DNA of 64,000 nt, taken from positions 92,842 to 156,841 of the forward strand of contig JBBIJY010000003.1 in NCBI GenBank assembly GCA_037445735.1, in the 5' to 3' direction. Positions 1 to 64,000 of this stretch are shown one piece after another (the stretch's first letter is position 1; the number at the start of each line of letters is the position of its first letter). The DNA comes from Armatimonadota bacterium. Lineage in GTDB: Bacteria; Armatimonadota; Fimbriimonadia; Fimbriimonadales; GBS-DC. A model generated the notes under the pieces. The model saw nothing but the letters and a program-made list of their open reading frames with translations. It did no database searches and was not told where the DNA came from. Both the position numbers and the translations under genes were made by a program.

Positions 1-91
1 GCGTCTGGTTCGCTGGCTGGAACGCGAGCATGGCGTACCTGTGCGTGAGGCAGGCGGCGAGGATTGACCCTGTAAGAGGTAGACTCCTGAT

Positions 92-706
92 ATGATTGGC
101 TGGCTGAGTGGGGTTGTGCGGGCGGTTGAGGGCGAGCGGGTGCTGATCGAGGTGCAGGGTGTCGGCTACGAGCTGCGCCTGCCCGCCGCCCTGCGCGAGC
201 AGCTGCCCCCGCCCGGCGAACCCATCAGCCTCTATGTGCGCACGCTCTTCAACGAAGAGGAGGGCATCACCCTCTACGGCTTCGCCGACGCCTGGCAACG
301 ACGCCTGTTCGACCTGCTCATCACCGTTGGGGGCGTCGGTCCCAAACTCGCGCTGAATCTCATGAGCGCGACGGAGCCGACCACGCTCGCCCGCGCGATT
401 GCGCTCAGGGACACCCGCATGCTGCGCACGCTGCCGGGCGTCGGCGCCAAGCTCGCCGAGCGGCTCGTGCTGGAACTCTCCGAAAAGGTCGCTGAACTCG
501 CCTTTGAGGAGCGTATCGAGCGGCTCAAGGCTGCCACACGCGCCGCCACGACCGATCTGGAGGCGCTTGTTGCGGGGCTGGTTCAGCTTGGATACTCGCG
601 GCGCGACGCCGCAAGCGCGGTTCAATCCGCTTTGCAGGAGAACCCCGACGCCGACGAGCAGACGCTTATGCGCCTCGCGCTTTTGAAGCTGGCTCCGAAA
701 CGGTAG
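92..706 (+). CDS. ruvA: Holliday junction branch migration protein RuvA
   Basis: MIGWLSG..., LIEVQGVGYE, LYGF, GVGPKLA and PGVGAKLAERLVLEL helix-hairpin-helix motifs, C-terminal LVQLGYS domain. Confidence 0.97.
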   Translation: MIGWLSGVVRAVEGERVLIEVQGVGYELRLPAALREQLPPPGEPISLYVRTLFNEEEGITLYGFADAWQRRLFDLLITVGGVGPKLALNLMSATEPTTLARAIALRDTRMLRTLPGVGAKLAERLVLELSEKVAELAFEERIERLKAATRAATTDLEALVAGLVQLGYSRRDAASAVQSALQENPDADEQTLMRLALLKLAPKR

Positions 707-3068
707 GCGCCGTCGGGCGCAGCCACCGCCAGAGCCGCCGACGCGGACGCCACCGACACGGCTGCACCATCGGCAACGGCTGCGCATACAGTCGCGCCAG
801 CGCGAACTTCGCATCCCGCGCCCGCCGAACCGCCGCCAGCAGACCGCCCACCAGCGCCAGCGGCGGACCCAACCACACCAGTATCGTGAACGGCTTGTAA
901 TAGACCTCCAGCGGGATCACCCAGCGCGGCACGGTCTCCGGTCTGCCCGGCACCATCAGCAGTCGGAACTCCACCAGCCGCTGATTCACATCCATCTCGC
1001 CAATCACCACAATCGCGCCGTCGGGCAAAGTCGCAGGGATCGGAACCACCCCACCCTGCGCGATGAGCCGAAACGGCTCCACCTGCACAGGCTGCTTCCA
1101 GCCCCTCTTCTGAACCTGCAACTGCGCGATGGCACGGAAGCCCTCCTGACCCATCGCCGCGCCGTCCGCTCGCAAATCCACAAAGCGCAGCGTGTAATCG
1201 CCGACCTGAATCCGCTCGCCCTCATGCAGGCGGGCAATCAGCGGGCTGGCGTCCACCTGCGGCGGCGCAAAAAACGACACATACAGATCGTGATCCCACC
1301 AGCGGCGAATCCAGGGCCACACCACGCTGTTGTTCTCGGCGCGGCGCCGATCCAGATAGAAGCGCGGCTCGGCGATGAACTTCTCGCCATGGCGCGCGAC
1401 CTCAACCCGCACCCGATTGAACTTATCGAAGCGCGGGTCGCCGAACCGCTCCGAATCGCCCGTCATGCCCAGATAGCGCCAGCGATAGCCGAACGCCAGC
1501 ATGTCCTGACCCTGCATAATCACCACCTGCTGCTTGCCCTCGTAGGCGTTGGACAGGATCAGCCCGATGACGCCGATTGCCAGCCCCGCGTGGGTCAGGA
1601 AGCCGCCCACCGTAACGCGCGACGCCCGCACCCGCCGCCAGATCGCGCCCAGATTGGAATAGAAAGCAAAGCTGAGCAGCACCACAATAAAGAGCGTCAG
1701 CGGCTCCCGAAAGCCCAGAAAGTACAGCCCGAAGCCCGTCGCAACCGCCAGCAACCAGCTTCTGGTCAGCCGCTGCAGAATATCATCAAGGCTCATCCCC
1801 GACCAGCGCAACATCGGCGCCGCCGCCAGCACAATCGCCGCCAGCACCACCCACGGCGCATGCATCTGATTGTAAAAGCCCGGCTTCAGCGAGACCGGCT
1901 CCCCGCGAAAGAGCCTGGCAATCAGCGGGTACGAAGTGCCCACCAGACTGATAAGCGCGGACAGGATGAGCAGCGTGATGCCCCAGCGCACGGCAGCCTC
2001 GCGCGAGAAGCCGCGCACTTTAACTGCCGACGGCGGCGCGGGCATCTGCCGATACCGCCAGCCCCATAACCCCAGCGTGAGCAGCAGCCCGCCCCCCAGC
2101 ATCACTATCAGAATGCTCAGCGCGCTCTTCGCCAGCGCGTCGAACGAGTGCACCGACACCTCCGCCAGCACCCCACTGCGCGTCAGAAAAGTGCCGTACA
2201 CAAACAGCAGGAACGGAATCGCGCACAGCAGCGGGTTCCAGCGCACCATCCGCCCGCGATTGATCTGCAGCATTAGCCCGTGAACTGCTGCCGCCATAAA
2301 CAGCCACGGGAAGTAGGAGGTGTTCTCCACAGGGTCCCATGCCCAGAAGCCGCCCCAGCCGAGCGTCTCATACGCCCAGTAGCCGCCCAGCGCCAGTCCG
2401 AAGCCCAGTATCGTCGCCGCGTAAATCGCCCACGGACGCACCCGAATCGCCCACTCCTCATATTCATTCCGCCAGAGCGCCGATAGCGCGTAGGCGAACG
2501 GCACCGCTAATGCCGCGAAGCCCGCAAAAATAATCGGCGGGTGAATCGTCATCCAGATGTTCTCCAGAGAGGCGTTCAGCCCGATGCCATCGCGCGGCGG
2601 GAAGTTCGCTCGCAAAAAGGGCGCGTCCTCTGGCGGGGGCGGCAACGGCGCGAACGGACTCTGATACGCCAGAATGCCCATCAGGCACAGCACCAGCGCC
2701 GAGTAGACGGTCATCACCCGGCGTTCATAGCCGCCCGCCGTGCGCATCAGCAGCAGCCCGTACAGCCCTGTCCAGATTGCCCACAGCAGGAAACTGCCCT
2801 CCTGACCCGCCCACGCGCCCGCTATCTTGTACCAGAGCGGCAGCGACCGCTCGCTGAAATTGAACACATATTGCAAATCGTAGCGCCCCGTGATGAGCGC
2901 GTACTGCAGAACCGCCTCCGTCGCCAGAATGAAAACGAAGGCGAACCCGAACGCCCACCGCGCCCACCGAAGGGAACCCCCACCCCGCCGAACGCTGATT
3001 GCATAGAGCACGGTCGCGGCGAAAGCAAACAGCGCGCCCAGCCAGACCACCATATAGCCCGTCAGCAA
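666..3068 (-). CDS. ccmF: Cytochrome c biogenesis heme lyase CcmF
   Basis: WAGQEGSFLLW, IHPP, WAYETLGWGGFWAWDPVEN (WWD domain), GTFLTRSG..SVHSF; many TM helices; 3' end overlaps ruvA by 41 bp. Confidence 0.95.
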   Translation of the reverse strand: MLTGYMVVWLGALFAFAATVLYAISVRRGGGSLRWARWAFGFAFVFILATEAVLQYALITGRYDLQYVFNFSERSLPLWYKIAGAWAGQEGSFLLWAIWTGLYGLLLMRTAGGYERRVMTVYSALVLCLMGILAYQSPFAPLPPPPEDAPFLRANFPPRDGIGLNASLENIWMTIHPPIIFAGFAALAVPFAYALSALWRNEYEEWAIRVRPWAIYAATILGFGLALGGYWAYETLGWGGFWAWDPVENTSYFPWLFMAAAVHGLMLQINRGRMVRWNPLLCAIPFLLFVYGTFLTRSGVLAEVSVHSFDALAKSALSILIVMLGGGLLLTLGLWGWRYRQMPAPPSAVKVRGFSREAAVRWGITLLILSALISLVGTSYPLIARLFRGEPVSLKPGFYNQMHAPWVVLAAIVLAAAPMLRWSGMSLDDILQRLTRSWLLAVATGFGLYFLGFREPLTLFIVVLLSFAFYSNLGAIWRRVRASRVTVGGFLTHAGLAIGVIGLILSNAYEGKQQVVIMQGQDMLAFGYRWRYLGMTGDSERFGDPRFDKFNRVRVEVARHGEKFIAEPRFYLDRRRAENNSVVWPWIRRWWDHDLYVSFFAPPQVDASPLIARLHEGERIQVGDYTLRFVDLRADGAAMGQEGFRAIAQLQVQKRGWKQPVQVEPFRLIAQGGVVPIPATLPDGAIVVIGEMDVNQRLVEFRLLMVPGRPETVPRWVIPLEVYYKPFTILVWLGPPLALVGGLLAAVRRARDAKFALARLYAQPLPMVQPCRWRPRRRLWRWLRPTAPTVSEPASKARGA

Positions 3069-3074
3069 CGCCGT

Positions 3075-3452
3075 TCACCTCCGTGCCGACCGCTGCTCGC
3101 CCTGATACTTGCTGGGACACTTGACCAGCATCTCGCGAGCCTCAAACACGCCATTTTTATAATCGCCAATCACCACCACCTGTGTCGCCGCCTCAAAATT
3201 GTTCGGCTTGCCCTTCGGATAGACCACCCGCAGCACGCCCGTCTCATCTTTGCCCTCAAAGGTGAGCGTCATCGTCTTAATATCGAACCGAATGCTCTCT
3301 TTGATGGGTGTGAGCGCGACATGCACATTGCGGGGGTGGCTCTCCAGATCGCGAACCTTCACATAGGGGCTGGTGTTCTCCACAAAGGCGCGCACGGTGA
3401 ACACAAGCCCCACCACAATCAAAGCCAGAATCAGCAGATTGCTCCATCTCAT
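3075..3452 (-). CDS. ccmE: Cytochrome c maturation heme chaperone CcmE (CxxxY type)
   Basis: N-terminal TM, KPNNF, MLVKCPSKY (Cys-type heme-binding motif); immediately upstream of ccmF. Confidence 0.92.
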   Translation of the reverse strand: MRWSNLLILALIVVGLVFTVRAFVENTSPYVKVRDLESHPRNVHVALTPIKESIRFDIKTMTLTFEGKDETGVLRVVYPKGKPNNFEAATQVVVIGDYKNGVFEAREMLVKCPSKYQGEQRSARR

Positions 3453-3480
3453 CGCTGTTCCCTATTCCAGTATACCCGCC

Positions 3481-4956
3481 CTACAGCATGCTCACGAAGC
3501 GTTCCGTCTCGCGCGTGTAGGTGCTGAACGGGTCACGCATATCGACCTGACGGTTGCGGTCGACATACACAATATCCCAGTCGATGTAGTAGCGGTTGTA
3601 GCGTCGTTCGGCGAGGCGCTTGATGATGTAGCCGCGCGCGGCGGCACGGGTGTTCTGCGGCGGCGTGGTGGTGGCAGCTTCAATCTGCACATCGTCCACC
3701 AGCCGCTTCACCTCGCCCATCTGTTGCAGCGCGTAATACAGCCCCTGATCCGGGTGAATGTTGTGATATTCCAGATCAATCGAGTGGAGCGCGTCGTCGC
3801 CCCACTGCGCGCCCGTCTCCTCCATATAGGTGCGCAGCACCTTCAGCTTGATCAGCCAGTCGATACGGTCTTCCAGCTTTTCGGGGTCGGTTTCAAGCAT
3901 ATCCAGCACATACTCCCACTCCTGCAGCACCCAGTCGGTTTCGGGGTCGCGCCCTGCGAATCGGCGTTGCGCCAGCTGCAGGTAGATGCGCTGGAGGTCG
4001 ATCGCGCTGATGGTGCTGCCGTCGAGCATCTGCACAATCCATTTGCGGGTGGGGTCGCGCGAGACGCTTTTGAGCGTGTGCAGGGCGTCCTGCAGGCGTA
4101 GCCAGTTCGGCAACGCGCGCGCCTCCGCCAGGTCCAGCACGAGGCAGGTTGTGCCCAGCTTGAGCGCCATCGCATACTCGCTCATATTGCCCTCGCCGAA
4201 CAGCAGGTGCAGACGCTGATAGTTCTGGTAGCCGTACACGCTGTCCCACTTCGGATTGATAATCGCGCGATTGAATCGCACGCGGGAGGCGTTCTCACGC
4301 ACAATATGGTCGGCTCGCTGCGAGAGCTGATAGGTCACCGTCGGGTCCGGCTCCACATTGTACACATTGGAGACCCAGATGAAGTCGATGGGGTGGTCTG
4401 CCATCTCGGAGAGGGAGGGTCGGAAGCCGGCGTGTTCGAGCCGGTGCCCGCCCACGCGCCCTGCGCCCGCAAAAATCTGCCGCGTGGTCAGAAACGGCAG
4501 CACCGTCTTGTGCCAGTCGGAGGGCAGGCGGTCATCGGTGCGAATCAGATAGTTTTCGTGGCAGCCGAAGGTGTGCCCCGCAAAGTGGTCGATATTGTTG
4601 TTATGGAAGCTGACGCGCTCTTCCCAGCCCAGCCCGCGCAGGATGTCGACAACGATGCGCTGACCCGCTTTTTCGTGGCGCACGAGGTCGAACAGGCTGG
4701 CGCATTCGGGCGTGGCGTACTCTAAGTGGCTGCCGACGGCATCGATGTAGAGCCGCCCGCCATTAATGAGGAACCCGCCGCTGCGGGCAGGCTCGAACGC
4801 TTCATCGCGCGCCGTGAGGTCAATCAAGCCGAGTTTCGCCTTGTGAAAGGCGTAGTTTTTGACGGCTTCCACCACCGTCTCGGAGGTGCCGATGCGCTCG
4901 TCGCGCACGAAGCAGCCGAACTCTGTCTCTATCCCAAAGATACGGCGACCGATCAT
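3481..4956 (-). CDS. pafA: Pup/UBact-protein ligase PafA family
   Basis: RIFGIETEFG, NGGRLYIDAVGSHLEYATPEC, GCHENY, QLSQRADH, RLHLLFGEGNMSE, IDLEYH; located in the proteasome operon. Confidence 0.9.
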   Translation of the reverse strand: MIGRRIFGIETEFGCFVRDERIGTSETVVEAVKNYAFHKAKLGLIDLTARDEAFEPARSGGFLINGGRLYIDAVGSHLEYATPECASLFDLVRHEKAGQRIVVDILRGLGWEERVSFHNNNIDHFAGHTFGCHENYLIRTDDRLPSDWHKTVLPFLTTRQIFAGAGRVGGHRLEHAGFRPSLSEMADHPIDFIWVSNVYNVEPDPTVTYQLSQRADHIVRENASRVRFNRAIINPKWDSVYGYQNYQRLHLLFGEGNMSEYAMALKLGTTCLVLDLAEARALPNWLRLQDALHTLKSVSRDPTRKWIVQMLDGSTISAIDLQRIYLQLAQRRFAGRDPETDWVLQEWEYVLDMLETDPEKLEDRIDWLIKLKVLRTYMEETGAQWGDDALHSIDLEYHNIHPDQGLYYALQQMGEVKRLVDDVQIEAATTTPPQNTRAAARGYIIKRLAERRYNRYYIDWDIVYVDRNRQVDMRDPFSTYTRETERFVSML

Positions 4957-5011
4957 TGTTGTTCACCCCTGCTCCATCGCGCCTGAACCCCTTGTCCCCA
5001 GCCTCTCTAAA

Positions 5012-5764
5012 TTATAGACGACGCAGGTAGCCCTGCAGCTGTTCCGCAGGCACGATTCGGAACCGATTCTCGCGCAGGGTCTGGCGTTCCAGAATGCCCA
5101 CCTCCAGCTGGGCGTCCTGCAGTTCCTCGCGCAGGCGGTCGCGTGCCTGCGATTCGCCAATCTGTTCCGCCTCTTCCTGGCTGGCTGCCTCCTTTGCGAT
5201 GCCCCACGCCATCAGTGCGATGGGGATTGCCTTCTCGAAGGTGGGCGTGCTGGCAAGCGACTCGCGAAGATAATCGCTCGTTAGTTCCTCCGCATGGCTT
5301 GTGCCAGCGAGGGCGGCGAACCGCTCCGACGGCATGAACTCGCCATCGTAGTTGAGGATATAGAACAGGTCGCTGTCGGGTGTGGTGTGCAGCTCGGCGA
5401 ACAGGGCGCGCACCACAAACGGTGTGGTGAGCGGGTCGCCGAATGCCTTCTTGAGCGCGGGACTGAGCGCGAAGCCCACCACCCGCTGCACCGTTACATC
5501 ATCAGGGCTGCGCACGAAGCCCTCCTGATGCGCAAAATCGATCGCCGCCAGCCGCAACGACTCCACATCCGACTGATTGCCCATCGCCGAGAACATCAGG
5601 CGGTCATAAATCTCGAACACCTTGCGCCCGCGTCGGCGCGTGGTCAGCAGCAGGATGCCGTTATCGTAGCTGATGCCAATCACGGGGCTGCCCGCCTGCA
5701 AGCGATTGCGAATATACTGGGCGCGTTGCTGAATGTTCTCCTGAAAGTCGTAGGGTGTGAGCAT
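5012..5764 (-). CDS. prcA: 20S proteasome alpha subunit
   Basis: MLTPYD...GSPVIG...KVFEIYDRL Ntn-hydrolase alpha pattern; directly after the beta subunit. Confidence 0.92.
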   Translation of the reverse strand: MLTPYDFQENIQQRAQYIRNRLQAGSPVIGISYDNGILLLTTRRRGRKVFEIYDRLMFSAMGNQSDVESLRLAAIDFAHQEGFVRSPDDVTVQRVVGFALSPALKKAFGDPLTTPFVVRALFAELHTTPDSDLFYILNYDGEFMPSERFAALAGTSHAEELTSDYLRESLASTPTFEKAIPIALMAWGIAKEAASQEEAEQIGESQARDRLREELQDAQLEVGILERQTLRENRFRIVPAEQLQGYLRRL

Positions 5765-5766
5765 CG

Positions 5767-6588
5767 TTAGCCTCCGCGCAGGGAGTTCACAAGGTCTTTA
5801 AGCGTCGCTTCGGGCACTTCGAACACGCCCTCACGGTTCACATAGCGGGCGGTGGGCAGCACTTTGTCGATGCCGCCCGTCGCGGCGTCCAGATCCGCCG
5901 CGATATCGAGCAGCAGCAGCGCCTCCTGCAGCACCTCCTCCAGCGGGCGCTCGCTGAAGGCGCCTTTGGTGCGGGCGATATAGTCGAACACGCCGCGAAT
6001 GCGTTCCGCGCCGGAGCCTGCCGCGCCGAAGTCGGGCGTTTCGAAGCGGGCACCGCTCGCATCAAAGAAGAAGATGCGTCCCGCGTCCTGATCAGGGTCA
6101 TACGCGCTCAAAATGGGGATGAACAGCCCGATCCCGCTGAGCGCGTTCGGCAGGTTGGACGCCAGCACGCGACTCACCTCCTGCAGTTTGCCGTCGAGGC
6201 TCATCGGCTGCAGCTGGCTGCGAGCGTAATATTTGAAGGCGTGGCGCAGGTAACGCACCACCTCCATCGCCCGCCCGTATGCGCCCGCAATCGCAATCAG
6301 CGTCGAGTCATCGAGCGGGATAATCTTATCGGCGCGGTCGTACATCACGGCGTTCGCAGCGGTGGCACGGCGGTCGCCCACATTCAGCACGCCGCCTTTG
6401 AACTTCACCGCAATCACGGTGGTGCCGTGAATCTCCAGCAGGGTCGGTGTGGACGCGACGGGCGTCTCGGTCATGGACGGGCTGACGGCGCGAGCAGTAT
6501 CGGCGCTCGCGAACAGGGGGAGCGTCATCCCCGTCTGCGCCTGCCACTCTTTCAGCAGGCTCGCAAAATCGCCCTGATGCGCTCCCAT
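5767..6588 (-). CDS. prcB: 20S proteasome beta subunit (with propeptide)
   Basis: Propeptide followed by HG|TTVIAV catalytic Thr, GDRRAT, AGSG, DAATGG; start taken at the ATG just after the ubact stop (ORF track extends to 6597). Confidence 0.93.
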   Translation of the reverse strand: MGAHQGDFASLLKEWQAQTGMTLPLFASADTARAVSPSMTETPVASTPTLLEIHGTTVIAVKFKGGVLNVGDRRATAANAVMYDRADKIIPLDDSTLIAIAGAYGRAMEVVRYLRHAFKYYARSQLQPMSLDGKLQEVSRVLASNLPNALSGIGLFIPILSAYDPDQDAGRIFFFDASGARFETPDFGAAGSGAERIRGVFDYIARTKGAFSERPLEEVLQEALLLLDIAADLDAATGGIDKVLPTARYVNREGVFEVPEATLKDLVNSLRGG

Positions 6589-6589
6589 G

Positions 6590-6778
6590 CTACTCACCGC
6601 TGCGCTGACGATAGCGGCGCGCCTGTTCAGGATCGATGCGCCGCATGCGCTTCAGCAGCTCGTTCGTTTCGGGTCGACGCACATCGGGGCGTGAGGGACC
6701 ATCCCCATCGCCCCCCGGTTTGGTCAGCGGCTCCTGGGGAATCGGGCGCCGCAATCGCTCTTCCGCTTGCCAGATCAT
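6590..6778 (-). CDS. ubact: Ubiquitin-like protein UBact
   Basis: 62 aa, low-complexity N-half, C-terminal LLKRMRRIDPEQARRYRQRSGE matching the UBact R[ST]G[EQ] end; sits between dop and prcB. Confidence 0.92.
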   Translation of the reverse strand: MIWQAEERLRRPIPQEPLTKPGGDGDGPSRPDVRRPETNELLKRMRRIDPEQARRYRQRSGE

Positions 6779-8277
6779 GATGATTGAACCTCCTTGACCA
6801 TCCTGACGAAGGTCGTGATATCGGGAGCCGTCGTCAGACGGCGGCTCAGCTCGCGCAGGTCTATCTCAATCAATCGGCTCAGATCGAGCCGTGCGCTCTG
6901 GTTGCCATCCCGCAACAGGATCCGCTCCCAGTTGAGCGTTTCGATCTGCTCCGCAAATCGCTGAATGCACAGCCCGCGAATGGCGGCGCGGGTGTCCATC
7001 GGCGGCTGATGCACCGCCTGCTCAATCGCCTCCGCGCTCACCAGCGTGCGCATCTGACCCTGCTCCACCAGCGCGTAATAGAGACCCTGTTCGGGGTCTA
7101 CATTATGATACTCCAGATCGAGGGCGAAAAGTGCCGGGTCGTCCCACGAAAGCCCCTCCGATTCCACATAGAGGGTCAACAGCTGCCGCTTGGCAACCCA
7201 GTCGAGTCGGTCGGCGAGCTGTTCCGGGTCCGTTTCCAGAAGGTCCAGCACGATTTGCCATTCGCGCAGCAGCCAGTCGGTCTCGGCGTCGCGCCCCGCG
7301 AATCGCTCGCTCGCCGCCTGCCAGTAGGCACGCTGGAGATCGATGGCACTCATGGCGCCCATATCGGTCTCCACCAGCCATTTGAGGTCGGTGTCGCGGG
7401 AGAGGCGTTGCGCCTCGCGCACAGGGTTCGGAATGGAGAGCGGGGTGAGCCAGCCCGATTCGGTCAAATCCAGCACGAGCGCGGTTGTGCCCACCTTGAG
7501 CGCGGTGGCATACTCGCTCATGTTCGCATCGCCACAAATCACATGCAGGCGTCGGTAGCGGCGAATCGGCGCGTGCGGCTCGTCCCGCGTGTTGAAGATG
7601 GGGCGCCGATAGAGCGTCTCCACATTCATAATGTCCATGTAGAAGTCGGCACGCTGCGAGAGCTGGAACGGCACGCGCGGGTTCGGCTCCACCTCGACAC
7701 CCACCTTGCCCGCGCCCGCGTAGAGCATGCGCGTCACCAGAAACGGGAGCATGTTCGCCACCAGCACCTCGAACGGCACCTCGCGCGTCGTTGAGTAGCT
7801 CTCGTGGCAGCCGTAGCTGCTGCCGTGATGGTCGCTGTTGTTCTTGTAGAGGGTCAGGCGGTTGCCCGTCTGGCGTTCGTAGGCGCGGGCGCATGCGAGC
7901 ACGATGCGCTCGCCCGCTTTATCGTGAGCGATTAAATCCAGCAGGCGCCGGCATTCAGGGGTGGCGTATTCGGGGTGCGCATGGTCATTATAGAGCCGTG
8001 CGCCGTTGCCCAGCGCGTGGTCGGAGCGCACCTCACGCTCCGAAAGCGGCACGGGATGCTCGCGTTCAATCTGCGCATCGTGGGGGTCCACTTCCAGATG
8101 CTCCACGCGGAAGCCGCGCATATCGCGGCGAGGGTCTTCCAGGCGATAGTCCCAGCTTCGCACGGCGGGCAGAGGGCAACTGCGCACCACGCCAACCGCC
8201 TCCATTAGCTGGTCTGCGACCCCTCGACCCTCCACATATAAGCCGTACTCGGTCTCAATACCCGTCAGGCGTTGCAC
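6775..8277 (-). CDS. dop: Depupylase/deamidase Dop family
   Basis: GIETEYG, NGARLYNDHAHPEYATPEC, YKNNSD..SYGCHE, NTRDEPHA, RRLHVICGDANMSE; start reassigned to GTG 8277, 6 nt after TATAAT. Confidence 0.9.
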   Translation of the reverse strand: MQRLTGIETEYGLYVEGRGVADQLMEAVGVVRSCPLPAVRSWDYRLEDPRRDMRGFRVEHLEVDPHDAQIEREHPVPLSEREVRSDHALGNGARLYNDHAHPEYATPECRRLLDLIAHDKAGERIVLACARAYERQTGNRLTLYKNNSDHHGSSYGCHESYSTTREVPFEVLVANMLPFLVTRMLYAGAGKVGVEVEPNPRVPFQLSQRADFYMDIMNVETLYRRPIFNTRDEPHAPIRRYRRLHVICGDANMSEYATALKVGTTALVLDLTESGWLTPLSIPNPVREAQRLSRDTDLKWLVETDMGAMSAIDLQRAYWQAASERFAGRDAETDWLLREWQIVLDLLETDPEQLADRLDWVAKRQLLTLYVESEGLSWDDPALFALDLEYHNVDPEQGLYYALVEQGQMRTLVSAEAIEQAVHQPPMDTRAAIRGLCIQRFAEQIETLNWERILLRDGNQSARLDLSRLIEIDLRELSRRLTTAPDITTFVRMVKEVQSS

Positions 8278-8335
8278 GGGGTTATTATACCCCGAAAGGG
8301 CGCGGGAACCGCACCTGTACGCGGGCGTTTTGCTG

Positions 8336-8355
8336 GGGCGGGACACCCATACCAC
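8336..8355. repeat. Short REP-like palindrome (GGGCGGGACRCCCAWRCCAC family), copy 1
   Basis: gggcgggacacccataccac; related copies at 26548-26567 and 40208-40227. Confidence 0.55.
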
Positions 8356-8412
8356 CGCGTTGCCCAGAGCTGATTAGACTCCCTCTGCGGGTATACTTCA
8401 GCGTCGAAATCG

Positions 8413-10335
8413 ATGCTGGGTCGTGTCTGGCGGTTGCTGATCGGTCAGCCGTTATCGACGCGCCGCGCGCGTCATGAGCGGCTCCCTGTGTGGCTGGCGC
8501 TGCCGGTGTTTGCTGCCGACGCACTTTCTTCATCCGCTTACGGTCCCGAAGAGATGGTGATGGTGCTATGGGCGGCGGGCGAAGCGGGGCTGAAACTCAC
8601 ATTTCCGATTGGAATCGCGGTGGTCATCCTGCTGTTCATCGTCGCCATCTCCTATCGCCAGACGGTGTACGCCTACCCCCATGGGGGCGGCGCCTTCACC
8701 GTCGCGCGAGAGAACCTGGGCGAGTTCTGGGGCTTGCTGGCAGCAGCGGCGTTGCTGGTGGGCTATGTGCTGACCGTCGCGGTCAGCATCGCTGCCGCAG
8801 TGAACGCGATTGTGTCCGCCGTGCCTGCCCTGCTGCCCTATCGCGTGCTGTTGAACCTGCTGTTTATTGCCTTCATGACGCTGGTAAACCTGCGAGGCGT
8901 GCGGGAATCGGGCTATGTGTTCGCTCCACCGACCTACGGCTTCGTGCTGATCTTCGCGATGCTGATTCTGGTCGGCTTCTGGCGCGGTTTTGCTGGCGAT
9001 GTGGAGCCGGCGCCCTATCCGCCCTATTTCGGGCAAACGGTACCCCTGAGCTTTGCGCTGATCGCGCTCGCGTTCGCGCGCGGCTGTGCCACCCTCACTG
9101 GCGTGGAAGCAATCTCTAACGGCGTGCCCGCCTTTAAAGCACCCGAATCGCGCAACGCGGCTAACACCCTGATGCTCATGGCATGCATGCTGTCGGGGCT
9201 GGTGCTGGGCATTACCTACCTCGCGACGCACCTGCACCTCACACCGCGCGTGGAGAACGGCGAAATCGTGGAGACCCTCACCTCACGACTGGCGCGCACC
9301 GTGCTGGAGGGAACGCCGTTCGAGTGGTTTTATTATGTCGTGCAGATTGCCACGACCGCTATCCTGGTGCTGGCAGCCAACACGGCCTACGCCGACTTCC
9401 CACGCCTGAGCTCGATTCTGGCTAACACCCGCTACGCCCCGCGCCAGTTAGCCAATCTGGGCGACCGACTGGTCTTCAATAACGGCATCCTGCTGCTGGG
9501 CATCGTGTCCGCCCTGCTGATTATCTACTTTCGGGGCGATACGCACTCGCTGATCCCGCTCTACGCGGTGGGTGTGTTTGTTTCGTTCACCCTTTCCCAG
9601 GCGGGCATGGCACGGCGCTTCATGCGGACGCGCCCGCCTGGCTGGCAGGGGCGCATGCTGATCAACGCCGTCGGCGCCATCGTCACAGGGCTGGTCTCGC
9701 TCATCCAGTTGACCGTCAACTTCCGTTACGGTGCATGGATGAGCATCGTCGCCATTGGTGGTCTCATCTATCTGATGTACAAAGTGCATGAGCATTACAT
9801 GCAGCTGCGGGTTCAGCTACGCCCCGATGAGCCGACGCCTGCATCGGGGGTGCGCCGCCATCGCGTGCTGGTGCTGGTGCCCAGCGTGCACCGGGGCGTG
9901 CTGCAGGCGCTCGATTATGCCCGCCAGATTGCTCCACCCGACCAGATCGAAGCCCTGCATGTGAATGTGGACCCGCGCCCGCCCGCCATCTACCGCCGCA
10001 TCCTGCGCCGCACCAAAAACGATGAAACCACCCTCCAGCTGGTCACCCCCGCCGCCGAAAAAATGCAGCAGGAATGGCATCGCTATGTGCCCGACATCCC
10101 CCTCAAAATCATCGATTCGGAACACCGCTCGCTCGTTGAACCCATCGAGGACTATATCGACGAGCTGATCGAACGCGAGCAACTGGATTTGCTGACCGTG
10201 ATTATCCCGGAGTTCTATCCGAAGCGGTGGTGGCATCACTTATTGCACAATCAGTCGGCATGGATGCTGCGCCTTGCCCTGATGCGCAAGCCGAAGGTGG
10301 TCGTCACCACCGTGCGCTACTTCCTGGAGCGATAA
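8413..10335 (+). CDS. APC-family permease, KimA/YdaO-like (probable K+ or amino-acid transporter)
   Basis: ALPVFAADALSSSAYGPEE, AYPHGGGAF, TGVEAISNGVPAFK, LIPLYAVGVF, C-terminal IPEF..WWHHLLHNQSA. Confidence 0.88.
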   Translation: MLGRVWRLLIGQPLSTRRARHERLPVWLALPVFAADALSSSAYGPEEMVMVLWAAGEAGLKLTFPIGIAVVILLFIVAISYRQTVYAYPHGGGAFTVARENLGEFWGLLAAAALLVGYVLTVAVSIAAAVNAIVSAVPALLPYRVLLNLLFIAFMTLVNLRGVRESGYVFAPPTYGFVLIFAMLILVGFWRGFAGDVEPAPYPPYFGQTVPLSFALIALAFARGCATLTGVEAISNGVPAFKAPESRNAANTLMLMACMLSGLVLGITYLATHLHLTPRVENGEIVETLTSRLARTVLEGTPFEWFYYVVQIATTAILVLAANTAYADFPRLSSILANTRYAPRQLANLGDRLVFNNGILLLGIVSALLIIYFRGDTHSLIPLYAVGVFVSFTLSQAGMARRFMRTRPPGWQGRMLINAVGAIVTGLVSLIQLTVNFRYGAWMSIVAIGGLIYLMYKVHEHYMQLRVQLRPDEPTPASGVRRHRVLVLVPSVHRGVLQALDYARQIAPPDQIEALHVNVDPRPPAIYRRILRRTKNDETTLQLVTPAAEKMQQEWHRYVPDIPLKIIDSEHRSLVEPIEDYIDELIEREQLDLLTVIIPEFYPKRWWHHLLHNQSAWMLRLALMRKPKVVVTTVRYFLER

Positions 10336-10341
10336 CCGCCG

Positions 10342-10767
10342 ATGGCACGCACAATCCTGATGGCATATCGGGGCACGGAGGAGGACCGACGGGTTCTGCG
10401 CTGGCTCTGCCGCCTGATAAAGCAGACCCGTGCCAACCTGCGACTGGTCTATGTGCTGACCGTGCCGTTCAGCGAGCAGGTCGACGCGCCTGAACCGACA
10501 GGCTTACAGCAGGCGGAGCAGCTGCTGCTGGAGGCGGAGCGCATCGCCGAGCGCGAGGGCGTGATTGCCGCCGCCGATATTGTGCAGGCGCGCGACGCCG
10601 GCAGCGGACTGGTCTCCGAAGCCGAGGAGCTGGATGTCGACCTGCTGGTGCTGACCGACCGCCGCCATTTGCTGCCGCTGGAGAACCCGCTCGGCTACGG
10701 CACGGTCGCCTATGTGCTGCGCCACGCCCCATGCCCCGTCTGGATCTGCTACGAACCCATTCAATAG
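10342..10767 (+). CDS. Universal stress protein (USP) domain protein
   Basis: N-terminal beta strand ILMAY; C-terminal DLLVL...GYGTVAYVLRHAPCPVWI. Confidence 0.85.
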   Translation: MARTILMAYRGTEEDRRVLRWLCRLIKQTRANLRLVYVLTVPFSEQVDAPEPTGLQQAEQLLLEAERIAEREGVIAAADIVQARDAGSGLVSEAEELDVDLLVLTDRRHLLPLENPLGYGTVAYVLRHAPCPVWICYEPIQ

Positions 10768-10798
10768 TTAGGAGCAGGGTAAACTGTATGGGGAGCCT

Positions 10799-11377
10799 AT
10801 GGACGCGCACGACTATGCGAATCGGGTCTACCTGTCCGCTATAGAGGCGGCGAAGTTTCTGGGCGTCTCCGTGCGCACCGTTCACCGCCTCGTAACAGAG
10901 GGACGCCTGCCAGCACTCGTCGCCGCCAGTGGGCAGAAACGCTTCCGACTGCGCGACCTTGAAGCACTCAAACAGAACCTCGCCTGGCTCGTCAGTTCCC
11001 TGCAGCCGCCGTCCCTGCCAGATTGCATTACGCTGACCCTCAACGGCACAACCCAGCGAATCTATGTCAAAAATGCGCAATCGATGAAAGAGATCGGGGA
11101 TAATAGCATCCATCTGGTCATCACTTCGCCTCCCTACTTCAGCACGAAAATGTACGCCCGCGAGCCTATCGAGGGCGATCTCGGTAATATCCATTCGCTG
11201 GAGGAGTGGCTTGAGCAGATTGCCCTGGTCTGGCAGGAGGTCTATCGCGTGCTTCAATCAGGACGCAAAGCCTTCATCAATATTATGAATCTCCCCAGCC
11301 GAATGGCGGATGGCAGCTTCCGCACACTGAACCTGATGGGCAAAACCATCGACCTGTGCGAGAGGTGTATCAAATGA
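10799..11377 (+). pseudogene. Excisionase-type HTH fused to a truncated N4/N6 DNA methyltransferase
   Basis: YLSAIEAAKFLGVSVRTVHRLV HTH; IHLVITSPPYF catalytic motif; ORF stops before any SAM-binding DPFxGxG motif. Confidence 0.8.
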
Positions 11378-12327
11378 TGCCCGCACTGACAGTCGCAGAA
11401 ACGCAGCTTCCTCCGCCGCTTTATACGCGGGGCAAGGTGCGCGACACTTACGCGCTGGACGACGCCCTGCTGATGATAACCACCGACCGCCTCTCGGCGT
11501 TCGATGTGGTGCTGCCGACGCCCATCCCTGACAAGGGGCGCGTTCTGAACGGTCTCAGCGCGTTCTGGTTCCATCGCTTCGAACCGTGGATGCCCCATCA
11601 CCTGATCAGCACCGACTGGAGCGCGATTGCCGACGCGCTTCAGCGAGCGGGCGTGCCCGATGTGGATGCCTATCGTCCCCTGCTGATAGGGCGCACGATG
11701 CTGGTGCGACGGGCGAAGCCGTTCCCTGTGGAATGCGTCGTGCGCGGCTACCTCGCTGGCTCGCTCTGGAAAGAGTATCTGCAGGCGGGCGGCACCCAGC
11801 GCGACCAATCCATCATCCTGCACGGCATCCGTCTGCCTGCAGGACTGCGCGAATCGGAACGCCTGCCCGAACCCATCTTCACACCCGCCACCAAAGCCCA
11901 CAGCGGACACGACGAAAATATCTCCTTTGAGCAAATGGTGCACATCGTCGGGGCAGACCACGCCCGCCAGCTGCGCGAGTTGAGCCTGCGCCTCTACCAT
12001 GAGGCTGCCGAATACGCGCTCGCGCGCGGCATCATCATCGCCGACACCAAGTTCGAGTTCGGTCTGGATGACAATGGGCGCATTCTGCTGATTGACGAGG
12101 TGCTGACGCCCGATTCCTCGCGCTTCTGGGACGCCGCGCTCTATCAGCCCGGTCGCGCCCAGCCCAGTTATGATAAGCAGTTCGTGCGCGACTATCTCGA
12201 ATCGATCGGCTGGAACAAGCAACCGCCCGCGCCGCCTCTGCCGCCCGGCATCGTGCAGAAAACCGCCGACAAGTATCGCGAAGCGTACCGCCGACTGACG
12301 GGCGAGCCGCTGCCACCTGCCGACTAA
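11374..12327 (+). CDS. purC: SAICAR synthetase
   Basis: RGKVRDTY, TDRLSAFDVV, ECVVRGYLAGS, FTPATKA, DTKFEFG, DEVLTPDSSRFW, SYDKQFVRD. Confidence 0.97.
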   Translation: MMPALTVAETQLPPPLYTRGKVRDTYALDDALLMITTDRLSAFDVVLPTPIPDKGRVLNGLSAFWFHRFEPWMPHHLISTDWSAIADALQRAGVPDVDAYRPLLIGRTMLVRRAKPFPVECVVRGYLAGSLWKEYLQAGGTQRDQSIILHGIRLPAGLRESERLPEPIFTPATKAHSGHDENISFEQMVHIVGADHARQLRELSLRLYHEAAEYALARGIIIADTKFEFGLDDNGRILLIDEVLTPDSSRFWDAALYQPGRAQPSYDKQFVRDYLESIGWNKQPPAPPLPPGIVQKTADKYREAYRRLTGEPLPPAD

Positions 12328-12330
12328 GCC

Positions 12331-14574
12331 TCAGTCTTTCACCAGCGACCAGGCGGACATGCAGCGTGCGTAGTAGCTGCCACATTCTGGCTCGTTGAAG
12401 GGGTTGCGCCGCGCGCCATCATGGCGGGCGCGCACCGCCTCCACCACCGCCTGCGCCTCTGCCTCCAGTCCGTAATCCAGCAGCAGTCGCGCAAACAGAT
12501 ACTCCAGCCCTGTCCAGCACTCCGCCCAGTAGGGGAACGGCACTTCGGGACGCCCCCCACGCGGATAGGAGCAGATCAGCACGCCCGCCTCGTCGCCCAG
12601 CGCGTAGGTGCGCATCTGATTGTAATGCTGATGGAACCCGCGTCGGAAGTTGAAGCGATAGATGGAGCGCAGCGCCTGAACAATATGATCCCGCCGAAGC
12701 AGGTCGCCCAGCCCGACCCGGTTCGCCTTATATTGACCCACCAGCTGATCGATCAGGCAGCCGTCGCCCACCTGATAATGCTGGCAGAGCGGGTCGTCAG
12801 GCTGGAGCGCGGTCGTCATCGGATGGGGCGGCTCCTGCGGTCGCTGGAACCGCTGAACATAATAGTTGCCGTTGAACAGGTTCGCGTCCATCCACTGGCT
12901 ACCCTGCTCAAAGAGTCGCTGGCATTCGCGGGCGAAGGCGGCATCGCCAGCGATGAGCGCCATCTGCTCCATCGCCCGCAACGCCGTCAGGTACCATGTG
13001 CCACACGAGGGATTGGGTCCGAAAAACTCCACATCGTAGGTGTTGTGCTGGGCGCCCTCCATCACGCCGTCCCGATTGGTGTCCCACCCGCCGGGCACCC
13101 AGGCGAAGGCGAGCAGCCGTTTTAGTGTCGGATAGACCTGTCGGAGCCATGCTTCGTCGCCCTCGCGCCGATACTGCTGATAGGCGCGCACAATCAGCCC
13201 CATCTGCCCATCGGCGGCGGCGCGGTCGAAGCGCGCTGCGCCCAGCGGCAGGTCGAGCCGAAAGCGGTGCGCCCCGTCCGCTGTCAGCCCGTAGCGCAGA
13301 TGGCTCTCCAGCATCGAACGGTGAAGGTCCGGAAAGAGCGCGCACAGCGCCTCCTCGTAGTTCCACACATGCGTGCAGGAGCCATAACAGCAGCCCGTCG
13401 TCGCATTACAGCCCTCGAAGGCGCAGAAGGTGCCCTCCTCCAGCCGAAAGCAGGTTGGACTGCGCAACACGCTCAGGCAGTTAAGCGCCGATTCGGCGAA
13501 GGCGGGGTGTCGGGCGCGTTCGATGACCGAGCGCACGAACGCCAGCGTTCGCTGCTCCAGCTCCGACAGGCGCGGGATGACCGCCTGTGCCACCGTTAGC
13601 GCGTCGCGGAACCGCAGGGCATAATGGTTGCGCACGATGGGGTCGTCGCGCTCGCCACCCTGCCACCAGCCCAGCTCACGCAGGTCGCGATACGGGAAGT
13701 GCCAGCAGAGCAGGAACCGCGCCGTCTGCTGGCTCCCTGCGGGCAGGTCGAACTGCACGGAGAGCGAGCTGTTCCAGCCATGCTCGTCGCTGGGCGGGCA
13801 CGGCTCATCGGGCACCGCATCGGCAATCGCCCCGTCAGTCAGCAGGGTATCGATCAGCCCGAGCAGTTCGCGGTTCCATGCGCGGTCGCGAAACGCCCAT
13901 CGGCGCGCTGCCACCACCGGGCGTTCGCTTAGCAGGGCGAGCGTGCCCCAGCGCGGCGACCGCTGCTCCGGCTGCTTGCAAAAAAAAAGCCCCTGCCAGC
14001 CCTCGACCTGCGCGAACTCGGTGCGATTGCCGCGCAGGTCGCTCACGACCCCATCGCTGCCGATGAAGTTGGTCAGCACAAAAGTCAGCGACACCGCGAG
14101 CGGCACAGAACCCCGATTGGATACCTGCACGCTGAGCATGCCAAACGGCAGGCTGGAATCGTCCGTCGCTTCGGGGATGAGCGGGTTGAAGGCAGCCAAA
14201 GCGACCTCGATGGGCAGGCTCGGATCGCGCAGGTGGGCACGCCCGAACGGGTACGCCGATTCGAAACTCACTGCCCGCATGCGCGGGATACCGCCCAGCG
14301 CCTGCGGCACGCCGTGATCGGCATCCAGCTGGAGCCGTGTGATGCCCTCCAGCACGCGCAGATAGGTCTGCCCGCGCGGCGTGCGAACCCACAGTAGCAG
14401 ATGGGCGTAAGGCGGTCGCCAGCCCCGATGCGGACGGCTCATCAACTGCCAGTCGGTGAGCGCACCATCGCCTGTGAGCGCGAAGCAACCCGTGCCGATG
14501 CCGCCCACTGGCATCACTATCGCCCGCAGGCGCGAGCGCCCATATCGCGCCACCACCGGAAAATCGCTTGCCAC
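12331..14574 (-). CDS. Glycoside hydrolase family 116 (GBA2-like)
   Basis: MPVGGIGTG, AFNPLIP, FEGC...GSCTHVWNY, AADGQMG, QHNTYDVEF, DQLVGQ, NPFNEPECGSYYAR. Confidence 0.88.
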   Translation of the reverse strand: MASDFPVVARYGRSRLRAIVMPVGGIGTGCFALTGDGALTDWQLMSRPHRGWRPPYAHLLLWVRTPRGQTYLRVLEGITRLQLDADHGVPQALGGIPRMRAVSFESAYPFGRAHLRDPSLPIEVALAAFNPLIPEATDDSSLPFGMLSVQVSNRGSVPLAVSLTFVLTNFIGSDGVVSDLRGNRTEFAQVEGWQGLFFCKQPEQRSPRWGTLALLSERPVVAARRWAFRDRAWNRELLGLIDTLLTDGAIADAVPDEPCPPSDEHGWNSSLSVQFDLPAGSQQTARFLLCWHFPYRDLRELGWWQGGERDDPIVRNHYALRFRDALTVAQAVIPRLSELEQRTLAFVRSVIERARHPAFAESALNCLSVLRSPTCFRLEEGTFCAFEGCNATTGCCYGSCTHVWNYEEALCALFPDLHRSMLESHLRYGLTADGAHRFRLDLPLGAARFDRAAADGQMGLIVRAYQQYRREGDEAWLRQVYPTLKRLLAFAWVPGGWDTNRDGVMEGAQHNTYDVEFFGPNPSCGTWYLTALRAMEQMALIAGDAAFARECQRLFEQGSQWMDANLFNGNYYVQRFQRPQEPPHPMTTALQPDDPLCQHYQVGDGCLIDQLVGQYKANRVGLGDLLRRDHIVQALRSIYRFNFRRGFHQHYNQMRTYALGDEAGVLICSYPRGGRPEVPFPYWAECWTGLEYLFARLLLDYGLEAEAQAVVEAVRARHDGARRNPFNEPECGSYYARCMSAWSLVKD

Positions 14575-14659
14575 AAGCCAGAACTTCTGCCTGCATCCTG
14601 CCTTCCCTGCCTGTTAGCGGTGATGGCGCAGGCGTGTGGACCCTTCACCGGACGATGCT

Positions 14660-15667
14660 TCACAGGGCGTTGCCCGTTTCGGCGCCCGTGCTCGGGTTGC
14701 CTGAGCGGGGCTGTTCAGGCGAGCGCTCGCGACTGGGTTCGGGTGCCAGGCGCTCGATGCGCACCTGCACCTGCACCTCGCGTGTACCGATAATCTCAAC
14801 CCCGCGCGGCACCTGCAACGGCACTTGGAGCGTGGCGTCCTGCGTCAGGTTGCGAAGCGAGATGGGCGTGGTCTCAATCACATTAATCTCCTTCAGGCGA
14901 CCGGGGCTGCCCCGCACCTGCACCGCGACCGGCTCTACCGCGAACCATGCCACCCGATAGGGAAACTGGGGCAGCTCGCCCAGTCGCGGGCTGACAGGCA
15001 CCGTCTTGACCGTCGGCTGCGGGATCAGGCGCAGTTTGAGGCGCACGCTCGCCGGGTTCAACTGCACGCTCAACACGGGGTTGCCCGCGCCATCTAATGC
15101 CATCGGGGTGATGTCCACCTCGATATCGCCCTGCAAGCCCGTCAGGTCAAAGGGCACCTGCACCTGCTGGACGCGGCGCACCTCACTCACCGTGCCGCTC
15201 ACTCGCACACTGTTCGGTTCCGTGACGGCTTCTGCCAGCACCTCGCGCACTTCAGGCGTGCCTGTGAGGCGCACCCGCACAGGCAGCTGGCGCGTCAGGC
15301 GCGGCTCGATCACCACCCGCACACGCTGCCGATCCGCCTGCAAGCTCAATTCACCGTTCCAGCCCGGCGGGTACTGCAGGGTGATGGGCAGCCAGTTCTC
15401 GCCCGGCTTCGCCGTGCGCAGATCGACGGCGGCGCGAATGCGATCCGCGCTGGTCGCCTCCACCACCTCCTTGACCCCGCGCAGCGTGACGCGCACGCGC
15501 GGGCTACCTTCCAGCCGCACCTCGTATCCAGTGGGCGCGTTCAGCAGCTCAATCGGCACTTCGTAAGCGCGCTCCACCATCGGGTGCAGCTGCGACTGCA
15601 CATACAGCACCAGCACAATCGCAATAATCAGCGAGCCAATCTTCTCGACAAGGTTCTGTCGTAGCAT
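14660..15667 (-). CDS. cdaR: YbbR-repeat CdaA regulator
   Basis: N-terminal TM plus three YbbR-like repeats (V.V.L.G, P..V.V.G); directly downstream of cdaA. Confidence 0.88.
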   Translation of the reverse strand: MLRQNLVEKIGSLIIAIVLVLYVQSQLHPMVERAYEVPIELLNAPTGYEVRLEGSPRVRVTLRGVKEVVEATSADRIRAAVDLRTAKPGENWLPITLQYPPGWNGELSLQADRQRVRVVIEPRLTRQLPVRVRLTGTPEVREVLAEAVTEPNSVRVSGTVSEVRRVQQVQVPFDLTGLQGDIEVDITPMALDGAGNPVLSVQLNPASVRLKLRLIPQPTVKTVPVSPRLGELPQFPYRVAWFAVEPVAVQVRGSPGRLKEINVIETTPISLRNLTQDATLQVPLQVPRGVEIIGTREVQVQVRIERLAPEPSRERSPEQPRSGNPSTGAETGNAL

Positions 15668-15679
15668 CGTGGTTCTCCG

Positions 15680-16678
15680 TCACCCCTTTCTGACCTGCTG
15701 TCCACTTCCCTCACTTGCCGCGTGGGAGAGGGGCTGGGGGTGAGGACTGCTCCCCTCGCCCACAGCGTGGGAGAGGGGCTGGGGGTGAGGGCTGCTCCCC
15801 TCGCCCACCGGCTCGGATGAGGGGTTCACCGTGCGCTGTGGCGCGCGCATGCGGGTGGAGAAGGCGCGCCCCACGCGCCGCAACAGGCGCGGGCGCGTCT
15901 CACCAATCAACAGGTCGATCAGCAGGCGGCGCAGATGCTCACCGTCCACATTTTGCGTCCACGCGCCGTCCACCGCCACCGTGATCTGACCCGTCTCCTC
16001 CGACACGATAATCGCGATGCAGTCGGCATTCTCGGTCGCGCCGATGCCCGCGCGATGGCGCGTGTGCAGCGTGTCGGGAATGGTGGGGTTCTCACTGATC
16101 TCGCTGAAGTAGACGGCAGCCTCCACAATCTGGTCGCCGCGCAAAATCACGGCGCCATCGTGCAGGGGCGAACCCGGATAGAAAATCGTGCGCAACAGTG
16201 GCGCACTCACCTCCGCCTGAACCTCGATGCCACGCCCCTCCGCCACAGCATCCTGGCGCTCCCAGACAATCAACGCGCCGATGCGGTCGCGCGCCATCTG
16301 CTGCACGGCGGTGACCACCTGATCGATGGCGCGGCGCAGCGGCTCCCCTTCACTGCCGCCAAAGCTGGCACGCCAGAACTCCACGCGCCCAATCGTCTCC
16401 AGCACCCGCCGCAACTCCGGGAAAAACAGGATGACCAGCGCCACTGGCCCCAGTGTGGTGGCGCGATCGAGCAACCAGTGAATCGTCTCCAGCCGCATCA
16501 GGTCGCTCAAGTAGAGCGCCAGCGAGAAGATGAGCAGCCCGATCAGCACCTGGTAGGCGCGCGTGCCTTTCGCCAGCAACAGCAGCCGATAAATCAAATA
16601 CGCCACCAGCAGCGTGTCGAGAGCCAGCAGCAGCCAGCGTGAAGAGAGATGCTCGATAAACCTCAGCCAGTCGCTCAA
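15680..16678 (-). CDS. cdaA: Membrane diadenylate cyclase
   Basis: Three N-terminal TMs, FFPELRR, IGALIV, FYPGSPLHDGA and TRHRA DAC motifs, IIVSEETG. Confidence 0.95.
   Translation of the reverse strand: MSDWLRFIEHLSSRWLLLALDTLLVAYLIYRLLLLAKGTRAYQVLIGLLIFSLALYLSDLMRLETIHWLLDRATTLGPVALVILFFPELRRVLETIGRVEFWRASFGGSEGEPLRRAIDQVVTAVQQMARDRIGALIVWERQDAVAEGRGIEVQAEVSAPLLRTIFYPGSPLHDGAVILRGDQIVEAAVYFSEISENPTIPDTLHTRHRAGIGATENADCIAIIVSEETGQITVAVDGAWTQNVDGEHLRRLLIDLLIGETRPRLLRRVGRAFSTRMRAPQRTVNPSSEPVGEGSSPHPQPLSHAVGEGSSPHPQPLSHAASEGSGQQVRKG
15706..15810. repeat. Tandem 45-bp palindromic repeat inside the cdaA 3' end
   Basis: gcgtgggagaggggctgggggtgaggRctgctcccctcgcccac x2 (15720-15764, 15765-15809), encoding VGEGSSPHPQPLSHA twice. 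Confidence 0.9.
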
Positions 16679-16718
16679 TCCACCACCTCACCCTATATTA
16701 TAACCAACGGCGAAGCGG

Positions 16719-16724
16719 TATAAT
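16719..16724 (+). promoter_or_regulatory. -10 box of rnpB
   Basis: ggTATAAT 6 nt before the start of the P1 helix. Confidence 0.7.
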
Positions 16725-16730
16725 AAGAGT

Positions 16731-17071
16731 GGGCTGCTGGCTGGGTGGCGGCTCCCTGCGAAGGCAGGGGGAGGAAAGTCCGGGCTTCACAGGAGACTGT
16801 GCTGGGTAACGCCCAGGCGCCTGACCAGGCGACGGAAAGTGCCACAGAAACGCAGACCGCCCGCAAGGGCAAGGGTGCAACGGTGCGGTAAGAGCGCACC
16901 AGCGTGCGCGCGAGCGCCCGGCTGGGCAAACCCCGCAGGAAGCAAGGTCAAATAGGGAGGGGATGACGCGCTCCGCCGACCCTCCGGGTTGACCGCTCGA
17001 GGCTTCGCGCAAGCGAACGCCCCAGAGAGATCGCCACCACGAACAGAACCCGGCTTACACGCCAGCAGCCC
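16731..17071 (+). ncRNA. rnpB: RNase P RNA (bacterial type A)
   Basis: GAGGAAAGTCCGGGC, GGAAAGTGCCACAGAAA, GGTAAGAG, GGCAAACCCC, ACAGAACCCGGCTTAC; P1 helix gggctgctggc/gccagcagccc. Confidence 0.97.
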
Positions 17072-17072
17072 C

Positions 17073-17104
17073 TTGACTCGACACTCGACTGCAGAGTGTA
17101 TCCT
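17073..17104 (+). promoter_or_regulatory. MerR-type promoter/operator
   Basis: TTGACT-20 bp-TATCCT with internal dyad ACACTC-N7-GAGTGT. Confidence 0.85.
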
Positions 17105-17114
17105 GAATCGCACG

Positions 17115-17768
17115 ATGGCACGGCTCTGGCAGATTGGGGAGATGGCGAAACGGGCGGGTGTGAAGGTCTCCACCCTGCGCTATTATGACGCCTGTGGACT
17201 GCTTCCGCCCGCTTATCGCGCCGAATCGGGCTACCGCCTCTACGCCCCACAGCAGCTGGAGCGGCTCCAGTTCATTCTGGAGGCGAAACGGCTGGGGCTG
17301 AACCTGCGCCAGATTCGGCAGATACTGACACTCAGCGACTCGGGCGAGCAACCGTGCGAGCGAGTTGCGCTCCTGCTCCAGCGCATGGTGGCGCGACTCG
17401 ACGAGCGGATTGCTCAGCTGCGGGCGCGGCGCGACGCCCTGCTGTACGCTCTGTCGCACGCCCAGCGCACTGGCTCGCCATCCCCCTGCGCGTTGCTGAC
17501 CACCGCCATCGACTATCAACGGAGGTGTTCCGAAATGGCACGTACCATCGAAGTGTTCACAGCGGGCTGCTCTCTGTGTGATGAGGCGGTGCAGCGGGTG
17601 CGGAACGCGGTCGCTCACTGCGGCTGCACGGTCATCACCCGCGCGCCCGACAGCCCCGAAGCACAACAGTATGGCATTCGGGCGGTGCCCGCGATTGTTG
17701 TGGACGGGCAACTGGTCTTCACAGGGCTGCCCACGCAGGAGCAGGCGAACGCCCTGCTCCGTCGCTAA
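17115..17768 (+). CDS. MerR-family metal regulator fused in frame to a CxxC thioredoxin-like domain
   Basis: WQIGEMAKRAGVKVSTLRYYD..GLL..GYRLY HTH; IEVFTAGCSLC...YGIRAVPAIVVDG thioredoxin fold; internal GGAGGT RBS and ATG at 17535. Confidence 0.88.
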   Translation: MARLWQIGEMAKRAGVKVSTLRYYDACGLLPPAYRAESGYRLYAPQQLERLQFILEAKRLGLNLRQIRQILTLSDSGEQPCERVALLLQRMVARLDERIAQLRARRDALLYALSHAQRTGSPSPCALLTTAIDYQRRCSEMARTIEVFTAGCSLCDEAVQRVRNAVAHCGCTVITRAPDSPEAQQYGIRAVPAIVVDGQLVFTGLPTQEQANALLRR

Positions 17769-17776
17769 CATGCTGG

Positions 17777-17802
17777 GGGCAGAGGGGAGATACCCTCTGC
17801 CC
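17777..17802. terminator. Stem-loop after the merR/thioredoxin gene
   Basis: gggcagaggg-gagata-ccctctgccc perfect 10-bp stem; no U-tract. Confidence 0.45.
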
Positions 17803-17912
17803 ACCGTGCAGTTAGGGAAGTGCAACCGCCTGTTAGGGGCAGGAATCCATACTGCGATGGTGTATAATGGAAATCGGGCGGCAAGCGTTGCCAGCCCCAG
17901 AAAAGGAGGTCG

Positions 17913-18800
17913 ATGACGATGATGAGACGAACACTTTTGCTGATTGGCGCGCTGCTTGCAGGCAGCGCAACGGCGCAGTGCCTGCTGACCGACTTCGAGG
18001 GCTACACGGTTGGCTCCAACGGCATCGTGATGTTTCGCCAGCCCAGCTTCTCCGGCTCCACGGCAGGTTTCCTTGCCTACACCGGTTCCTGCAGTCTCGG
18101 ACCCAACTGCTCCATCATCTCCGACGAGCAGAACCACACGGCGAACGGCTCCCAGTCGCTGAAGGTGGTGTGGCAATTCACAGGGACGGCATCGAACGCC
18201 TGGCTGAGGCTGACCACCTTCAACACACTGAACCTGCCCAACCCCACCATCGATTTCAGCCACAAGCTGGTGGTGTGGGTCTATGTGCCGAGCGGCACGC
18301 CCGACTTCTATCTGACGCTGGGCGTGCGCGAGACCGGCAGCACCGCAGCTTGCGGTGGGAACGGAGGTACCTCGGGCGGCATCGAATGGGTGGGCGCCAC
18401 CTCCGGGTATCCACCCGTCGGTAAGCTGATCGACCAGAAAGATCAGTGGGTGCGGGTGGAGTTCAACATCCCGAATGAGCCGCTGGTCGCCTTCGCAGGG
18501 AGCACAGCCAACGGTAGACTGGACACCACAACAGGCACGCTGGAGCAGCTGGCATTCACACCCGTTGATCCGACGCGAACCGACATCTACACGGTCTATC
18601 TGGACGACATCGAAACGATAACAGCGGGCATTCCGGGCGATGTGAACGGCGACGGCTGCGTGGACGACGCGGACCTGCTGGCGGTGCTGTTCGCCTTCGG
18701 GCAGACGGGCAGTGGCTTGCCTGAGGATGTGAACGGCGACGGCGTGGTGGATGACGCCGACCTGCTCACAGTGCTGTTCAACTTCGGGCAGGGCTGCTGA
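17913..18800 (+). CDS. Secreted protein with C-terminal dockerin-like double repeat
   Basis: AAGGAGG RBS, signal peptide, beta-rich domain, GDVNGDGCVDDADLLAVLFAFG...DVNGDGVVDDADLLTVLFNFGQGC. Confidence 0.85.
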   Translation: MTMMRRTLLLIGALLAGSATAQCLLTDFEGYTVGSNGIVMFRQPSFSGSTAGFLAYTGSCSLGPNCSIISDEQNHTANGSQSLKVVWQFTGTASNAWLRLTTFNTLNLPNPTIDFSHKLVVWVYVPSGTPDFYLTLGVRETGSTAACGGNGGTSGGIEWVGATSGYPPVGKLIDQKDQWVRVEFNIPNEPLVAFAGSTANGRLDTTTGTLEQLAFTPVDPTRTDIYTVYLDDIETITAGIPGDVNGDGCVDDADLLAVLFAFGQTGSGLPEDVNGDGVVDDADLLTVLFNFGQGC

Positions 18801-18803
18801 ATC

Positions 18804-21497
18804 TCAGGCGGCATGCTGTTGCTGGGCGGCGGCGGGCAGGCGCAGGATGAAGCAGGCGCCAGCGGGCGAATCGCCTAACAGCAGTGTGCCGCCATGCTTT
18901 TGCGCAATCTCCAGCGAGATCGACAGCCCCAGCCCCGTGCCCTTGCCCGGCTCTTTGGTGGTGAAGAAGGGGTCAAAAATCTGCATGCGCAGGTCAGGTG
19001 GCACGCCCGGACCGTTATCCTGCACACAGAGTTCGACCCATTCGCGCCCGCTTTCCTGCACGCGGCGCGTGCGGATGACCACGCGCCCATCGGGCTGACC
19101 CTCCAGCGCGTCGCGCGCGTTGGTCAATAAGTTAATCACCACCTGTTCCAGCGAGTTCGGCTCGCCCAGCACGGGTGGGAGATTGGATTCGTATTCTTCT
19201 ATCAGCTCAATCCCGCGCTGGTGGAGCTGCTCTCGCAACAAAATGAGCGCGTTCTCGGCGACGGTGTTCAGATTCACGGGCTCGCGGGTAGCGCGTGGCT
19301 TGCGGGCAAAGGTGCGCAGGTGCAGGATAATCTGGCTCATGCGCTGGGTCTGACGCTCAATCAGGCGCATGTCGTCCAGCAGCTGACGAATCCATGTTCC
19401 CTCACCCGTACCCTCTCCCCCGCTGGGGGAGAGGGACTGGGAGACCCCCTCACCCGTGCCCTCTCCCCCGCTGGGGGAGAGGGGCTTGGGTTCTCCCTCT
19501 TCCCTCTGGGGAGAGGGTTGGGATGAGGGATTAGACACAGCGTGAGCAGCCCCCTCACCCGTACCCTCTCCCCCGCTGGGGGAGAGGGATTGGAGGCGGC
19601 TCAGCATCTGAATTGTCTGCTGCGCGACGCCGCGGATAATCGCCAGCGGCTGGTTGAGCTCGTGCGCGACGCCCGACGCCAGCGTGCCCAGCGACGCCAA
19701 TTTGGAGGTCTGAATGATCTGTGCCTCCGCTTTTGCCAGCGCGTCTACCATGTGATTGAACGAGTCGGCTAACTGCTCCAGCTCAGGCGCGTTGCCCGTG
19801 GGCAGCTGCACGCGCCGGGTCAAATCACCCCCTGCAATCGCATGCGTGGTCTCCACCAGGGTGCGCAACGGAATGTTGAGCGTGCGATAGAGATACACGG
19901 ATCCCAGCAAACCCAGCAATAACACCCCCATCAAACCAATCAGCATCGCATTAATAATCTGTTCCACAATCCGCTGCTGGAGCGTATCCGTAAAGGTGTT
20001 GAACTGCCTGGAGAGGTCGGACAGCTGGGAGAGTTGGGACAGACGGTTCTGGAGCTGATGCTGACTCTGGCGCAGGCTGGTCTTCAGCAGCCGCTGCATG
20101 CTTGCGCGGATTGCCCGGTGCTGGGCGTTGAGCATGTGCTTCGATTCGCTCAGGGTCTGGCGTTCCGCCTGTTGCAGGGTCTGTTGCAACTGTTGTTGAT
20201 GGCGGCTCATTTGCTGGCTTACCTGTCGGGCAGCCTGCTCGCGAATCTGGCGGATGGCGCCCCGCAGTGCGCCCTGCTGAATCTGGCGAGCCTTATTGAA
20301 GTGCGACTGCAGCGTGGTTGCCAGCTGAAACGCCTCTTCGGTCGGTTGCACCACAATCAGACAGGCGTTGAGGCGCACAATCGGTGCCAGCACCACCAGC
20401 GAATGGTTAACTTCTTCCAGGCGCGGGCGCACACCTTCCAGCGTGCTGGCAACCAGGGTTGCGAACGACTCGTCGCGCTGACCAACCCGCCGTGCATCGG
20501 GATGCGCCAGCACCAGCCCATCCGATGCGCAGAGCATCGCATAGCCCTGATTACCCATCCGAAAGGCGCGTATCAGCGTGTTAAGATTGTCCATGCCAAT
20601 CAGGGCGCAGATCGCGCCGCGCAGGTCAACGCCACGCTCGCGCACTGGCACCAGCACAGGGATCACGGGTTCGGCACCCGCCTCCGTGTCCAGCATGACC
20701 ACCGAGCCGACAATCGGCTGGTCGCTCGCGGTCATCTGCTGCCAGAGGGATGCCAGCACAGGTTGAAGGGCGCTTTCTGCTGGCGTGACATCGCCAACGG
20801 TCAGCAGCCGCTGACCCCTGCTATCACGCAGACAAAGCAGGCGATAAGAAGGCTCGCGGTCCTGAAGCGCCTGCAGAATCCATTCGCTTTCCTGCAGGCG
20901 GGCTTCTCGCACAGCGGGCTGCTGGGCGATGAGCGTCAGCTGGGTGAGCGCGTTCTGCAGCGTGCCATCCACCTGGCGCCTCAGGCTGTCGGTCAGGCTC
21001 AGGCTGCTTTGATTCACCTGAGTGCGAATGGCGTCGCGGCTGGCATCCGTCGCTGTGATGGCTAACTGCGCCAGCGCCCGCGCCTGCAAGGTGCTGATCT
21101 GCTCTGCCGTATCGTCAAGGGTTTGCTTCAGTGCGCGGTGGGTGGTGTGTTGCATGGCGCTGGTGCTGGACGACACGCGTCGATTGAGCGTGCGCAGGGC
21201 GCGCCCGATCAGCGCTTCCTGCCGCTGCGCCAACCGCTGCCGCTGCTGGTCCAGACCGCGCTGAATGTTCCGCTCAACCTGCACGAAGGCGTCTTCCAGC
21301 ATTGCCTGCGTGGATTGCTCCACACGAGCGCGATAATGCTGGAACGAGGCTTGCGTCTGCTGCTGAAATTCGCGCGTGGCGTTGCGAATCTGATAGCGCA
21401 AATAGACCAGCAGCACGCCTGTGCCCAGCGCCGCGGGCGCTATCGCCATCAATCCGTATAACAGCATCAGCCGATAACGCAAACTCAATCTTGTCAC
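18804..21497 (-). CDS. Sensor histidine kinase (Cache, HAMP, HisKA, HATPase; NtrB-like)
   Basis: Two TMs, GYAML..DGLVLAHPD Cache, HAMP, GVAHELNQPL, NLLTNARDA, DNGPG, FDPFFTTKEPGKGTGLGL. Confidence 0.93.
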   Translation of the reverse strand: MTRLSLRYRLMLLYGLMAIAPAALGTGVLLVYLRYQIRNATREFQQQTQASFQHYRARVEQSTQAMLEDAFVQVERNIQRGLDQQRQRLAQRQEALIGRALRTLNRRVSSSTSAMQHTTHRALKQTLDDTAEQISTLQARALAQLAITATDASRDAIRTQVNQSSLSLTDSLRRQVDGTLQNALTQLTLIAQQPAVREARLQESEWILQALQDREPSYRLLCLRDSRGQRLLTVGDVTPAESALQPVLASLWQQMTASDQPIVGSVVMLDTEAGAEPVIPVLVPVRERGVDLRGAICALIGMDNLNTLIRAFRMGNQGYAMLCASDGLVLAHPDARRVGQRDESFATLVASTLEGVRPRLEEVNHSLVVLAPIVRLNACLIVVQPTEEAFQLATTLQSHFNKARQIQQGALRGAIRQIREQAARQVSQQMSRHQQQLQQTLQQAERQTLSESKHMLNAQHRAIRASMQRLLKTSLRQSQHQLQNRLSQLSQLSDLSRQFNTFTDTLQQRIVEQIINAMLIGLMGVLLLGLLGSVYLYRTLNIPLRTLVETTHAIAGGDLTRRVQLPTGNAPELEQLADSFNHMVDALAKAEAQIIQTSKLASLGTLASGVAHELNQPLAIIRGVAQQTIQMLSRLQSLSPSGGEGTGEGAAHAVSNPSSQPSPQREEGEPKPLSPSGGEGTGEGVSQSLSPSGGEGTGEGTWIRQLLDDMRLIERQTQRMSQIILHLRTFARKPRATREPVNLNTVAENALILLREQLHQRGIELIEEYESNLPPVLGEPNSLEQVVINLLTNARDALEGQPDGRVVIRTRRVQESGREWVELCVQDNGPGVPPDLRMQIFDPFFTTKEPGKGTGLGLSISLEIAQKHGGTLLLGDSPAGACFILRLPAAAQQQHAA
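19399..19588. repeat. Cluster of four palindromic CCCTCACCC...CCCTCTCCC/GGGAGAGGG elements in frame in the kinase
   Basis: Units at 19399-19435, 19447-19483, 19495-19529 (reversed) and 19552-19588; encode LSPSGGEGTGEG x3. Confidence 0.93.
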
Positions 21498-22486
21498 TGC
21501 TGAAACACCCCATCTGCCAGATTGAGCAAGGCGTCGGGAATGGTGATCCCGAGGGCACGAGCGGAAGAGAGATTATAAGTCGTGCGCAGGCGGCGCGGGG
21601 TGAGAAGGGGCATCGCGGCCGGGTCTGCTCCCTGCAACAGCTGGTCGACCAGCTCCGCTGCTGCAACGCCCTGCTCGGTGAAGTCGACCCCAATGCCCAC
21701 CAGTGCGCCCCGCTTCACATAGGTGTCCGCAAAGGCAAGCAGGGGCAACTTGCGTTGATTGCAAAAAGCCACGATCTGCTCGAACGCCTTCGGCGCAGCG
21801 CAGACTGGATCGGGAATGAGCCAGAAGGCGTCGATTTTGTCGCTGAGGGCTGTCAGCGCCCGCGCCAGATCATCGGGCATGCGTGCCTCTATGGCGACCA
21901 GTTCCAGTCCCACCTGCTGGGCATCCTCATGCGCCTGTTCGATCAATCGACGGGAGGTGGCATCCTCAGGGTTGAAAACCGTGCCGATGCGTTTGACCGT
22001 CGAAGCCACATCCATCAGCAGGCGGAACTGGCGCTGCGGGCGAATGGTCAGCCCCACGCCTGCAAAGCGTGTGCCGCTCCGCTCCGCGCTCTCGATTAGC
22101 CCCTCCACCACAGGGTCCAGCACCATCAGGAACACCACAGGTGGCTGGCGCTCTGCGGGCAGCTGGCGATAGCGCTGCTGGAGGGCGCGTGTGGCATCCG
22201 TGCCAACCGCCACAATCACCTTCGGCTGACGCCGTAAAATCGCCTCCACCGGGTCCTCACGGGGACGAGCCGGCAGAACCATCGTGAAATAGTCAATGCT
22301 CACACCGGCTCGGTAGCCTCGCCGGGCAAGCTCGCTGGTCAGCCCGTTCACCGCCTGCTCGTAGAGGCTCCCCTCTCCGCTTTGCAGGATGGCAACCAGT
22401 GGTCGCTCGGCAAAGGCAGCCCCTGCGCCAGCGCCCCACACCAGCACCATCCACATCCCTGTCCACACTGATTTGCCGATTTGCAT
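21494..22486 (-). CDS. ABC-type substrate-binding (periplasmic binding) protein
   Basis: Signal-like N-terminus, VIVAVGT.A, PVVF.MV.DPV, KRIGTVFNP, DAFWLIPD, NLSSARALGITIP; the ORF-track start at 22561 lies in a repeat. Confidence 0.85.
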   Translation of the reverse strand: MQIGKSVWTGMWMVLVWGAGAGAAFAERPLVAILQSGEGSLYEQAVNGLTSELARRGYRAGVSIDYFTMVLPARPREDPVEAILRRQPKVIVAVGTDATRALQQRYRQLPAERQPPVVFLMVLDPVVEGLIESAERSGTRFAGVGLTIRPQRQFRLLMDVASTVKRIGTVFNPEDATSRRLIEQAHEDAQQVGLELVAIEARMPDDLARALTALSDKIDAFWLIPDPVCAAPKAFEQIVAFCNQRKLPLLAFADTYVKRGALVGIGVDFTEQGVAAAELVDQLLQGADPAAMPLLTPRRLRTTYNLSSARALGITIPDALLNLADGVFQQ

Positions 22487-22514
22487 GGCAGATTGATTGG
22501 TCTCCACCACCAGC

Positions 22515-22662
22515 CCCTCTCCCCCAGCGGGGGAGAGGGTACGGGTGAGGGGACTGCTCACCTCGCACCTGCAGCCAACCCCTCACCCCAACCCTCTCCC
22601 CAGAGGGGAGAGGGAGTCTTTGAATCCCTCTCCCCCAGCGGGGGAGAGGGTACGGGTGAGGG
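22515..22662. repeat. Intergenic cluster of three copies of the same palindromic element
   Basis: Units at 22515-22551, 22580-22614 (reversed) and 22626-22662. Confidence 0.93.
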
Positions 22663-22674
22663 GCTACCACCACT

Positions 22675-24564
22675 TCACCAGTCGCGCTGCCAGGTGAACC
22701 ACAGACTGCGCCGACCGCCAGGCACCCGCCACGCCATCTCCGTGCGCACATTGAACAGGTTATCGATGCGCAGATTCCAGCGGTTGCGGGCGTCACTCCG
22801 ATAGGACAGGTTCAGAAAGGTGTTCCACGCATAGGCGCTGGTGCGCCCCATGCCGACGGCGGGATAGGTGAAGGCAATCTGCGCACTCAGCCCGCGCGAT
22901 TGATAGCGCGCCAGCCGAACCACCACCCGATCACGGGCAGGTTTGTAGTCCTCCTGAATATTGCCCTGATAGTTGACGCGCATATAGCCCACTGCCAGCT
23001 CCGCGAAGTTGAAAAGGGAGCCTGCCAGTTCCGCGCTCCAGCCGTCGATACGGATACGCTCCACATTCTGATACTGTCGCAGATAGGGGTCGCTGGGGTC
23101 CACCAGAAACACCGTGATGGCGTCGCGCACATCCTGTCGGAAGTAAGCCACATCCCATCGCCAGCCTGCGGGCATTATTCTCTTCCAGCCCAGCTCGTAG
23201 CTGACCACCACTTCGGGCTTATTGTTGGGCGAGCCGTTGACCCGAAAAGGTACCGCCACCCAGTTGGTGCCGTCGAAGACGGGCGTCCAGACGAAGAAGT
23301 TGTTCACGAAGAGTTCGGCGAAGGAGGGTGCGCGAAACGCTCGCCCGATGGACGCGCGCAGCACATCGTGCCCGCTGGCGTGATAGACCAGCCCGGCGCG
23401 CGGGCTGAGCTGATTGCCATAGATGGAGTGGGCATCGAAGCGCAGCCCCAGCATCGGTTGCCAGCGCTCCCGGCGCCATTCGCCCTGCAGAAAGAGCGCG
23501 AAGTTGCTGGCGGAATGGGAGCCGTTCAGCAGTCGCCCGCTGGCGCGCATCAGGCGGAAATCGCCCCCAGCCAGCATCTCCGCCGAACCCCAGGGGAAGC
23601 GCCAGTAGGTCTCCAGCCCCAGCATCTGCTGGTCGAAGGCGCGTCGCTCGCGCGTGCTCAACGCGAAGGTGGGCGGCTGCGTGCGCAGGAAATCGAGCTC
23701 GCCCGCCATGCCATAGAAGCGGGCAATCTGCTGGCTCCTGCCCCGCTGCTGGCTCCACTCCGCCTGCCAGTAATGACTGCGCGGCTGAAAGCGGTCATAC
23801 GGAGTCGGGAACAGCCCGTAGCGCATACCGACGCTGCCCCGATCCATATCGACATAGGCGTAATGGAGGTTCCACCGATTGGAACGGGCATTGACCATCA
23901 GCGAGCGCACGAGGGTGTCGTTGTTGCGCACGCGGTCGCTGCCCGGATCGCGCCAGTAGGACGCCTGCACGCCGTACCGCCAGCCCGAATCAGCCGAGCT
24001 GACCCAGCGCAACGAGGCGTTATAGCCGTTGCGTGCCGTGTAGCCGTTATAAAAGGAGGACTGCCCGGCTTTGCCGTGCGCCGTGATGATGTTCACCACG
24101 CCCGCCAGCGCGTTCGGTCCGTACATCGCCGAGCCAGGACCGAACGCCGCCTCGATGCGCTCCACATCGTGCGTGCTGATTGCCATCGCCGAAAAGTTGC
24201 CCAGAAGCGGGTCGTTCAGCGGGATGCCGTCCAGCAGAAAGAGCGTGCGCTCGTTGAACTCCGACGAAGTGTACGCCCCACGCGTGCTTAAAAAGCGGTG
24301 AATCGACGACTCGTTGCCCTCGAAGTCGGCGACCATGCGCTCCAGCAGCTCCTGCACCGTCTGCGCGCCCGATAGCTCGATCTCGCGGCGGGTCAGCACG
24401 CGCACGGTGGTGAACGATTCAGAGACCTTGTGTTCGGTGCGGGTGGCGGTCCTGACCACCTCCTGCGGATCGGCAAAGAGCCATTCGGCGGTCGCCGAAG
24501 TGCGCTGGGCGTTCAGCCCCGCGCAGAGCGCCATGCCTGCCCAGAAAATCGCTATCTTTCTCAT
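22675..24564 (-). CDS. TonB-dependent receptor
   Basis: Signal peptide, VVRTATRTE plug start, LFLLDGIPLN, VERIE..GPGSAMYGPNALAGVVNIIT, AFRAPSF.EL, PE...SYELG, terminal aromatic beta strand. Confidence 0.92.
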   Translation of the reverse strand: MRKIAIFWAGMALCAGLNAQRTSATAEWLFADPQEVVRTATRTEHKVSESFTTVRVLTRREIELSGAQTVQELLERMVADFEGNESSIHRFLSTRGAYTSSEFNERTLFLLDGIPLNDPLLGNFSAMAISTHDVERIEAAFGPGSAMYGPNALAGVVNIITAHGKAGQSSFYNGYTARNGYNASLRWVSSADSGWRYGVQASYWRDPGSDRVRNNDTLVRSLMVNARSNRWNLHYAYVDMDRGSVGMRYGLFPTPYDRFQPRSHYWQAEWSQQRGRSQQIARFYGMAGELDFLRTQPPTFALSTRERRAFDQQMLGLETYWRFPWGSAEMLAGGDFRLMRASGRLLNGSHSASNFALFLQGEWRRERWQPMLGLRFDAHSIYGNQLSPRAGLVYHASGHDVLRASIGRAFRAPSFAELFVNNFFVWTPVFDGTNWVAVPFRVNGSPNNKPEVVVSYELGWKRIMPAGWRWDVAYFRQDVRDAITVFLVDPSDPYLRQYQNVERIRIDGWSAELAGSLFNFAELAVGYMRVNYQGNIQEDYKPARDRVVVRLARYQSRGLSAQIAFTYPAVGMGRTSAYAWNTFLNLSYRSDARNRWNLRIDNLFNVRTEMAWRVPGGRRSLWFTWQRDW

Positions 24565-24926
24565 GCTGCACACCTCACCGTCCAGATGTTCTGGAGAACC
24601 TGCCGGACCTCGCTCAGGTCGAAGGGCTTCACAAGCGTGGCGAAGACCCGGTCGGCAGTCCCGTCCTCCAGAAAAGCATCAGGATAGCTGTCCATCACCA
24701 CGATAGGTATTGTGGGGTAGCGCTGGCGGACAATCTGCACGAGCGTGACGCCGCTCATCAGGGGCATGTGGGTGTCGGTGATCAGCACATCGACCGCTTC
24801 ACGCTCCAGAATGTCGAGCGCTTCACAGCCGTTGCCCGCAAGCAACACCTGATGCCCCTCATCCTGCAGCACACCGCTCAGCAGGAACTGCACCATCGGC
24901 TCGTCATCCACCACCAGCACTGTCAT
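24561..24926 (-). CDS. Stand-alone response regulator receiver
   Basis: VLVVDDE, A.NG.EAL, VLITDTHMPLMSG, LVKPF; AAGGTG RBS; stop overlaps the TBDR start. Confidence 0.9.
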   Translation of the reverse strand: MTVLVVDDEPMVQFLLSGVLQDEGHQVLLAGNGCEALDILEREAVDVLITDTHMPLMSGVTLVQIVRQRYPTIPIVVMDSYPDAFLEDGTADRVFATLVKPFDLSEVRQVLQNIWTVRCAA

Positions 24927-24992
24927 ATCACCTTCATTTTCGGCACGATAGGGTGCAATCTGCAGAAGACAGAACAGGTATAATCGCAGGCG

Positions 24993-25706
24993 ATGAAGGT
25001 GTTTCGGCAGTGGACGGCGACGCAGGTGGTTGCGCTGGTGCTGGGTGGGCTGCTGCTGATTTATGGGGCGAACACGTTCTATGGCTACTATCAGCTGAGC
25101 CATCTGCATCTGAAACCGCTTCAGCCGTCGCGCTTCACTGTGCTGGGCTTCCCGTCGCGCGAGATGAGCGAGCGACGCTGGAAGATTATCATCACGCAGG
25201 AGGTGCCCAAAGTGGTGGAGGTGTTGCGCGAGCAGGGGTTTGCGCGCCCTGAATATGGCGCGGAAGATGGCGCCACACGGCGGGTGGACATCGAGCAGGT
25301 GCTGAAAGCCTGCCCGGTGGTGCTGACCGAACGGCAGATCGAAGCGGTGTGGGTGGAGAAGCGGGAGGCGGAGACACTGCGCGGTCGCCCCGAATATTTC
25401 GTGGTGCATCTGCGGCTGACCCCGGAAGGGCGCGCCCGACTCTGGCGCTACGCCCGGCAGCAGGTCGGTCGCCCCCGCGCGCTGGGCGAGGCGCCCGCCG
25501 AAGAGCGACTGCTCCTGCTGGTGGATAAGCAGCCCTGGGCGGCGCCCATCATCAGCGCCGAAGTCGCCAGCAGCTGGTGGCTGCTGAGCCGCGCCGCCGC
25601 CCTCCAGCGCTCCGATGTGCAAATCGTGAACATCTTCGACGAGGAAATCGCTAACGAGATTGTGAACGGCTTCAAACGCGCCCGGCAGGGGGTGAACCCG
25701 CCATGA
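24993..25706 (+). CDS. Membrane-anchored protein with SecDF P1-head-like domain
   Basis: One TM; VHLRLTPEGRARL...LLLLVDKQPWAAPII resembles the SecD P1 head pattern. Confidence 0.55.
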   Translation: MKVFRQWTATQVVALVLGGLLLIYGANTFYGYYQLSHLHLKPLQPSRFTVLGFPSREMSERRWKIIITQEVPKVVEVLREQGFARPEYGAEDGATRRVDIEQVLKACPVVLTERQIEAVWVEKREAETLRGRPEYFVVHLRLTPEGRARLWRYARQQVGRPRALGEAPAEERLLLLVDKQPWAAPIISAEVASSWWLLSRAAALQRSDVQIVNIFDEEIANEIVNGFKRARQGVNPP

Positions 25707-26536
25707 CCATTCGGCTGGGACACAGCCCCGATGCCGACGACGCCTTCATGTTCTGGGCGCTCAGCGCAGGACTTGTGGAAACGCCCCTGCAGTTCGAACA
25801 TGTTCTGAAAGACATCCAGACGCTGAACGAGTGGGCGCGGGAGGGGCGACTGGAGTTCACCGCGCTGTCGGTGCACAACCTCGCCTATGTGGCGGATCGC
25901 TATGCGGTGCTGATGGCAGGTGGCAGCTTCGGCGACGGCTACGGACCGATGCTGGTCGCCCGTGAACCCATCCCGCTGAATGAGCTGGCACGCTATCCCA
26001 TCGCGGTGCCAGGTCGGCTTACCAGCGCGTATCTGGCGTTGCGCCTGTTCCTGCCAGAGGCGCAGACCGTCGAGATGCCCTTCGATGCGATTATGCCCGC
26101 CGTGCAGAGCAGCGAGATACCCGTCGGGCTGCTCATTCACGAGGGTCAGTTGACCCACCGCCAGCAGGGGCTGATCACGCTGCTCGATCTGGGCGTGTGG
26201 TGGGCGGAACAGACGGGGGGGTTGCCCCTGCCGCTGGGCATCAACGCCATCCGCACCGACCTGCCAGAGGGGGTTCAGCAGGAGATTGCCCGCGCCTTCA
26301 CAGCGAGCATTCGGCTGGGTCTGGCGAATCGCGAGCTGGCGCTTGCCTACGCCATGCAGTTCGGGCGCGGAATGGACACGGCGACCGCCGAGCGGTTCGT
26401 CGGCATGTATGTGAACGAGCTGACGCTGAACATGGGCGAGCGGGGACGACGCGCCATCGAAGAGTTCCTGCGCCGGGGCGCAGAGGCGGGTATCACGCCG
26501 CCCGCCGCCCCGCGCTTCATAGAGACCCCACTGTAG
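25703..26536 (+). CDS. mqnD: 1,4-dihydroxy-6-naphthoate synthase (futalosine pathway)
   Basis: LGHSPDADDAFMF, DIQTLN, GDGYGP, GLLIHEGQLT, DLG.WW...TGGLPLPLG, MYVN. Confidence 0.92.
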   Translation: MTIRLGHSPDADDAFMFWALSAGLVETPLQFEHVLKDIQTLNEWAREGRLEFTALSVHNLAYVADRYAVLMAGGSFGDGYGPMLVAREPIPLNELARYPIAVPGRLTSAYLALRLFLPEAQTVEMPFDAIMPAVQSSEIPVGLLIHEGQLTHRQQGLITLLDLGVWWAEQTGGLPLPLGINAIRTDLPEGVQQEIARAFTASIRLGLANRELALAYAMQFGRGMDTATAERFVGMYVNELTLNMGERGRRAIEEFLRRGAEAGITPPAAPRFIETPL

Positions 26537-26596
26537 GATACATGCCTGGGCGGGACGCCCAAGCCACTGCCACCCTGCGCTTCATAGAGACCCCAC
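26512..26596. repeat. 20-bp direct repeat of the mqnD 3' end flanking a REP-like palindrome
   Basis: gcgcttcatagagaccccac at 26512-26531 and 26577-26596, with gggcgggacgcccaagccac between. Confidence 0.85.
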
Positions 26597-27933
26597 CACA
26601 GGAAGAGCGCCCGCCTGCTGCGAATCCATGCTGCGTGCGTGGGTGGCTGATCGGGCTGGCACTGATCGCCGCGCTGAATGTGGGCGCCATTCTCTACTGG
26701 CATCGGGATGATGGGCTGTGGAGCCACTTCGAGAATCTCGATGTGCGCACGATTCTGGAGCGGCTGGAACAGCCGCATCAGCCTCTGCAGTGGTTCGTGG
26801 GCGACTGGGTGCTGGGCAACGGCTTCTATCGCCCCCTGCCGAGCCTGCTGTATGAACTCGACTATCGCCTCTGGGGACGCAATCTGCTGGCGTACAAATG
26901 GACGAATGGGCTGTTGAGCCTCGCGTGCGCGCTGCTCATGGTGGGCTGGGTGTGGGAACTGAGCCGTTCGCGCCCGCTCGCGCTCCTGACAGGCTTTCTC
27001 TTTACTGGCTGGCAGACGGGGTTGTTGCCGGCGCTGCCCGAATCGCTGCTGTGGGTATCGGCGGTCGCGGCGACGGGGCTTGTGTGGTGGCTCCAGCGTG
27101 ATTACCGTAGAGCGCTGATTACGGGCTGCCTGGTGCTGATGCTGGGGCTGGAGCTGAGCTTCATTCCGAATCTGCCCGATCTGCATCAGGCGTCGTTCGC
27201 CTATCGCGCAATCGGCTGGATACCAGGGCGCACGGCGACGCTGATGACGCTGTTCGCGCTGATCTCGCTCTGGGCGTATTGCCGACTCTGCTGGCGTGGG
27301 GGCTGGCAGTGGGCGATAGTGAGCCTGATTGCCTATCTCGCCGCGCTGGGCAGCTATGAGCAGGCAGTCTGTTTGCCGCTGCTGATGGCGGCATGCGGGC
27401 TGGCGGTTCGAGCGCAGGGCGGGCGATTCGTCGCATGGTTGCCCACTGCCGCGCTCATCATTCTGGAACTCTATCTCTGGTTCTATCTGGCGAATATCCC
27501 GTCGCAGACCGAGTATCACCAGCAGCGGTTACGCCGTTTTTACGCGCTGGGCGGCTCGCTCGGCTACTGGCTGCTGCCACCGCTGCCGGAGGTGGCAAAT
27601 CAACTGAGCCTGCTCATCGATGCGCCGCTGGCGTTCATCCTGCCTGGCTTCTGGAAGGCGTGGCTGATGCTGGCAGCGTATGGGATCGGGTTATGGCAGG
27701 TTCGGCGTCAGCCGCTGGCGTGGGTGGGGCTGGTCGGCTCGATGCTGGCTTATTTGCCGCTGGCGCCCGTCATTCCGCTGATGCACTACTACTATCTACC
27801 AGCGGTGTTCCGCGCGCTGTGGGTGGCAGTGCTACTGGCAACCCTCGTCAGGAGAGCTGCGCCAGATAGCCCCGCTCGGATTGCCGTCGAAGACACAGCT
27901 TGGAGCCAGCGTGCTGCGAAACTGTTTGAATAG
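26542..27933 (+). CDS. Polytopic membrane protein, GT-C glycosyltransferase-like
   Basis: FYRPL, many TMs, WIPGRT, GSYEQA; true start uncertain (26542 ATG or 26635 GTG). Confidence 0.6.
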   Translation: MPGRDAQATATLRFIETPPQEERPPAANPCCVRGWLIGLALIAALNVGAILYWHRDDGLWSHFENLDVRTILERLEQPHQPLQWFVGDWVLGNGFYRPLPSLLYELDYRLWGRNLLAYKWTNGLLSLACALLMVGWVWELSRSRPLALLTGFLFTGWQTGLLPALPESLLWVSAVAATGLVWWLQRDYRRALITGCLVLMLGLELSFIPNLPDLHQASFAYRAIGWIPGRTATLMTLFALISLWAYCRLCWRGGWQWAIVSLIAYLAALGSYEQAVCLPLLMAACGLAVRAQGGRFVAWLPTAALIILELYLWFYLANIPSQTEYHQQRLRRFYALGGSLGYWLLPPLPEVANQLSLLIDAPLAFILPGFWKAWLMLAAYGIGLWQVRRQPLAWVGLVGSMLAYLPLAPVIPLMHYYYLPAVFRALWVAVLLATLVRRAAPDSPARIAVEDTAWSQRAAKLFE

Positions 27934-28023
27934 GAGCGGAGGCGAGACGAAGGGCACAATCACGCAAACAGCAGGAATCGGCTCATTCGCCCCGAACCAA
28001 ACCTGCACCTGAGGGGTGCAGCG

Positions 28024-28665
28024 ATGCACCACCCATCCGAGTGCCACAACTGGACCGAAGCCGAATGGCTTCAGCAGCTGCAGCGGCGCGCCGCCCGACT
28101 CACCCGCTGCGCCGACGACGCTGCCGACCTCGCGCAGGACTGCCTCTGCGCCTTTGTGAACCACTTTGGCTGCTACCCGTGGGAGTGTGCCGACCCGCTC
28201 CACGCCTGGCGCTGGTGTTGCCTGAAGCTGCGGGCGCTTGCCTGCGACGCGCACCGCCACACCCAGCGCCATCCGTCGCTGTCGCTGGAGGAAGCGCCTG
28301 AAAGCCTTGTGTGCGTGGAGATGGCTGAACAGGTGCAGGGGGATGTGGACGGCGAGGCGTTTGTGGCGCAGTTGCCGCCGCGGTTGCGGGCGGTGGTGCA
28401 GTTGCGCTTGCAGGGCTTTTCGTGGGAAGAAATTGCGCGTCAGCTGAGGGTGAAAGCCAGCACTGTGCGCGGGTATCTGCCTGAGTTGCGAGCGCGTTTT
28501 GTGGCGTTTTTCGGGTATGACCCATCGAAACGGACTTTTGAATCGTTAATAGAGGTAGAGGGGACAGACAGCCCCTCGGTGGAAGTAGGAGGCGAAGGCG
28601 ATGAAAGTGATGGGAGTGATAAGCAAGGGTTTAGTGGCGACACAGGAAGCACGGGGGGGGGGTAA
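28024..28665 (+). CDS. ECF-type sigma-70 factor
   Basis: DAADLAQD region 2; LPPRLRAVVQLR..GFSWEEIARQLRVKASTVR region 4; acidic tail overlapping the next gene. Confidence 0.82.
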   Translation: MHHPSECHNWTEAEWLQQLQRRAARLTRCADDAADLAQDCLCAFVNHFGCYPWECADPLHAWRWCCLKLRALACDAHRHTQRHPSLSLEEAPESLVCVEMAEQVQGDVDGEAFVAQLPPRLRAVVQLRLQGFSWEEIARQLRVKASTVRGYLPELRARFVAFFGYDPSKRTFESLIEVEGTDSPSVEVGGEGDESDGSDKQGFSGDTGSTGGG

Positions 28666-30667
28666 ATCCCCTGCGGTTAGAAGTCGAGTATGCTGCTGGC
28701 TGTGGAAGGTGATCCGGGTGGCTTGCATTATCGGAGCCTGTCTGGCTTGCGGGATTGGTGGCTGGGCACAAAGTCGTTTGCAAGGCGTTCGGTGCGACAC
28801 AAAAGCTACACTGCAGGTGATGGGAGAGCGGACTCCCGATTGCGGTTTTCTGTTGGGTTGTCCCTACGAACATCATTACTGTAGTTCTTTTTGGGATCTC
28901 TGCAGGGGTCAAAGGAGCCGAACTGTCATACTTAATGCCAGCTATCTAACTTTAGGAGGTGGCTTAAGTGGTGGAGGCGATGATAGTTGGAGTGGAGGAG
29001 CTGCTTTGAATGCGAATTTCACTTTTTCGTTCACCTCGCCTTATCCTAACCTGCGTATAGAGGGCTATACCTATACACCCAAGCGAGCTTTGGGTTTTTT
29101 GTACTTTGTAGAGAGAGTTCATGCGGCATCATTTGCCGCTGCAAGTGCGAGATGCGGGCCAGACATTAACCAAGAAGATGGGTGCTGTGGTTCAAGCTCG
29201 GCATCGGCAAGGGTGGTATCAGCGTCCATCCAGACATCTTTGGCTTCCGCTTCCGTTTCGTCCGGTGCGAGTGCTTCGTGTAGCTGCAATTCCGAGTGCA
29301 TGGATTGTACACAAGGGGGTGGGGGTGAAAGCAGATGTGATCCATCTGACTGTAGGGGTAGGCGAGGCTACAGGGCGAATCGGGTGCATTTTGGTCGGAG
29401 CGAGTGGGTTAGTTATGAGGAAGCGATGACAGGTAGCATTTCGGTAGACGGTTCTTCAGTGGAGTGCGGAGGTGCGGGGTCAGGTGCTTTTGTTTCAGCG
29501 TATAGTGGTTTAGTTATCCAAGTTTGGCCTGACCCGCTGGGCGTGCCTGCGATAGGGGATAACGAGTATGCATGGACAGAAACTGTCCCTGCAGAACTGC
29601 GGATAGGTGCAGCGGCGATGGTTCACACCTGGGGATGGGCTAATCCTGACACGGCGTGGTTGGCGAGCGAGGTATCGTTTCGGACGGAGCCAGAGATACC
29701 GACGGACTACACCAAGCCGGGTATCCTGACGGTGGCGCGGGGTTCGTTGCTGGTGGCGCAGAGTGAGGTGGACGGGAATATGGAGGATGGCTTCTTAGTC
29801 TATAAGTCCGACAGGCTGCCGCCGAGGAATTCGGACTTTGGGAAGAAGCGAGTTCTGTTTGCGAGCAAGCAGGGGGAGGTGGATTACGCCGAGGCGGAGG
29901 TGTTCTATCCTACCGATGGAACAAACCATCCACAAGGTGGTCCGGTTAGCAAAAAGCCAGTAATAAGAGAGTGCAGTAGTGAGCTTTGTAGGCGTGAAGT
30001 GATGCCTGGTGTGTTCGCAAATATGTGTTTCGATGTTATTCCGTCATCAGAATTGTCACCAAATTGGTTATATTATTATATACAAGCTTATTCAGTTAGT
30101 GAATTAAGATGGGGAGGTTCACAACTTGGCGATCATCTGTATGGAATAACATGTCCATTCAGTCAAGATATAATTCTCTTTGATTCAGCCTCTCCGAAAC
30201 GCGGCTACTTGGACTTTCCACTCTTCGTTCTGCAGAATCGATCGGATAGTCAAGGTCGCACGCGACCACTAATTACATACTCAGGGGACAGACTCGAGAT
30301 GGTAAAAGGGATTCATAAGTTTATTGCTATTGTCGAACATGAGCGTACTCATCTTGATCTAGGGCGGTCAGGAGTAGACCAATTTTGTTGCTCAGACCCC
30401 ACCAATGATGGAGATCGTGATGGCTTATCCGATAGCTGGGAGGAACAGCATGGACTCGATCCCGGTACTCCTATCACAGCTCCACCGTTTCATGATAGTG
30501 AAGTACTGGCTTTCATTCGTCAGTATGGTAGGCTTTTACAAAATAAGGAGAAATGGAAGGACGATTGGGCACTTGATGGCTTGCAGATTGGCATACCTGA
30601 GCAGCCCTTTCCTTGGAAGTACTCGACCGCTAATCCGCGTGCGAATTATCTGACCGACATACCATAA
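28601..30667 (+). CDS. Large exported Cys-rich protein with an HExxH motif
   Basis: GGAGG RBS, extended signal peptide ending GWA|QS, Cys/Ser-rich N-half, VEHERTH, DGDRDGLSDSWEEQHGLDP Ca-binding-like motif. Confidence 0.75.
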   Translation: MKVMGVISKGLVATQEARGGGKSPAVRSRVCCWLWKVIRVACIIGACLACGIGGWAQSRLQGVRCDTKATLQVMGERTPDCGFLLGCPYEHHYCSSFWDLCRGQRSRTVILNASYLTLGGGLSGGGDDSWSGGAALNANFTFSFTSPYPNLRIEGYTYTPKRALGFLYFVERVHAASFAAASARCGPDINQEDGCCGSSSASARVVSASIQTSLASASVSSGASASCSCNSECMDCTQGGGGESRCDPSDCRGRRGYRANRVHFGRSEWVSYEEAMTGSISVDGSSVECGGAGSGAFVSAYSGLVIQVWPDPLGVPAIGDNEYAWTETVPAELRIGAAAMVHTWGWANPDTAWLASEVSFRTEPEIPTDYTKPGILTVARGSLLVAQSEVDGNMEDGFLVYKSDRLPPRNSDFGKKRVLFASKQGEVDYAEAEVFYPTDGTNHPQGGPVSKKPVIRECSSELCRREVMPGVFANMCFDVIPSSELSPNWLYYYIQAYSVSELRWGGSQLGDHLYGITCPFSQDIILFDSASPKRGYLDFPLFVLQNRSDSQGRTRPLITYSGDRLEMVKGIHKFIAIVEHERTHLDLGRSGVDQFCCSDPTNDGDRDGLSDSWEEQHGLDPGTPITAPPFHDSEVLAFIRQYGRLLQNKEKWKDDWALDGLQIGIPEQPFPWKYSTANPRANYLTDIP
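28653..28662. repeat. G10 homopolymer in the overlap of two genes
   Basis: ac-G10-taa. Confidence 0.9.
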
Positions 30668-30685
30668 AAATAGGAGGAGAAAGCA

Positions 30686-31714
30686 ATGCGACTGATGGTG
30701 GTTAGCGTCACGATAATGGGTAGCCTGATCGTTGGCGGATTGCTCTGTGGAGCTGTCGGCGGAAGCAGCCTGTGGTATAGCGATAAAGTAGCCCAAGAGC
30801 GGGAATTCTATTCCCTCATAGCCCGCGTGCGTACTATTGGTTTGGAGCGCGACAAAAAGCACGCAGCGTGGCTAATGGAACTATTGAAGCACCCTCCCAA
30901 TTTCACTTTCAAGTATCCTATTGGCACAGTCCCCGATGGTGGGCAGTTAGGTACTCCAGTCTGGCATCTTAAACTCGCTATTCTCGTCGCTCTTGGGCGA
31001 CTCGGTGACTCACAGGTGGTGTCGGAGCTGGAAGCACAGCGATATGCCCTACGGCAAGTGGGGCTTGAAGGTCAGCTGGATGTCACCATCGCCCGTATCC
31101 AGGCAGAGGCTTCAATTCCACATCCACGCTCCCTGTCTGAGTGCCAGCAAAAAATTAACCTTTTCTTGCAAGGCATAGGGTACAACTATGACACATGGCA
31201 AAGCAAACTGCGCACACAGTCTCCTGAACTTAAGGCGATATTGGCAATGCGCCAAGCCGTAGAAATGGCTTGCAATGCGTATACGGATGGTATTCTGGAA
31301 GCATTACTAGCGATTAATCATCTGCCACTCCAGCGTGATTATCCTTCAGCTCTGCGAGTGCGTTTATGCCAGCTAACACCTGAAGCGCGTTCAGCATGGT
31401 TGTTCGAGGCGCTCAAGCTGCGCCCAATCTTCAACACAGAGGCATTCTATGAGATTCAGGCGTTTGCAGATTGCGGTGCGGTATCGTGGAACTATCTGCT
31501 AAAACAGCTGCACTTGCGGTTAGCCGATCCTACATGGAAACCTGTTCAGGAATACCGACTCTGGCATTATATTCTACTGAGTTTCACGGACTCCCAGATA
31601 GCAGGTGTGCTGGTTCAGATGGGAAGACATCCCAGCCAAGAGGTTCAACAACTCGCTGGGGACATAAAGCGGCGTTTTGGTGGTTCGCCGATGGTATTTG
31701 CTTCTGACTGGTAG
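30686..31714 (+). CDS. Exported helical (HEAT-like) hypothetical protein, putative partner or immunity protein
   Basis: AGGAGG RBS, hydrophobic N-terminus, AILVALGRLGDSQVVSELE HEAT-like motif. Confidence 0.7.
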   Translation: MRLMVVSVTIMGSLIVGGLLCGAVGGSSLWYSDKVAQEREFYSLIARVRTIGLERDKKHAAWLMELLKHPPNFTFKYPIGTVPDGGQLGTPVWHLKLAILVALGRLGDSQVVSELEAQRYALRQVGLEGQLDVTIARIQAEASIPHPRSLSECQQKINLFLQGIGYNYDTWQSKLRTQSPELKAILAMRQAVEMACNAYTDGILEALLAINHLPLQRDYPSALRVRLCQLTPEARSAWLFEALKLRPIFNTEAFYEIQAFADCGAVSWNYLLKQLHLRLADPTWKPVQEYRLWHYILLSFTDSQIAGVLVQMGRHPSQEVQQLAGDIKRRFGGSPMVFASDW

Positions 31715-31803
31715 CCCAGGAATGTGCCTGGTGTGCTTCTGATCACGGTTGGGTTTGGTTGTCTGCTCTTACTCCTGAATGATTTCGGGCTTGAGGAACA
31801 GGG

Positions 31804-33453
31804 CGGCGGGACTACACCTACGATGCGTGGGGTCGGGTGCTGCGCCAGCAGGGATGCTGCGGGAGCGAGTCTGGCATAGAGGTGCAGGTGGTGTCGGCGG
31901 AGTACGACGCGGCGGGCAGGAAGCGGTTTGAGAAGGAGCGTCGGTCGGACGAGAGTGTCGTGCGCACGATTGAGTACACCTATGATGCGCTGGGACGGCT
32001 GCAAAGCGTGGGCGATTATCGGGGCAGTGTGGTGTACAGTTATGAGCGGGGCACGGGGCGGCTGCAGCGAGAGGATTACCCGAACGGGAGTTTTGTGGCG
32101 TATACTTACTATGGCGCGGACAATCCGTCGCAGGTGGGGCATGTGTGGAAGGTGGAACACAAGCGGGGGGATGGGAGTTTGTTGATCGGGTACGAGTACA
32201 CTTATGACCTGCTGGGTCGGGTGGAGCAGAGCGTGGAGCGTCCGAGTGGGGACACGACGGTTTACAGCTACACGCCTGCGGGTCGGTTAGGGAGCGAGGT
32301 GCGCACGGGTCAGGTGGCGTACAGGCGGGTGTATCAGTACAACCTGGATGGCAGTCGGCAGTGGGTGGAGCGGGAGGATGTAGTGAACGGGACGCACTGG
32401 GATGTCTACAGTTATGACGCGGTGTCGGGTCGTCTGGCGAGCGTGCTGGATGTGTGGAGTGGCGAGGAGAATAATTTTGTGTGGAACCCGGAGGGCACGC
32501 TGGCGCGGTGGAGCACTAATCAGCCGAACAGTTATGCACGGGTGTTTGGGTATGATGAGGAAGGGCGTCTAACGCGGATAGAGCGGGATTATGGGAACGG
32601 CAACCTGCAGGTGGCATATGAGTATGGGTACAATAGTGATGGTGTTCGGGTGTGGAAGCGGGATGGTCTGGCTCGGCAGGAGTATCGGTATGTATGTCGG
32701 ATAGGCTGTGGGGGCGTGCCGATGCGGGTGTATAGTCGGGCGATGGAATCGACCGCCACATGGCAAAGTCGGGAGGATTATTTGGAGACGCCGACCGTGA
32801 TAGGGTATCAAAACAGTATGGGCAGCTTTGGGCACTATGTATGGGTAGCGGGACACTGGCTGGCGGACTGGGGTGCTGGGGGTGGCTGGGCGTCTTATCA
32901 GGATCAGTTTGGCGTGGCGGTAGGTGATTTGTATTTTCCTGCTGCTGTCAAGCCTGCGCCCGAGTATTTAGGGCAGGATGAGGGGGTGTCAAATGACCCA
33001 TGTATGGAAGGATATATTCCTGTGTACGCCCTCTTTTTGCAGCAAAAACAAAAGCCTCAGCCAAAGCCCAAGCCTCCTACAACGCCATTCCGCGAGTGTT
33101 TGGAGGCGTGCGCAAAGCTAAGAAACGATCTTGAGAACCAATGCAGGAAAGATCATGCAGATTGTGTGAAAAAATGTGAAGGCGATCCTAAGTGCCTGCG
33201 CAAGTGCGATTTGGCTCTCAGAGGCTGTTTGCAGAATGCAAGTGGGATCGCTGCAGGGTGTGCCTCTCTGTGTTCCAATCAACATCTTGGTGAGCCAATA
33301 AAAATCCCTGTCCCTATAATAGGGGAAATTCCAGTACCAACCGGACCATATAACGACTGGTGCAGGAGCCAGCCCGAGGATCCACGCAAAAAATATCCAG
33401 GCTTGCCAACACCGGGAGGTGGATGGCCGGATTACGATAAAAAGAAACGATGA
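31804..33453 (+). pseudogene. 5'-truncated Rhs/YD-repeat cassette with Cys-ladder C-terminus
   Basis: YTYDAWGRV, YTYDALGRL, YTYDLLGRV, FGYDEEGRL repeats; homology begins just after an in-frame TGA (31792); no clear RBS before GTG 31837. Confidence 0.82.
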
Positions 33454-33462
33454 TTAGGAGGC

Positions 33463-34152
33463 ATGGCCATGAGAATGCAGAGCCTGTTTCTACTTGTGAT
33501 GTGTGTTTATGGTGCGATTATAGCGGGGCAAGAGCCAGTCACCGATCGAACGGTTCTTGAGACGACATCAGCTCGGGTGAAGATTCCGCCTGATTCGAAG
33601 AAAGAAGGTGAGAATAGAAGAAAATTGTCTGAACCTACCTTGCATGCCTTTGTGGAAGGGAAAGTGTATCCTGTCCCCGAGGCAGATAGGGCACAGGCAG
33701 AGGTAGGAAAGAAAACGCCAGCGAGGGTAGTTCTATCAGAGTATATTGTTCCTAAGGAAGTCTCGCCATCAGTTGTAGCAGATCATCTTGCTAATTCTCT
33801 CACGCTCGCCGTAATTTTCGCCGATTCGCTTTCGTTTGGGCTTGCTGGCGAAAAACTTCCCCAGTATCAGATCACACCTTTACCAACAGGGGCATCAGGT
33901 ACGGCTCAATATCAGGTTGTTAGGGTTGTCTCGTCTTCACCGCATCAAGAACAAGTGGTTGGGTGGGTAGCTCTGTATTGGCGTTCAGAGCGGGTAGTTG
34001 GTCTGTACTTGTTGCTTCCCAGGTCTAAGGAGGTGGACGCGAGACAGTGGGAGAAAGAATGGAGCAAAATTTTTTCGTCTTTTGAATGGAAGAATGGAGA
34101 AACCGAAAGGTTAGGTATAATTCCGACCTGTTGGGAACGCGCTGGGGTATAA
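33463..34152 (+). CDS. Exported hypothetical protein, putative immunity protein
   Basis: AGGAGG RBS right after the Rhs stop; signal-peptide-like N-terminus. Confidence 0.7.
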   Translation: MAMRMQSLFLLVMCVYGAIIAGQEPVTDRTVLETTSARVKIPPDSKKEGENRRKLSEPTLHAFVEGKVYPVPEADRAQAEVGKKTPARVVLSEYIVPKEVSPSVVADHLANSLTLAVIFADSLSFGLAGEKLPQYQITPLPTGASGTAQYQVVRVVSSSPHQEQVVGWVALYWRSERVVGLYLLLPRSKEVDARQWEKEWSKIFSSFEWKNGETERLGIIPTCWERAGV

Positions 34153-34186
34153 TGCGAACTGGCGGTTTGCGCACAGTGGGGGTACT

Positions 34187-34654
34187 TTGCTGATGATGGG
34201 TCAATCGGGCGAGCCGTGGGGTTATTATCCGCAGGACAGCAACGGTCTGGCGGTGCAGAGTGAGGTGCCGGCGGCGTGTGTTTGTGTGGTGTATTGGCAG
34301 AGCCTGTGTGCGCCGATTGCGGATGGAGGGTGTGCAGTAGATGATTGTGCCGTATCATTGATGGTGTACGACTTGCCCCTTTGCTCTGGTCAGAAGAAAC
34401 CGAAAAAGCCATGCCCTTGTAATTCAAAGGAACAAAAAGGATGCGAGCGGTTCTGCAAGTCCCTTGGGGGTGCTCCATCAGGCTGTATCCATGATGGCAA
34501 TCAACTCATATGCTCCTGCGTTTTTCCTCCTGATAAGCCTTGCAACCCGGCTCAAAAGAAACAGTGCGAGAAACTTTGTCAATCGCAAGGTGGAATTATG
34601 GCGAGCTGTTTCGTCGATAATGGGAAAAAGATAGTTTGTGACTGTATATACTGA
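34187..34654 (+). CDS. Orphan Rhs-end cassette with tandem defensin-like Cys domains
   Basis: WGYYPQDSNGLAV..PAA resembles WASYQDQFGVAV..PAA of the upstream Rhs; two C-x7-C-x3-C-x9-C-x8/9-C-x-C units; no good start. Confidence 0.7.
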   Translation: MLMMGQSGEPWGYYPQDSNGLAVQSEVPAACVCVVYWQSLCAPIADGGCAVDDCAVSLMVYDLPLCSGQKKPKKPCPCNSKEQKGCERFCKSLGGAPSGCIHDGNQLICSCVFPPDKPCNPAQKKQCEKLCQSQGGIMASCFVDNGKKIVCDCIY

Positions 34655-34664
34655 GGATTACGAT

Positions 34665-35021
34665 ATGAGAAGGTATAGAGGCTTGTTGGGGGTTGTTTCT
34701 CTGTTGATACTGCTTGCCTTTTGTTCATGGTGGTGGATGAAACTGCCTGTGAGCAAGAGGCATGCTCCTGTGTTTCAGCTACTGCCTGTTTCCATTCCGA
34801 TAGGGCATTCGAATTGGCTTACTATCAGCGACGGCGGGGTGTATGTTGTAAGGGAGACCGTTGTTGGGCAAACCTTCTGCTGGGCGGTTGAGAAGAAGCC
34901 AAGTGCCCACACCAAAGGTAGGGATACCTCTGTACACAGTGTACATCCTAATTCCCGTTCGAGACCAATTCAATTAGGGATACAGAAACGGTATGAGCTG
35001 CGTGAGGTCATCTCATGGTAA
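34665..35021 (+). CDS. Membrane-anchored hypothetical protein (possibly truncated immunity gene)
   Basis: GAGG RBS overlapping the previous stop; MRRYR followed by a TM helix. Confidence 0.55.
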   Translation: MRRYRGLLGVVSLLILLAFCSWWWMKLPVSKRHAPVFQLLPVSIPIGHSNWLTISDGGVYVVRETVVGQTFCWAVEKKPSAHTKGRDTSVHSVHPNSRSRPIQLGIQKRYELREVISW

Positions 35022-35241
35022 CAAAATGTCGCCCTCAGGTTTAGAGGAGCAACCCGAGCAGATATAGGGTGTTTTGGCTCTATCTATTGCGAAGAGCGGC
35101 TGCGGAGGAGATATAATGCATGCGGAGGGCATGCTATGCAAGGCAAGCAAGGAAACCGACCCTGCCGGGCAAGCCGAATCGGGACTCCTTGCAATAGAGC
35201 AGCAAAAGCTCTACCGCCCTGCCCATAGGAGGGAAAAGACT

Positions 35242-35718
35242 ATGATAAGACAATCTGGGGTAATTTATCAGACGCAGGATCAACCTGTTCGGCTGATCGC
35301 TTGGGTTGAACATCCCCAAGTACGCGAAGGCGCCTCTATCGAGGTAACAATCGCGCTGCAAAATCGTTCCCAATCGCAGCTCTATCTCGATCTATTTCCT
35401 CATCTCACTCCTTTTGCCGATGATCCCCACTTTCCTTTCACAATAGCGGTTCGGCACGGTGAACAGCCTGTCCCGTTCAAGTGCATCCTGATTAGGCGCA
35501 AAGTGGTTTCAGATGCCGACCTGTCCCCGATAGCCAGTGGGATGTTAGCGGGTTTTAGCTTTGATGTGCGGAGGGTAGGCTATGATGAGTTGCCCCGCGG
35601 TTCGTATCAAATTGTGCTATGGTATGACTCGGCACGCTTGAGTCGGGCGATGTTTAAGGCGAAGCGGTTGTGGCGGGGACGCACCTCCAGGCTGGAGATA
35701 CCAATAGAGATTATCTGA
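35242..35718 (+). CDS. Hypothetical Ig-like beta protein
   Basis: AGGAGGG RBS; IEVTIALQNRS...LPRGSYQIVLWY beta-sandwich pattern. Confidence 0.65.
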   Translation: MIRQSGVIYQTQDQPVRLIAWVEHPQVREGASIEVTIALQNRSQSQLYLDLFPHLTPFADDPHFPFTIAVRHGEQPVPFKCILIRRKVVSDADLSPIASGMLAGFSFDVRRVGYDELPRGSYQIVLWYDSARLSRAMFKAKRLWRGRTSRLEIPIEII

Positions 35719-36108
35719 CCCGGCATGCCTTCGTGAGCAAAGAGGGATTGGTTAGAACGCGAGGGATGCGAGGGGGTGTGGTTTCAGAACCACCCAGGAC
35801 GGAGAAACGGAAAGCGCGAGCAGGTGGTTAGATCGACAGGCGTCGGCGGTGAAGCAAGCGATGGAGCGGGGCAAAGGGTTCAAGCAATCGGTGCCGCTTA
35901 TTTGGGGGGATTATGTGATGGGCAGTTTTAGTCTAACTCAATATCTGGAGGTCTATCAGATACTGGTCAGTCCCCGTGTCGGTGTGCAGCGATGGTTGGG
36001 TCAAGGCGTTCCGTCGCGAGAGGATGAGAGGGGAGCCGCGTTCTTTAATGAGCTGTTGTTCCTTGTCGGGGCTGGATAACGCGGAACGGTCGGGATTGGC
36101 TCCCGAAG

Positions 36109-36978
36109 CTATTTCGCGTTTCTGTCCCTGAGCGGAACCAGCTCGATCTCGAACAGCTTGGGCCAGAGCTTGCCTGTTACGAACAGGCGCTTCTCTCTGG
36201 GGTCGTAGGCGATGCCGTTCAGCACCTCGGCGTTCTGTGCCTCGCGCTCGCTCAAAAGACCTGTCAGGTCAATCCAGCCGACCACATCGCCCGTTTTGGG
36301 CGAGATGCGAGCTATCATATCGGTCTGCCAGATGTTGGCGTAGATTTCGCCCTCGATATACTCCAGCTCGTTCAGGTTGCGCACGGGCACGCCATCCGCC
36401 CGGACCTGCAGGCGTTTGACCACCGCGAAGGTTTGCGGGTCGCGGAAGGTCAGCGTGTCGGAGCCGTCGCTCATAATCAGATGCTTGCCATCCCAGGTTA
36501 GCCCCCAGCCCTCGCCCATGTAGGAGAACTGATTGAGCACACGGAACGAGTCGCGCTCATACACGAAGCAGATGCCGTTGCGCCAGGTGAGCTGATAGAT
36601 TTTGTCGTCCACGAGCGCGATCCCCTCGCCGAACAGTTCGGGGGCGAGCCGCTTGATTTGCAGCACGCGTCCTGTGCGCAGCTCCACCTTGCGCAGCGAC
36701 GATTGCCCTTCCAGCCCCGTGCCCTCGTACAGATAGCCGTTGTGAAAGAGCAGCCCTTGCGTGAACGCCTGCGGGTCGTGCGGATAGGCGCGCACCACGC
36801 GATAGGTGTAGATGGGGATGGGTTTGCTCTGGTTGTCCGACTGATGCTGAGCGGTTGGCGCAGGCGTGTTCGCCGATGGGCTGGATGGCGAACTGGCGGT
36901 CGGCGCGGGCGCGGACTGACAGCCGCATAGCCCCATCACGCCGCCCAGCAAAATCGTCCACAATAGCGTTCGTGCCAT
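36109..36978 (-). CDS. Glutaminyl-peptide cyclotransferase (lipoprotein)
   Basis: YPHDPQAFTQGL, LYEGTG, FGEGI, QLTWR, EGWGLT, LNELEY, VLNGIAYD, VTGKLWP; lipobox-like LCGC. Confidence 0.95.
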   Translation of the reverse strand: MARTLLWTILLGGVMGLCGCQSAPAPTASSPSSPSANTPAPTAQHQSDNQSKPIPIYTYRVVRAYPHDPQAFTQGLLFHNGYLYEGTGLEGQSSLRKVELRTGRVLQIKRLAPELFGEGIALVDDKIYQLTWRNGICFVYERDSFRVLNQFSYMGEGWGLTWDGKHLIMSDGSDTLTFRDPQTFAVVKRLQVRADGVPVRNLNELEYIEGEIYANIWQTDMIARISPKTGDVVGWIDLTGLLSEREAQNAEVLNGIAYDPREKRLFVTGKLWPKLFEIELVPLRDRNAK

Positions 36979-37039
36979 CGCCCGAATCATACCCATTCGC
37001 TGTTGCCAAACCCCGCGCGCGTATGGAATAACTCCCCGG

Positions 37040-37216
37040 ATGCTGCGGCGACGGAAGCAGGTGCGACTGTATCTGGAGATTATCGGGGTGGGGCTGACCG
37101 TGGCGACGATTGTGGCGTTCGTCGCCGCGCTCGGTCAATACGCGCTGTATCAGGAGACGCTCCGCCGCACGCTGGCTCCGCCCGCAGTGCCACACTCATC
37201 ACCCGAACCCGACTGA
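37040..37216 (+). CDS. Small single-TM protein (58 aa, absent from the ORF track)
   Basis: MLRRRKQVRLYLEIIGVGLTVATIVAFVAALGQYALYQETLRR...; fills the gap between divergent genes. Confidence 0.6.
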   Translation: MLRRRKQVRLYLEIIGVGLTVATIVAFVAALGQYALYQETLRRTLAPPAVPHSSPEPD

Positions 37217-37244
37217 CACTTCACAGAAGGAGGAAACGACAACC

Positions 37245-37586
37245 ATGATTAACTGGAACCAGCTGAATGAGCTGACTGCCGGGGATCAGGAGTTTCAGCA
37301 TGAACTCCTGAACGAGTTTCTGCAACAGACGCCAGCGCTGATTGAGCAGCTGCATCAGGCGCTGGAGCAGGGGGACGGCGCGACCTTCATCCGTCTGGCG
37401 CATACGCTCAAGGGCAGCGCGCGCACCGTTGGCGCCGAATCGCTGGCGGACATCGCCTCCACGCTGGAACATCACGGTCGGATGGGCGACCTGCGCCACG
37501 CGCCCGCCATGCTCCAGCAGCTGAGCGAGCAGTGGCAACCGCTCCAGCAGTACCTGTATGCTTATCTCTTTCAGCAGGCGGCTTAA
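37245..37586 (+). CDS. Hpt (histidine phosphotransfer) domain protein
   Basis: AAGGAGG RBS; LAHTLKGSARTVGA motif. Confidence 0.92.
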   Translation: MINWNQLNELTAGDQEFQHELLNEFLQQTPALIEQLHQALEQGDGATFIRLAHTLKGSARTVGAESLADIASTLEHHGRMGDLRHAPAMLQQLSEQWQPLQQYLYAYLFQQAA

Positions 37587-37619
37587 GGCGCGTCCCTCAG
37601 CGGGTATAATCCTGCTGAT

Positions 37620-39308
37620 ATGCGACGACTGGGCTGGCTGGTCGCGGCATGGCTGATTACCCACGCTGTCGCGCAGGATTGGATCAGCGAGCGCCTGCAG
37701 GGACGCGGCGTCGTCGGACCCTACACCCTCAGCTGGAACCAGATTGTCGAGCGCAGCGAGATTGTGCTGGTCGGCGAGCGACTGCTCCTGCGCGAGCGCG
37801 ACTACTGGATTGATTACGCCAGCGGGACGATCCGGTTCGCACAGCCGTTGCGTCGCGAGATGAGCGCGCGGGTGGGCTACCGCATCGTGCCGGGTCGCTC
37901 CCAGAAGAACGCGGCGCCCGATGTCGTGTTCCAGACGGAGATGGCGCGGCTGGGCGCGGCGTCGCTCAGCGTGCAGGGACGCCTGCGCGACCAGCAGGGC
38001 GTCATGCAGACGGAGCTGGGCATCCGCGCGGCATGGCAAACCGAGCAGGCGCAGACCGACGCGCTCTACCTGGTGCGCGAGTCGCCCGACCGACGGATGC
38101 CGAGCCTGGTGCGCGTCAGCTCGCAGTGGCGTAGCCCCGACGGGTTCGACCTGCGCCTGCTGTTCGCTCGCGCGGAGCCGGCGTTCGGCGACGCGCGCGC
38201 CTACGGCGTCGTTAGCGGTCAGGAGCAAGCCAGCGCCCAGTTCGAATGGCGACCCGACCGCGCCCTGCGCACGCGCATCCACTGGCTCCAGCAGCGACCG
38301 CTGCAGAACCCACTGACAACCAGCCAGCAGTGGGGCGCAGGACTGGAGTATACACTGCCCACCTTCAGCCTCCAGCTCGAACGCCAGATGAGCGAAACCA
38401 GCCAGCAGCCGCTGAACCTCACCGATCGAGTCGCGCTCAGCCTGCAGCCGCATGAGCAGATTCGCGTGCGCGTGGAGGAAAAGACCATCCAGCAGGGCGA
38501 GCAGACGCGCGTGCAGACCGAAGTGCGCACGGAGGTCGGCTCCGCTGTGCAACTGAGCCATCAGACCACGCAGGAGGGTTCCACCCGTGCCGAGCAGAGC
38601 CGCGTCGCCTTTCAGGGCGGTACCGGGAGCCTGCAGGGGCGCGTCGAACTCAGTCAGTACTGGCAACAGGACGACGCGCTGGGCGCCGCCCAGATTCAAC
38701 TGCAGGCGAAGCCCCATCCGAACCTGCAGCTAAGCGGTGAGTACCAGATTCAGGAGCAGGCAGGGCAGATGCGCGGCTATTACCTGCAGCTGAACCCGCT
38801 CAGGGGCATGCAGCTGCGCCTCAGTGAACGCGCTTACGAGGGCTGGCTCGGTCTGAACCTGCGCAGTCAGCAGCTGGAGTGGGAGTGGCGGATGCCGTTC
38901 GCGCTGACGCTCGGCGCGCAGCTCGCCCGCCATCCGCTTCAGCAGGGACGCCCGCAGCCCACCCAGCTCGAAGCCTATCGCCTGCGCTGGCAAACGGGGC
39001 GCCTCGCGCTCGAAGCGGGCTACAGCAAGCAGGAGCCGATTGCCCAGCCCCTCACGGAACGGCGCTACACGCTCAGCCTGCAGAGCCAGCTGAACCCCGC
39101 CACCCTGTTCGCGCTCACCTTCCAGCAGACCGAGTGGCAGCGCGATGCCTTCCTGCGCGAGGTCGCGCTCAAACTGGGACTGACGCAACGGCTGAGCGAC
39201 TTCTACCTGACGCTGGAAGCAAGCGCGCACCTGCCCCGCGCCGACCAGAGCGCCGACCCGAACCGCCTGCGCTACAGCGGCAGCCTCAAGCTCGGTGTGC
39301 AGTTCTAA
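37620..39308 (+). CDS. Probable outer-membrane beta-barrel protein
   Basis: Signal peptide, DYWIDYASGTIRF motif, alternating beta strands, C-terminal LGVQF. Confidence 0.7.
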   Translation: MRRLGWLVAAWLITHAVAQDWISERLQGRGVVGPYTLSWNQIVERSEIVLVGERLLLRERDYWIDYASGTIRFAQPLRREMSARVGYRIVPGRSQKNAAPDVVFQTEMARLGAASLSVQGRLRDQQGVMQTELGIRAAWQTEQAQTDALYLVRESPDRRMPSLVRVSSQWRSPDGFDLRLLFARAEPAFGDARAYGVVSGQEQASAQFEWRPDRALRTRIHWLQQRPLQNPLTTSQQWGAGLEYTLPTFSLQLERQMSETSQQPLNLTDRVALSLQPHEQIRVRVEEKTIQQGEQTRVQTEVRTEVGSAVQLSHQTTQEGSTRAEQSRVAFQGGTGSLQGRVELSQYWQQDDALGAAQIQLQAKPHPNLQLSGEYQIQEQAGQMRGYYLQLNPLRGMQLRLSERAYEGWLGLNLRSQQLEWEWRMPFALTLGAQLARHPLQQGRPQPTQLEAYRLRWQTGRLALEAGYSKQEPIAQPLTERRYTLSLQSQLNPATLFALTFQQTEWQRDAFLREVALKLGLTQRLSDFYLTLEASAHLPRADQSADPNRLRYSGSLKLGVQF

Positions 39309-40150
39309 ATCTTGAGCAGCTCCTGCGTGCGGGCAACCTCCTTCGCCAGCACCTGCCGGATGCCCTCAAACTGCTCTGGCGGCAACCTCAGCGATTCGAC
39401 CGTTTCGGGGTCCAGCTCGTACGCGACGGGCGCACCGACGCCGAACCCCACCTGATGCGCCAGCACATTCGCCGTGTAAACGAGGCAGCCTATCGGTGAG
39501 GTTTCATAGTCCGTCGCTGCCTGATGGAGCCGCATGCCCTCCTGCAGGCTATCAGGCAGCTGCCACTGCTCGCCCAGCATCGCGCCCACCTCCACATGCG
39601 TGTAGCCCAGTATCTCCCGCTCCGCATCGATGAGATTACAGCCGTTGGAGAGCGAGAGCGCGATTGCCTGGTCGAACTCGCTGGTCAGGAAGCGATCCAT
39701 CACGAGTCGCCCCGCATCGTGCAGCAGTCCTGCGAGGAACGCCTCTTCGGGGTCGCGCCAGCCTTTGAAGCGTGCCAGGATCCGCGCGGCGACCGCCGTC
39801 GCCAGCGAATGCTGCCAGAACGCCACCTTATCGAATCGCCGCGCGTGCGCCCGCCCCGACGCCATCTGGTGGTACACCTGACTAACAATCACCGAGCGCA
39901 CGGCGGACAGCCCCAGCACCGAGATTGCCTGCGAGACGGTGCGGATTTTGCCCTGCATGCCGTAGTAGGAGCTGTTGGCGGTCTTGAGCAGTTTGGACGC
40001 CAGCCCTGCATCGCGCTCGATGAGCGCCCCAACCTGACGCGGTGAGGCGTCAGGGCTGTCCACCAGCTTCAGAATCTGCGCTGTCATCTGGGGCAGCATG
40101 CCCAGCCCCGGCGTGCGAGCCACCCGAATCTGCAACGCGCTCAGTTCCAT
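39305..40150 (-). CDS. HDOD domain protein
   Basis: LLKTANSSYYG, AISVLG, FWQHSL, AFLAGLLHDAG, GYTH.EVG..L...WQLP. Confidence 0.93.
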   Translation of the reverse strand: MELSALQIRVARTPGLGMLPQMTAQILKLVDSPDASPRQVGALIERDAGLASKLLKTANSSYYGMQGKIRTVSQAISVLGLSAVRSVIVSQVYHQMASGRAHARRFDKVAFWQHSLATAVAARILARFKGWRDPEEAFLAGLLHDAGRLVMDRFLTSEFDQAIALSLSNGCNLIDAEREILGYTHVEVGAMLGEQWQLPDSLQEGMRLHQAATDYETSPIGCLVYTANVLAHQVGFGVGAPVAYELDPETVESLRLPPEQFEGIRQVLAKEVARTQELLKI

Positions 40151-40207
40151 CGTCGTCCCCAACCGAGAGGCTTATTCCATACCGCTGGGGCACGATTCAT
40201 AAGCGAA

Positions 40208-40230
40208 GTGGCTTGAGCGCCCCGCTCAAG
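40208..40230. repeat. REP-like palindrome, copy 3 (reverse orientation)
   Basis: gtggcttgagcgccccgctcaag hairpin. Confidence 0.5.
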
Positions 40231-40262
40231 ACCACATTGGGCGCGGGTAAACTATCTCCAGC

Positions 40263-40889
40263 ATGGAGGCGAACCGCACCCCGGCACACTGGTGGACGCG
40301 CCTGCTGTTCCTGTTTTACGCGCGTCCCCTGTTTCGCGCGTGGGAGATTGCCTGCAATCACCTCGCACGCTGGCTCACCAATCGGCGCGCGCTGAGCGAT
40401 GCCCGCTATCAGCGTCAGCTGGCGCAGCTCAACCTGCGTCGGATGGAGATTCAGCGCGGGCTGGGCGAAATCAGTCGCAGCCACGCCCATGTGTGCGCCC
40501 AGTGTGGGCACTGTTGCAAGGGCACGCGCGAGCGGGACGCCTTCCTGGATCGCATTTTGCAGAACCCGCAGACGGAGCATCTGAGTGCGCGACGGCGCAC
40601 GGGCGAAATGGTCGGCTTCCAGCTGGCGCAGGCGCAGAATCGGGTTCTGCATTCGGGCGTGGCACGGGCATCAGGCTGCTGCAATGAGCTGACCTGTCAG
40701 GGCTGTCGCCTGCCGAACGAATTGCGTCCGATGCAGTGTCTGGCGTATTTTTGTGGGGCAGCGGTGCGCGCTCTCTCTCAGGAGGAGTGCGAGCGGGGCA
40801 TCCAGCTCATCAAGCAGCTGCTGCGCCTGCACTGGGACGCCGTCCGCCTCGCCGCCCAATCACATCAGTTCAGTTCTAATAGCAGATGA
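40263..40889 (+). CDS. Cys-cluster protein (YkgJ/CxxCxxCC-like)
   Basis: CAQCGHCC ... C..L...GC.L...RP.QC..YFC. Confidence 0.7.
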   Translation: MEANRTPAHWWTRLLFLFYARPLFRAWEIACNHLARWLTNRRALSDARYQRQLAQLNLRRMEIQRGLGEISRSHAHVCAQCGHCCKGTRERDAFLDRILQNPQTEHLSARRRTGEMVGFQLAQAQNRVLHSGVARASGCCNELTCQGCRLPNELRPMQCLAYFCGAAVRALSQEECERGIQLIKQLLRLHWDAVRLAAQSHQFSSNSR

Positions 40890-40950
40890 GCGGCTTTATA
40901 GTGTCTGGCTCGTGGCTTGCGTCCTGGGTGGGAGGGCAGAACAGGTCGCC

Positions 40951-42111
40951 CTACCGCACCAGGTTCGGGTCGGTCTGGTGTTGTTCGCGGAGTCGGGTTT
41001 TGGGGCGGGAGGCGGCTTTAAGTTCTGTTAGCAGGGCATCGTACGCATCGCGGTCAACAGGAATCTCAACCAGGGTGTCGCGCTTGCCTGATAAGATGAT
41101 CGCGTTGATCAGCTCCACCACGGGCAACCCTTCCTCGCCGGGCGCGATCAGCGGTTCATCGTACAGGATGCTGCGGGCAAAGTTCTGGATGATTGCCGGG
41201 TGGTCGCGCAGGGCGTTTTCGGGCAGCGGCTCCAGCGGCACTTCCACCCGCTCGGCGCGAATGGCGCCCCACATCTCGTCCGTTTCGAAGGTGAACTCGC
41301 GGATGGAGCGTTCAAACTGCCAGAATTCGAGTTTGCCGTTATAGAGGCAGAGCTTGCCGCGGTCGCCGCAGATTTCGATGGCGTTTTCGTCGGGCACTTC
41401 GTTTGTGGTGGCGTAGAGGTAGCCGTGTGCGCCGTTGGGGTACTCCAGCAGGGCGAACGCCTCGTCTTCGGTTTCGATCTCGTGCAGGCGGGTGCGCACC
41501 TGCGCCTGCACGCGCTTCGGCAGCCCGCCCAGCCACTGGAACAGGTCTAAATAGTGGGGCGCCTGATTGATCAGCACGCCGCCGCCCTCGCCCGCCCAGG
41601 TGGCTCGCCAGCCGCCTGAATCGTAATAGGCTTGCGTGCGATACCAGGCGGTGATGAGCAGTGTGCGGCGAACTTCGCCGATCGCGCCCTGTTCGATCAG
41701 GCGGCGGGCGGCGCGGTTTTCGGGGCGCGTGCGGAATTGATACATGATGCCGAACCTGCGCCCCGATTGGCGCGCGGCGGCGATCATGCGGTCGGCATCG
41801 CTCACGCTGACGCAGAGCGGCTTCTCGGTCAGCACATGCAGTCCGTGCTGGAAGGCGGCAATCGCCAGAGGCGCGTGGTGGTAGTGGGGCGTGGCAATCA
41901 GCACGGCGTCGACCAGCCCGCTCTGGAAGAGGGCTTCCGGTTCGGTGAAGGCAGGCACCCCATACTGTTCGCCGAACGCCTTTGCGCGATCGGCGCTGAT
42001 GTCGCAGACGGCGCTCAGCTCAGCTTCGGGCACCAGATCACGCACATAGTGGCAGTGCCCGGCGCCCATCGCGCCCAGCCCCACAATGCCGAACCGCACG
42101 CGCTCCGCCAT
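40951..42111 (-). CDS. Gfo/Idh/MocA family oxidoreductase
   Basis: GIVGLGAMG, IATPHYHH, HVLTEKP, GGGVLINQAPH. Confidence 0.95.
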   Translation of the reverse strand: MAERVRFGIVGLGAMGAGHCHYVRDLVPEAELSAVCDISADRAKAFGEQYGVPAFTEPEALFQSGLVDAVLIATPHYHHAPLAIAAFQHGLHVLTEKPLCVSVSDADRMIAAARQSGRRFGIMYQFRTRPENRAARRLIEQGAIGEVRRTLLITAWYRTQAYYDSGGWRATWAGEGGGVLINQAPHYLDLFQWLGGLPKRVQAQVRTRLHEIETEDEAFALLEYPNGAHGYLYATTNEVPDENAIEICGDRGKLCLYNGKLEFWQFERSIREFTFETDEMWGAIRAERVEVPLEPLPENALRDHPAIIQNFARSILYDEPLIAPGEEGLPVVELINAIILSGKRDTLVEIPVDRDAYDALLTELKAASRPKTRLREQHQTDPNLVR

Positions 42112-42124
42112 ACCCCTTTAGCCC

Positions 42125-42475
42125 TTACTTGAAGTAGACGATTTGACGCAGAGCCATCTCGTTGGTGGGATCGCGGCGCAGCACCTCCTCCAGCTCGCGC
42201 CTGGCTTCTGGCTCATAGCCGAGCATGGCGTAGGTCAGCGCGAGATCCAGTCGTGCCTGCACGCTCTCTGGATTCAATCGCACTGATGTCTCCAGCTCCT
42301 GAATCGACTCGTCGAACAGCCCCGTGAAGCAGTAGACCAGCCCCAGCTGGTGGTGCGCTTCGGCGTGGTTGGGGTTCAGCCCCAGCGCCTGCTTCAGCAG
42401 CTGTTCCGCTTCCTCATACCGCCCTTCCTGTTTGAGGGCGGTCGCCTGTTGTACCAGCACATTCGGGTCGCCCAT
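42125..42475 (-). CDS. Small TPR protein
   Basis: Three TPR-like repeats; AGGAGG RBS. Confidence 0.88.
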   Translation of the reverse strand: MGDPNVLVQQATALKQEGRYEEAEQLLKQALGLNPNHAEAHHQLGLVYCFTGLFDESIQELETSVRLNPESVQARLDLALTYAMLGYEPEARRELEEVLRRDPTNEMALRQIVYFK

Positions 42476-42634
42476 CGCTCGTGCTTCCTCCTATGACCGA
42501 TGATTCGCTATCAGAGCATCTCTGCATGCACGAGCTTCCGCGAAGCCCAGCGATAACTGCCCTTTATTATAGCACATCGACACCCTGTGCATGGAGGATT
42601 ACGATTCGACAGGCAGTGGTTCGATTCCTGCCGT

Positions 42635-43444
42635 TCAGGGTGTCAGGGGACCGCCTGCCCAGACGGTGGGGAAATGGTCGCCCTGCAGAATTTCGCCGGG
42701 TGCGACCTGGATATGCGCTTCGCACACATGTTGACCGCGTGGCACATAGCGGGTGTAGCCGGGCATGAAGTGGATGGCGATGGCGGGGCGCGGGCGTTCG
42801 CTCAGGTTGGGCGGCGTGCCGTGCCAGGTCAGGCAATGGTGGAACATCACGCCGCCAGCGGGCACGGGGCAGGGCACGATTTCGACCGTCTCACCTGCAG
42901 GCACAAAAGCAGGGTCATACGCGGGCCCCCAGCCATCAGGGTTGATGCCCACGGTACCGTTGTCATAAATGCCCCACCGATGGCTGCGTGGCACCATGTG
43001 CATACAGCCGTTCTCCACATCGGCATCGTCCAACGCAATCCATGCGCTGATCAAATCGGCTGGCTCCAGCACGGGCCAGTAGGGGTAGTCCTGATGCCAG
43101 ATGGTGGGACCGCCGTAGCGGGGCGGCTTGAACTGGATCTGGTCGTGCCACACGCGCACGGTGTCGGTGTCCATCAGGCGGGCGATAGCTTCGGTCAGGC
43201 GCGGGTGAAACAGCAGCTCGTAAAACGCGCGGTCGGCTTGCCAGGCGTTCACCCCCTGCACGACCACCCAGCCGCGCTCATCGCGATACAGCTCCCGATT
43301 GAGCAGCGGGACGCCTTCCGCACGCCCTTCAATCAGCGCGTAGCAGCGCTCGCGCAGATAGCGCACCTCGTCCGCGCTCAACAGCGGTTGCGCGGGCAGA
43401 AAGCCGTTCTCCCGAAAGAACCGCACCTCCGTTTCCGTTATCAT
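42635..43444 (-). CDS. Phytanoyl-CoA dioxygenase family Fe(II)/2OG oxygenase
   Basis: FFRENGF, WHQD, WIALDD...NGCM..VP.SH, H...WHG..N....R. Confidence 0.92.
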   Translation of the reverse strand: MITETEVRFFRENGFLPAQPLLSADEVRYLRERCYALIEGRAEGVPLLNRELYRDERGWVVVQGVNAWQADRAFYELLFHPRLTEAIARLMDTDTVRVWHDQIQFKPPRYGGPTIWHQDYPYWPVLEPADLISAWIALDDADVENGCMHMVPRSHRWGIYDNGTVGINPDGWGPAYDPAFVPAGETVEIVPCPVPAGGVMFHHCLTWHGTPPNLSERPRPAIAIHFMPGYTRYVPRGQHVCEAHIQVAPGEILQGDHFPTVWAGGPLTP

Positions 43445-43560
43445 CCGAGCCTCCTTATGCCCTACAATACACCCTCCTCATCCCTTCTCCTGCTGCAACG
43501 GGTATCATTCGCCCATTTCAGGCGGATATTCAACACTGGTATACTGAGGTGGGATAAAAG

Positions 43561-46320
43561 ATGTGGAGCGTGCAGGCGTTGCCAAAGGGCTGGACCCAGC
43601 AGGAGTTTGAGTGGCTGCAGGCGCTGGGTCAGGCATCAACGGTTGCCGAGCGACAGAAACTCCTGCAACGGCATCGGGAGTGGCTGGCGCCGAACTGGGT
43701 GGAGCGTTTGCTGGCAACTCTCAGCACGGATGCTCCTGCAGAAGCGAAGGCGTGGCTACCCGCTGCGCACGGGCTGCGCATCGTCGCCGACAGCCTGCGC
43801 GACGACCGCTTGAAAGGCGCTACGCGCCTGCGGCTCGCCGTCCTCTATCTGACCCTGTATGAGCTTGATTCTGCCCGGCGCTGGGCGCAGGAGAGCCTCA
43901 TGCGGTTTCGCACAGCGAACCATGTGGAGGGGATGGCGCAGAGCCTGCACCTGCAAGCCGATATTCTGGCAGAGCGTGGCGAGCTTCAGCAAGCCATCCG
44001 TCAGATGCGGCAGGCGATGCCCCTCTATCAACGCCTGCGCAACCCGGAACAGCAGGCGCATGGCGAGCTGGGGATGGGTCGCCTGTACGCGATGGCGGGC
44101 GAGCCAGAGCGGGCGCTCCATCATCTGCAGCGAGCGCAGCAATTTGCCCATCAGGCAAAGGCGCATCACCTGCTGGCTGTGATCGAACTGACACAGGGCA
44201 TCGTTCTGCGGGCGCTGGGGCGGTTCGATGAGGCGCTCCAGATGCATCAGCAGGCGTTGGAGCTGTTTCGGCAGCTGAACCGCCCCGTGAATGTGGCACG
44301 GCAAATCGCCAACATCGGGCTGGTCTACTGGTCGATGGGTCTCGTGCAGGAGGCGCGCTGGCACTATCAGCAGGCGATGCCGCTGTTTAAGGAGCTGAAC
44401 CTCCAGCAGGATGTGGCTATCTGCCTGATGAACACCGCCCTGCTGCTGCAAGCCGAGGGCGAGCTGGATCGCGCGCTGGAGACCTGCCAGCAGGCGCTGC
44501 AGTTGAGCGAGTCGCTCCATGATGCGGTCGGCGTCGCCTTTTGCCAGGGCACGCTTGCCGACATTCTGAACGCGAAGGGCGATTATGAGCGGGCGCTGGT
44601 TTATGCCGAGCGCGCTGTTCAGGATGCCCGGCACAGCGGACTGAAGAATGTCTATCAGAGCGCCCAGTTGCGGCGTGCCGCCTGCCTGCACGAGTTAAAA
44701 CGCTATGCTGAGGCGGAGCGCATTCTCACCGAGCTGGTGAAACAGCTGGATCCCGTCACGGATCGCCCTGCGCTGATTGAGGCGCTCTTTCTGCTGGGTG
44801 AGGGCGCACGGCGGCGTGGGGACTGGGCACGCGCCCGCCGATACTACGAGCGCTGCCTTCAGGCGATGGAGCGCCTGCACGGACTTCAGGCGTTGCCGCC
44901 TGAAGATTGGAGCCGTGCCTTCCAGCAGTTTCAACGCACCATTTCATGGATTGCCTGCGCGTATGCGGGTGCGAACCTGCCCGAGCGTGCCTTCGAAATC
45001 TGTCAGCGTGGCAAGGGCATCGGGCTGCGCCTGGCGATAGAGAGCCGTCGTGCGCCGATAGGGCTGTCCCGCTCCGATTCGGCGCGTTTCGCCCGCCTGC
45101 GCCAGCGCTGGGAGCGTGCCGAACAGCAGCTTACCGCTGCCCGCACGCTCAGCGAGCGGCAGCGTGCCCAGCGCGACTATGAGCGCGCGCTCAGCGACTG
45201 GAGCCGCGCCCGCATGGAACTCGCGCGGCGCAATCCGCGCTACCAGCTCGTGTTTCAGCAGCCCGTTCACCTGCAGGAGCTGCCCCTGACGCCCGACACC
45301 GCGCTGATCGAATACGCACTCACGCCGAAAGGCGTTGCCATCCTGATTGTTCGCCGTGAAGGCAGGCGCAATCGGGTGCGGGCAACCCTGGTGGCGGTCG
45401 CCGAATCGCAGCTGCGTTCGGTCATCGGCAGCCTCTATCGCTGGATGGAGCCGGCGGGTGACCTGCGCTCGATTCACGCAGCGGCGCGCCAGCTCTATCG
45501 CTGGCTGGTACAGCCTGTGGCGAGCCAGTTGCGCGGGGTGCGGCGCGTGATTGTCTGCCCGGATGGGATTCTGCATCGGGTGCCATGGACGCTGCTGCGC
45601 ACTCCAGAGGGGCGTTACTGGACGGAGCGGGTGGCACTCGTGCAGGTGGCGTCGGCGTCGGTGTGGGCAAGCGTGCAACGGCTGCGCCGTCCGCCAGCAA
45701 CGGCACGCCCGCTGATGGTCGCGCTCTCCCAGTTTCCCGCTGGGTCGGGAGGCAGCCCTGGTCGCGCACGGCTCGCACCGCTGCCTGGCATCCGACAGGA
45801 GCGACTCACACTGAGCCATCTCATGGGGCGCTCCCTGCAGGTGCTGGGCGAATCGGAGGCGAGCCGTGCGCGCGTGCTATCCGCGCTGCCACGCGCCTCG
45901 CAGATTCACTTCGCGACGCATGCGGTGCCGAACCCTCAGCTGCCACTGCTGAGTGCGCTGGCGCTGTACGGCAAGGCGACTCCTGAGTGGCTCTACGCTT
46001 ACGAGGTGCTGAATCTGCCGTTGCGGGCGCGGCTGGTGGTGCTATCGGCGTGCAGCACGGCGGGCGACACCGTCACGGGCGACGGGCTGATGGGGCTGGC
46101 GTGGGCGTTCCTGACAGCGGGCTGCCCCAGCGTGGTCGCGACGCTCTGGAAGCTGCCCGACGAGAGCGTGCCCATGTGGACGGAAGCCTTCTATCGCGCT
46201 CTGCAGGCGGGTCAATCCGTCGCGGAAGCCGTGCGGCAGGCGAATCTGCGCCTGCTCCAAAGCCCGCGCTTCGCGCACCCGCGCTACTGGGCAGGCTGGA
46301 CACTGTTCGGCAAAGATTGA
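43561..46320 (+). CDS. TPR + CHAT (caspase-like) protease
   Basis: Long TPR array; PDG.LH.VPW, IHFATHA (catalytic His), LVVLSACST (catalytic Cys), VVATLW, HPRYWAGW. Confidence 0.93.
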   Translation: MWSVQALPKGWTQQEFEWLQALGQASTVAERQKLLQRHREWLAPNWVERLLATLSTDAPAEAKAWLPAAHGLRIVADSLRDDRLKGATRLRLAVLYLTLYELDSARRWAQESLMRFRTANHVEGMAQSLHLQADILAERGELQQAIRQMRQAMPLYQRLRNPEQQAHGELGMGRLYAMAGEPERALHHLQRAQQFAHQAKAHHLLAVIELTQGIVLRALGRFDEALQMHQQALELFRQLNRPVNVARQIANIGLVYWSMGLVQEARWHYQQAMPLFKELNLQQDVAICLMNTALLLQAEGELDRALETCQQALQLSESLHDAVGVAFCQGTLADILNAKGDYERALVYAERAVQDARHSGLKNVYQSAQLRRAACLHELKRYAEAERILTELVKQLDPVTDRPALIEALFLLGEGARRRGDWARARRYYERCLQAMERLHGLQALPPEDWSRAFQQFQRTISWIACAYAGANLPERAFEICQRGKGIGLRLAIESRRAPIGLSRSDSARFARLRQRWERAEQQLTAARTLSERQRAQRDYERALSDWSRARMELARRNPRYQLVFQQPVHLQELPLTPDTALIEYALTPKGVAILIVRREGRRNRVRATLVAVAESQLRSVIGSLYRWMEPAGDLRSIHAAARQLYRWLVQPVASQLRGVRRVIVCPDGILHRVPWTLLRTPEGRYWTERVALVQVASASVWASVQRLRRPPATARPLMVALSQFPAGSGGSPGRARLAPLPGIRQERLTLSHLMGRSLQVLGESEASRARVLSALPRASQIHFATHAVPNPQLPLLSALALYGKATPEWLYAYEVLNLPLRARLVVLSACSTAGDTVTGDGLMGLAWAFLTAGCPSVVATLWKLPDESVPMWTEAFYRALQAGQSVAEAVRQANLRLLQSPRFAHPRYWAGWTLFGKD

Positions 46321-47222
46321 GCCAGCACCGCACGCCAGCGCTGAACCAGCGGGTCGTTCGGGCGGTTCGGCAACGCCTGCAACGCTTCACGATAGCGACC
46401 CAGCTGATAGAACAACATCGTGCAGGTGTAGGGCGCCTGCTGGCGATGCTGACGCGCCCAGTTCAGCTGTGCCAGCTCCTGCGCGGTGAGCATCCGAAAG
46501 CGAAAATGCTGGCGCGGCTCGCTGCCGGGCAGTGCATCGGGCGATAGCACGATGATGGTCAGCCGATAGGTGCTGCCCGATTGTAACTGTTTGCCCGGTG
46601 GCAGGGTTGCCCGTGTGCCGTTGACCTGCAGGCTTATCGTGTCGCCGTCGGGTTCAACGGTCAGCGTGGCGCGATAGCCGCTGGCGTCGGGCACGGACAC
46701 CCACTCAAACACGGGGCGGGGATCCGTCAGCCCTTCATCGACAGGTTGGAGCAGACGCACAAGCGGCGCACTCGCCGATTCGGAGCGGGTGACGGAGGGC
46801 GGGTTCGGAAACTGGAGCGCCGCTTTTGCCGCCCAGTCGGGCAGGCGGAGCGAACCCTCGTACACCGCGCCACGCTCCACTCGCACCGCCACCTGCCACG
46901 CGGGATAGCTCCGTCCCATTAGCAGCCAGAGCAAGATGATAGCCCCAACCGCAGCAGCCATTGCAGGCGCCAGCCACCAGAAGAGGCGACGCAAGCGTCC
47001 AGCACCCTCCGATAGACCCCGAATCGCCTGCTCGGTGGCGAGCATCTCCCTGTAGGCGGCGCGACACATCGGGCACTCCACGATGTGATTCATCCGCTCG
47101 CGGTAGCCCCGACAGCGGCGACCACGCTCCACCAGTTCAATCAACTGCTCCGCTTTCAGATGCGCGGTTCTCACCGCTGTTCGCTCCCTATCCAGCTTCT
47201 CAAATGAGATGGGACATGCCAT
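46284..47222 (-). CDS. Zinc-binding transmembrane anti-sigma factor with extracytoplasmic domain
   Basis: H...HIVECPMC (HxxxCxxC), one TM, PVFEW Ig-like domain and TPR-like end; follows the ECF gene. Confidence 0.8.
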   Translation of the reverse strand: MACPISFEKLDRERTAVRTAHLKAEQLIELVERGRRCRGYRERMNHIVECPMCRAAYREMLATEQAIRGLSEGAGRLRRLFWWLAPAMAAAVGAIILLWLLMGRSYPAWQVAVRVERGAVYEGSLRLPDWAAKAALQFPNPPSVTRSESASAPLVRLLQPVDEGLTDPRPVFEWVSVPDASGYRATLTVEPDGDTISLQVNGTRATLPPGKQLQSGSTYRLTIIVLSPDALPGSEPRQHFRFRMLTAQELAQLNWARQHRQQAPYTCTMLFYQLGRYREALQALPNRPNDPLVQRWRAVLAQSLPNSVQPAQ

Positions 47223-47253
47223 TTTACCTTTGCGCACTCAGGGCACGCAGCCC

Positions 47254-47988
47254 TCACCAGTGAATGAACTGCGCGATTTTGAGGCAGGCGCGGCGCAGCA
47301 GGAGCTGGTTGCGTCCTGGATGGGCTAAGGCGTGCCGTTCGGCAGGGGTCAGCTGTTCGGATGGCTTGCCGTGCTTCTCCAGCTGTTGCACCGCCTCCCA
47401 GATACGCTCCATCCCGCCCACCAGCGCCGGCTGGTGCTGCACCACATAAGCCAGCACCTTCGCCCGCGCCCGCATCAGATGCGTGCGCACCGTGTTGAGA
47501 TTCAAATGTAGCATCGCGGCTATCGATTCGGTCGTCTCGTCCTGTGCATACAGCAGGATGACCTGCCGCTCGGTCTCGGAGCAGACTTTGCCAATAACGG
47601 CTCGGAGCTGCTGCGCCATCTGCTCCGTCCCTATCTGGTCAACAAGACTCGCTTCGGGCGATTCCTGTTGCAAGAATCGGGGGGCTGGCTCTGATTCGAA
47701 GGTGCTGAGCGGGATGTCGGTGCTGGCGACACGCTGATAGAAGGTTCGCAGGCAGTTCGCCGCGATGTGCATCAGCCACGGTTCGAAGGGTGTGTCGGGT
47801 TTGAGCCGGGGCAGGAAGCGGGCGACGCGCAGCAGCGTCTCCTGCAGGATGTCCTCGCTGTCCTGCTCCGATCTGGCACGCTTTCGAATGTAGCGCCATA
47901 GTAGGGGACGATACCGCTCCAGCAGCTGTTCCAGTGCCGACTCGTCGCCCTCGCGCGCCGCCTGCAACAGCACCTCAATCTCTGCCAT
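47254..47988 (-). CDS. ECF sigma factor with C-terminal extension
   Basis: AREGDESALEQLLERY, DSEDILQET, FEPWLMHIAAN, IAAMLHLNLNTVRTHLMRAR. Confidence 0.93.
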   Translation of the reverse strand: MAEIEVLLQAAREGDESALEQLLERYRPLLWRYIRKRARSEQDSEDILQETLLRVARFLPRLKPDTPFEPWLMHIAANCLRTFYQRVASTDIPLSTFESEPAPRFLQQESPEASLVDQIGTEQMAQQLRAVIGKVCSETERQVILLYAQDETTESIAAMLHLNLNTVRTHLMRARAKVLAYVVQHQPALVGGMERIWEAVQQLEKHGKPSEQLTPAERHALAHPGRNQLLLRRACLKIAQFIHW

Positions 47989-48094
47989 TCCAGCCCAGTA
48001 GAATAATTATACCGTCAGTGAAGCAAGAGGCGCCCTGCTGTTTCCGCAAGGCGCCTCAGGCAGGGACGGCAGGGGGCGAGAGGTGCACTGACTC

Positions 48095-50122
48095 TTAGCA
48101 ACTATTTCCGAAGTTGAACAGGACCAGCAGGAGATCGGCATCGTCCACCATGCTATCCTCGTTCACATCTCCGATGAGTGGTGTACAGGCGACCACCACT
48201 GTACCATCGAAGCGACCATAGGCGAATAGAACACCATTTGGTGAGAACTGGATGCTGTAGACTCCGCGTTCGGTCTCGCGGGAGTAAGTCAGCCATAGTC
48301 GTCCGTTTTGCACAAACCAGAATCGGATGGTACCGTCTCCGCTTACCGAAGCCACCATTTGACCACCGTGCGAGAACTCGACATCGTACACCTCACGAGT
48401 ATGTCCTCGCAGGGTGCGTATCAGCGCGCCGTTAGCCACTCGCCACAGCTTGATCGTGCCATCGCCACTTGCCGAAGCCAGCAGTTGACCATCAGGTGAA
48501 AATGCAAGGGCATAAATTAGCTGAGTGTGCCTGTCGGCACCGCCATCGAACGCCCTTACAAGGGCGCCAGTGGCGGTGTCCCAGAGCCGAATAGTCAGGT
48601 CTACGCCTGCCGACGCCACCAGAGTGCTATCGGGCGAAAAAGCCACTGCATACACTGACTGGGTATGTCCAGCGAGCATCCTGACGAGTTGAATATTGTT
48701 AGGCGCTATAATACGCCACAGCCCCACCATGTTATCGGCGCTGCCCGAAGCCATCAGCCTGCCGTCCGGCGAGACAGCAACCGAGTAAACCTGCCCGGTA
48801 TGATTCGTAAGGGTGCCGAGAAGGATGCCCAGAGGCAGGTCCCAGACCTTAATGGTTCGATCTTCGCTTGCCGACGCGAAGAATCGCCCTCGTGGATCAG
48901 CGGCGACCGAGCGGACGATATCCGTATGCCCCGTCTGCGTGCTGAGAGGAAAGCCGTCACCAGCATGCCAGTAGCGAACGGTTCGATCAAAATAGCCGCC
49001 TGCAGTTGCCACTGTTTGATGACCATCGAAGCCCACGGGGCTGAACGCGACAGACCACACAATGTCCTTGTGTCCCGTGACGATCATATGGAGACGCTGG
49101 TTCACCACATCCCAGATTTTGACAGTACGGTCCCTGCTTCCTGAAAGCACAAACTGACCATTCGGCGAAAACGCGACAGAGGTGACAGCGCCCGTATGCT
49201 CGGAGATGGTCTGCACGGTTGTTCCTGCTTGCCAGTTCCATATTCGTATAGAGCGATCGCTACTTCCTGACACAAGCAATCCTCCATCAGGAGAAAAGGC
49301 TACGGACCAAACGGTGTCGGTGTGTCCCAGAAGCCTCATAACCAGTTGCCCATTTTGAGAGTTCCAAACGCCGATGACCGTGCCGTGATTGGATGCCGCG
49401 ACGAAGACGCCATTGGGCGAAAACGCCACCGAATGGATTGCGTTTTGCGAGGCTGGAATTGTGCCCAGTAAGACGCCTCGCCCAGTGTCCCATATTTTCA
49501 CGGTGCCATCGGCGCTTCCCGATGCCAGTCGGACATTATCGGGCGCAAAAGTGACCGATCGGACAGCGCCTGTGTGCCCGGTGAGTATGCCCAAACGCTG
49601 ACCAGTCTGAGCATTCCATATTTTGACAGTGCCAATGTAGTCGCCCGTTGCCAGCCGACCGCCTGTCCGATCGAAGGCTACAGAGTAAACCACACCGCCA
49701 CCCACATTGATGGCGCGAATCAGTTCTCCTGTAAGGGGGTTCCACAGCTTGACAGTGCCGTCGGCGCTCGCAGTTGCCACACGGGTGCCGTCAGGCGAAA
49801 AAGCGATAGAGTAGATAGCACGGGTGTGCCCTGCAAGCGTGGAAACCAGGCGTGGGAACGGTCGCGGCCTATCCATATCCATCAAGCGCCATATCTTGGC
49901 GGTGTAATCGCCGCCCGTGTCATGGCTGCTTCCAGAAGCCACGAACCGCCCATCAGGCGAGAAAGCGACCGTTAGTACCTCACCGCGATGTCCGCCTCCC
50001 ATCCAGCGGATGTTGGGGCGACCACCTGCTTGCGCTGAGGCGATGCTTCCAAGTTCCAGGATCAAGCAGCCCGCCATTACGGTGCTTATGACCGTGCTCC
50101 GCACTAGCTTTGTCCAGCTCAT
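48095..50122 (-). CDS. Exported WD40-repeat protein with dockerin-like C-terminal tail
   Basis: About 14 GH..V.SVAFSPDG..ASGS.D.T.K.W repeats; signal peptide; AGGAGG RBS; GDVNEDSMVDDADLLLVLFNFGNSC. Confidence 0.92.
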   Translation of the reverse strand: MSWTKLVRSTVISTVMAGCLILELGSIASAQAGGRPNIRWMGGGHRGEVLTVAFSPDGRFVASGSSHDTGGDYTAKIWRLMDMDRPRPFPRLVSTLAGHTRAIYSIAFSPDGTRVATASADGTVKLWNPLTGELIRAINVGGGVVYSVAFDRTGGRLATGDYIGTVKIWNAQTGQRLGILTGHTGAVRSVTFAPDNVRLASGSADGTVKIWDTGRGVLLGTIPASQNAIHSVAFSPNGVFVAASNHGTVIGVWNSQNGQLVMRLLGHTDTVWSVAFSPDGGLLVSGSSDRSIRIWNWQAGTTVQTISEHTGAVTSVAFSPNGQFVLSGSRDRTVKIWDVVNQRLHMIVTGHKDIVWSVAFSPVGFDGHQTVATAGGYFDRTVRYWHAGDGFPLSTQTGHTDIVRSVAADPRGRFFASASEDRTIKVWDLPLGILLGTLTNHTGQVYSVAVSPDGRLMASGSADNMVGLWRIIAPNNIQLVRMLAGHTQSVYAVAFSPDSTLVASAGVDLTIRLWDTATGALVRAFDGGADRHTQLIYALAFSPDGQLLASASGDGTIKLWRVANGALIRTLRGHTREVYDVEFSHGGQMVASVSGDGTIRFWFVQNGRLWLTYSRETERGVYSIQFSPNGVLFAYGRFDGTVVVACTPLIGDVNEDSMVDDADLLLVLFNFGNSC

Positions 50123-50228
50123 CGCTTGAGTCCTCCTGCGGAAGGGGCAGTGCCATGGTGTTGGCTCCTGCGCGCCCTTCCAGCAGGAGAAGACTCGGCT
50201 TTCGCGCGCGGCGTTGCAAGTTTTCGGC

Positions 50229-50789
50229 TCAGCGCCACAGGTCGCGTTCCACATCGGCGCGGAAGCGACGGAAGCTGGCTGCCTCCATGCGCTCCCACTG
50301 CTGGCGCACATTATACAGCCCCTGCATGCAGACCTCGAAATGCTCCGAGAGCTTGCGGAACAGCGGGGCTTCATCGCGCCACTCGCCGATGTCGAACAGC
50401 GACACGATGTAGTACGACTGCTTGCCCTGCTTCACATAGTCGATCAGATGGTCTTTACGCGAGTGTGCCCGCAGGCGGGGCAGCGCTTCGGGATAGACGC
50501 CTGCCCAGAAGAGCGTGTAGTCGCCGATGTGCCGATGCACCTCGCGCTCCTGATAGAACGACTGCGCGCCCAGTCGCACATCGGCGTAGTAGAGCATATC
50601 GGCGACCTCCTCCAGCGGGCGCCCGCGCAGGTCGCGCAACTTATACAGCTCGCGCATATGCACAAACTTCAGCAGCAGGTCGCTGAGATACGCCACCACC
50701 TGCGGGTCATCCCACCGCAGGGAGACCACGAACGCCCGCTCCACCAGATGCCGAAACAGTTGCGCCAGCGGATGATCCTTGCTCACCAT
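50229..50789 (-). CDS. Conserved hypothetical protein
   Basis: Host-like codon usage; RHIGDYTLFWAGVYPE...DY..QGKQSY motif; function not assignable. Confidence 0.75.
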   Translation of the reverse strand: MVSKDHPLAQLFRHLVERAFVVSLRWDDPQVVAYLSDLLLKFVHMRELYKLRDLRGRPLEEVADMLYYADVRLGAQSFYQEREVHRHIGDYTLFWAGVYPEALPRLRAHSRKDHLIDYVKQGKQSYYIVSLFDIGEWRDEAPLFRKLSEHFEVCMQGLYNVRQQWERMEAASFRRFRADVERDLWR

Positions 50790-50883
50790 CGCGATCGACC
50801 TCACTCATTTGGACGAACCGTCCCCCACAGGGTTCCCTATGGTTCCTGTAGAGTTAATATTCCATCGAATCGCCCTGAGTTTC

Positions 50884-53079
50884 CTATCGAACGGGCGCGG
50901 GCAGGCGCTGGAGATACTCATCGGGTGCGCGGGCGATCTGGCGCAGGGTGCGCTCGCTGCGCGAGGAGTAGACGGGCAGCCCCATCAGCAGCAGGGGCGC
51001 GAGCATGCAACCTATCACGGCACAGCCTGTATACAGTAGGGAGAGCAGGGTCGCCCGCGCCATCGAGGGTCGCTCGCGCCGACCCAGCGCGCTCAGCGTG
51101 TCCTGAATCGCCACCGGCGCCGCCAGAAACAGCTGCGAGCAGACCACCACCATCACCGACAGCCATGTCATGGTCACCATTCCGCCCGTAAACACCATCA
51201 CGATGGGTAAAGCGGGCGACGGCGGACTGTGCAGGGCGCCATAGAGGCTCCGTACCCATATTGCCAGCGCGCCGCAGCCGAACAGCGCAACAAGCAGGCG
51301 CAACTGCCAGTGCCACACGCTGAACACCAGCCCCCAGTAGATGTTGAGCGGGTTCAGCCCCGTGAGGAACCACTGGCGCAGCTCGCCCGTCTCCACCAGC
51401 TTCTGCACGCGCTGACTGGCTACCCGATAGCCACCCAGCCAGAGCGCGACCAGCATCACCATAAAAATCAGGATGCCCCAGCCGATTGCTGCAGTAGACG
51501 GTAAAGTCAACCCTATCAGCCAGCCCAGCCCTGCCAGAAGGGGCGCAGGGTCGAACCGCCGCTCCGACGCGAAAAAGTGCGTCACAGGATTGTTCGTCAT
51601 GCGCCTGTGCAGCCAGTCGTGCAGGGGATAGAGCAGCACGGGCGCCAGGAGGGTTTGCAGCCATGCAGGCAGCGGTCGCCACTCCCATGCGCGGATCACG
51701 CCGCGCGTGAGCAGAGAGGCAACGGCGAGCATCCCCAGCCGCCACAGCAGCGGCAACGCTATCAGCACCCACGCGGGCGGCGGCAGCCTCACGGTCAGAC
51801 CCCACAGCGGCGTGAACGCCGTCAGCGCCACCAGCGGGTTCAGCACTCCCAGCACCGCGTACCGATCGGGCGCCAGCACAAACCAGCCGATGGGCAGCAG
51901 TTCCAGCACCGCCAGCCTGTTTAACCGAATGCGCATGCACCACGCGCGCTGGAGCAGGCTCCGATAGAACGCGCTCAGCGGTATATCGGCAACGGTCAGC
52001 GTCAGCCATACCAGCCAGAACGCGGGACCTGTCCCGCTGATGCCGTAGCCTTTTGCGGCGAGCAGCAGCACAAGCGCGCTGAGCGCGCGCACCAGCGCGA
52101 CCTCTTTCAGATGTATCTGCCATCCCTGCTGGACGGGGTCGCGCCCGCGCACGACGGTGAGCAACAGCATCTGCTGCCAGCCCGCCATCAGAAAGAGCAG
52201 CGCAGCCGCCGCCTGAAACCGTTGCGCGTTGCTCCATGTGGGCGTCCACTCCCATACCAGCGGGAAGGGCATCGCCATCATGCCAGCGGCGGGCAGCAGC
52301 CACCAGAGGCGCCACAGCCCCGATGGCGCATGAAGCCAGCGAGCGCGTCGCTCCCAGCGCAGGCTCTCTGTCAGCAGCCACACCAGCGCGAAACGGCTCG
52401 TGTCAGGCAGGGTGTACATCCACGACATCGGCAGCAGCAGGCGTAGCAGGATCGAACCGCCAATCAACAGCGCGAACACCCAGCTGCTCGCCGAACCGAA
52501 CCGCATCCGTTCAATCTCGCGCAGGGAGCCATAGCCGAAAACGAGCAACGCGAGCATCAGCGGCTCCCAGATGCCCAGAATGGAGAGCGTGAGATAGAAG
52601 CCCAGCAGGATCAGCACCAGCGGGTCCGCGAAGGCGAACAGCAGCCACAGCAGCCCACTCTCCAGCGGCGGAATGCCCATCCAGGCGCCCCACGCGCCAT
52701 ACAGCGGCAGCCAGAGGCAGTGCGCGGGCAGGCGATAAAACAGCGCGGGCAGACCACGCTGCAGCAGCAGCGCATGGGACGATAAATCTAACAGGCGGAA
52801 CTGATCCAGATTGCCCGTGCGCAGGTCGTTCAGAAAGGAGGGGTTCGGCAGCCGCTGCTCCAGCAGACCGCGCGCGATAAGGTGCGCAATCACCAGCGCC
52901 GCGAGCGTCAGATAGGGCGCGGCGTACCCGCGCTTGAGCGTGAGACCGAGCAGCCCTGTTAGACCCAGCGCGAGCGCGCTTAGCAGCAGAGCGCCCCACA
53001 TGAGGCGAACCAGCGGCTCCCCCTCCACGCGCCGATACTCTAACTGCCAGAATGGTAGCTCCCGCCAGCGCCCCTCCAT
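50884..53079 (-). CDS. Polytopic membrane protein
   Basis: Many hydrophobic helices; internal similarity (RTGNLDQFRL / ETGELRQWFL) reminiscent of ABC-2 permease domains. Confidence 0.7.
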   Translation of the reverse strand: MEGRWRELPFWQLEYRRVEGEPLVRLMWGALLLSALALGLTGLLGLTLKRGYAAPYLTLAALVIAHLIARGLLEQRLPNPSFLNDLRTGNLDQFRLLDLSSHALLLQRGLPALFYRLPAHCLWLPLYGAWGAWMGIPPLESGLLWLLFAFADPLVLILLGFYLTLSILGIWEPLMLALLVFGYGSLREIERMRFGSASSWVFALLIGGSILLRLLLPMSWMYTLPDTSRFALVWLLTESLRWERRARWLHAPSGLWRLWWLLPAAGMMAMPFPLVWEWTPTWSNAQRFQAAAALLFLMAGWQQMLLLTVVRGRDPVQQGWQIHLKEVALVRALSALVLLLAAKGYGISGTGPAFWLVWLTLTVADIPLSAFYRSLLQRAWCMRIRLNRLAVLELLPIGWFVLAPDRYAVLGVLNPLVALTAFTPLWGLTVRLPPPAWVLIALPLLWRLGMLAVASLLTRGVIRAWEWRPLPAWLQTLLAPVLLYPLHDWLHRRMTNNPVTHFFASERRFDPAPLLAGLGWLIGLTLPSTAAIGWGILIFMVMLVALWLGGYRVASQRVQKLVETGELRQWFLTGLNPLNIYWGLVFSVWHWQLRLLVALFGCGALAIWVRSLYGALHSPPSPALPIVMVFTGGMVTMTWLSVMVVVCSQLFLAAPVAIQDTLSALGRRERPSMARATLLSLLYTGCAVIGCMLAPLLLMGLPVYSSRSERTLRQIARAPDEYLQRLPAPVR

Positions 53080-53150
53080 CGCAACCCGTGCCCCGTGCAA
53101 GTGTACCTTAACAGGCAGGAAAAACGGCTGCCCGGCGAGTAATACCCTTT

Positions 53151-54077
53151 ATGGGAGGCGAACCGTTGGAGGTTATCGAAGGGGTTCAGCTGATCGATCT
53201 GAAGTTTCTGGGCTATCCGCTGGCGATTGCCGCCTATTTGCTAATAGGCGACGACGAAGCCGCGCTGGTGGAGGTGGGACCGACCAGCACGGTGGAGACC
53301 CTGCTGGGCGCCATTCAGCAGGCGGGCGTGCCCCTGAACGCGGTTCGCCACCTGATTGTGACGCATATCCATCTGGATCATGCGGGCGCGCTGGGCGTGC
53401 TGACTCAGCGGCTGCCGGAAGCCATCTGCTATGTGCATCCGGTGGGCGCGCCCCATTTAGCCGACCCGTCGCGCCTGATTGCGAGCGCGTCGCGCCTGTA
53501 TGGGGAGCTGATGGACACACTCTGGGGCGCGGTGCTGCCAGTGCCTGCCGAGTGCATCCGCGTGGTTCAGGATGGCGAGCGGCTGCAGGTGGCAGGGCGC
53601 CGATTGCTCGCGCTGGACACGCCCGGACACGCCCGCCACCATCACGCCTATCTGGATGAGGCGAGCGGGCTGCTTTTCGCGGGCGATATTGCCGGCGTTC
53701 GCATGCCGCACACGACCTATGTGCGCCCGCCCACCCCACCGCCCGAACTCGATCTGGAAGCGTGGCAGCGCAGCCTTGCCCGACTGCGCCGCTTGCCTGT
53801 GCAGCAGCTCGCGCTGACCCATTTCGGCGTCTTCAGCGATGTGGCACGCCATCTGGACGAGCTGGAGCGCCGCCTGCTCGATTGGGGCAACTTCACCCGC
53901 CAGCTGGTCGAGCAGGGACGCACGGAGAGCGAGATAATCACGGCGCTGCAGGAATATGGCAACGCCGAGATGCAGGCGCTCGGCGTCGACCCCAGCAGCT
54001 ACGATCTGGGCGCAGGCTACCAGCTCATCGCGCTCGGCTACGCCCGCTACTGGCGCAAACAGTTAGAGAAGTCATGA
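53151..54077 (+). CDS. Metallo-beta-lactamase-fold hydrolase
   Basis: THIHLDHAG, TPGHARHH, FAGD, THFG. Confidence 0.93.
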   Translation: MGGEPLEVIEGVQLIDLKFLGYPLAIAAYLLIGDDEAALVEVGPTSTVETLLGAIQQAGVPLNAVRHLIVTHIHLDHAGALGVLTQRLPEAICYVHPVGAPHLADPSRLIASASRLYGELMDTLWGAVLPVPAECIRVVQDGERLQVAGRRLLALDTPGHARHHHAYLDEASGLLFAGDIAGVRMPHTTYVRPPTPPPELDLEAWQRSLARLRRLPVQQLALTHFGVFSDVARHLDELERRLLDWGNFTRQLVEQGRTESEIITALQEYGNAEMQALGVDPSSYDLGAGYQLIALGYARYWRKQLEKS

Positions 54078-55276
54078 GCGCGTTCAGCGTGCGGTTCGAA
54101 AATGTCTCCAGGCGGTTCGGCACGGTGGTGGCGCTCCATCGCCTGAACCTGGAGGTTCAGCCTGGCGAGTTGATGGTGCTGGTCGGACCCTCAGGCTGCG
54201 GCAAGACGACCGCGCTCCGCCTGCTGGCAGGGCTGGAGGAGCCGACCGAGGGACGGCTCTATATCGGCGAGCGGTGCGTGAACGAGGTCTCACCCCGCGA
54301 CCGCGATGTGGCGATGGTGTTCCAGAACTACGCGCTTTACCCGCACATGTGCGTGTATGATAATATCGCCTTCGGGCTGCGCCTGCGCGAGCTGGGCGGC
54401 TTCTGGTGGCAGCTGCTTCACTTTCGGCAGGCGCGCCAGATTCGGCAGCGGATTGACCAGCGCGTGCGGCAGGTGGCGCAAATGCTGGGCATCGAAAACC
54501 TGCTGCGGCGCCTGCCGAAGGAGCTGTCGGGCGGTCAGCGCCAGCGTGTCGCGCTCGCCCGCGCCATCGTGCGCCAGCCGAAAGTGTTCCTGATGGATGA
54601 ACCGCTCTCCAATCTCGACGCCCAGCTGCGCGACCAGACCCGCGCCGAACTCAAAAAACTGCAGGAGCGACTGGGCATCACCACGCTCTATGTGACGCAC
54701 GACCAGAAGGAGGCGATGACGCTCGGCACGCGCATCGCCATCCTGAAAGAGGGCGTGCTCCAGCAGGTTGGCACGCCCGAAGAGGTGTACCATCGCCCCG
54801 CCAACCTGTTCGTGGCGACTTTTATCGGCACGCCGCCGATGAACATTCTGGACGCGCAGGTGATTACGCTCGCCGATAAGCCCGCGCTGCAGATAGGCAC
54901 GCTGTCGATCCCTCTATTGCCCGCCCAGCAACGGCTGCTGCAGGCGCGAGCAGGTCAGAAAGTGCTGCTGGGCGTGCGCCCGCAGGATATTTATGCGGCG
55001 AACGCCGCGCCGCCCGATGTGGTTCTCTCCGAGCTGTTGCCGGGCATCGTGGATGTGGTGGAGCCGCAGGGCGACCGCAACGACCTGCATGTGCTGATGG
55101 AGGGGCAGCGCGTGATTGCCCAGCTCAGCGCGCGCGTCAGAGCCAGCGAAGGGGAGCCAATCGCGCTCCGCTTCAATCTTGAAAGCCTCCACCTCTTTGA
55201 CCCCGCCACCAGCACACGCCTGATAGAAGATGCGCTGTCCTCCGAGCCTGTAAGAGGGTACACTTCTACAGGGTGA
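54074..55276 (+). CDS. Sugar ABC transporter ATPase (MalK/MsmX/UgpC family)
   Basis: GPSGCGKTT, VFQNYALYPHM, LSGGQRQRVA, DEPLSNLDA, YVTHDQ, TOBE tail. Confidence 0.95.
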   Translation: MSAFSVRFENVSRRFGTVVALHRLNLEVQPGELMVLVGPSGCGKTTALRLLAGLEEPTEGRLYIGERCVNEVSPRDRDVAMVFQNYALYPHMCVYDNIAFGLRLRELGGFWWQLLHFRQARQIRQRIDQRVRQVAQMLGIENLLRRLPKELSGGQRQRVALARAIVRQPKVFLMDEPLSNLDAQLRDQTRAELKKLQERLGITTLYVTHDQKEAMTLGTRIAILKEGVLQQVGTPEEVYHRPANLFVATFIGTPPMNILDAQVITLADKPALQIGTLSIPLLPAQQRLLQARAGQKVLLGVRPQDIYAANAAPPDVVLSELLPGIVDVVEPQGDRNDLHVLMEGQRVIAQLSARVRASEGEPIALRFNLESLHLFDPATSTRLIEDALSSEPVRGYTSTG

Positions 55277-55279
55277 CCT

Positions 55280-55513
55280 ATGCATACGATTACCGTGCAG
55301 ATAGATCCGAATACGCTGGAGCGGCTTCAGCAGAAGGCGCGCGAGCGGGGCGTCAGCGTCGATACGCTGATTGCCGAGCTCCTGCAACACTGGACACGCG
55401 CCGAGTGGCCCGAATCGGTTCGTCAGCTGGCAGGAGCCTGGCAGCAAGATTTCCCTGAGCCAGGCGAACTTCGTCGTTCGCTGGAGGTCGAGTCCCCGCG
55501 TGAACAGCCTTAG
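55280..55513 (+). CDS. vapB: Antitoxin (ribbon-helix-helix, VapB-like)
   Basis: Short RHH-like protein overlapping the start of a PIN-domain gene. Confidence 0.75.
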   Translation: MHTITVQIDPNTLERLQQKARERGVSVDTLIAELLQHWTRAEWPESVRQLAGAWQQDFPEPGELRRSLEVESPREQP

Positions 55514-55904
55514 GTTCCTGCTGGATACCGATACAGTAATCTACTTTTTCAAGGGGCAGGGCAGGGTTGCTGCTTCCCTGTTGCAAACACCCCCTGCGGA
55601 GGTGGCAATCTCGACGATTTCATTATATGAGTTGCAAGTTGGTGTGGCGCGGTCACGAGAGCCAGAGCGCACGCAGGCACAACTGGAGCAGTTGCTGGCA
55701 TGGCTCACAGTGCTTCCCTTTGATGATTCTGCAGCCTGCCGTGCGGCTGAGATTCGAGCTGAACTGGAGCGTAAAGGAATGGCTATCGGCACCTTGGATA
55801 CGCTAATTGCAGGGGTCGCTCTTTCGCGAGGACTGGTGCTGGTAACGCATAACCTTGCCGAGTTCCAGCGGATTCCAGATTTGTTAGTGGAGGACTGGTA
55901 TTAG
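55500..55904 (+). CDS. vapC: PIN-domain toxin
   Basis: FLLDTDT, ISLYEL, LPFD, IGTLDTLIA, LVTHN..EF.RI..L.VEDW. Confidence 0.93.
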   Translation: MNSLRFLLDTDTVIYFFKGQGRVAASLLQTPPAEVAISTISLYELQVGVARSREPERTQAQLEQLLAWLTVLPFDDSAACRAAEIRAELERKGMAIGTLDTLIAGVALSRGLVLVTHNLAEFQRIPDLLVEDWY

Positions 55905-55940
55905 GGCATCGGGTCAGAATACCTCCCGCGCCTGATAGAA

Positions 55941-58040
55941 TTATCTATCAGAGCCGAGACCGAGCTGGCTCTCGCTCGGGCGGTCGTTGCGCAGGCTCCA
56001 GATAATCCAGTTGCGCGTGTTGCCCGCAAAGTCGAGTTGTGGGGGATAGGAGTCCTGCCCGCCACCATCGAGAAAGAGAGCGAGGCAGAGCGCGCGCTCG
56101 CGCAGGGTGCCCCGGCTGGAGGCGTTCGCTCGACCCATATTGGCGCTGTTGGCGCGGACGCGATACTGATCCTCGCCCCTGAGGTCGATGAAGATGCCGA
56201 TGCCGTTTGCGTTCGCGCCGCCGAGCGCGAGGCTGGGCGCGTCATACTGGTCGTCGCCGTCCGCCTCATAGAGATAGCCGATGGAGAAGTCGTGTCCCGC
56301 GCCCATCGCCATGTTGAACGCGGCGAGGTAGCGGTCGTTGCCGAGCCGATCTTCGAGGTAGCCAATCGCGAAGTGGGCAGCGGCGCCCTGCACATACCAT
56401 GCGCCCTCGCGCGTGTCGTTGCCCTGCAGGTCGATCAGCCAGCCTGTGCCGCCCCAGTAGCCTGCGCCCTGCCCGAACACGCCGCACCGATAGAGGTCAT
56501 CGCCCTGAATATCGAGCAGGGCACCGATGCCGCCCGCCAGCGAGTGCCCGTCGCTGAAATCGGCGCGGCGACCCATACCACAGCCCTGCGCGAGGCTCGT
56601 GTTGCGCTCCTTCGTCTGGGGCGAGGGGAAGTCCAGCGGCTGATCGAAAGCGATATACTGGTCGTTGCCTAATGCATCGATGAGAAAGCCTGCACCACGC
56701 ACGCCGCCGAATCCCTGCCCCTGATAGAAGCAGCCGTATCGGTCCGTGCCGTTGCGGTCGATCAGCAGTCCGACGCCGGCGAAGCCCGCGCCCTCGGTGA
56801 AGGCATAGCCGTCATAGGTGTCGTTGCCCTGCAGGTCAATCAGTGCGCCGACGCCGAATCGAGCCGCGCCCAGCCCCGCCGACGCCGTGCGATAGAGATC
56901 GTCGCCCGCCATATCGATCAGATAGGCGTAGCCCAGCACCGCGCCGCCGAACGCCATATCGCCCGCCTTCATGCGGTTCGGCTGCTCGGCAATCGGGGTC
57001 CTGAGCGCCTGCGCGTCCGCGCCGTACTGGTCGTCGCCCTCCAGGTCAATCAGCCATGAGACGGCGTTCGCCAGCGACAGATTAGCCGCGCCGCCGTAGT
57101 AGGTATCGTTGCCGCCGGTGTCGATAATGAGCAAATAGGGCAGGCGTGGATAGGTGTCGTTGGCGCCGCCGCAGAGTCGGACACGCCCCCAGGGCGTGTC
57201 GACGGTGAACTCAAAAGGCTGTTTGAGGCTCTCGCGTGTGGTGGCGTCCAGCTTCTGGAAGGCATCCATCACCTGCTGGGCGGCAAGCAGACCATCGTGC
57301 CCGCCCGCCAGCAGCCGTTGCAGGTCGATGCGTGTGAGCGCGCGCTCGATCAGCTGGCTCGCGCCGTCCGGTCGGTCGTTGCCCAGCTCCCGCTCCGCAT
57401 CGGCAACAGGCAGGGTCAGCAGGCGGAACAGCTCGTTCTGGCTCTCCACCTCCCTGAGTGCCGAATCGCGCCAGCGACGAATCTGGATGGCGGTGAGCAG
57501 CAGGAACGCCGCCTGCTGCTGCACAACGGCAGGCACCTGATTGATGGCGCGGAGTTGCTGGCGCACCGCTTGCGGCACGGGTGTGTTCGCCTCGCGATAG
57601 AGGGCGAGGATGGCTTGCTCCAGCGCGTCAGGGCGCTGGCTCTGCTGGCGCAGGCTCTCTAACGGGTCGCTTAGCAGCGTGCGGCGCGTGCCCGCGCCCA
57701 GCAGGTTGCCCCCGAACTCGACGCCCAGCGCAGGCTGGGCTATCGCGGTGGTCAGCCCGTTGCGCAACCGCTCCGCATAATAGGGCAGGCGCAACGGCTC
57801 GCGGATACACATGCGGAAAAAGGGCGTGATATATGCACTGTTGAAAAAGTAGTCGAACAGCTCGGCGTCGAAGCGCACCTCTTCCGGTTTCAGGTTCGCC
57901 TGTGCCAGCACGGGCGCGAATAGCGCATCGGTCGGCGTCCCCGTCGCAGGCTGGGATTCGTCGCCAGTGGCGTGCAGGGCGCACAAAGTTAGCAGCAGCG
58001 CGAGCCAGCCCTTGCCGGGAATGCCGATTCGTATCTGCAT
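55941..58040 (-). CDS. Exported protein with repeated D.xGnD.Y beta-solenoid/Ca-binding-like motifs
   Basis: Signal peptide; more than ten G.L.D..G.D.Y repeats. Confidence 0.8.
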   Translation of the reverse strand: MQIRIGIPGKGWLALLLTLCALHATGDESQPATGTPTDALFAPVLAQANLKPEEVRFDAELFDYFFNSAYITPFFRMCIREPLRLPYYAERLRNGLTTAIAQPALGVEFGGNLLGAGTRRTLLSDPLESLRQQSQRPDALEQAILALYREANTPVPQAVRQQLRAINQVPAVVQQQAAFLLLTAIQIRRWRDSALREVESQNELFRLLTLPVADAERELGNDRPDGASQLIERALTRIDLQRLLAGGHDGLLAAQQVMDAFQKLDATTRESLKQPFEFTVDTPWGRVRLCGGANDTYPRLPYLLIIDTGGNDTYYGGAANLSLANAVSWLIDLEGDDQYGADAQALRTPIAEQPNRMKAGDMAFGGAVLGYAYLIDMAGDDLYRTASAGLGAARFGVGALIDLQGNDTYDGYAFTEGAGFAGVGLLIDRNGTDRYGCFYQGQGFGGVRGAGFLIDALGNDQYIAFDQPLDFPSPQTKERNTSLAQGCGMGRRADFSDGHSLAGGIGALLDIQGDDLYRCGVFGQGAGYWGGTGWLIDLQGNDTREGAWYVQGAAAHFAIGYLEDRLGNDRYLAAFNMAMGAGHDFSIGYLYEADGDDQYDAPSLALGGANANGIGIFIDLRGEDQYRVRANSANMGRANASSRGTLRERALCLALFLDGGGQDSYPPQLDFAGNTRNWIIWSLRNDRPSESQLGLGSDR

Positions 58041-58056
58041 GGGAACGCTATTCGTG

Positions 58057-60012
58057 CTACGGTGCGCCTTTTCCTGTCAGCTGCTGGATGGCTTCGACGC
58101 TGCGCGGGTTCTCCAGCGCGCTGAGGTCGCCCGTTGGCTCGCCCAGATAGGCAGCGCGGATCACGCGCCGCATGATTTTGGCGTTGCGCGTTTTGGGCAG
58201 TTCGGGCACGGCGTGGATCGCTCTGGGCATCAGCGGCTTGCCCATGCGCTGGGCGACCAGCAGGAGCAGTTCCTGCGCGAGCGCGTCGCTCCAGGTGTAG
58301 CCGGGCTTCAGCACGACGAAGGCGACCGCCGCCTGACCCTTGATTTCGTCGGGCACGCCAATCACGCCCGCCTCCACCACCGCTGGATGCTCCACCAGCA
58401 CGCTCTCAATCTCGGCGGGACCGACCCGCTTGCCCGCGATTTTGAGCGTGTCATCGGCGCGACCGAGTATGTACCAGTAGCCATCCGAATCGATCAGGCA
58501 CAGGTCGCCGTGATCCCACACATTTGCCCAGCGGCTCCAGTAGGTGTCGAGATAGCGCTCTCTGTCGCGCCAGAATCCGCGCGTCATACCGGGGTTCACA
58601 TTGCGCACGACGAGGTAGCCGACCTCGCCCTGCACGGGTTCACCCTGCTCGTTGAACGCGGCAGCGTCCACGCCGGGCACAACCGTGTTGAAACTGCACG
58701 GTTTGAGCGGTCGCAGCACCACACAGCCGAGGATGCCACCCGAAATCTCGGTGCCGCCCGAGTAGTTGATGATGGGCGCGCGCCGCTTGCCCACATGCTC
58801 CAGCGTCCACAGCCACGGCTCCGGGTTCCACGGCTCGCCTGTGGAGCCGAGCAGTCGCAGGCTGGGCATCGGGTGGCGGTCGGCATAGTCCGCGCTCTCG
58901 CGCATCAGCGCGCGAATAAGCGTCGGCGTGATGCCCAGCACGCTGACGCCGTGCCGCTCCACCATCTCCCACAGGCGGTCCGGCGCGGGATAGTCGGGCG
59001 AGCCGTCGTACATGAACACCGTCGCGCCCAGTATCAACCCGCCCATAATCAGCCATGGTCCCATCATCCAGCCGATGTCGGTCACCCAGCTGATGGTGTC
59101 GGTCGGCTTCAGGTCAAACAGGTGATACATGTCCTGCGCCGCCTTGACAGGAAAGCCGGCATGCACATGGAACGCCGCTTTCGGTCTGCCCGTGGTGCCG
59201 GAGGTGTAAATCATCATGCAGGGTTGGTCGCTGTCAAAAGCGGGCGCTTCAAAATCGCCGGGTTGCAGCAGCTCGGTATATCGGATTTCGCGCTGGGGGT
59301 TGAGCGTCAGCTCGCGCCCGCTGCGCTCCACCACGATCACGCGCTCGACGGTGGGGGTTGCCTCCAGCGCGGCATCGGCGACCTCCTTCATCGGCACAGT
59401 TTTGCCGCGTCGGGGGAACCCATCCGCCACGAACAGCCAGCGCGCCTCTGCGTCCTGCAGGCGCGTCTGAACAGGCTCTGGTCCGAACCCGGAGAAGAGC
59501 GGGAGCGCGATCGCACCGATTCGCGATAGCGCCAGCAGTGCAATCGCCACTTCGGGCGTAAACGGCAGGAACAGCCCCACGCGGTCGCCCGCCTGCACGC
59601 CCAGCGCTTGCAAACCACGCGCGAGCGCGTTCACCTCCTCCAGTAGCTGGCGATAGGTGTAGCGGCGGATGGTGCCCTCCTCGCCCTCCCACACGAGTGC
59701 CAGCCGCTCACCGCTGCCCGCTCGCACATGGCGATCGAGCGCGTTATAAGTCCAGTTCAGCCTGCCGCTCACGAACCATCGCGCCCACGGCTTGCCCTCG
59801 CTGAGGTCCACCGTGCGCTGATACGGCGTGTGCCAGTGGAAGCCGATATCATCGAAGAAGGCTCTCCAGAACCAGTCGGGGTCGTCGATGGAGCGTTGCA
59901 GGAACGCCTCATAGGAGGCGATTCCATAGCGGCGCATCTGCGCGGTGAGGTTCGCCTGCTCAATCAGCCCGGCACCGGGCGTCCACGCAATCGGCAGATT
60001 GAACTCCTGCAT
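58057..60012 (-). CDS. Acetyl-CoA synthetase-like AMP-binding enzyme
   Basis: YTSGTTGRPK, DIGWMMGP, STGEPWN, YSGGTE, GR.DD..KIAGKR.GPAEIE, LPKTRNAKIMRR; GGAGGG RBS. Confidence 0.92.
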   Translation of the reverse strand: MQEFNLPIAWTPGAGLIEQANLTAQMRRYGIASYEAFLQRSIDDPDWFWRAFFDDIGFHWHTPYQRTVDLSEGKPWARWFVSGRLNWTYNALDRHVRAGSGERLALVWEGEEGTIRRYTYRQLLEEVNALARGLQALGVQAGDRVGLFLPFTPEVAIALLALSRIGAIALPLFSGFGPEPVQTRLQDAEARWLFVADGFPRRGKTVPMKEVADAALEATPTVERVIVVERSGRELTLNPQREIRYTELLQPGDFEAPAFDSDQPCMMIYTSGTTGRPKAAFHVHAGFPVKAAQDMYHLFDLKPTDTISWVTDIGWMMGPWLIMGGLILGATVFMYDGSPDYPAPDRLWEMVERHGVSVLGITPTLIRALMRESADYADRHPMPSLRLLGSTGEPWNPEPWLWTLEHVGKRRAPIINYSGGTEISGGILGCVVLRPLKPCSFNTVVPGVDAAAFNEQGEPVQGEVGYLVVRNVNPGMTRGFWRDRERYLDTYWSRWANVWDHGDLCLIDSDGYWYILGRADDTLKIAGKRVGPAEIESVLVEHPAVVEAGVIGVPDEIKGQAAVAFVVLKPGYTWSDALAQELLLLVAQRMGKPLMPRAIHAVPELPKTRNAKIMRRVIRAAYLGEPTGDLSALENPRSVEAIQQLTGKGAP

Positions 60013-60104
60013 CGTCGCTGCCCTCCAGTGAAGAGGATACCCGATGGTGTTCGCGAAATCGGGCGTGAGAGCGCCCCGTTCCAAATAAGGTACAATATCA
60101 ACCG

Positions 60105-61016
60105 ATGAGCTTTCAGGAGCTGCTGATGCGGCTGGAGCGGTTCTGGGCGGACTACGGCTGCCTGATTCTGCAGCCGTATGACCTGGAGGTGGGCGCGGGC
60201 ACGATGGCGCCTGCCACCGCCCTGCGCGCGCTGGGCCCCGAACCGTGGAATGTCGCCTACGCGCAACCGACACGCCGACCCGCCGACGGACGCTACGCCC
60301 GCAACCCCATGCGGCTGCAACACTACTATCAGTATCAGGTCATTCTCAAGCCGTCGCCCGACGATGTGGTCGATGTCTATTTAGAGAGCCTGCGTGCGCT
60401 GGGCATCCAGCCTGAAGAGCATGACATCCGCTTCGTGGAGGACGACTGGGAAGCCCCGACGCTGGGCGCGTCGGGCGTCGGCTGGGAAGTGTGGCTCAAC
60501 GGCACCGAAATCACCCAGTTCACCTTCTTCCAGCAGGTGGGCGGCATCGAGTGCGACCCCGTGTGCGCCGAAATCACCTACGGTCCCGAACGGCTCGCCA
60601 TGCTTATCCAGAAAAAAAACAGCGTGTGGGAGCTGGAGTGGGGACACGGGATCACCTACGCCGAAGTGGACTATCAGGCGGAACTGGAGCATAACTACTA
60701 CAACTTCGAAGAAGCCGACACCGCCATGCTGTTCCAGCTGTTCGAAATGTACGAGCGGGAGAGCCAGCGGATTGCCGAGCGCGGGCTGGTTCATCCCGCG
60801 TTCGACCTGGCGCTCAAATGCTCGCATATTTTCAACCTGCTGGACGCGCGGGGCAGCATCTCGGTGACGGAGCGCGCCAGCTATATTCAGCGCATTCGCG
60901 CCCTCGCCCGCGCCTGCTGCCTGAAATATCTCGAACAGCGCGAAGCGGAGGGCTTCCCCCTCCTCCAGAAAGGCTGGCAAACGCAGCCCCGCGTGATCAG
61001 GATAGAAGCAAAGTGA
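60105..61016 (+). CDS. glyQ: Glycine-tRNA ligase alpha subunit
   Basis: [68 protein letters not shown]. Confidence 0.98.
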
Positions 61017-61112
61017 AAAAGCCTATGCGCGAGTTCGGTTGAAAAGGAACGGCTTCAGCTGCTCTGTTGCAAAGATACCGGACTGCCTGCGCTGTACCGC
61101 TCCCGCAGGGCG

Positions 61113-61342
61113 CCTATCGGGTCTCGCTGCAGCCAGCGGGCGGTGCGAGGGTCATATTCACGGGCGCCGACATGATACAACCCCGTGAACGGGATAAACT
61201 CGTACCCATACGCCCCGTTCCAGGTGAAGGGGTTCGGCGTGTCGCCTGCCTGCTCGATCAGATTGCCCCAGCTATCATAAGTGTAGTGGTCGGTTATTAT
61301 CCCGTTCGGCGCAACCAGCGCCCGCACATGTCCCAACAACCT
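61113..61342 (-). pseudogene. Rhs core fragment, truncated after DPIG
   Basis: LGHVRAL..YTYDSWG..NPFTWNGAYGY..LYHVGAREYDPRTARWLQRDPIG, then homology is lost. Confidence 0.85.
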
Positions 61343-61792
61343 CTACCTGTTGTCCAAAAACACTTTCAGCCACTCAGTCAACTCCTCACCTGCTCGCTTC
61401 GGCACTCGGTACCACCAGAAGCGTTCACGAGGCTCAAAAACAGGGTATGAAATCGGGATTGGAACTTCAATAGTTGCTCGCACAAACCGCTCATCCATTG
61501 GAGCCACCAACTCAGCATACGCTTTTCGCCCCGAGTCTGTGAGCAGTTGCATCACCTCATCAATCTCATCACGCCACATTATGTCATTTTCATAGTCATA
61601 AATAGTAAGATTATATCCACGCTCGATGTGCGCGACAACATCAGACCAGTTTTCGAGCAGGTCGAGCAGATAGGACTCAGGCTCTCCTGAAGGCGCAACC
61701 TCATTTCCCTCTAAATCCACCCATTGTTTTTGGGACACCCAAGAACGAATGCGCTCCCTATCTTCTGGGGTAAGGGTCAGCTTGTATCGCAT
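61343..61792 (-). CDS. Putative immunity protein
   Basis: Acidic 149-aa ORF starting 11 nt after an Rhs toxin stop; AT-richer DNA. Confidence 0.72.
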   Translation of the reverse strand: MRYKLTLTPEDRERIRSWVSQKQWVDLEGNEVAPSGEPESYLLDLLENWSDVVAHIERGYNLTIYDYENDIMWRDEIDEVMQLLTDSGRKAYAELVAPMDERFVRATIEVPIPISYPVFEPRERFWWYRVPKRAGEELTEWLKVFLDNR

Positions 61793-61803
61793 GTTTATCC
61801 CGC

Positions 61804-62595
61804 CTATCGCTTGTCTTTGTCCAGTTGTCTCTGCCAGTACCTTCGCGCCTTCGCTACATCCACAGCTCCTCTGCGGGGATTATACCCTGGATTGAAGTAG
61901 GTACGGACTGTCGAACAATCATTCGCCACAACAGCAAATTCTCCCGTCCTCGGATCGAAGAAAAGAATATCGCCATTTCCTCGGATATGAGCCTCAATCC
62001 CCTCGCGACCAATGAACGATCGCGCCCTCATGAGATAGTCTTCTGCACTTGTCGCCCCAACCTCACGACCATGCCTTGCGAAATGGTCAAGGAGCTTCTC
62101 TTTGCTCGCAAAACGCAGGTTTGGGAGATGTATTACAGCGCGCGCTGTCCCCTTTGCTACCGTTATCAGTGCCCGACAATCCACCGCACCCCGAACCAGA
62201 CGCGCCCCGACCATCCCCGCACGGGCAGCACCCACCACCGTCCGACTTGACCCTAAAGTCGCCACATCCACAACCAAACTCACGGCGCCCACGCCCACGC
62301 GCACCCAGTCGCCCTCCGCAATTCCTTTGCCAATATCCCACAAAGCACCGACCACAGGTATGAAGCCAATCCCGATGTCCAACAGGGTGCCTGCATCGGG
62401 ACCTAAGCCTGAGGGGTCAGCGTGATTGAGGGGGTCATTCCCACAATACCGATACAGGTTCGGGCCGCCGGAGGCGGCGTCTATCGGGTCGCGCTGCAGC
62501 CAGCGGGCGGTGCGGGGGTCATACGCGCGAGCGCCGACATGGTACAAGCCAACCTCCGGTATCCACTCATACCCATACGCCCCGTTCCAGGTGAA
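61804..62595 (-). CDS. Orphan Rhs C-terminal toxin cassette (HFxxHG, probable RNase)
   Basis: Rhs core end ..PLNHADPSGL then LLDHFARHG...YL..A...GD..FDP.T.EF.V...VRTYF.P; no proper start codon (reading frame open upstream of TTG 62547). Confidence 0.82.
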   Translation of the reverse strand, partial: FTWNGAYGYEWIPEVGLYHVGARAYDPRTARWLQRDPIDAASGGPNLYRYCGNDPLNHADPSGLGPDAGTLLDIGIGFIPVVGALWDIGKGIAEGDWVRVGVGAVSLVVDVATLGSSRTVVGAARAGMVGARLVRGAVDCRALITVAKGTARAVIHLPNLRFASKEKLLDHFARHGREVGATSAEDYLMRARSFIGREGIEAHIRGNGDILFFDPRTGEFAVVANDCSTVRTYFNPGYNPRRGAVDVAKARRYWQRQLDKDKR

Positions 62596-62629
62596 AGCGA
62601 ATCGATCTATATTCGCTTCTTCCTCTACA

Positions 62630-63184
62630 CTACGCGGAAATAGGCGATATCGTTCCCGTAGAAAGGTCTATGGCAACAGTTGGCGAGTCCATCATTTCTA
62701 TAATCAGTTGATCATCAGCTATCCTATAGTCAATGATAATATCTTTGTCATACTGCCATAAGTACCGACCATCACAGGACAAGGCTATTACGCCGATTTC
62801 ATAAAGAACTAGAATCACTGACCTGCCTGGAATGGTTAAAAACCTGTAGAAAGGGGCTACCAAATCCACTGTAAACTGCACTTTCATATCCACGATGCTA
62901 AAAGCAACTACCTCGCGGTTAAAACCAAACATTAACATATCGCTTTCCAACAACAAGAGCATCTGCGGAGTCAACCCATACCCTTCCGAGCAAATTCCTA
63001 TTCCAAAACGAGTTCCTTTTGATCCTAAGTAGAGGGTAGCGGTGTAAAACTCCACCCCTAACTCTGCACCCTCGCCTAATAGGATATTACCCGCCGTACA
63101 ATCAGTACGCAGGTAGCGAACCATTTGCTCACGGCTATCCCATCGGTTGACCTCTATCAAGTGTTCTCCAAAAGCGATATGCAT
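62630..63184 (-). CDS. Putative immunity protein
   Basis: ATG 1 nt after the toxin TAA; AT-rich. Confidence 0.72.
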   Translation of the reverse strand: MHIAFGEHLIEVNRWDSREQMVRYLRTDCTAGNILLGEGAELGVEFYTATLYLGSKGTRFGIGICSEGYGLTPQMLLLLESDMLMFGFNREVVAFSIVDMKVQFTVDLVAPFYRFLTIPGRSVILVLYEIGVIALSCDGRYLWQYDKDIIIDYRIADDQLIIEMMDSPTVAIDLSTGTISPISA

Positions 63185-63185
63185 T

Positions 63186-63974
63186 TTATCGCCCTCCTCC
63201 GAGGATATACACTGTGAGCAACTTGTTTCCTTCCCAGATGGTCACCAGCTTACAGCCTCCCTTTGGTCCCATCAAGAGAGACTCGCGAATCGTGCGACCA
63301 TTCCGAACCTCAACGATATTATTTGGATCATTGAGTACCATTGTCAGGTGTTGCTCTATATATTCACGATTAGCGGGAGTATCATTCAGTCCTATTCTCT
63401 GGAGTTGTCGCAGCATATCCCTACTTCTCTGGATATTGTGTACAGATCCAGCCGCTTTTCCAAAAATGAAGTCAAGTTTCCTTCCTAACTCAGGTATTTT
63501 TAGCCCTGCCAATCTGGCAGCTTCATCAAAGGGAACAGCAAACAGTAAAAGTGAGACCAACGCAAGCACCTTCGTTCTCAAATCTGGTGCTTCACATGCA
63601 TTTGCTACATCATTAAGCGGGTTAACTGCTAACCAAGCCTCCCCACCTACCTTCATGGGCTGGAGAACTCGTTTATCTACCTCACCAATTGCCCGCATGT
63701 AGGTTTTCTTATAAAAGAGCGGACGTCCTTCTTCATCAATCGGATTACCATAAAGATCGTCCTCCTGCAAACCAGACGGATCAACCGACATTAAAGGGTT
63801 GTTCAAGCAATACAGGTAAAGGTTCGCATTGCCTCCGCCGATACCTATCGGGTCTCTTTGCAGCCAGCGGGCGGTGCGGGGGTCATACACACGGGCGCCG
63901 ACATGGTACAACCCTGTCTCAGGTATCCACTCATACCCATACGCGCCGTTCCAGGTAAACAGATTGCGGGTCAT
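63186..63974 (-). CDS. Orphan Rhs C-terminal toxin cassette
   Basis: FTWNGAYGY..YDPRTARWLQRDPIG..NPLMSVDPSGL followed by a distinct tip (KLDFIFGK..HNIQRS..RESLLMGP.G). Confidence 0.82.
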   Translation of the reverse strand: MTRNLFTWNGAYGYEWIPETGLYHVGARVYDPRTARWLQRDPIGIGGGNANLYLYCLNNPLMSVDPSGLQEDDLYGNPIDEEGRPLFYKKTYMRAIGEVDKRVLQPMKVGGEAWLAVNPLNDVANACEAPDLRTKVLALVSLLLFAVPFDEAARLAGLKIPELGRKLDFIFGKAAGSVHNIQRSRDMLRQLQRIGLNDTPANREYIEQHLTMVLNDPNNIVEVRNGRTIRESLLMGPKGGCKLVTIWEGNKLLTVYILGGGR

Positions 63975-64000
63975 GTTTGTTTAGAACCTTATCGTATCCG

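Follow-up and report, generated by a model that had tools for sequence, protein, structure and literature searches.

An island at positions 28024-35718 of a 64,000-nucleotide stretch of Armatimonadota DNA, the whole of which is termed the window here, carries two YD-repeat cassettes with cysteine-rich tips. The question raised by this locus is whether the cassettes make up a new polymorphic system, as a sequence-only reading had proposed, and one that is self-contained, or derive from something larger. Comparison with related genomes shows that both are N-terminally truncated orphan copies of an Armatimonadota YD/Rhs polymorphic-toxin family. Each orphan has its own variable Cys-rich tip and its own downstream partner; upstream of them lie a divergent ECF-type sigma-like gene and a pair of genes encoding an HExxH protein and a 342-aa protein, and a leftover partner-type gene follows.

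The open reading frames and motifs on which the earlier proposal was built are all present at their coordinates and co-oriented on the + strand, and the strings it quoted (WASYQDQFGVAV..PAA, WGYYPQDSNGLAV..PAA, QKQKPQPKPKPP, QKKPKKP and CRIGCGGVPMRVY) all occur in the translations. The island was also described as AT-richer than its surroundings. This is true of the whole (GC 0.530 versus 0.629 in the rest of the window and 0.622 in the genome) but not of the sigma-like gene, whose GC of 0.631 matches the genome, so the AT-rich part begins at about 28.6 kb. Promoter-like and terminator-like sites in the island occur at chance level only.

Modules upstream of the orphans

The sigma-like gene (28024-28665, + strand) encodes 213 aa with 10 Cys. 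It matches Pfam Sigma70_r4_2 with 36.9 bits (cut-off 25.7), while Sigma70_r2 (21.3 bits, cut-off 24) and the NCBIfam model TIGR02937 (37.9 bits, cut-off 42.9) fall below threshold. Homologues recur upstream of both kinds of toxin gene: they stand immediately before Rhs genes of the family in G010, G003 and G017, and before HExxH genes in G009. The link to toxin modules is not universal: a family Rhs or HExxH gene lies within 1.5 kb downstream of only 5 of the 7 full-length sigma copies (at least 48% identity), and no sigma-like gene is found upstream of the main genes G001:C18 and G002:C7. Related strains in sequencing runs X2 and X3 possess positions 28079-28612 with different flanks. Adjoining toxin modules may be transcribed under the control of this sigma-like factor.

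The next gene (28601-30667, +) encodes a 688-aa protein with 26 Cys, one hydrophobic segment at residue 30, and an HExxH motif at residue 580 (about nt 30338-30352) ahead of an Asp-rich, TSP3-like stretch. Homologues occur in 9 of 41 genomes, and the motif is conserved in all five homologous sequences that cover it. Searches of Pfam, NCBIfam and the PDB returned no family; the features of the protein suggest that it is probably an exported zinc-peptidase-like protein. Its recurrent downstream partner is a 342-aa protein with a hydrophobic N-terminus (30686-31714, +) and no Pfam family, which is a candidate immunity or inhibitor protein. Homologues of the latter are present in 8 of the 41 genomes, often as two or three diverged copies, and directly 3ʹ of HExxH homologues in G001:C1, G002:C11, G009:C64, G012:C1 and contig C23 of the same genome. 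The two genes had been counted as part of the YD-cassette system; they are instead a separate recurrent pair. This module is closed by a motif of about 45 nt (31756-31800, no strand assigned) that recurs on contig C23 (40604-40562), downstream of the paralogous module. At the breakpoint 31800/31801, where the truncated Rhs copy starts, alignable homology to paralogues of the same genome on contigs C4 and C24 begins sharply. Loose ends in run X1 at 31801 carry the upstream sequence of the paralogue.

The orphan cassettes and their parent family

Orphan 1 (31837-33453, +; frame open from 31795) encodes 538 aa. Its YD repeats are followed by the invariant CRIGCGG segment, which begins at nt 32695, and by a core end of class A (..YQDQFGVAV..PAAV..PEYL); a Lys/Pro linker then leads to tip 1, which spans about 33034-33450 and has 12 Cys with four CxxxC motifs. 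The repeats are recognized by RHS_repeat (E 2.9e-10) and YD_repeat_2x (28.8 bits) of Pfam and NCBIfam. Orphan 1 lacks a signal-peptide-like start and corresponds to the C-terminal part of full-length genes in relatives, aligning with proteins of 1,042-1,170 aa from residue ~620 onward. Only one homologue of tip 1 was found (locus L030, 39-43% identity). The gene that follows (33463-34152, +) encodes a 229-aa protein, p229, with a signal-peptide-like N-terminus by hydropathy and no Pfam family; the protein partnered with the L030 tip shares 26% identity with it over 153 aa (E 4.8e-4), and p229 is a candidate cognate immunity protein of tip 1. Its neighbors in the atlas are unnamed clusters.

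Orphan 2 (34127-34654, +) starts inside the core end. Its reading frame (34187-34654; 155 aa, 19 Cys, 12.3%) covers no more of the class-B core end than its final stretch (LLMMG..GEPWGYYPQDSNGLAVQSE..CxC..GGC), which a Lys/Pro linker joins to tip 2. The two tips, claimed earlier to be unrelated, give no BLAST alignment with each other even at E≤10. Tip 2 is a tandem pair of six-cysteine units, C..CxxxC..C..CxC, at 34412-34525 and 34535-34651. All 12 cysteines are invariant across 13 sequences, including homologues of only 26-70% identity, and the double framework occurs in just 1 of the 14,706 six-frame ORFs of the genome. Of 10 library matches to a tip-2 profile, 8 are C-termini of this Rhs family, borne on core ends of three kinds.

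Tip 2 may resemble defensins and scorpion toxins, although the likeness is marginal. It matches Pfam Toxin_3 at E 7.8e-4 (20.0 bits, below the cut-off of 21.5), as do 4 of 13 tip-2 family members at E≤0.05 and none of 17 other family proteins or tips, many of them Cys-rich. When all six frames of the genome are searched with this model, however, tip 2 ranks only fourth (12.2 bits, E 0.66) among hits at chance level; matches at E≤1 also turn up in 7 of 14 control genomes, and G001, which has four tandem-type tips, has no match at E≤0.1. Profile matches in the PDB are nonsignificant (E 0.26-1.6); two scorpion toxins, Lqh3 and Ts3, and a fungal defensin, eurocin, are among them and align on the CxxxC and CxC cysteines. 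The best-ranked matches in both searches are unrelated proteins.

Downstream of tip 2 lies p127 (34638-35021, +), a 127-aa single-pass membrane protein with a basic N-terminus, one TM-like segment and an ectodomain of about 85 aa. Small TM homologues (29-35% identity) stand directly 3ʹ of the closest tandem tips (L044, L066, L067 and L068), and tip and partner stay adjacent in all five close loci. Among the 41 genomes, p127 occurs only in the two with the closest tip, adjoining that tip. These associations make p127 a candidate cognate immunity protein of tip 2.

The parent family consists of proteins of 1,042-1,170 aa (open frames of 1,049-1,189 aa) with a signal-peptide-like start. In the genome studied, the N-terminus of a full-length gene with the conserved hydrophobic leader lies at C1:2220-1657; the leader reads LLLLHLDIAPA[VI]AS in three of four complete genes, and four of five family N-termini match DUF6531 weakly. 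The main genes of this genome are broken by the assembly, and the copy on C24 has an in-frame TAG. Family matches occur in 27 of 41 relatives; among 301 Armatimonadota genomes, a profile of the core end finds 17. Of 22 family loci, 21 are recorded as coming from Armatimonadota or Fimbriimonadales bacteria or from bacterium HR15, and one from a Dehalococcoidia MAG. Fragment arrays are common among relatives, many of the fragments having in-frame stops, and G012 has a main gene plus two orphans, each with a partner.

Alongside RHS repeats, the family has CRIGCGG as an invariant segment and a core end that recurs in two forms. The core end, described earlier as degenerate, is indeed noncanonical. 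TIGR03696 has no match in family genes even at E≤1 but matches 15 places elsewhere in the same genome, 13 of them over the cut-off, and hhalign gives a probability of 0.1% between the family core-end alignment and the canonical core ends of that genome. Sequence similarity to Tse15 and Tre23, Rhs effectors with PDB entries, is confined to the central repeats. Because the window cassettes lack the signal-peptide-like start and some 620 N-terminal residues, they are not a working delivery unit, nor a self-contained system. Nor is the system new in kind, since Rhs polymorphic toxins with orphan arrays are described in the available text of PMC3150448; the family is a lineage-specific variant of these.

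Tip diversity and exchange between genomes

The claim that variable tips stand behind a conserved core is borne out by the C-termini collected from homologues, whose 32 distinct tips fall into 19 similarity groups. Two real groups span both core-end classes; one further mixed group is an artefactual merger. The tips are Cys-rich, as predicted (median about 9% Cys versus 1.3% in long ORFs). They are not only small peptides, for some are secreted-phospholipase-A2-like, some have an HExxH motif, and some are hydrophobic. Downstream genes co-vary with them: among 378 pairs, tip and partner are both similar in 7, the tip alone in 8, the partner alone in none and neither in 363, so that all seven partner-similar pairs fall within the tip-similar ones. 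None of 2,000 label shuffles reached 7, a result that overstates the association because kin are not independent. The partners had been expected to carry signal peptides or TM segments. By a crude hydropathy rule, with signal peptides judged by hydropathy and eye, 17 of 28 have a hydrophobic N-terminus and 11, including the p214 family, do not; extracytoplasmic action thus does not fit every pair.

The replacement of one cassette by another can be seen directly at the end of the island. The 214-aa ORF p214 (35074-35718, +), whose likely start at Met57 (nt 35242) gives about 158 aa without a hydrophobic N-terminus, shares 50%, 45% and 27% identity with the genes that immediately follow tips bearing the HExxH motif HEMAH in G002 (L065), L068 and G001 (L043), respectively. 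A p214-like gene follows all three HEMAH Rhs tips; by this kinship, p214 is an immunity-type orphan, the island lacking the HExxH-motif tip that would be its cognate. The sister genome G002 has, at the same chromosomal site and between flanks 96-97% identical, a HEMAH tip followed by the p214 homologue. Homology of orphan 2 to the sister DNA extends over 34127-34335 and then breaks, and window positions 34335-35614 (the tandem tip, p127 and the 5ʹ part of p214) replace the HEMAH tip and partner of G002. Strains in run X2 diverge past 34262. Close genomes thus exchange tips, with the conserved core end as the point of exchange.

Explanations of the island and its place among known systems

The island is probably a storage array of toxin/immunity cassettes from the Armatimonadota YD/Rhs family, with tips swapped at the core end. 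An unlikely alternative is that the YD fragments are decaying pseudogene remnants left by earlier rearrangements, open by chance and without a role today, whether or not the downstream genes are still useful. Such decay would fit the missing start region and leader of both fragments, the in-frame stops in many fragments of relatives and in the C24 copy, an orphan of G012 with a stop where its relative has Gln, and the left half of the island, which is degraded in G002. It fits poorly with frames that remain open over 538 and 155 codons, with 12 framework cysteines kept in homologues of tip 2, and with the unbroken adjacency of tip and partner; moreover, in the available text of PMC3150448, orphan CDI/Rhs modules are functional once fused to the main gene and their immunity genes are expressed.

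It is distinctly improbable that the proteins are not interbacterial toxins but variable surface or adhesion proteins with teneurin-like recognition, or an anti-grazer weapon, with chaperones, receptors or unrelated proteins encoded downstream. Animal venoms are the best-known source of scorpion-toxin-like and phospholipase-A2-like folds, and some partners lack export signals. Yet strict co-variation and adjacency of tip and partner, orphan arrays, and a partner left over after a swap are hallmarks of toxin/immunity pairs that protect the producer, and a weapon aimed at eukaryotes would not call for an immunity gene matched to every tip. Least credible is that mis-joined repeats in a metagenome-assembled genome produced the truncated copy and the cassette order. 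Paralogues do break contigs here: C4 and C24 share their terminal 55 nt, and a G002 contig runs from YD fragments into sequence syntenic with a different contig of the studied genome. The arrangement is nevertheless independent of this single assembly, as X1 contigs from another assembler cover 29846-31830, 32715-34236 and 34207-35327 with zero differences at an even depth of 14.6-19.9, although X1 may be the source sample and its reads the very ones assembled here, and its first contig extends only 30 nt beyond the breakpoint, one short of the 31 nt that the bridging rule asks for. In addition, the same site in G002 independently carries an HExxH fragment, a homologue of the 342-aa protein and YD fragments, arranged in this order.

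A storage array of this kind has precedents. Rhs/CDI loci, in the available text of PMC3150448, combine a conserved body and variable C-terminal tip with a cognate downstream gene and 5ʹ-truncated orphan arrays, and exchange tip and immunity gene between strains through homologous flanks. The family shares these traits and the YD/RHS repeats with enterobacterial Rhs and the T6SS effectors Tse15 and Tre23. Unlike them, it has CRIGCGG and two core ends in place of the TIGR03696 core and PxxxxDPxGL boundary, its start is signal-peptide-like rather than PAAR/VgrG-linked, and its tips are Cys-rich. Neither TssC nor PAAR was found in the genome (99.2% complete), which encodes a VKOR-thioredoxin fusion; together with the hydrophobic N-termini of most partners, these findings favor a site of action in the envelope. 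Armatimonadota are diderm. The known tips of the Sec-exported Gram-positive toxin WapA, as in Bacillus subtilis, are nucleases with cytoplasmic immunity proteins. Toxins of this type are likewise polymorphic YD-repeat proteins that need no T6SS for export (PMC12704120, in part); unlike them, the Armatimonadota family has disulfide-type tips and mostly exported or membrane-anchored partners. Tip 2 carries twice the cis-defensin framework Cys1...Cys2-X3-Cys3...Cys4...Cys5-X1-Cys6 (available text of PMC5234102). The known bacterial defensins are small stand-alone secreted peptides of Proteobacteria, Acidobacteria and Actinobacteria, and the available text of PMC11561630 does not mention Rhs, polymorphic, tandem or immunity; tip 2, by contrast, appears to form the C-terminal end of an Rhs protein as a tandem domain and has its own membrane protein encoded downstream. 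A survey of polymorphic toxins lists Tox-PLA2, as well as a Sec signal peptide with RHS repeats as a trafficking mode, and its available text contains no mention of "defensin", "disulfide" or "cysteine-rich" (PMC3482391). The tip of the main copy on C4, with a CCFAHDDCY stretch and a subthreshold match to Phospholip_A2_1 (E 7.2e-4, 20.5 bits, cut-off 32.1), recalls Tox-PLA2 and envelope-acting tips with exported immunity (Zhang et al. 2012, in part; LXG lipid II toxin); unlike the surveyed tips, the whole family here appears devoted to Cys-rich tips.

A full-length member would run from a signal-peptide-like start through a weak DUF6531-like N-domain and a YD shell to the CRIGCGG core end and tip. 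It may be exported by Sec and fold in the oxidizing envelope, the shell carrying a tip of tandem six-cysteine (possibly defensin/scorpion-toxin), four-CxxxC helical, secreted-phospholipase-A2-like, HExxH or hydrophobic type. The tips would act on the envelope of competing relatives, and the partners, most of them membrane-anchored or exported, would be immunity proteins that neutralize them. The orphans in the window are probably undelivered and may serve as a recombination reservoir, with partner genes that would provide immunity.

Truncated members of an Rhs family with a non-canonical core

The island at 28024-35718 (forward strand) holds the eight co-oriented open reading frames (ORFs) that the sequence-only reading had described: a sigma-like gene (28024-28665), the gene of a 688-aa HExxH protein (28601-30667), p342 (30686-31714), a 538-aa YD-repeat protein (orphan 1, 31837-33453), p229 (33463-34152), a 155-aa ORF (orphan 2, 34187-34654), p127 (34638-35021), and p214 (35074-35718). 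It is also AT-richer, as had been claimed, with a GC content of 0.530 against 0.629 in the rest of the window and 0.622 in the genome; the sigma-like gene has a GC content of 0.631, so the AT-rich part starts at the HExxH gene. The core-end strings, Lys/Pro linkers, and Cys-rich ends quoted for the two cassettes were all recovered from the translations. Their variable C-terminal ends, termed tips, are unrelated, giving no BLAST alignment at E ≤ 10, and in a profile comparison tip 1 (on orphan 1) has no likeness to the repeat of tip 2 (on orphan 2). Pfam and NCBIfam recognize RHS/YD repeats in the 538-aa ORF; the six ORFs other than this one and the sigma-like gene match no family in either collection, the sole exception being a sub-threshold TSP3 repeat in the HExxH protein. 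A hydrophobic N-terminal segment is present in the HExxH protein, p342, p229, and p127; p214, the 155-aa ORF, and the YD protein lack one. No tRNA, flanking direct repeat, or Rfam family was found at the island, and no plasmid relatives of the core end or orphan 2 were found. Promoter-like and terminator-like sites are no more frequent than chance, the promoter scan being a generic sigma-70 one that does not extend to ECF promoters, and PADLOC returned for the island a weak helix-turn-helix match on the sigma-like protein and nothing else.

The cassettes had been proposed as a candidate new polymorphic system; they are instead N-terminally truncated orphans of larger genes, which belong to a YD/Rhs polymorphic-toxin family of the Armatimonadota. 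Family matches occur in 27 of 41 relatives' genomes (G-numbers below), and the window YD protein aligns to the C-terminal part of open frames of 1,049-1,189 aa in the sister genome G002, G012, G001, and G010. In G012, a complete genome, a sigma-like gene is followed by a 1,158-aa gene, a multi-TM partner, and two 5ʹ-truncated orphans, each with its own downstream gene. The 1,158-aa protein has a hydrophobic leader, six RHS repeats, and a weak match to DUF6531, a domain weakly matched in four of five family N-termini. The leader LLLLHLDIAPA[VI]AS is found in three of the four complete family genes and also in an N-terminal copy at the start of own-genome contig C1. Within the same genome, YD paralogues lie on contig C24 (82% identity over residues 1-382, with one in-frame TAG) and contig C4 (70% over residues 1-363, with a short fragment on the same contig). 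Both run off their contig ends and share the last 55 nt, an assembly break in a repeat. Homology between orphan 1 and these copies begins at 31800/31801, the sequence upstream being unrelated. The 155-aa ORF starts within the core end, its "M" being the Leu of a conserved LLMMG, and the DNA homology of orphan 2 to the sister genome begins at 34127. Since both cassettes are truncated, all export parts are missing from them. Orphan or "silent" cassettes have the same organization in CDI and Rhs loci, as set out in PMC3150448.

In-frame stops are frequent among the relatives' family fragments, TAG being the commonest by a reading of the match table; the TAG of the main C24 copy lies at C24:36822-36824, and one G012 orphan carries a stop at a position that is Gln in a relative. 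These stops are read as decay, not recoding. A 51-codon ORF at 31724-31879 (forward strand, frame 2) starts 10 nt past p342 with the hydrophobic stretch VPGVLLITVGFGCLLLLL and enters the YD repeat in the wrong frame. Its fusion to the YD frame was rejected because it is read in a different frame and, by sequence, forms the tail of the upstream module. Only paralogue-type contigs of the sequencing runs X2 and X3 show a one-base deletion at 31828.

The RHS repeats (PF05593) are matched at E 2.9e-10 in the window protein and at up to 2.2e-40 in full-length relatives, and the YD repeat TIGR01643 scores 28.8 bits in the window protein. Likeness to solved Rhs effectors is limited to these central repeats, the only region covered by phmmer matches to Tse15 (E 5e-11) and Tre23. 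The Rhs-associated core TIGR03696 has no match in the window protein or in the full-length G012 protein; genome-wide at E ≤ 1 it matches 15 places, 13 over the cut-off and three at the far end of the window, and none in the three own-genome family copies. The PxxxxDPxGL boundary, at which the canonical Rhs core ends and undergoes autoproteolysis, is absent from the family. In place of ..DPxGL stands an invariant QEYRYxCRIGCGG..R.Y.R segment, followed by either a class A core end (WLAGHWL..Y.D.FG..VP(E/D)YL) or a class B core end (GEPxGYYPxDSNGLAVQS..CxCP..C.PL..GGC). Profile-profile comparison (hhalign) of the family core end with canonical core ends of the same genome gives a probability of 0.1%. 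The core of the family is thus non-canonical, as the degenerate core ends noted at the outset had indicated. Canonical C-terminal orphan modules with ..YDPRTARWLQRDPI..DPSGL, variable ends, and small downstream ORFs occupy 61076-63974 (reverse strand); the genome therefore holds a second, canonical Rhs family, and these modules serve as an internal positive control for TIGR03696.

Neither the T6SS sheath protein TssC nor PAAR was found in a search of the own genome, which is 99.2% complete, and delivery by a T6SS was rejected on this ground. Of 22 loci retrieved with the core-end pattern, 21 bear the record names of Armatimonadota/Fimbriimonadales MAGs or bacterium HR15, and one bears that of a Dehalococcoidia MAG. 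A core-end profile matches 17 of 301 sampled Armatimonadota genomes (E ≤ 1e-8).

Tip polymorphism, partner co-variation, and cassette replacement

Tips were taken from every ORF with a recognizable core end in the window, two own-genome contigs, and 23 relatives' loci, and duplicates and tips shorter than 60 aa were removed before counting. Of the resulting 32 distinct tips, 28 are followed by an ORF at a distance of -60 to +120 nt. By similarity, the 32 tips fall into 19 groups, the largest of which was merged artefactually by a single weak, Cys-biased link; leaving out this merger, which is also mixed, two real groups are found on both core-end classes. The expected diversity of Cys-rich tips is borne out by Cys contents of 1.1-14.2% (median about 9%, with 31 of 32 tips at 3% or more) against 1.3% in the long ORFs of contigs C1 and C2. 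Ahead of 11 of the 32 tips lies a 12-residue stretch in which seven or more residues are Lys or Pro. Assigned by eye and by weak profile matches, the tip kinds are the tandem six-cysteine unit, the four-CxxxC kind of tip 1, a HEMAH-motif kind, a "DKLVHCVAAC" kind, a Gly- and Cys-rich hydrophobic kind followed by a multi-TM partner, and the "NWCGPGHPP..CCFAHDDCY" kind of the main gene on C4, which matches Phospholip_A2_1 at E 7.2e-4, below the cut-off. The other Cys-rich tips have no meaningful Pfam match. A relative of tip 1 at locus L030 matches Vicilin_N at E 0.056, a mere lead to a CxxxC helical-hairpin type. A word-index protein search with tip 1 returned itself alone, and p229, its downstream partner, falls in the Protein Atlas into unnamed clusters only, with DUF4946 and PsbP as weak leads.

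Downstream genes co-vary with the tips, as had been predicted. Among the 378 pairs of partnered tips, seven are similar in both tip and partner, eight in the tip only, none in the partner only, and 363 in neither. No shuffle of partner labels out of 2,000 reached seven doubly similar pairs, a significance that is overstated because related genomes are not independent. Tip 1 and its L030 relative are 39-43% identical, and their partners share 26% identity over 153 aa at E 4.8e-4, which just misses the threshold. The accompanying claim that partners are exported or membrane-bound holds in part: a crude hydropathy rule, which has at least one visible false negative, finds a hydrophobic N-terminus in 17 of the 28 partners and none in the other 11.

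The array had also been called swappable, and comparison with the sister genome, which is of the same genus, shows a cassette replacement at this site. Both island flanks are 96-97% identical. On the right side, G002 has a class B core-end fragment 90% identical to window 34127-34335, followed by a different tip of the HEMAH kind and a 178-aa gene, and DNA identity returns only at window 35614 (95.6%). The window fills that interval with the tandem tip, p127, and the beginning (5ʹ part) of p214. In run X2, contigs from related strains share 34127-34262 and diverge beyond it, and orphan arrays are also present in G012 and other relatives. With flanks this similar, the replacement is a clean natural case of tip/immunity turnover. 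In all three cases, genes directly after HEMAH tips resemble p214 (50% identity in G002, 45% at metagenome locus L068, and 27% in G001), and L068 has the order tandem tip, p127-like gene, HEMAH-tip orphan, and p214-like gene. For these reasons, p214 is best read as a putative immunity-type gene left without its tip.

On its left half, the G002 island is degraded relative to that of the window and keeps a sigma remnant, a HExxH fragment, a 342-aa homologue, and YD fragments. Past these YD fragments, from about position 4455 of this locus (L064, G002:C11:75800-85800), lie genes syntenic with own-genome contig C4, for example phosphoglycerate kinase, and C4 itself ends in the other Rhs copy. Two readings fit this synteny: a chromosomal rearrangement that Rhs sequences mediated between close genomes, or a chimeric MAG join.

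The sigma-like gene and the HExxH module

The first ORF appears to encode a divergent protein of the sigma-70/ECF type: Sigma70_r4_2 passes its cut-off with 36.9 bits, while region 2 reaches 21.3 bits (cut-off 24) and TIGR02937 37.9 bits (cut-off 42.9). Inspection by eye revealed no recognizable anti-sigma gene. Seven full-length copies with at least 48% identity occur in G000, G003, G010, G011, G017, and, twice, G009. The claim that the cassettes stand behind an ECF sigma factor is sustained as a recurrent arrangement and not as a universal one, given that five of the seven copies have a same-strand toxin-module gene within 1.5 kb downstream and two do not. This neighbour is a family Rhs gene in G003, G010, and G017 and a HExxH gene in G000 and behind the second G009 copy; the G012 Rhs gene is preceded by a different sigma-like gene. 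Moreover, related strains in runs X2 and X3 match 28079-28612 at 95-99% identity and are unrelated to the window on either side of it, so the sigma-like gene acts as a portable head for varied downstream genes. Both the neighbour counts and these flanks make the link recurrent but not universal, and we infer that it may have a regulatory meaning.

The HExxH protein and p342, which had been placed in the YD array, form a second recurrent pair with fragment arrays of its own in relatives and are not partners of the YD cassettes. Homologues of the HExxH protein occur in nine of the 41 genomes and of p342 in eight. A p342-like gene lies directly downstream of HExxH homologues in G001, G002, G009, G012, and own-genome contig C23, often as two or three diverged copies that alternate with HExxH fragments. 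The HExxH motif and the Asp-rich stretch that follows it are kept in all five sequences covering the region. Considered as a possible zincin metallopeptidase, the protein matches no Pfam or NCBIfam family, its family profile has no PDB relative at E ≤ 1, and its C-terminus gave no usable Protein Atlas match and only itself in a word-index search. A motif of about 45 nt closes the module both in the window (31756-31798), immediately ahead of the breakpoint, and on C23 (40604-40562), with 91% identity over 43 nt; it may be a recombination site, a terminator, or something else. Its presence at both module ends indicates that the truncated Rhs copy was joined directly to the end of the module.

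The tandem six-cysteine tip and a proposed extracytoplasmic action

Tip 2 is the 89-aa end (34385-34651) of the 155-aa ORF and consists of two tandem units C-x7-C-x3-C-x9-C-x8/9-C-x-C. Each unit has the six-cysteine framework of cysteine-stabilised alpha/beta defensins and scorpion toxins, whose C..CxxxC..C..CxC pattern is given for these defensins in PMC5234102. All 12 cysteines are invariant across 13 sequences that are 26-70% identical. Written as a strict regular expression, the framework matches twice in only one of 14,706 six-frame genome ORFs and in three of the 32 tips. Searched against 1.84 billion representatives, a tip-2 profile found no more than 10 proteins at E ≤ 0.001; eight are C-termini of the same Rhs family, on three kinds of core end. 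A word-index search gave two matches. Two proteins outside the Rhs family, P0010 (826 aa) and P0013 (187 aa), match the profile weakly; one has 11 repeats of CDxYCxxLNGxxSYCKxWQxPAVC with Thr-rich linkers between them, and the other is secreted-looking with four CEKRGGVFV..YACVFP repeats. The hydrophobic Cys-rich tip at L038:8839-9738, found also as the second G012 orphan, ends in a C..CxxxC..C..CxC stretch, CRPSVIVDCTLHCLGRGLIGYCVFGKCVC, so the framework may occur in other tip types.

Evidence on the fold points both ways. Pfam Toxin_3 matches tip 2 at E 7.8e-4 with contributions from both units, at 20.0 bits against a cut-off of 21.5; it matches three of six tip-2 members and four of 13 at E ≤ 0.05, and 17 further family proteins or Cys-rich tips gave no match. 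Among the matches of PDB profile searches are two scorpion toxins, Lqh3 (E 0.26) and Ts3 (E 1.6), and a fungal defensin, eurocin (E 1.5), in alignments that rest on the CxxxC and CxC cysteines, and the best matches in both searches are unrelated proteins. In a six-frame genome search, Toxin_3 ranks tip 2 fourth (12.2 bits, E 0.66), a level also reached in seven of 14 control genomes, and G001, with four such tips, has no Toxin_3 match at E ≤ 0.1. The chances that tip 2 would truly adopt a cysteine-stabilised alpha/beta fold are about even, and a defensin-type cargo in the Rhs family is unproven. The partner association is close: small single-pass membrane homologues of p127 lie directly 3ʹ of the closest tips at loci L044, L066, L067, and L068. 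Within the 41 genomes, the tip-2 type occurs in three and the p127 family in two, always adjoining the closest tip and never without the tip. Other small TM proteins stand behind the more distant tandem tips.

Full-length family proteins would be exported by Sec and fold in an oxidising compartment. A 382-aa frame at C20:22352-23356 of the own genome joins a VKOR domain to a thioredoxin-like (DsbA-type) one and is a candidate enzyme for making disulfides outside the cytoplasm. Armatimonadota are diderm, and the exported protein would still have to leave such a cell. The YD shell may then carry the disulfide-rich tip to the envelope of competitors, where the tip would act, and partners may neutralise tips at the membrane or in the periplasm. 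The window orphans would serve as a recombination reservoir whose partner genes confer immunity. It is possible, though on balance rather doubtful, that all this adds up to an Armatimonadota Rhs branch rebuilt for extracytoplasmic oxidative folding, with a Sec leader, a CRIGCGG end, no T6SS, disulfide cargo, and ecto-immunity. Under this same tentative reading, the cysteine-bearing CRIGCGG end would take the place of the aspartyl-protease DPxGL core; the cargo would be venom-like disulfide mini-proteins, including the tandem defensin-like unit and a secreted-phospholipase-A2-like domain; and each cargo would have a dedicated, mostly membrane-anchored ecto-immunity protein.

The Rhs body, variable tip, immunity gene, and orphans are organized as in known Rhs systems, and Sec with RHS repeats as well as Tox-PLA2 already appear in PMC3482391. 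Distinct from what is known are the replaced core end, the Cys-rich tips throughout the family, the tandem six-cysteine tip that has its own membrane partner, and the recurrent sigma-like neighbour. Among the papers searched, none was found linking Armatimonadota or Fimbriimonadales with Rhs, Rhs with defensins, ECF sigma factors with Rhs regulation, or, by word search, bacterial defensins with polymorphic toxin systems. The words Rhs, polymorphic, tandem, and immunity are absent from the available part of a bacterial-defensin survey (PMC11561630).

The family comes from a little-studied, mostly uncultured phylum, and its YD shell apparently works with another C-terminal closure and without a T6SS, which raises questions of tip release and delivery. 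As a natural library of small proteins rich in disulfides, in which every member comes with a candidate neutralising protein, the tips can help to identify new envelope targets and to learn how a cell could be immune to peptides of the defensin type. Should the tandem unit truly have a cysteine-stabilised alpha/beta fold, it would tie bacterial defensins to polymorphic toxin systems. If the joint reading were true, no cognate immunity protein for a defensin-type peptide would have been known before p127, and polymorphic toxin cassettes would be a bacterial reservoir of folds found later in eukaryotic defensins and venoms.

Follow-up and report, generated by a model that had tools for sequence, protein, structure and literature searches.

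A window of 64,000 nucleotides, the whole stretch of DNA that was analysed, carries a mirror-symmetric ladder of ten cysteines in the variable C-terminal tip of an orphan YD-repeat/Rhs gene of an Armatimonadota bacterium. The best explanation for this ladder is that it forms the core of a C-terminal tip domain that had not been named before, associated with a YD-repeat/Rhs-like system of the Fimbriimonadales/Armatimonadota. Structural modelling indicates a long two-helix hairpin, held together by five disulfide rungs, as its most likely fold, and sequence comparisons show that the module is rare yet conserved. On balance, we consider it probable that the domain acts as an exported, non-enzymatic, disulfide-laddered miniprotein toxin on the cell envelope, as one of the tips of an Armatimonadota polymorphic YD-repeat/Rhs-like system. 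The ladder and its predicted parts are located as follows:

33097..33273, plus strand: ten-cysteine ladder, residues 421-479 of the open reading frame P0001 (translation, AlphaFold2, alignment and geometry)
33174, plus strand: end of ladder helix 1 (AlphaFold2 model)
33175..33186, plus strand: C-E-G-D turn of the ladder (AlphaFold2 model)
33187, plus strand: start of ladder helix 2 (AlphaFold2 model)

Translation of 33097..33273 on the plus strand gave 59 residues bounded by two TGT codons (33097-33099 and 33271-33273, with coordinates and frame exact) and cysteines at offsets 0, 4, 15, 22, 26, 32, 36, 43, 54 and 58. This confirmed the spacing 3-10-6-3-5-3-6-10-3, mirrored about a five-residue EGDPK turn, that had been claimed in a previous sequence-only reading of the window. 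The arrangement consists of two nested CX3C sets (C1,C2/C9,C10 and C4,C5/C6,C7) and a middle rung. Cysteine represents 17% of the ladder versus 1.27% in this genome's frames of 400 aa or more, and the overall charge is nearly neutral (10 K+R vs 8 D+E), in contrast to the charged nature of typical cationic antimicrobial peptides. Conditioned on ten cysteines in 59 residues with both termini being Cys, a mirror arrangement is expected by chance at 20475/1.65e9 = 1.2e-5, and the exact spacing occurred once in the whole 2.78-Mb genome, among 38,614 stop-to-stop frames with a length of 40 aa or more. The identical Cys spacing was seen again in independent relatives, a recurrence that is stronger evidence than the chance figure.

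The ladder had not been recognised as a named toxin domain at first sight, and the searches agreed, with no Pfam family for the 59 residues at E up to 10 and nothing below E 1.8 in PDB sequence and profile searches, where the top, non-significant profile rows were CHCHD1/MRPS37 (E 1.8) and QCR6 (E 5-6). In the literature searched, as far as the accessible portions of the texts go, no description of a bacterial alpha-hairpinin-like ladder or of a Cys-ladder Rhs tip was found, and the terms disulfide, cysteine-rich, defensin and helical hairpin had 0 occurrences in the 300,000 characters covered of PMC3482391. Foldseek comparison of the tip model with the PDB returned nothing at E<=1e-3 (a mosquito anti-platelet protein hairpin ranked 14th, at E 4.8), and the Protein Atlas gave no usable match.

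Structure prediction, suggested by the same reading together with the idea of an antiparallel alpha-helical hairpin, gave for the 185-residue tip two helices spanning C1 to C10 (residues 64-93 and 98-131) and meeting at the EGDP turn through a four-residue C-E-G-D segment. Its pLDDT is 77-87 from C1 to C10, a moderate confidence, and the input alignment had only 4 sequences. VIA-align retrieved only antiparallel helical hairpins of a generic kind (Z up to 6.8), below the level meaning more than a common arrangement. On each helix the ladder cysteines, ten in total, share one face to within 80 degrees and occupy position 0 or 4 of an 11-residue repeat. In a rigid-helix model, two ideal helices set 8.0 A apart brought the five nested pairs simultaneously to Cb-Cb distances of 3.74-3.91 A and Ca-Ca distances of 4.6-4.9 A, while all 12 of 12 random placements failed. 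The nested C1-C10 to C5-C6 pairing proposed earlier is thus geometrically feasible in the model, both in the same-face phase of the cysteines and in the disulfide distances reached. A control with a non-mirrored middle rung fitted equally well (cost 0.02, Ca-Ca 6.1 A), which implies that the geometry needs same-face cysteines at heights matched to about one turn, and not an exact mirror. In the resulting picture, two alpha-helices of ~ 30 residues would run antiparallel from the tight EGDP turn, and five nested disulfides (C1-C10, C2-C9, C3-C8, C4-C7 and C5-C6) would replace a hydrophobic core.

Helical hairpins held by two nested disulfides in an oxidising compartment are typical of the twin-CX3C small Tim proteins, the twin-CX9C CHCH-domain proteins and the cytochrome bc1 hinge proteins; these differ from the ladder by having two rungs instead of five, other spacings and a eukaryotic mitochondrial origin, and none gave a significant match. 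To our knowledge, the disulfide-pinned hairpin design has until now been described only for plant defence peptides, which are much shorter. The alpha-hairpinins (EcAMP1, or the six-Cys nigellin and CC-AMP1 type) resemble the modelled ladder in bearing CX3C motifs on two antiparallel helices with nested disulfides; their CX3C-Xn-CX3C motif is present in the ladder, twice nested, their helix-loop-helix fold is predicted for it, and both may be read as non-enzymatic defence peptides. The expression "extended alpha-hairpinin" from the earlier reading suits the ladder as an analogy of design, but not as family membership; the Pfam and PDB searches revealed no sequence relationship, and the ladder, unlike the alpha-hairpinins, has 10 Cys (12 with its flanks) over 59 residues and belongs to a bacterium, where it makes up the C-terminal domain of a YD-repeat protein accompanied by a partner gene. 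If it forms as proposed, it would exceed in length all disulfide-stapled two-helix hairpins described and be the first from bacteria, with five or six rungs compared to two or three in plant alpha-hairpinins. In the portion of PMC11591084 consulted, alpha-hairpinins are presented as peptides of plants that contain 4 Cys or, rarely, 6, and their 6C motif is published as C-X3-C-X3-C-X6-C-X3-C-X3-C, identical to a module found exactly in the relative L025.

The distribution of the ladder was surveyed across 401 sampled genomes of the phylum and two protein libraries. Five matches were obtained at E<=1e-3 among 1,835,955,588 protein representatives, two of them carrying the ladder; the three others (P0007-P0009) were repeat or low-complexity proteins aligned on short stretches and were set aside. 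Further relatives were recovered (P0011, L018 and L019), and ladders were present in 5/401 phylum genomes, namely G000, G177 (two copies), G055, G215 (two forms) and G039, the latter with a 12-Cys variant. A match in G381, a 121-aa frame with a non-mirror Cys pattern, was discarded, as were 4 of the 10 places from a further search of these genomes (G261, G132, G394 and G186), which corresponded to alternative frames of other genes or stop-containing frames. The search for homologous proteins of near length yielded no candidate, and the whole-ORF scan of genome contigs gave 6 loci, all matching the YD part only (query residues up to 372) and none the tip.

Comparison of these relatives revealed a fixed cysteine frame on a highly variable background. 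The G055 ladder keeps the exact 3-10-6-3-5-3-6-10-3 spacing with only 6/49 non-Cys identities (counted on the alignment), so that the surface of this compact and probably very stable scaffold tolerates near-total replacement between branches, a property of interest to peptide engineering. Cysteine totals vary between 10, 8 and 6, with spacings of 3-10-6-9-6-10-3 in P0006, 3-10-6-10-6-10-3 in L018, 3-10-6-16-6-10-3 in L031 and 3-10-26-10-3 in L036. Cysteines are missing in 4/8 distinct relatives, always as mirror pairs (C5+C6, or C4+C7+C5+C6), a pattern that supports, from sequence comparison, the nested disulfide pairing of the ladder, although two or three events in related sequences may suffice to account for it.

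The same cysteines could alternatively bind a metal (zinc, copper or an iron-sulfur cluster) in a tip acting in the cytoplasm, without disulfides, as metals could be coordinated by the ten to twelve Cys of such a short segment, the window copy has no export signal, and twin-CX3C proteins, among them the small Tims, can bind zinc in their reduced state. We regard this as very unlikely, given that losses concern cross-strand mirror pairs and not local clusters, and that the ladder contains only CX3C, CX5C, CX6C and CX10C spacings, lying on helices, without any CXXC or CXC. Moreover, no metal-binding family was found in Pfam (E up to 10) or in the PDB, a match that the sequence-only reading had named as contrary to its own proposal. 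The partner proteins are exported or membrane-embedded rather than cytoplasmic, a full-length family member has a signal-like N-terminus, and a VKOR homologue is present in the genome. Disulfide rungs thus remain our preferred pairing, and the sequence-only reading is supported in each of its testable parts.

On both sides, the ladder is bordered by flanking segments of the tip:

32986..33096, plus strand: N-terminal part of the tip, predicted disordered (alignment; AlphaFold2 pLDDT <50 for residues 1-61 of the 185-aa tip)
33001..33003, plus strand: invariant Cys389 (alignment)
33040..33096, plus strand: Lys/Pro/Gln-rich linker (alignment)
33274..33450, plus strand: Pro-rich tail with a conserved DPRKKYPGLP-type end (alignment and AlphaFold2)
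33361..33363, plus strand: invariant Cys509 (alignment)

Cys389 and Cys509 flank the ladder, giving 12 Cys in the tip, and probably form a sixth, outer link. The Pro-rich tail announced by the earlier reading is real, with 12 Pro in the last 59 residues (counted on the ORF translation), and was modelled as a small beta-hairpin (strands 136-139 and 143-146) and a helix (150-158), with a pLDDT of 83 for residues 151-170. In the five aligned polar-type sequences, all the Cys shared by the five are invariant despite saturated synonymous sites, and pN values of 0.25-0.39 versus a saturated pS of 0.75-0.87 indicate purifying selection on the tip cassette. Apart from Cys, invariant residues are limited to Leu, Ala and Lys near C1-C2, a Leu in helix 2 and the Gly before C9 in the ladder, and to Pro/Tyr in the tail. 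As no His, Asp, Glu or Ser is invariant across the aligned tips and nearly only Cys is, the tip is most likely non-enzymatic.

These observations leave room for a reading in which the ladder does no more than serve as a stiff stalk or display scaffold, or contribute to receptor binding or translocation, the active part being located in the Cys389 segment or in the Pro-rich tail. The tail is conserved and has a pLDDT of 83 in the model, the invariant non-Cys residues of the ladder are of structural types only, and the polar-type ladder is always accompanied by the same flanks. However, the N-terminal flank is predicted disordered, and in the divergent, aromatic-rich branch (G055 and G215) the protein ends 6-7 residues past C10, without the Pro-rich tail, while still occupying the tip position with its own partner gene, so the ladder represents there approximately the whole structured tip. 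A mere supporting role thus seems unlikely to us, and we retain the ladder as the core of the tip domain.

The gene that bears the tip was delimited by comparison with the other Rhs copies of the family:

31799..31801, plus strand: 5' breakpoint, where DNA similarity to all other Rhs copies starts (blastn)
31837..33453, plus strand: P0001, 538 aa from a GTG start (521-aa version = P0010), YD-repeat/Rhs-like core fragment and variable tip
32896..32985, plus strand: conserved core-tip junction YQDQFGV ... PAPEYLGQDEG, which other tips of the family also have

P0001 matched the Pfam family RHS_repeat PF05593 (E=2.9e-10, 2 stretches) and TIGR01643 (E=1.1e-6). The blastn alignments to L003, L004, L005, L006, L008, L009 and L011 all begin at 31799-31801, and Logan contigs show loose ends at 31799/31801. 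Since the similarity to all other copies starts at this point, the window gene is a 5'-truncated (orphan) copy. In L003, the equivalent point lies inside a full-length 1042-aa ORF, at about residue 654; the window copy starts there and is devoid of the N-terminal secretion/delivery region. No signal peptide is encoded in P0001, and the 1042-aa homologue has a hydrophobic N-terminal segment. Downstream of the breakpoint, the core is 87-94% identical (DNA) to the other copies as far as 32511-32744, beyond which the sequences part into different tips; such alternative tips, attached to near-identical cores, were identified in L009, L011, L013 and L003, the YQDQFGV motif preceding different tips in L009 and L013, and a related YPQDSNGL junction being present in orphan copies. 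No polar-type ladder was found on a demonstrably full-length Rhs protein, those of the window, L019, both G177 copies and P0006 being truncated or short, and that of L018 running off its contig.

The window shares with Rhs/YD polymorphic toxins the YD repeats, a conserved junction, alternative tips, a small gene after the tip and 5'-truncated cassettes. It differs from them by the lack of a detected type VI secretion system (T6SS), with no TssC (sheath) or Hcp found in a genome that is 99.2% complete, and of a canonical core-end profile, as no NCBIfam model of the Rhs core end (RHS repeat-associated core, DPxGL-type cleavage motif) was returned for P0001 at E up to 1, its junction reading YQDQFGV instead; the relative L025 does have a DPLW...-type core end.

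Its 5' truncation and missing export signal, and to a weak extent the absence of a promoter-like site upstream on the plus strand, where the promoter/terminator scan gave nothing informative, could designate the gene as a decaying, functionless remnant, with a symmetry left over from a disused fragment. This scenario is hardly credible, as the reading frame is open, the shared Cys are invariant in five polar-type sequences at saturated synonymous sites with the low pN reported above, the partner gene is conserved too, and orphan cassettes are known to act as reservoirs of Rhs systems. Cassette recombination in general is treated in PMC3482391, in the part consulted. The window copy is an orphan cassette maintained by purifying selection, whose deployment would need recombination onto a full-length Rhs gene. 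Among the sequencing runs listed, none of RNA contained the cassette, and a Logan DNA contig from the probable source run matched 32715..34236 with 0 differences, which is not independent support.

Two features follow the tip:

33463..34152, plus strand: partner gene P0004, 229 aa, candidate cognate immunity protein (conserved neighbour; predicted PsbP/Mog1/DcrB-like fold)
34127..34318, plus strand: conserved junction element that opens the following orphan tip cassette; recombination boundary on the downstream side of the ladder-partner module (blastn)

The tip is succeeded by P0004 or a homologue of it in every context with downstream DNA, namely the window, L019, L018 and the two G177 copies, and the partner family, of which 5 members were found, is conserved likewise at the sequence level (pN/pS comparison). 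The protein displays a hydrophobic signal-like segment (residues 2-20) and had no match in Pfam (E<=0.01) or NCBIfam (E<=1). Its model (pLDDT 72, pTM 0.73) obtained 7 Foldseek matches in the PDB at E<=1e-3, the best being PsbP (1v2b_B, E=7.4e-5, prob 1.00, TMt 0.56), followed outside this threshold by PA3488 (5xmg, E 4e-3) and Tsi3 (4luq_C, E 8e-3), with modest TM-scores of 0.3-0.56 throughout. P0004 would thus share its predicted fold and signal-like N-terminus with DcrB and with Tsi3 and PA3488/Tli5, two periplasmic T6SS immunity proteins of the PsbP/Mog1-like type, but differs from them by its modest TM-scores and the absence of a sequence-level family match. A complex prediction of the tip with mature P0004 (residues 23-229) scored 0.02 versus a mark of 0.32, which counts neither for nor against binding. 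The junction element was also found after the tips of L003, L004, L005, L007, L009 and L019, and Logan contigs have loose ends at 34127 and 34262. The divergent ladders are followed by ORFs with 2-4 hydrophobic segments.

Foldseek also matched P0004 to the SciW and EagT6 chaperones, and PsbP/MOG1-like genes beside toxin genes are described as possible adaptors in the consulted part of PMC3482391. Considering that the toxicity of the tip is itself deduced, the two genes could form no toxin-immunity pair. The ladder would then serve a surface YD protein as its adhesin or signalling terminus, and P0004 would be a chaperone or an adaptor resembling the T6SS effector partners of the PsbP/Mog1 type (Eag, DUF1795). 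We find this improbable. Eag chaperones are cytoplasmic, unlike P0004 with its hydrophobic signal-like N-terminus, and no T6SS sheath or Hcp was found in the genome. P0004 travels downstream of the tip inside orphan cassettes bounded by recombination junctions, which is the classical immunity position, and the tips of sister cassettes, which are phospholipase-A2-like or of membrane type, are accompanied by membrane partners. A toxin with its immunity protein therefore remains the preferred interpretation of the pair.

The Sec-type signal of full-length members, the VKOR homologue and the lack of a match to a T6SS sheath or Hcp together suggest that the tip would be oxidatively folded outside the cytoplasm. 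As a counterpoint, the protein as encoded in the window has no signal peptide and would remain in the reducing cytoplasm. Once exported, the tip would most likely be a very stable, non-enzymatic miniprotein that would bind or perturb an envelope or membrane target in competitors. The exported, PsbP-fold P0004 would neutralise it in the producer, a role that polytopic membrane proteins would play instead in the divergent, aromatic-rich branch.

These results would widen the picture of Rhs/YD systems, as the tips of the window system are small, Cys-rich and apparently non-enzymatic or secreted-type domains, whereas the described Rhs tips are mostly cytoplasm-acting enzymes. As searches for a T6SS sheath or Hcp found none in this lineage, secreted-type tips with exported or membrane partners suggest that target cells are killed from the outside. 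The system, which comprises a peptide of 59 residues and a partner of 229 residues, lends itself to direct testing.

More tentatively, and with somewhat less than even confidence, the ladders may constitute a previously undescribed cystine-ladder superfamily of Armatimonadota hairpin miniproteins, acting as exchangeable Sec-exported YD tips within a venom-like, envelope-acting arsenal. Such hairpins would combine 3 to 6 mirror-spaced disulfide rungs in a fixed Cys frame with hypervariable surfaces, as in animal venom peptides, and would be delivered by Sec-exported, T6SS-independent YD-repeat proteins. Further members of the arsenal would be a tip that is phospholipase-A2-like and another that is double defensin-like (CS-alpha-beta), each tip being paired with an exported or membrane immunity protein. 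If this is true, the bacterial Rhs cocoon carries extracellular peptide toxins rather than injected enzymes. The same genome contains arrays of 5'-truncated cassettes with a small gene after each tip, and the sister tips are Cys-rich as well, with 10, 19 and 20 Cys, one of them being phospholipase-A2-like.

The variable C-terminal end (tip) of P0001, an Rhs/YD-repeat ORF, carries ten cysteines whose spacing is an exact mirror about a five-residue turn (EGDPK), a pattern proposed by a sequence-only reading and reproduced on the translation. The Pro-rich tail claimed behind this ladder was likewise recovered (12 Pro in 59 residues, counted on the translation). The features concerned are:

31837..33453 (+), host ORF of the ladder, 538 aa from a GTG start
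33097..33273 (+), ten-Cys ladder, with 3, 10, 6, 3, 5, 3, 6, 10 and 3 residues between successive Cys
33463..34152 (+), partner P0004, 229 aa, starting 10 nt after the stop codon of the tip
34127..34318, 190-nt junction element at the start of the next orphan cassette, recurring after tips in six other loci (blastn)
34638..35021, small ORF with one hydrophobic segment, after a defensin-like orphan

For a 59-residue stretch that holds ten Cys and both begins and ends with one, a mirror arrangement has a chance probability of p = 1.2e-5, and the spacing pattern was seen a single time among 38,614 six-frame segments covering the whole 2.78-Mb genome. Cys content reaches 17% in the ladder; in the long frames of this genome it is 1.27%. 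Two additional cysteines, Cys389 and Cys509, located outside the ladder by 31 and 29 residues, are invariant across the relatives aligned.

The host ORF contains RHS/YD repeats (PF05593, E=2.9e-10; TIGR01643 also matches), and is called Rhs-like or YD-repeat because the NCBIfam scan did not detect in it the canonical core-end profile of Rhs proteins. The similarity in DNA shared with all other copies has a sharp start at 31799-31801 (blastn), a breakpoint equivalent to ~residue 654 within the 1042-aa full-length gene of locus L003, whose N-terminus is hydrophobic and signal-like. The ladder gene in the window is therefore a 5'-truncated orphan without export signal. Up to 32511-32744, its core DNA is 87-94% identical to copies on C24 and C4, two other contigs of the genome, and to those of two further MAGs, and is divergent beyond; copies with a near-identical core carry other tips at their ends. 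A junction motif precedes the tips (YQDQFGV in the window; YQDWFGV, YRDHFGQ or YPQDSNGL elsewhere). This anatomy is almost certainly that of a polymorphic-toxin locus whose cassettes can be exchanged. Upstream of the truncated gene lie a 688-aa ORF (28601..30667, +), whose product has a hydrophobic segment at the N-terminus and contains numerous Cys as well as HERTH, a motif of HExxH type, and a 342-aa ORF (30686..31714, +) with a signal-like start; neither matched a Pfam family.

Relatives of the tip domain are extremely few. Among 1,835,955,588 representatives, an exhaustive HMMER search recovered 5 proteins at E<=1e-3, only two of which present the ladder, P0005 (58% identity) and P0006 (37%). 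A search of 5.8 billion clusters further yielded P0011, encoded in an NCBI Armatimonadota MAG, and returned no tip relative in its 'near' length class, while genome and metagenome contig scans revealed loci L018 and L019, the latter encoding P0005. The related records bear the titles of Armatimonadota or Fimbriimonadales MAGs. Scanning 401 genomes of the phylum with a profile of the tip (A2) and another restricted to the ladder (A5) identified ladders in five: the genome of the window (G000), G177 with two tandem copies identical to P0011, G055, G215 with two ladder forms, and G039 as a 12-Cys near-mirror variant. A tip-profile match in G381 and four of the ten places from the ladder-alone profile were set aside as alternative-frame noise, and P0008 (334 aa), a weak match to the tip (E 6e-5 on a 33-residue stretch), as not homologous. 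The latter contains repeated C-X6-C-X13-C-X6-C units with Pro/Arg-rich linkers between them, another mirror-spaced two-rung hairpin design. In G039, the Rhs tip (L025, ORF 1489..2367, -) has the spacing 6-10-3-10-3-5-3-9-3-10-6; behind it come a C-X3-C-X3-C-X6-C-X3-C-X3-C module, identical to the six-Cys motif published for alpha-hairpinins, and then an ORF containing hydrophobic segments.

Cys loss was compared across eight distinct sequences on the 3-10-...-10-3 frame. All ten Cys are kept in four of them (window, P0005/L019, P0011/G177 and L023 of G055); L023 has the same spacing as the window but shares only 6 of 49 non-Cys residues (counted on A5), and its ladder contains 13 F/W/Y against 0 in the window. 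In the four sequences with fewer Cys, the missing ones are mirror partners in every case: the central C5 and C6 are absent from P0006, L018 and L031 (central gaps of 9, 10 and 16), and C4, C7, C5 and C6 from L036 (3-10-26-10-3). Such losses are what a ladder of cross-strand pairs predicts, and may reflect only two or three independent events. L031 of G215 (ORF 1387..1707, +) bears its 8-Cys ladder (3-10-6-16-6-10-3) behind the first ~24 residues (MYWRLAGT...) of the neighbouring membrane-partner family, and looks like a recombination chimera within an array of partner genes. In comparisons among the window, L019 and L018, pS is saturated (0.75-0.87) and pN is 0.25-0.39, which indicates that the tip is maintained by selection. 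Beside these values, the idea that the truncated copy is a dead remnant appears extremely improbable.

In line with the sequence-only reading, which did not recognise a named toxin domain, no known domain matched the ladder: for the 59-residue segment Pfam had no family even at E up to 10, and the complete tip drew only noise there, NCBIfam gave nothing relevant, and PDB sequence and profile searches nothing below E 1.8. A match to a known metal-binding domain, which that reading had envisaged as a possible refutation, did not emerge from these three databases. With neither a CXXC nor a CXC ligand pair in the ladder, metal binding by its Cys is very unlikely.

The AlphaFold2 model of the 185-residue tip (four-row alignment) agrees with the antiparallel alpha-helical hairpin suggested earlier, and the tip is predicted to be a long helical hairpin, with helices at 64-93 and 98-131 joined by a turn at 94-97 (C-E-G-D), C1 being residue 68 and C10 residue 126. 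The pLDDT is 77-87 across the ladder and 83 in part of the tail; over residues 1-61 it is <50. Foldseek found no significant match to the model in the PDB, and VIA-align retrieved generic antiparallel hairpins only (Z up to 6.8). On helix 1 the cysteines point at 0, 40, 60, 40 and 80 degrees, and on helix 2 at 0, 40, 20, 40 and 80 degrees; each occupies position 0 or 4 in a repeat of 11 residues, a phase that suggests two almost straight helices or a pair with very slight right-handedness. In a test with two rigid ideal helices, optimising rotation, spacing, shift and crossing angle, five nested pairs were accommodated without clashes at 8.0 A spacing and -7 degree crossing (Cb-Cb 3.74-3.91 A, Ca-Ca 4.6-4.9 A), and all 12 random 5+5 Cys placements failed. 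A control with the middle rung moved by one turn fitted too, so geometry alone does not require C3/C8 to sit exactly at mirror positions. A ladder of five nested disulfides, perhaps six, is likely. That the ladder would be a mere scaffold for its flanks seems unlikely.

Partner contexts were considered for every tip instance with downstream DNA sequence. Homologues of P0004 follow the tip in L019 (38% identity), in L018 (26% over 153 residues) and in each of the two G177 copies, and a further family member, P0014, lies on a short contig. A rare, conserved and selected tip domain is found in a cassette with a conserved partner. P0004 has a single N-terminal hydrophobic segment (residues 2-20) and no Pfam or NCBIfam family. 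Its AlphaFold2 model (pLDDT 72, pTM 0.73) best matches PsbP (1v2b_B, E 7.4e-5, TMt 0.56) and also resembles Mog1 and DcrB, two chaperones of the Eag type (SciW, EagT6) and two immunity proteins of T6SS that are periplasmic (Tsi3, PA3488). That the pair would instead be an adhesin with its chaperone is unlikely. ORFs after the divergent aromatic ladders (G055, G215) and the 12-Cys variant have two to four hydrophobic segments. Such exported or membrane-embedded partners point to a putative action of the tip in the envelope.

The full-length carrier would be exported by Sec, allowing oxidative folding of the tip with its five, perhaps six, nested disulfides; the tip would then act non-enzymatically on the envelope or membrane of competitors and be neutralised by the exported partner, the window copy staying an orphan until recombination. 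In the genome (99.2% complete), a VKOR homologue is present, and DsbB, TssC and Hcp had no match. Envelope toxicity with P0004 as candidate immunity protein remains a tentative proposal, slightly short of even; the whole chain, from cassette anatomy and disulfide ladder to envelope toxicity with partner immunity, is marginally favoured. The ladder resembles in design the mitochondrial twin-CX3C and CX9C hairpins. It also shares the design of plant alpha-hairpinins, described in passages of PMC11591084 with 4 Cys, rarely 6. It differs from both by its rung number, bacterial host, fusion to a YD-repeat carrier and partner genes, with no detectable homology. No published description of such a tip was found in titles, abstracts and passages, or by words in part of the main text of PMC3482391.

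Several other tips of the genome are Cys-rich as well. The C24 tip (L009) contains 10 Cys, as a CX3C-X14-CX3C pair, a Pro-rich linker and six more Cys, and a hydrophobic orphan at C24:34670-35260 (-) has 20, many as CX3C; an orphan on C4 has just one. The orphan cassette at 34187..34654 (+), starting with the YPQDSNGL junction, has 19 Cys, and its last ~85 residues (34391..34651) show two tandem signatures (C...CxxxC...GxC...CxC twice) of defensin or scorpion-toxin (CS-alpha-beta) type. Pfam Toxin_3 matched this orphan at E 1.6 only, and a PDB sequence search with its tip gave nothing relevant. Bacterial cis-defensins are already published (abstract of PMC11561630); no defensin-type Rhs tip was found in published abstracts and passages. 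At the end of contig C4, an Rhs copy (L011, 691..2601, -) carries a phospholipase-A2-like tip with Ca-loop-like CGPG and CCxxHDxCY (PF00068 E 7.2e-4, 20.5 bits, under the family cut-off of 32.1), Tox-PLA2 tips being already described among polymorphic toxins in passages of PMC3482391. Contigs C1, C4 and C24 each break within Rhs repeats or close to them. On C1, in a 355-aa ORF (L012, 997..2064, -), an Rhs N-terminal region that shares 91% identity with the L003 protein (residues 2-188 of the latter) runs straight into an unrelated domain rich in Cys; YD repeats are missing between the two.
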